Assembly: GCA_019057865.1 (NCBI GenBank)
Contig: JAHLWP010000068.1
Span: forward strand, 1-11,421
DNA length: 11,421 nt
Reading direction: 5' to 3'
DNA from: Promethearchaeota archaeon
Lineage (GTDB): Archaea > Asgardarchaeota > Lokiarchaeia > Sigyniarchaeales > SOKP01
Shown: in pieces, positions 1 to 11,421 of the stretch
How positions within the stretch are numbered: the stretch's first letter is position 1
Layout of the letters: every line of letters begins with the position of its first letter
Made by a program: the position numbers and the translations under genes
The notes under the pieces: model-generated
Database searches by the model: none
Seen by the model: the letters and a program-made list of their open reading frames with translations, nothing else
What the model was told of the DNA's origin: nothing

Positions 1-324
1 AAAAATCTTAAAAAAATAATTATAATATCTTTTTCTTAGACTTCTTGAATTTTATAAATAAAAAATTAGAATTTGAGAAAGAGTAAATTTTTGAATATGT
101 CCCAAACCTATTCCATTATGAAGGCTATAACAGAATATCACGAGAAGTTATGTATCAAACATTAATAATTGGTAATGATATGATAAGATTTCCCTTACTT
201 CTAATAAGTTAAATGTTATTTAGGTGGAAAAATTTCTGGATAAAATCTTTCTCCATCTGGAGAATATCTTTTAGCTTGTTCTAAGACTTTTCTATAAGAA
301 ATTTCTATAAAAATAAAATCGAAT

Positions 325-540
325 ATGAAAATGGAATTATCAAAAAAATCCGAAGAAAAGAAATTAGAATCTATTGAACATATGAGAATGAAGTTATATT
401 TTCAGGATAATCTTCCTAACGACAATAATATAACAAAAATCGAATTGGAATGTATGATTGGTAATCGCAGAGCTGACCTTTACGGAGAATTATTTGATGG
501 CAAAAAATCTTTTCTAAGACAAAAACTAGTTATTCAGTAA
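325..540 (+). pseudogene. Truncated CoiA-like / PD-(D/E)xK nuclease fragment
   Basis: ESIEHMRMKLYF ... IELECMIGNRRADLY resembles the CoiA-family 'ES.EH...K' and 'E..IG..RAD' motifs. The ORF stops after GKK without the expected (I/V)E(I/V)Q motif. Motif recognition by eye only. Confidence 0.45.
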
Positions 541-781
541 AATTTACGATTCTTACTTGAATTACTAAATTTTAATTAAATTATATTAGAAAATTGAAAC
601 ATCTCGAAATGTTAATAACAAAATTTAAATTAAAAAAAAAGATATATAGAATAGGAGGAAAATTGGTTTAAGTGTGGTTTATCGAGAAGCCATTTATCTA
701 AACTTATTCTTCCTTTTTCTATATTTTTAATTAAGACAATTTTTTTCGTTTTATTTGTTATAGTACTTGCTCTTGACCTTT

Positions 782-1399
782 TTAGTGGATAAAGACTATT
801 TCTACAGGCCATATTCCAGGATAAAATGGGTGTCCCTCTGGTTTAGTGAGACCAACTTGGTTCACCTTTACTTTCGCAGTGTCCCCAGCAGTGAAACCTA
901 GTGCATCAACTAAAAATGTCCCTGTACCACTCCCTGTTATATGTGAATATGGAGCTTCGCCTGCACCTAAAAACCATACTTCAAAAAGATTTGGGACAGG
1001 ACCACCAAATTCTCCCTCAACAATTACGACAGCTGTGAAAGAGTAATCCATTTCTCCTTCAAATACAAATGGATTAACACCATAATCCCCGACCAACATA
1101 TAGGCACCTTTTACATGCAAATCAATCCTATACATAATTCGTCCATCTTTCAAGTCTCTCTCGAGTACAGAACCATGATGTTCGCAGTCCGCGATGACTT
1201 CTAGGCCTGGAAGTATCCAAAATCCGTGAGGGAAAATGATTAGATTAGTTTCGGGATCATACCATGCTACTACATAATCGTTAGTGTCAGTAAAGTCCTT
1301 AATTGGTCTAGAATTTGCTTTTCCTTGGACTGCTGGCATAAAGCTGAAAAGGAGAATTACTAATGTAGTCAATACTATTAATTTCGGAGTTTTTTTCAT
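782..1399 (-). CDS. Secreted/exported hypothetical protein, 205 aa
   Basis: Basic N-terminus, hydrophobic stretch and AVQG cleavage-like site (MKKTPKLIVLTTLVILLFSFMPAVQG). Beta-rich mature part. GAGGT SD at 1406-1410. Confidence 0.8.
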   Translation of the reverse strand: MKKTPKLIVLTTLVILLFSFMPAVQGKANSRPIKDFTDTNDYVVAWYDPETNLIIFPHGFWILPGLEVIADCEHHGSVLERDLKDGRIMYRIDLHVKGAYMLVGDYGVNPFVFEGEMDYSFTAVVIVEGEFGGPVPNLFEVWFLGAGEAPYSHITGSGTGTFLVDALGFTAGDTAKVKVNQVGLTKPEGHPFYPGIWPVEIVFIH

Positions 1400-1659
1400 T
1401 TCTTTACCTCGATTTTTTTTTCAAATGATTGCTGAAAATGATCATTTTTATTGAGTCAATGATGATTCTTCAATAAGACTAGGCAATAAATTAACGAATT
1501 ATGTCCACCCATCCTTAAATCATTAATCCAAAATGATCAAAATAAAAAAGAGATACCATCATATTTAAGTTTTTACTTATCTGTCAATTTGCAAAATCTT
1601 GAGACTTGATTATTAAGCTTTTCAAACAAAAATGGAAGGTTTTCAACATAGTTATACTA

Positions 1660-1833
1660 TTAAAAAAGAGTATTATTTAGGTATTGGTTCTCCACATTTC
1701 TTATTCTATCAATGGGGATATTCAATAGCAAGTATTTGCAATTGATAAATCTCTCATTATTAATATAAATTGCAGTCTTATTATATTCTAATTTCAGTGT
1801 AATATATTGGTTTATTTGAAATTTTAGTGGCAT
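1660..1833 (-). CDS. 57-aa mini-ORF or gene remnant: Lokiarchaeal N-terminal domain usually seen ahead of LRR proteins
   Basis: Hand translation MPLKFQINQYITLKLEYNKTAIYINNERFINCKYLLLNIPIDRIRNVENQYLNNTLF*. GGAGGT SD upstream. Below the ORF-track size cut-off. Family call is from memory of Loki proteins. Confidence 0.6.
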   Translation of the reverse strand: MPLKFQINQYITLKLEYNKTAIYINNERFINCKYLLLNIPIDRIRNVENQYLNNTLF

Positions 1834-1968
1834 TAATAATTTACCTCCCTTATTGTATTATTAATATAAATCGTAGTCTTATTATATTCTAATTTCAGTG
1901 TGATATATTGGTTTGCTTGAAATTCTTTATTTTTTAATAGCATTAATAATTTACCTTGCTTGTTATTG
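1756..1968. repeat. Imperfect ~100-bp tandem duplication (1756-1856 / 1857-1968)
   Basis: attattaatataaat..agtcttattatattctaatttcagtgt.atatattggttt..ttgaaatt...gcattaataatttacct..ttattg occurs twice. Confidence 0.9.
1833..1943 (-). CDS. 36-aa mini-ORF, partial duplicate of 1660-1833
   Basis: Hand translation MLLKNKEFQANQYITLKLEYNKTTIYINNTIREVNY*. Its TAA overlaps the ATG of the next ORF (TAATG). Confidence 0.45.
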   Translation of the reverse strand: MLLKNKEFQANQYITLKLEYNKTTIYINNTIREVNY

Positions 1969-2484
1969 ATAACATGCTTGTTCTTGGCAAAAAATTTTGG
2001 TTCCTTTATGGATTTTCACTACTTCAGTTTGTGGTGTATGATTTATAACTATTAAATCAACTTTCTTATTTTCACATCGAAAAGTAAAGATATCTCCTTT
2101 TGAAACTACTCGATCTTTTAAAGTTTTTACTAAACCATCTGGATTTTTTAAAATTATTCCTTTTTTATATCCCGCAAAAGAAACTTGTTGAGCAAGATGA
2201 TTTTTTGTCTTTTTAATCTTTACGATATCTTCGAGAGTTGCCTTTAGATTTCTTCTTAATAATGCATCAATCCTGATTATATTTGTACCCTCATCTCTAT
2301 GATCACTGGGAAACACTATAGCAGCCGTAAATTTTTTTTTAGATTCATTATAAATACAGATGGTATCACCAACATCGATATTACTCTCTGAAACTATTTC
2401 TGGATCAATTCGGGCAATGTTCTTACCGAAATCACCTTTAAAGGCATCCTTAATTCTTAGTTTTATATCCATTCTCATAATCAT
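1963..2484 (-). CDS. Stand-alone CDC48/p97/VAT N-terminal domain protein (double-psi beta-barrel plus CDC48_2 subdomain), no AAA module
   Basis: LRIKDAFKGDFGKNIARID ... GDTICI ... IIRIDALLRRNLKATLEDIVKI ... RVVSKGD ... TPQTEVVKI match the CDC48_N/CDC48_2 pattern. Ends at 173 aa. Confidence 0.85.
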   Translation of the reverse strand: MIMRMDIKLRIKDAFKGDFGKNIARIDPEIVSESNIDVGDTICIYNESKKKFTAAIVFPSDHRDEGTNIIRIDALLRRNLKATLEDIVKIKKTKNHLAQQVSFAGYKKGIILKNPDGLVKTLKDRVVSKGDIFTFRCENKKVDLIVINHTPQTEVVKIHKGTKIFCQEQACYQ

Positions 2485-2664
2485 AACTTTTTTATTATAG
2501 GTCTATATAAATGAAAAAATCAAATTATTATCAAAAATTATTAGTAAATATATTTAAAAGAAAAAATTCATGAAAAAATCTTAAATTACTTTATAATAAG
2601 CTTGATAATATTTTTTTATAACTTCTTTTAAAAAATAAAAAAAATAAAAAAAATTATACTTAAT

Positions 2665-3858
2665 TTATACTTTTTTTCTTAGCATATGACTTGCAATTAC
2701 CATTCTTTGAATTTCCGAGGTGCCTTCATAAATTTTAGGTTAAATAGCCGATATAGCCAAATATTCCCCCATTTTAGCATCACGGAAATATCTTTCAACC
2801 GGATATGCTTTCATTAAACCATATCCCCCGTGTATTTGTACTGCTTGGTGAGCTCCCTTCATTGCTGCCTCCGAAGCAACTAGTTTAGCCATTGAAGCTG
2901 CTAACCCATAATCCATTCCATTATCACGCATCCAAGCTGCTTTATAAGTAAGTAACCTTGCGGATTCTACTGCTGTAGTCATATCAGCAATTTTCCATTG
3001 GATACCTTGAAATCTGGCTATTTTTTGTCCAAATTGCTCCCTTTCATTAGCATATTTTATCGAGGCTTCCAGACATGCTTGAGCTAGCCCTAGACATTGA
3101 GCTGCGATTGTTATTCTTCCATAATCCAAAATTTGTAGTCCAAGTTTAAATCCAGTACCCTTTTGTCCCAGAATATTTTCCTCAGGTACTCTTACATTGT
3201 CAAACACTAGTTCGGAGGTGTTGGATGCTCGCACTCCTAATTTATCTTCTTTAACTCCAACTGAATATCCTGGAGTATTCGTATCTACAATGAATATTGT
3301 TAATTCTTTTCTACTACCTTTTTCTCCAGTCTTAGCTACAACAAGTAGAGTTTCTGCGATTCCTCCATTAGTAGCAAATATTTTACTTCCATTTAATATA
3401 TATTCATCTCCCTCTTTTTCTGCAGTAAGTTGAACTCCTCCTGCATCAGAGCCGGCATTTGCTTCTGTTAAACAAAATGCTCCTATTTTATTTCCTTTAG
3501 CAACGTCTATTAGGAATTTTTGTTTCTGATCTTCAGTTCCAAACCTATATAAAGGATATGCACAAACACCACAATGAACACTAGTAGTAATACCCCATGA
3601 GGCATCTACTCGTCCAATTTCCTCGGTGATTATTGCAAAAGAAATCGTATCATTATGTAAACCACCCCCTCCGTACTCTTCTGGGATACATGAACCAAAA
3701 TAATTCATTTCTTTCATTTTTTCAAAGACAATTGGATTTAATTCGGAGTTTTGATCAGATTCTTCGGCAACAGGTGCAATATATTCTTCCGCAAATTCAC
3801 GGGTTATCTTTCTAATCATTTTTTGCTTTTCATTTAAGGAAAAATCCATAAAAATCAT
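2665..3858 (-). CDS. Acyl-CoA dehydrogenase (short/branched-chain, butyryl-CoA DH-like), interrupted. Predicted exons 3858-2765 and 2734-2665; 387 aa if spliced
   Basis: Motifs IPEEYGG, GAFCLTEANAGSDA, NGSKIFATNG, KLGVRAS, GRITIAAQ, REQFG, QIHGGYG, VERYFRDAK. The missing C-terminus IYEGTSEIQRMVIASHMLRKKV* lies in frame at 2733-2665, beyond a 30-nt insert carrying TAA. Confidence 0.93.
2735..2764 (-). other. Candidate 30-nt BHB-type intron in mRNA
   Basis: Insert AUAUUUGGCUAUAUCGGCUAUUUAACCUAA. With its flanks it forms an exon helix AAAU/AUUU, a central helix GGGG/ACCU (3 of 4 pairs), two 3-nt bulges GA^A and AA^A, and an intron hairpin. Removal gives ATG GGG GAA ATT TAT GAA GGC. Confidence 0.65.
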
Positions 3859-4004
3859 CTATTTTTTATTTTTTCGTTATTTATTCTTACAATTTAAATT
3901 GTCTTATACAATTAAATATTTTAATAAATACTTCTAATTAAATTTGATAGATTGGTTTTTAAGACTAGATTTAAAAAATAAGAAAATTCTGTTATCTATT
4001 AATT

Positions 4005-4820
4005 ATGAATGATAATAAAGACTATTTTAAGGTTTCAAAACATAAAGATTATTTATATGTAATTAAAGAAAATATTTCTGTTGTTCATCCCGCCTATACA
4101 AATGATCCTCTTAATATGTACTTACTTTTAGGAAGTAACACAGCTCTTTTACTTGATACTGGGTGTGGACTATATCCATTAAAACCAGTTGTTGATGAGC
4201 TTATAGGTGAAAAAAATCTATTAGTATTCAATACACATACTCATTGGGATCATGTTTTAGGAAATGAGGAATTTGGTGAAGTATATGTTCATGAAAAGGA
4301 AGTTGCTATTATTTCAAAGCCCTATGATGTTTCACACTTTAAGGATTCTCCTAATGAAATAGTTAACAAATATGCTGAAAAGAATTTTTTAATTCCTCCA
4401 GCAAAGGTTATTAATACCTTAAAAGATGGAGATGTTTTTGATTTAGGAGAAATAAATGTTGAAATAATACATACTCCAGGACATTCTTCTGGGTCAATAT
4501 GTTTGCTTACAAGTACAGGCGAACTTTTCACGAGTGATGTGGCATATTACGGAGATCAATTTCTGCCGAAAAAAGAAGAATTTCCTCAAGTTCTTAATAC
4601 TCTTTCTGAATTGATAGCACTATGTGAAAAACAAAAAGATCTTGAACTATACCCATCACATAGGAATTATCCATGTGATATGACACTTTTAACAGATCTC
4701 TATAATGGTATTAAAAATATTGAGAATCTATGGGATACAAAGAAAGATTTCGAGTTTTTTAATAGATGGCAGATTGACGATGAGAGTGGCAAATTCAGAT
4801 ATTATATATCAAAAGTATAG
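4005..4820 (+). CDS. Metallo-beta-lactamase-fold hydrolase (glyoxalase II-like)
   Basis: LLDTG, THTHWDH (HxHxDH), HTPGHS, TSD and YPSH metal-ligand motifs. Confidence 0.92.
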   Translation: MNDNKDYFKVSKHKDYLYVIKENISVVHPAYTNDPLNMYLLLGSNTALLLDTGCGLYPLKPVVDELIGEKNLLVFNTHTHWDHVLGNEEFGEVYVHEKEVAIISKPYDVSHFKDSPNEIVNKYAEKNFLIPPAKVINTLKDGDVFDLGEINVEIIHTPGHSSGSICLLTSTGELFTSDVAYYGDQFLPKKEEFPQVLNTLSELIALCEKQKDLELYPSHRNYPCDMTLLTDLYNGIKNIENLWDTKKDFEFFNRWQIDDESGKFRYYISKV

Positions 4821-4841
4821 AAAAATTAAAAAAAAAAAAAA
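4821..4841 (-). terminator. Oligo-U terminator candidate for the minus-strand tetraspan gene; shorter copies at ~5839-5853 and ~6861-6875
   Basis: Long A run on + (U run on -) between convergent genes, typical of archaeal intrinsic terminators. Confidence 0.4.
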
Positions 4842-4868
4842 GTTATGAAATAAATATTATATGATTTT

Positions 4869-5537
4869 TTAGACTTTTGTGCCACATTCTCGGCAGAAAG
4901 GACCAGTCAATTTTGCACCGCAATTTGCACAGAATTTTAGACCTTCTTGTTGAACTTGAACATCAACCTATTTATCAGGTGGTGGTTGGTACTTTTCAGT
5001 AACTTGTTCTTCCCCTTTTTTTGATTCTAGCGTAATAGCATAAATAATAAAACTAGTGGCTATAATTCCAAGAACTCCAGCTATGATTGGAAGATAAAAA
5101 CCGATACCTGGATCAAATACCGCCCAATAATTAATGATTTTTCTATCTAAATAACCATAGTATATACCTGGACCGACAAAAGCTAATATTATACCAATCA
5201 CACTTGTTACAGTAGCTGCCTTGTTATTTCTCCCATCTTTTGCATTTCTAGATGATATAAACATCAATATTGCCATAATAAATATGATTACCATTGCGAC
5301 TGTTCCAATAAGGTTATACGTATTGCCCACTTCGTCACCAAAAAGATCTCTAGCACCGCCAGAATCTGTTTGTCCATCGTCAAATGCAATCCAATTACCA
5401 GGATACCATAAGAAAACTACTCCTCCATTTGTACTATAGCATGAAGGAGTCAGTATAGCAATTATTGCTAAAATCCCACCAGCGATTAGTAATTTCCAAG
5501 TATGTCTTAAAAAGCCTTGATTTTCTATTTCTGTTAT
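4869..5537 (-). CDS. 4-TM membrane protein copy A. ATA start; in-frame TAG at 4968-4970 before an intact C-terminal zinc ribbon (189 aa, or 222 aa with readthrough)
   Basis: The frame of ORF 4968-5330 is open upstream to ATA at 5537 (ITEIENQGFLRHTWKLLIAGGILAIIAILTPSCYSTNGGVVFLWYPGNW...). After the TAG it continues VDVQVQQEGLKFCANCGAKLTGPFCRECGTKV* to TAA at 4869. Confidence 0.8.
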
Positions 5538-5611
5538 AATTAAAACCTCTTTTTTTTATTATTGGATTTTCATTAAAATTTAATTTATATTTTATATTAA
5601 TCAATAAGTTG

Positions 5612-5625
5612 TATATAAGGATTTC
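5612..5625 (-). promoter_or_regulatory. Putative BRE/TATA (GAAATCC-TTATATA) carried in each array unit
   Basis: TTATATA preceded by a purine-rich element, about 75 nt upstream of the inferred start; present in all three units. The AT-rich background limits certainty. Confidence 0.35.
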
Positions 5626-5743
5626 AATTCAACATTTATTTTACTTCATTTATGAATTTTTAAATTTAAAAACCAATTTCTCGAGAGAGATATTATACGA
5701 TGAAAGGGGTAAATTAAGATACTCCTGAAGAAACAAATAAAAG

Positions 5744-5838
5744 ATCTATGGGATACAAAGAAAGATTTCGATTTTTTTAATAGATGGCAGATTGACGATG
5801 AGAGTGGCAAATTCAGATTTTATATATCAAAAGTATAG
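5744..5838 (+). pseudogene. Duplicated 3' fragment of the MBL hydrolase gene
   Basis: Matches 4726-4820 with two substitutions (GAG>GAT, TAT>TTT). Confidence 0.9.
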
Positions 5839-5872
5839 AAAAATTAAAAAAAAGAGTTATATTGTTTAAAAT

Positions 5873-6559
5873 TTATGAAACTTTTGTGCCACATTCTTGG
5901 CAAAAAGGACCAGTCAATTTTGCACCACAATTTGGACAGAATTTTAGACCTTCCTGTTGAACTTGAACAGCAACCTGTTTATCAGGTGGTGGTTGGTATT
6001 TTTCAATTACTCGTTCTTCCCCCACTTTTGATTCTAATGTAAAAGCATAAATATTAAAACTAGTGGCTATAATTCCAAGAACTCCAGCTATGATTGGAAG
6101 ATAAAAACCGATACCTTGATCAAATGCAACCCACCAACCACTGAATTCTCTATCTAAATAACCATAGTATATACCTGGACCGAGAAAAGCTAATACTGTA
6201 CCAATCGCACTCGTTACAACAGCTACCTTGTTCTCTCTCCCCTCTGTTGCTTTTTTAGATGATATAAACATCATTATTGCAGCAATAATTAACATTATGA
6301 CAATAGCACTAGCAAGACCTATATATTTATCAGCATCAGCACTATAAATAAAAAAATCTCTAGGCCCGCCAGAATCGGTCTCCATACCATATGGTGTATC
6401 GTACCACATAACCCAAAAACCAGCAAACCACATGAAAAATCCTCCTCCATTTGTAAAATAGCATGAAGGAGTCAGTAAAGCAATTATTACTAAAATCCCA
6501 CCAACGATTAATAAAATCCTACCAGCTCTTAAAAAACCTTGACTTTTTATTTCTGTTAT
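5873..6559 (-). CDS. 4-TM membrane protein with C-terminal zinc ribbon, copy B (228 aa from ATA start)
   Basis: The frame of ORF 5873-6433 is open upstream (ITEIKSQGFLRAGRILLIVGGILVIIALLTPSCYFTNGGGFF-MWFAGFW), which supplies TM1. The ATA aligns with the ATG of copy C and follows GAGGT. C-terminal CPNC-x8-CQEC. Confidence 0.85.
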   Translation of the reverse strand: MTEIKSQGFLRAGRILLIVGGILVIIALLTPSCYFTNGGGFFMWFAGFWVMWYDTPYGMETDSGGPRDFFIYSADADKYIGLASAIVIMLIIAAIMMFISSKKATEGRENKVAVVTSAIGTVLAFLGPGIYYGYLDREFSGWWVAFDQGIGFYLPIIAGVLGIIATSFNIYAFTLESKVGEERVIEKYQPPPDKQVAVQVQQEGLKFCPNCGAKLTGPFCQECGTKVS

Positions 6560-6765
6560 AATTAAAACCTCTTTTTTTTATTATTGGATTTTCATTAAAA
6601 TTTAATTTATATTTTATATTAATCAATAAGTTGTATATAAGGATTTCAATTCAACATTTATTTTACTTCATTTATGAATTTTTAAATTTAAAAACCAATT
6701 TCTCGAGAGAGATATTATACGATGAAAGGGGTAAATTAAGATACTCCTGAAGAAACAAATAAAAG

Positions 6766-6860
6766 ATCTATGGGATACAAAGAAAGATTTCGATTTTTTT
6801 AATAGATGGCAGATTGACGATGAGAGTGGCAAATTCAGATTTTATATATCAAAAGTATAG
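6766..6860 (+). pseudogene. Second duplicated 3' fragment of the MBL hydrolase gene
   Basis: Identical to 5744-5838. Confidence 0.9.
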
Positions 6861-6912
6861 AAAAATTAAAAAAAAGAGTTATATTGTTTAAAATTTATGA
6901 AATAAATATTTA

Positions 6913-7593
6913 TTAGGCTTTTGTGCCACATTCTCGGCAGAAAGGACCAACCAATTCTGCACCACAATTTGCACAGAATCTATAGCGTTGAACATCGACT
7001 TGTGTTTTAGTTGGTGGTTGGTACTTTTCAATTACTCTTTCTGGCGTCACTTTTGATTCTAATGTAAAAGCATAGCTGGCCGCGATTCCTCCTATAATAC
7101 CCACAATACCTCCTATGATTGGCAAATAATATCCAAAACTTTGATCAAAAAACGTCCAATGAACACTGACGCCATAATACGCTATTTCCGCGTCTAAATA
7201 ATAATAATAAAAGACTGGGCCAATAATGGCCAAAATCCCCCCGAATAAACTAGTTCCTGCGGCTACTTTGTTACTTCCCCCCTGCCTTCCAGTTGTAGAG
7301 GCTGTAGCCATGAGTATCAATGCGATAAACAATAATACTGTAGCAACAGCTCCCCCAATCATTAACCTGCTATCATATGGATCAACATAAAAATCACTAG
7401 GCCAACCAGTTGACTGAGTTGCATATTCTGATGTTGTAGACCAAAAACCAAAAAACCACATGTAAGTCTCATCTAGAGGGCCGAAATCTGAATAACATGC
7501 AGGTAAAATTAAACCAAATAGTGTCAAAACTGCACCAACTACAGTTATTTTCCAAATGTGTTGTACCCAATCTGTACTTATCATTTGTGCCAT
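6913..7593 (-). CDS. 4-TM membrane protein with C-terminal zinc ribbon, copy C (226 aa)
   Basis: Four hydrophobic segments, WFFGFW in loop 1, FGYYLPIIGG at TM4, EKYQPP linker, CANC-x8-CREC. Paralogous to A and B. Confidence 0.88.
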   Translation of the reverse strand: MAQMISTDWVQHIWKITVVGAVLTLFGLILPACYSDFGPLDETYMWFFGFWSTTSEYATQSTGWPSDFYVDPYDSRLMIGGAVATVLLFIALILMATASTTGRQGGSNKVAAGTSLFGGILAIIGPVFYYYYLDAEIAYYGVSVHWTFFDQSFGYYLPIIGGIVGIIGGIAASYAFTLESKVTPERVIEKYQPPTKTQVDVQRYRFCANCGAELVGPFCRECGTKA

Positions 7594-7918
7594 ATCTAAT
7601 ATCTCTTTTTTTTATTATTGGATTTTCATTAAAATTTAATTTACATTTTATATTAATCAATAAGTTGTATATAAGGATTTCAATTCAACATTTATTTTAC
7701 TTCATTTATGAATTTTTAAATTTAAAAATCAATTTCTCTAGAAGAGATATTATGCGATGAAAGGGGTAAATTAAGATATTTATTATCAACATAATCAGCT
7801 TGCACTTCATTCTTTTTTTGATTTTATCATTAATTTTTTTTTCAAATATTAGTTAATTATTTTTATCATATTTTATTAAATTAAATAATGAAATTTGACA
7901 AAATAATGTGATTAGATC

Positions 7919-9595
7919 TTGTTTGATAAAAATTATTTGGAAAAAATCAGAGAAGAAAAAGAAAAATGGGATAAGCAATATGAAGGTTTGAAAGAGCGCG
8001 ATATTAAATTTGTTACTGACTCTGAGATCCCGATTAAGAGATTATATACACCCCTAGATATAAAGGAAAAAGATTATATTGGAAATATCAATTTTCCGGG
8101 GAATCCCCCTTATACCAGAGGAGTATATCCCTCTATGTATCGAGGACGTCTGTGGACTATGCGATTATTTTCAGGTCACGGAACTCCTGAAGAAACAAAT
8201 AAACGTTGGAAATTTCTATATGAAAATGGTGAAACTGGATTTAGTGCTGCGGTTGATGCATTAACTTTTAATGGGATTGACCCGACTAATCCAGATGGTG
8301 CTCCGGAAGTCGGAACTTCGGGAGTGCCGTTATATTGCATTGATAGTCTTTTTGCCTTAACTGAAGATATTCCAATAGACAAAATTAGTGTAGCTTTAGT
8401 TGTAGAACCCTTCACATCTGCACCTGTATGTGCTATGTATTTTAACATGGCAAAAATGCGTGGTTATGATATAAGTCAATTAATTGGTACTACCCAAAAT
8501 GATATCTTGACAATGACCGTAGGATATATTCCTTATAAAAATTGTCCCCCAAATCACATTTTGCGCTTAGCATGTGATTTCATTGAATGGACTGTTCCTA
8601 TGAAAAACGTACCAAGATGGCATCCTATTAATTTCACGGGATATAATTATCGAGAAGGAGGAATTGATGCAGTTCAAGAACTTGGCTTTGTTTTCGCTAG
8701 TGCATGCTCACACATCGATAATTTAATTGAACGAGGATGGAAAGTTGATGATTTTGTAGGACGTCTTGCTTTTCACCTAGCTGCTCATAAAGATTTCTTT
8801 GAAGAAATCGCAAAATTTAGAGCAGCAAGGAGGATTTGGTATAAATTAATGAAGGATAAGTATGAAGCTAAGGATCCCAAAAATCTTGGTTTTCGATTCC
8901 ATGTGCAAACTGCTGGTTCTTCTTTAACAGCTCAATTACCTAAAGTTAATATAGTAAGAACAGCGATCCAAGCATTAGAAGCAAACTTAGGTGGTTGCCA
9001 ATCATTACACACTAATTCTTACGATGAAGCAATATGCTTACCATCTGAAGAGGCCGCTTTAGTTGCCTTAAGGACCCAACAAGTAATATCAGATGAATCT
9101 AGAATTCATAATACCATAGATCCTCTCGCAGGTTCCTATTTTATTGAATGGTTAACTGATGAAGTAGAAGAAAGAGTATGGAAATATATTGATAAAATTC
9201 AAAAAGTGGGCACAATTGATAAAGCTCTCTCATCAGGGTTCCTATATAAAGAAATGAGGGATGCATTTCATAAAAGAAGAATGCGCATCGAATCTGGTGA
9301 TGAGATCATGCTTGGTATTAATAAATTTGAGGTTCCTTACGATACAGTAACAGACGTGTTTAGAACAAATAAAGAAGCAATAAATATAGAAGTCCAACGC
9401 ATTGAAAAGCTTAAAGCGCGGAGAGATAACGTAAAATTAGAGAAAATTTTAGATAGATTACGAAATGTGTGTGAGAAAGAGGAAAATGTCATGCCTGTTG
9501 TGATGGAAGCAACCAAAGAAGGTGCAACTGTTGGCGAAATCTGTGATATTTATAGAGAAGTTTGGGGTATTTGGGAACCTCCATTAGCAATATAA
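7919..9595 (+). CDS. B12-dependent acyl-CoA mutase, large (substrate-binding) subunit, methylmalonyl-CoA mutase family with a non-canonical active site
   Basis: FPGNPPYTRGVYPSMYRGRLWTMR, GTTQNDIL, FFEEIAKFRAARRIW, HVQTAGSSLTAQ, GGCQSLHTNSYDEA, DPLAGSY, ATVGEI. TTG start. Confidence 0.95.
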   Translation: MFDKNYLEKIREEKEKWDKQYEGLKERDIKFVTDSEIPIKRLYTPLDIKEKDYIGNINFPGNPPYTRGVYPSMYRGRLWTMRLFSGHGTPEETNKRWKFLYENGETGFSAAVDALTFNGIDPTNPDGAPEVGTSGVPLYCIDSLFALTEDIPIDKISVALVVEPFTSAPVCAMYFNMAKMRGYDISQLIGTTQNDILTMTVGYIPYKNCPPNHILRLACDFIEWTVPMKNVPRWHPINFTGYNYREGGIDAVQELGFVFASACSHIDNLIERGWKVDDFVGRLAFHLAAHKDFFEEIAKFRAARRIWYKLMKDKYEAKDPKNLGFRFHVQTAGSSLTAQLPKVNIVRTAIQALEANLGGCQSLHTNSYDEAICLPSEEAALVALRTQQVISDESRIHNTIDPLAGSYFIEWLTDEVEERVWKYIDKIQKVGTIDKALSSGFLYKEMRDAFHKRRMRIESGDEIMLGINKFEVPYDTVTDVFRTNKEAINIEVQRIEKLKARRDNVKLEKILDRLRNVCEKEENVMPVVMEATKEGATVGEICDIYREVWGIWEPPLAI

Positions 9596-9600
9596 ACTTT

Positions 9601-9607
9601 GAGGTGA
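9601..9607 (+). promoter_or_regulatory. Shine-Dalgarno GAGGTGA
   Basis: Strong anti-16S match 7 nt before the ATG at 9615. Confidence 0.8.
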
Positions 9608-9614
9608 AAAGAGC

Positions 9615-10013
9615 ATGAGCGATAAGAAAATTAGGGTGTTAATGTCAAAACCAGGTATTGATGGACATTGGCGTGGTGGGATAGTTGTATCAAGAGCTAT
9701 AAGAGACGCTGGTATGGAACTTGTTTTTGGAGGTTTTCAAAATGTTCAACAAATTGTTGAGGCAGCAATTCAAGAAGATGTAGACGTTATCGGCTTAAGT
9801 ATACATTCCGGAGCTCACTTTACATATACGCAACAAGTTATTGATTTATTAAAAGAACGAGGCGTATTAGATAATATCATGATCCTTTTAGGAGGAGTAA
9901 TTCCTGCAAAGGATTTTACCAAATTAAAAGAGATGGGTGTAGCGAATGTTTATGGACCTGGAACTCTTACGAAAGATATTGTCGAATTTATTAGAACTAA
10001 TGTAAAAAAATAA
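9615..10013 (+). CDS. Acyl-CoA mutase small, cobalamin-binding subunit
   Basis: KPGIDGHWRGG (DxHxxG), AAIQEDVDVIGLSIHSGAH, GGVIP, YGPGT. Confidence 0.95.
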   Translation: MSDKKIRVLMSKPGIDGHWRGGIVVSRAIRDAGMELVFGGFQNVQQIVEAAIQEDVDVIGLSIHSGAHFTYTQQVIDLLKERGVLDNIMILLGGVIPAKDFTKLKEMGVANVYGPGTLTKDIVEFIRTNVKK

Positions 10014-10083
10014 AAAAGTCATGTAATATTTTCTTTAACAAATTATAATTTAATAGCTATTCCTTAATGGGGAATGTGTTTCA

Positions 10084-11061
10084 TTGAAGTTTGAAAACGA
10101 TATTGATACTTTAATTAGTAGGTTTAAGAAGAAAGACAAAATAGCTTTAGCAAAATTGATAACCATAATTGAAAATGAGCCTGAAAGAGCTCATGAAATT
10201 TTTAAACAGTTTGAAGATATAAAACAAGATTCATACATTATTGGAATTACGGGATCGCCTGGTGTTGGGAAAAGCACATTAACGAGTGAAATTACTAAAA
10301 GACTTTTAGAAGATGCAAAGTCTGTTGGTATTATTTGTGTTGATCCAAGCTCTCCTTTTAGCGGAGGTGCTTTTTTAGGAGATAGAGTACGCATGACAAA
10401 TATATCATTACATCAGAGCGTATTTTTACGTAGTCTCGCTTCAAGAGGGTATAAAGGGGGTATTTCAAGAGCAGTTTTTGACATTAGTCTACTATACGAA
10501 GCTTTTGGTATGGATATAATCATTATTGAAACTGTAGGTGTTGGACAAGCTGAATTTGACGTTTTTAATTTAGCCTATACCATTGTTGTTGTCCTTGTAC
10601 CGGGATATGGGGATGCAATCCAAATGCAGAAAGCAGGGATTATTGAGATAGGTGATATTTACGATATTAACAAAAAAGATTTAGGTGGAGAAGGTATCGC
10701 TGTTCAAATTGAAATGATGCTTGATGATACAGTTTTTCAATCTGGGTGGAGGCCTCCTGTATCAATGACAAATGCGATTAATGGAGAAGGTATTGATGAT
10801 CTCATTCAAAATATATGGGATCATAAAGAACATGTGGAACTTTCAGGACTTATAAATGAAAAGAAAAAAAATCGATTTAAATACAAAATAAAAGAATTAA
10901 TCTATTCTAAAATTGAAAATTTAATCTCCAAGAGTCTAATTAACGAAGATGAGATAAATAACATAATAGAACACGCTATAGATGATGGAAAATTCAAAAT
11001 TTACCGTACAATCCATAATAAATTCGAAGATGTGAATTTTGAGATAAAGAAGAAGAATTAA
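10084..11061 (+). CDS. meaB: MeaB/ArgK G-protein chaperone of acyl-CoA mutase
   Basis: GITGSPGVGKST, VDPSSPFSGGAFLGDRVRM, FLRSLASRG, ETVGVGQAE, GDAIQMQKAGIIE, NKKD. Adjacent to the mutase genes. Confidence 0.95.
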   Translation: MKFENDIDTLISRFKKKDKIALAKLITIIENEPERAHEIFKQFEDIKQDSYIIGITGSPGVGKSTLTSEITKRLLEDAKSVGIICVDPSSPFSGGAFLGDRVRMTNISLHQSVFLRSLASRGYKGGISRAVFDISLLYEAFGMDIIIIETVGVGQAEFDVFNLAYTIVVVLVPGYGDAIQMQKAGIIEIGDIYDINKKDLGGEGIAVQIEMMLDDTVFQSGWRPPVSMTNAINGEGIDDLIQNIWDHKEHVELSGLINEKKKNRFKYKIKELIYSKIENLISKSLINEDEINNIIEHAIDDGKFKIYRTIHNKFEDVNFEIKKKN

Positions 11062-11189
11062 ACCTTTCTTTTAAATAATTTTTTAACATGTTCGAAAAGT
11101 GCACCTTAATCCTTTATAAGCACATTTTATTATCATAACTTAAAAGTTCCAATAATTCAATTAAAACCTTTTAAGATATGTGGTAAAAA

Positions 11190-11421
11190 ATGAATCCTAC
11201 AAAATCCCCCTATAAGAATCTTCTGCTTATTATTATGTTCTTTTTTATGGTTTTTTTATATGGAAATATAGTATTGGCAAATAAATATTTAAATCCGCAA
11301 AAGATTGGGGAATTTAAGACATTATTTGCCTGGGACGTTGTTGTAATCGATGATATAGCTTATGTTGGGGGAACTGAAGAAGGGTTACAAATTATTGATG
11401 TTTCTGACCCTCGCAATCCAA
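11190..11421 (+). CDS. Secreted LVIVD-repeat (beta-propeller) protein, 5' part; runs off the window
   Basis: Hand translation MNPTKSPYKNLLLIIMFFFMVFLYGNIVLANKYLNPQKIGEFKTLFAWDVVVIDDIAYVGGTEEGLQIIDVSDPRNP: a signal/TM segment followed by a typical LVIVD repeat. Confidence 0.85.
   Translation, partial: MNPTKSPYKNLLLIIMFFFMVFLYGNIVLANKYLNPQKIGEFKTLFAWDVVVIDDIAYVGGTEEGLQIIDVSDPRNP

What the first reader, a model, noticed from the sequence alone, without database searches (positions are those of the whole stretch)
2727..2777. Candidate bulge-helix-bulge (tRNA-type) intron inside an acyl-CoA dehydrogenase mRNA
Seen: the ORF appears to end ...RDAKMGE-YLAISAI*, but the conserved tail IYEGTSEIQRMVIASHMLRKKV* follows in the same frame after exactly 30 extra nt that contain a UAA. 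The mRNA parses as AAAU | GGGG | GA^A | UAUUUGGCU | AUAUC | GGCUAUUUA | ACCU | AA^A | AUUU. That gives a 4-bp exon helix (AAAU/AUUU), a 4-nt central helix (G.U, G-C, G-C, one G/A mismatch), two 3-nt bulges on opposite strands, and an intron hairpin (7 of 9 pairs, 5-nt loop). Established: archaeal splicing endonuclease EndA cuts after the 2nd nt of each BHB bulge and RtcB ligates. Applying that rule excises 2764-2735 and yields AUG GGG GA|A AUU UAU GAA GGC = MGEIYEG with no scar. The Glu of YEGT is the catalytic base of SCAD/MCAD-type enzymes, so the unspliced product should be inactive, yet both exons look intact. The well-known archaeal mRNA intron case is crenarchaeal cbf5. Inference: an EndA-spliced intron in a metabolic gene of a probable Asgard archaeon, possibly a splicing-dependent expression switch and one of a wider overlooked class annotated as pseudogenes.
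Basis: partly seen in the sequence, partly recalled or inferred. Interest (0 to 1): 0.95.

Follow-up and report, generated by a model that had tools for sequence, protein, structure and literature searches.

The report
tRNA-type mini-intron in Asgard dehydrogenase gene
A 30-base insert with a stop codon splits an acyl-CoA dehydrogenase gene of a Loki-type Asgard archaeon; it has the shape the tRNA-splicing enzymes cut and is kept in diverged relatives, so the mRNA is very probably spliced, as it appears to be in several other genes of this genome, something the papers I could search confirm inside a coding sequence for one archaeal gene only (cbf5).

Summary
Confirmed. A 30-nt insert (window 2764-2735, minus strand) with an in-frame TAA interrupts the acyl-CoA dehydrogenase gene three codons before the catalytic Glu. 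Twelve further distinct alleles in related Promethearchaeota carry a 30-nt insert at the same site. The bulge-helix-bulge fold is kept by compensatory changes (94.6% of cells paired). Only the BHB-predicted cut (GA|A) restores the conserved Glu in every allele, and the exons are under purifying selection (dN/dS 0.04-0.10). Three independent metagenome studies show the insert in DNA. The genome encodes a two-subunit EndA and RtcB. Homology screening found 17 such 28-34-nt inserts in 9 genes of this genome, including the only uS12 gene, LeuRS (4), EF-2 and acetyl-CoA synthetase (5); 8 shift the frame. In relatives, a free-standing LAGLIDADG endonuclease sits right behind the intron-bearing allele (6 of 12 lineages, 0 of 36 intron-less alleles), and one allele shows a co-conversion tract, which points to spread by collaborative homing. 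A regulatory switch is unsupported. No RNA was available, so splicing is inferred. The scan noted this class earlier on other DNA, including this site in another genome.

The parts
2765..3858 (-). Exon 1 of the acyl-CoA dehydrogenase (SCAD/butyryl-CoA dehydrogenase type); ends inside the Glu365 codon (GA)
   Evidence: Pfam Acyl-CoA_dh N, M, 1; orthologue L002: 1e-113 to 5ol2 and 4l1f
2735..2764 (-). 30-nt BHB intron; contains the in-frame TAA at 2742-2740
   Evidence: same length and site in 12 other distinct alleles
2665..2734 (-). Exon 2: last base of Glu365, then Ile-Tyr-Glu368 (catalytic base, codon 2727-2725), the C-terminal helix and the stop codon
   Evidence: catalytic role from established knowledge of SCAD/MCAD
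2767..2770 (-). 5' (exonic) strand of the 4-bp central helix
   Evidence: pairs 16-19
2737..2740 (-). 3' (intronic) strand of the central helix
2764..2766 (-). 5' 3-nt bulge; predicted cut between 2765 and 2764
   Evidence: BHB rule; the only register that restores Glu in all alleles
2734..2736 (-). 3' 3-nt bulge; predicted cut between 2735 and 2734
   Evidence: as above
2741..2763 (-). Intron hairpin (h'): 9-bp stem with a 5-nt loop; 7/9 paired here, 96.6% of cells across alleles
2730..2774 (-). Inner exon-exon helix (h): 2774-2771 with 2733-2730; the Lys and Ile wobble bases covary (A-U, G-C, G.U)
2712..2788 (-).
   Evidence: mean 10.7/12 in intron-bearing alleles against 7.4/12 in intron-less alleles; fold

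Best explanation
The insert is a tRNA-type (BHB) intron in a protein-coding mRNA. The pre-mRNA folds into an outer exon stem, the exon helix, a 3-nt bulge, the 4-bp central helix, a second 3-nt bulge and the intron hairpin. The two-subunit EndA with the L1/CSL loop cuts after the second base of each bulge, RtcB joins the exons, the split codon GA|A gives Glu365, and the full 387-aa enzyme with Glu368 is made. Unspliced RNA gives a 372-aa protein without the catalytic base. Shown: sequence, covariation, register, purifying selection and presence of the enzymes. Inferred: the cleavage and ligation themselves. The intron most likely spreads as a passenger of a free-standing LAGLIDADG endonuclease inserted between acd and etfB (collaborative homing, about 0.7): the enzyme would cut the intron-less allele at or near this conserved site, the intron would protect its carrier, and repair would copy the end of exon 1, the intron, exon 2 and the endonuclease gene. 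In this genome the endonuclease is gone and the intron remains. Target cleavage is inferred, not shown.
For: (1) Same site and length in 13 distinct alleles whose genes are only about 70-99% identical; structure kept by compensatory changes. (2) Register: L034, L037 and L088 read GAT (Asp) into the insert, which excludes a cut after the third base; L036, L078 and L090 end the insert in AG, which would give Gly for a cut after the first base. Only GA|A, the BHB position, gives Glu in all alleles. (3) dN/dS is 0.04-0.10 between intron-bearing alleles and 0.04-0.07 between intron-less ones; no exon lesions. (4) EndA alpha subunit (C71) aligns with crenarchaeal EndA (3p1z, 3e-35) and has the Tyr/His/Lys triad and the L1 loop; a second subunit is on C69 and RtcB on C75 (PMC5829648). 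(5) Class: 17 homology-defined inserts of 28-34 nt in 9 genes of this genome; in all 17 the best BHB register among 31 restores the orthologue peptide; 8 shift the frame. uS12 is single-copy here and has a stop in its insert. (6) The ACS, LeuRS and uS12 introns recur in other genera, and in another Asgard family for uS12, with different sequences and the same fold. (7) Homing: LAGLIDADG gene adjacent in 6 of 12 intron-bearing lineages and 0 of 36 intron-less alleles. Its close form occurs in exactly the three other intron-bearing genomes of the genus and none of the other 50. L037 follows its intron-less sister upstream and switches to the L034 type from about -170 nt through exon 2 (14/14 informative sites).
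Against: No spliced transcript, circular intron or peptide was seen. This allele has the weakest fold of the set: a G/A mismatch next to the 5' bulge and two U.U pairs, and the BHB is 3.3 kcal/mol above the MFE, so its splicing may be inefficient. Seven of 13 alleles have a mismatch at the other end of the central helix. Related alleles are not independent, so the shuffle counts and p-values overstate. Any hairpin insert would centre the BHB score near its ends, which inflates the register statistic. No endonuclease or remnant lies in this window, and half of the intron-bearing lineages lack it.
Confidence: 0.88

Rival explanations
1. Ribosomal bypassing (byp or T4 gene 60 type): the ribosome hops over the hairpin on an unspliced mRNA.
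For: Short hairpin inserts with a stop resemble byps (own knowledge). Two of the 17 inserts have matching take-off and landing codons.
Against: Here take-off GAA would land on AAA, and in L034 GAT on AAA, giving Asp. 15 of 17 inserts lack matched codons and 4 have no codon-boundary hop that restores the protein. Bypassing does not explain conserved exon-intron and exon-exon pairing or the fixed 3-4-3 geometry.
Confidence: 0.04
2. An inactivating DNA insertion (palindromic mini-element); the gene is a pseudogene or is tolerated as truncated.
For: Most orthologues lack the insert (5 of 85 genomes with a match carry it). The genome has many paralogous acyl-CoA dehydrogenases, at most 43% identical.
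Against: Purifying selection in intron-bearing alleles over dS up to 1.8; covarying structure; the same kind of insert with a stop in the only uS12 gene and in LeuRS and EF-2; no second copy of the insert in the genome.
Confidence: 0.03
3. It is spliced and also serves as a regulatory switch (splicing-dependent control of acyl-CoA oxidation), as was proposed for cbf5.
For: It splits off the catalytic Glu, like the cbf5 intron (PMC2738675). Removal of the HVO_1309 5' UTR intron matters for expression (PMC7714728).
Against: Patchy and horizontally moved; insertion in the most conserved motif is what homing predicts; the same kind of insert occurs in unrelated housekeeping genes. Nothing in the intron sequence is conserved beyond pairing.
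Confidence: 0.1
4. Stop-codon read-through that yields a protein with a 10-residue insert.
For: The insert is in frame and the stop sits at the same codon in all alleles.
Against: The stop is TAA in some alleles and TAG in others; the encoded residues vary; the insert would sit next to the catalytic loop; 8 of 17 sister inserts shift the frame.
Confidence: 0.01

Closest known systems
BHB intron of the cbf5 (pseudouridine synthase) pre-mRNA in Desulfurococcales and Sulfolobales (Watanabe 2002; Yokobori 2009, PMC2738675)
   Same: Short BHB intron inside a coding sequence, splitting a codon at or next to a catalytic residue; cut after the second base of each bulge; host has hetero-oligomeric EndA; lineage-specific absence.
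   Different: cbf5 is one gene, inherited from a common ancestor with losses, and confirmed by cDNA.
BHB intron in the 5' UTR of Haloferax volcanii HVO_1309 (Schwarz 2020, PMC7714728)
   Same: EndA substrate in an mRNA.
   Different: Outside the coding sequence; single case.
Asgard tRNA introns (bioRxiv 10.64898/2026.10.13.758758; PMC11291895)
   Same: Same motif, size range and two-subunit EndA; repeated gains.
   Different: That census covers tRNA genes only ('mRNA' and 'cbf5' do not occur in its text) and leaves the arrival route open.
Collaborative homing by free-standing endonucleases (F-CphI of cyanophage S-PM2, PMC6083498; T4 mobE, PMC2790892)
   Same: An ORF-less intron in a conserved gene beside a separate endonuclease gene, moving together by co-conversion.
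   Different: Those are group I introns in phages with HNH or EndoVII-type nucleases. Here it is an enzyme-spliced 30-nt BHB intron in a cellular chromosome with a two-motif LAGLIDADG protein; cleavage is untested.
HAC1/XBP1 intron (IRE1 cleavage, tRNA ligase/RtcB joining; PMC13149111)
   Same: Short mRNA intron removed by protein enzymes of the tRNA-splicing type.
   Different: Different nuclease and recognition motif; regulated. No homology is implied.

Membership tests
Archaeal BHB (EndA/RtcB) intron | 4-bp central helix between exon and intron | tested here: met
   3 of 4 pairs in the window; 84.6% of cells over 13 alleles; 4/4 in L089, L036, L078, L090 and L070. Relaxed rather than strict in this allele.
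Archaeal BHB (EndA/RtcB) intron | Two 3-nt bulges on opposite strands | tested here: met
   Same spacing in all alleles; sliding the partners by 1-3 columns drops pairing from 94.6% to 29-38%.
Archaeal BHB (EndA/RtcB) intron | Flanking exon (h) and intron (h') helices | tested here: met
   100% and 96.6% of cells paired, with double-sided changes; extra outer stem.
Archaeal BHB (EndA/RtcB) intron | Cuts after the second bulge base restore the functional RNA | tested here: met
   Only GA|A gives Glu in all alleles; 17/17 inserts in this genome.
Archaeal BHB (EndA/RtcB) intron | Host encodes a catalytic EndA able to take relaxed motifs, and a ligase | tested here: met
   Alpha subunit with triad and L1 loop, a second subunit, and RtcB.
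Archaeal BHB (EndA/RtcB) intron | Spliced RNA or excised intron observed; cleavage by EndA | not testable with these tools
Collaborative homing pair | Free-standing endonuclease gene linked to the intron-bearing allele only | tested here: met
   6/12 against 0/36 in relatives. Not present in this window.
Collaborative homing pair | Co-conversion of flanking sequence | tested here: met
   Breakpoint in L037; exon 2 of L088 matches L034 at 16/16 informative sites.
Collaborative homing pair | Endonuclease cuts the intron-less allele and not the intron-bearing one | not testable with these tools
   Needs a cleavage assay.
Programmed translational bypass element (byp, gene 60) | Matching take-off and landing codons | tested here: not met
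   GAA against AAA here; 2 of 17 in the genome.
Group I or II self-splicing intron | Catalytic RNA core of hundreds of bases | tested here: not met
   30 nt; no Rfam match at E up to 1.

The most novel reading that the evidence does not exclude
Loki-type Asgard archaea routinely splice mRNAs with the tRNA-splicing machinery. Roughly 1% of genes in intron-rich genomes, essential ones included, carry one to six introns of about 30 nt. These introns are seeded and spread by neighbouring free-standing homing endonucleases. That would be genome-wide, multi-intron mRNA splicing without a spliceosome in the archaeal group closest to eukaryotes, with a concrete route for intron gain.
Probability: 0.7. 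Interest if true: 0.92.

Novelty: new variant of a known kind. Interest (0 to 1): 0.82.

Why it matters
In the papers I could search, splicing inside an archaeal coding sequence is confirmed only for cbf5; others were merely predicted (PMC2738675, PMC7714728). If these inserts are spliced, Asgard archaea have multi-intron protein genes, including ribosomal protein S12, EF-2 and a tRNA synthetase, and EndA/RtcB are essential for mRNA maturation. This bears on how intron-tolerant gene expression and RtcB-dependent mRNA splicing (XBP1/HAC1) arose near the origin of eukaryotes. The linked LAGLIDADG gene gives a testable answer to how BHB introns arrive and spread, which a 2026 preprint on Asgard tRNA introns calls the central open problem. 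In practice, such genes are annotated as truncated or pseudogenes, and the in-frame ones as proteins with false insertions, which distorts metabolic reconstructions and phylogenies.

Tried and rejected
RNA evidence: no RNA holder was listed for window 2600-3900; this is no evidence either way, and only DNA contigs could be laid. De novo BHB scans without homology were too noisy (61,308 and 65,084 raw motifs); only homology-confirmed inserts were counted. No second copy of the intron in the genome and no evident match among the ARAGORN tRNA introns, so a tRNA-intron donor is not shown. No Rfam match. No endonuclease gene or remnant in the window. The promoter and terminator scan was uninformative (bacterial consensus). 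Two homology hits were rejected: C41 minus 25136 (antisense view of a counted insert) and C41 plus 91818 (poor alignment). The 65-nt insert in RNA polymerase subunit A' and the 33-nt insert in a small GTPase were left out of the count of 17 (ambiguous register; paralogue support only). Most of the pattern hits were unrelated uninterrupted dehydrogenases. Literature searches for mRNA introns in Asgard or Lokiarchaeia found none; subscription papers are largely outside the library. Only about 1.2 Mb of one relative (G002) was sampled, so the genome-wide count is a lower bound. Searches were input slips.

Full report
Observation. The feature lies on the minus strand. The ORF 3858..2740 encodes an acyl-CoA dehydrogenase that stops at a TAA (2742-2740) eight codons after Met-Gly. 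The conserved tail continues in the same frame after 30 extra bases. Removing 2764-2735 gives a 387-aa protein. All 21 closest orthologues from the same genus are uninterrupted and read Met-Gly(Thr)-Glu-Ile(Val)-Tyr-Glu-Gly across the site. An intact orthologue matches solved butyryl-CoA/short-chain acyl-CoA dehydrogenases over the full length; by established knowledge the Glu of Tyr-Glu-Gly is their catalytic base, and it lies in exon 2. On its own this allele is a modest BHB: 3.3 kcal/mol above the MFE, with a score reached at about 1.3% of random coding sites. Contigs of three independent studies bridge the insert with no gap, so it is real DNA.

Host. Four GTDB genomes with an insert at this site are Promethearchaeota (Lokiarchaeia) MAGs, and the one titled Loki_b32 is in the same genus as this genome. 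The genome encodes two EndA subunits and RtcB. The C71 subunit aligns best with crenarchaeal EndA (3e-35), with the Tyr/His/Lys triad and the L1 loop that confers relaxed-motif cleavage and is reported for Asgard archaea (PMC5829648).

Comparative evidence at this site. Pattern searches gave 13 distinct alleles with a 30-nt insert at exactly this codon; 5 of 85 genomes of the family with a match carry it. Over the 17 BHB pairs, 94.6% of cells pair and 4 pairs change on both sides; no shuffle of 500 reaches that fraction, and sliding the partners gives 29-38% (kin are not independent). The register is pinned by the alleles themselves. L034, L037 and L088 continue GA-T into the insert, so a cut after the third base gives Asp. 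L036, L078 and L090 end the insert in AG, so a cut after the first base gives Gly. Only GA|A, the cut after the second base of each bulge, restores Glu in all. The exons cooperate: 12 of 13 intron-bearing alleles use GGT for the Gly (18 of 38 intron-less do), the Lys and Ile wobble bases always pair, and an outer exon stem of 10-11 of 12 pairs is built from synonymous codons, against a mean of 7.4 in intron-less alleles (selection and co-conversion can both contribute). Intron-bearing genes are under purifying selection like intron-less ones (dN/dS 0.04-0.10 against 0.04-0.07) and have no exon lesions.

A class, not a single case. A BHB scan with a reading-frame filter found a 32-nt insert in acetyl-CoA synthetase, which has five inserts of 30-33 nt relative to six orthologues; the same sites are occupied by different hairpins in three genomes of two other genera. 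Alignment of about 800 genes of this genome with a 1.2-Mb sample of an intron-poor relative and the fetched loci gave 17 genuine inserts of 28-34 nt in 9 genes: this one, ACS (5), LeuRS (4), a thiolase-like gene (2), uS12, EF-2, a vWA-type protein, a ferredoxin-like protein and a small protein. The relative had no hairpin insert of that size. In all 17 the best-scoring BHB register among 31 restores the orthologue's residues (the hairpin itself partly centres the score). Eight shift the reading frame, which excludes read-through, and only two have matched take-off and landing codons, which argues against bypassing. uS12 is single-copy in this genome and its insert holds a stop, so these genes cannot all be dead. 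Another LeuRS site carries a 29-31-nt BHB insert in 11 other genomes of four genera, and four genomes of a distant Asgard family have a 33-34-nt perfect BHB in uS12. Extrapolated roughly, about 1% of the genes of this genome are interrupted (inference).

How it spreads. On the gene tree the intron needs 9 changes, at least 6 forced by strong branches. A two-motif LAGLIDADG gene (Pfam LAGLIDADG_3) is the first gene behind the dehydrogenase in 6 of 12 intron-bearing lineages and in none of 36 intron-less alleles, most of which run straight into etfB. In the genus its close form occurs in just the three other intron-bearing genomes; in one of these it has stayed beside etfB after a rearrangement. 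L037 is 96% identical to an intron-less sister upstream, switches to the type of the more distant L034 about 170 nt before the intron, and matches L034 at 14 of 14 informative sites in and just after exon 2, with an identical intron. This is the signature of homing with co-conversion, as described for phage free-standing endonucleases. The window has no such gene or remnant; its downstream neighbour is a CDC48-N-domain gene, so here the intron outlived its carrier (inference).

Mechanism. Shown: the insert, its fold and covariation, the register, selection on the exons, the enzymes, and the linkage to an endonuclease in relatives. Inferred: EndA cuts at 2765/2764 and 2735/2734 and RtcB ligates (0.88); spread by collaborative homing (about 0.7). 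A regulatory role is possible but nothing points to it. No RNA run holds the stretch, so splicing was not observed.

Comparison and novelty. It works like, and by every sequence-testable feature belongs to, the archaeal BHB introns. In print I found splicing inside a coding sequence only for cbf5, with other cases merely predicted, and one 5' UTR case in Haloferax. A 2026 census of Asgard introns deals with tRNAs only. What differs is scale, multi-intron genes, essential targets and the homing partner, hence a new variant of a known kind. The scan's own notes report this class on other DNA and in other pieces of this genome, and this same site beside a LAGLIDADG gene in another genome. I had reached the splicing reading and found ACS, LeuRS, uS12, EF-2 and thiolase before reading them; one note prompted the test for a neighbouring endonuclease. 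They are leads, not support.

Noticed in passing
G000 C82 minus strand, intron starts at 579, 445, 370, 231, 124 (L098, L106): Acetyl-CoA synthetase with five BHB inserts (32, 33, 30, 30, 30 nt); the contig ends inside the gene. Shared sites in G069, G140 and G146, which add two further sites (L105, L107, L108).
   Followed up: yes
G000 C49 plus strand 5260, 5689, 6048, 6129 (L109): Leucyl-tRNA synthetase with four BHB inserts (28, 34, 30, 28 nt). A different site (residue 83) is interrupted in 11 other genomes (L181-L191).
   Followed up: yes
G000 C27 minus strand 25059; L221, L223, L227-L230: The only uS12 gene has a 30-nt BHB insert with a stop; same site in G090, another site in G102, and a third in four genomes of distant Asgard family f24.
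   Followed up: yes
G000 C82 minus 40903; C7 minus 63890 and about 63477; C37 plus 37968; C41 plus 25103; C65 minus 42385: BHB inserts of 29-31 nt in EF-2, a thiolase-like gene (2), a vWA-type protein, a ferredoxin-like protein and a small protein.
   Followed up: partly
G000 C27 minus strand near 30473: 65-nt frameshifting, strongly paired insert in RNA polymerase subunit A' at Gly-His|Ile; one BHB register (score 14) restores the protein, but it is not the top-scoring one.
   Followed up: partly
G000 C48 plus strand 46556 (L110): 33-nt BHB insert with a stop in a small GTPase gene; supported by a paralogue only.
   Followed up: partly
L037:1119-2564 (+), L078:305-1720 (-), L070:4910-6424 (+), L088, L096, L034, L240, L241: Family of about 480-aa two-motif LAGLIDADG proteins inserted between acd and etfB in either orientation; fused to other domains in L034 and L240.
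   Followed up: yes
window 7919-11061 (+): B12 acyl-CoA mutase large and small subunits plus MeaB; the large subunit has an atypical substrate motif (Phe where methylmalonyl-CoA mutase has Tyr89, by eye), which suggests another substrate.
   Followed up: no
window 4968-7593 (-): Three tandem paralogous membrane proteins, two with a C-terminal zinc ribbon; the first looks truncated.
   Followed up: no
window 1963-2484 (-) and about 1700-2000 (-): Stand-alone CDC48 N-domain gene right behind acd, followed by a decayed fragment similar to the N-terminus of the L034 fusion protein; etfB/etfA are not adjacent, unlike in most relatives.
   Followed up: partly
window 325-540 (+): 71-aa ORF that resembles a PD-(D/E)xK nuclease fragment by eye; no Pfam match.
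   Followed up: partly
L017 and L059: Two intron-less alleles keep the strong outer exon stem (11/12) typical of intron-bearing alleles; candidates for precise intron loss.
   Followed up: no
G120 (C73 and C145): One genome has both an intron-bearing and an intron-less copy of this site.
   Followed up: no
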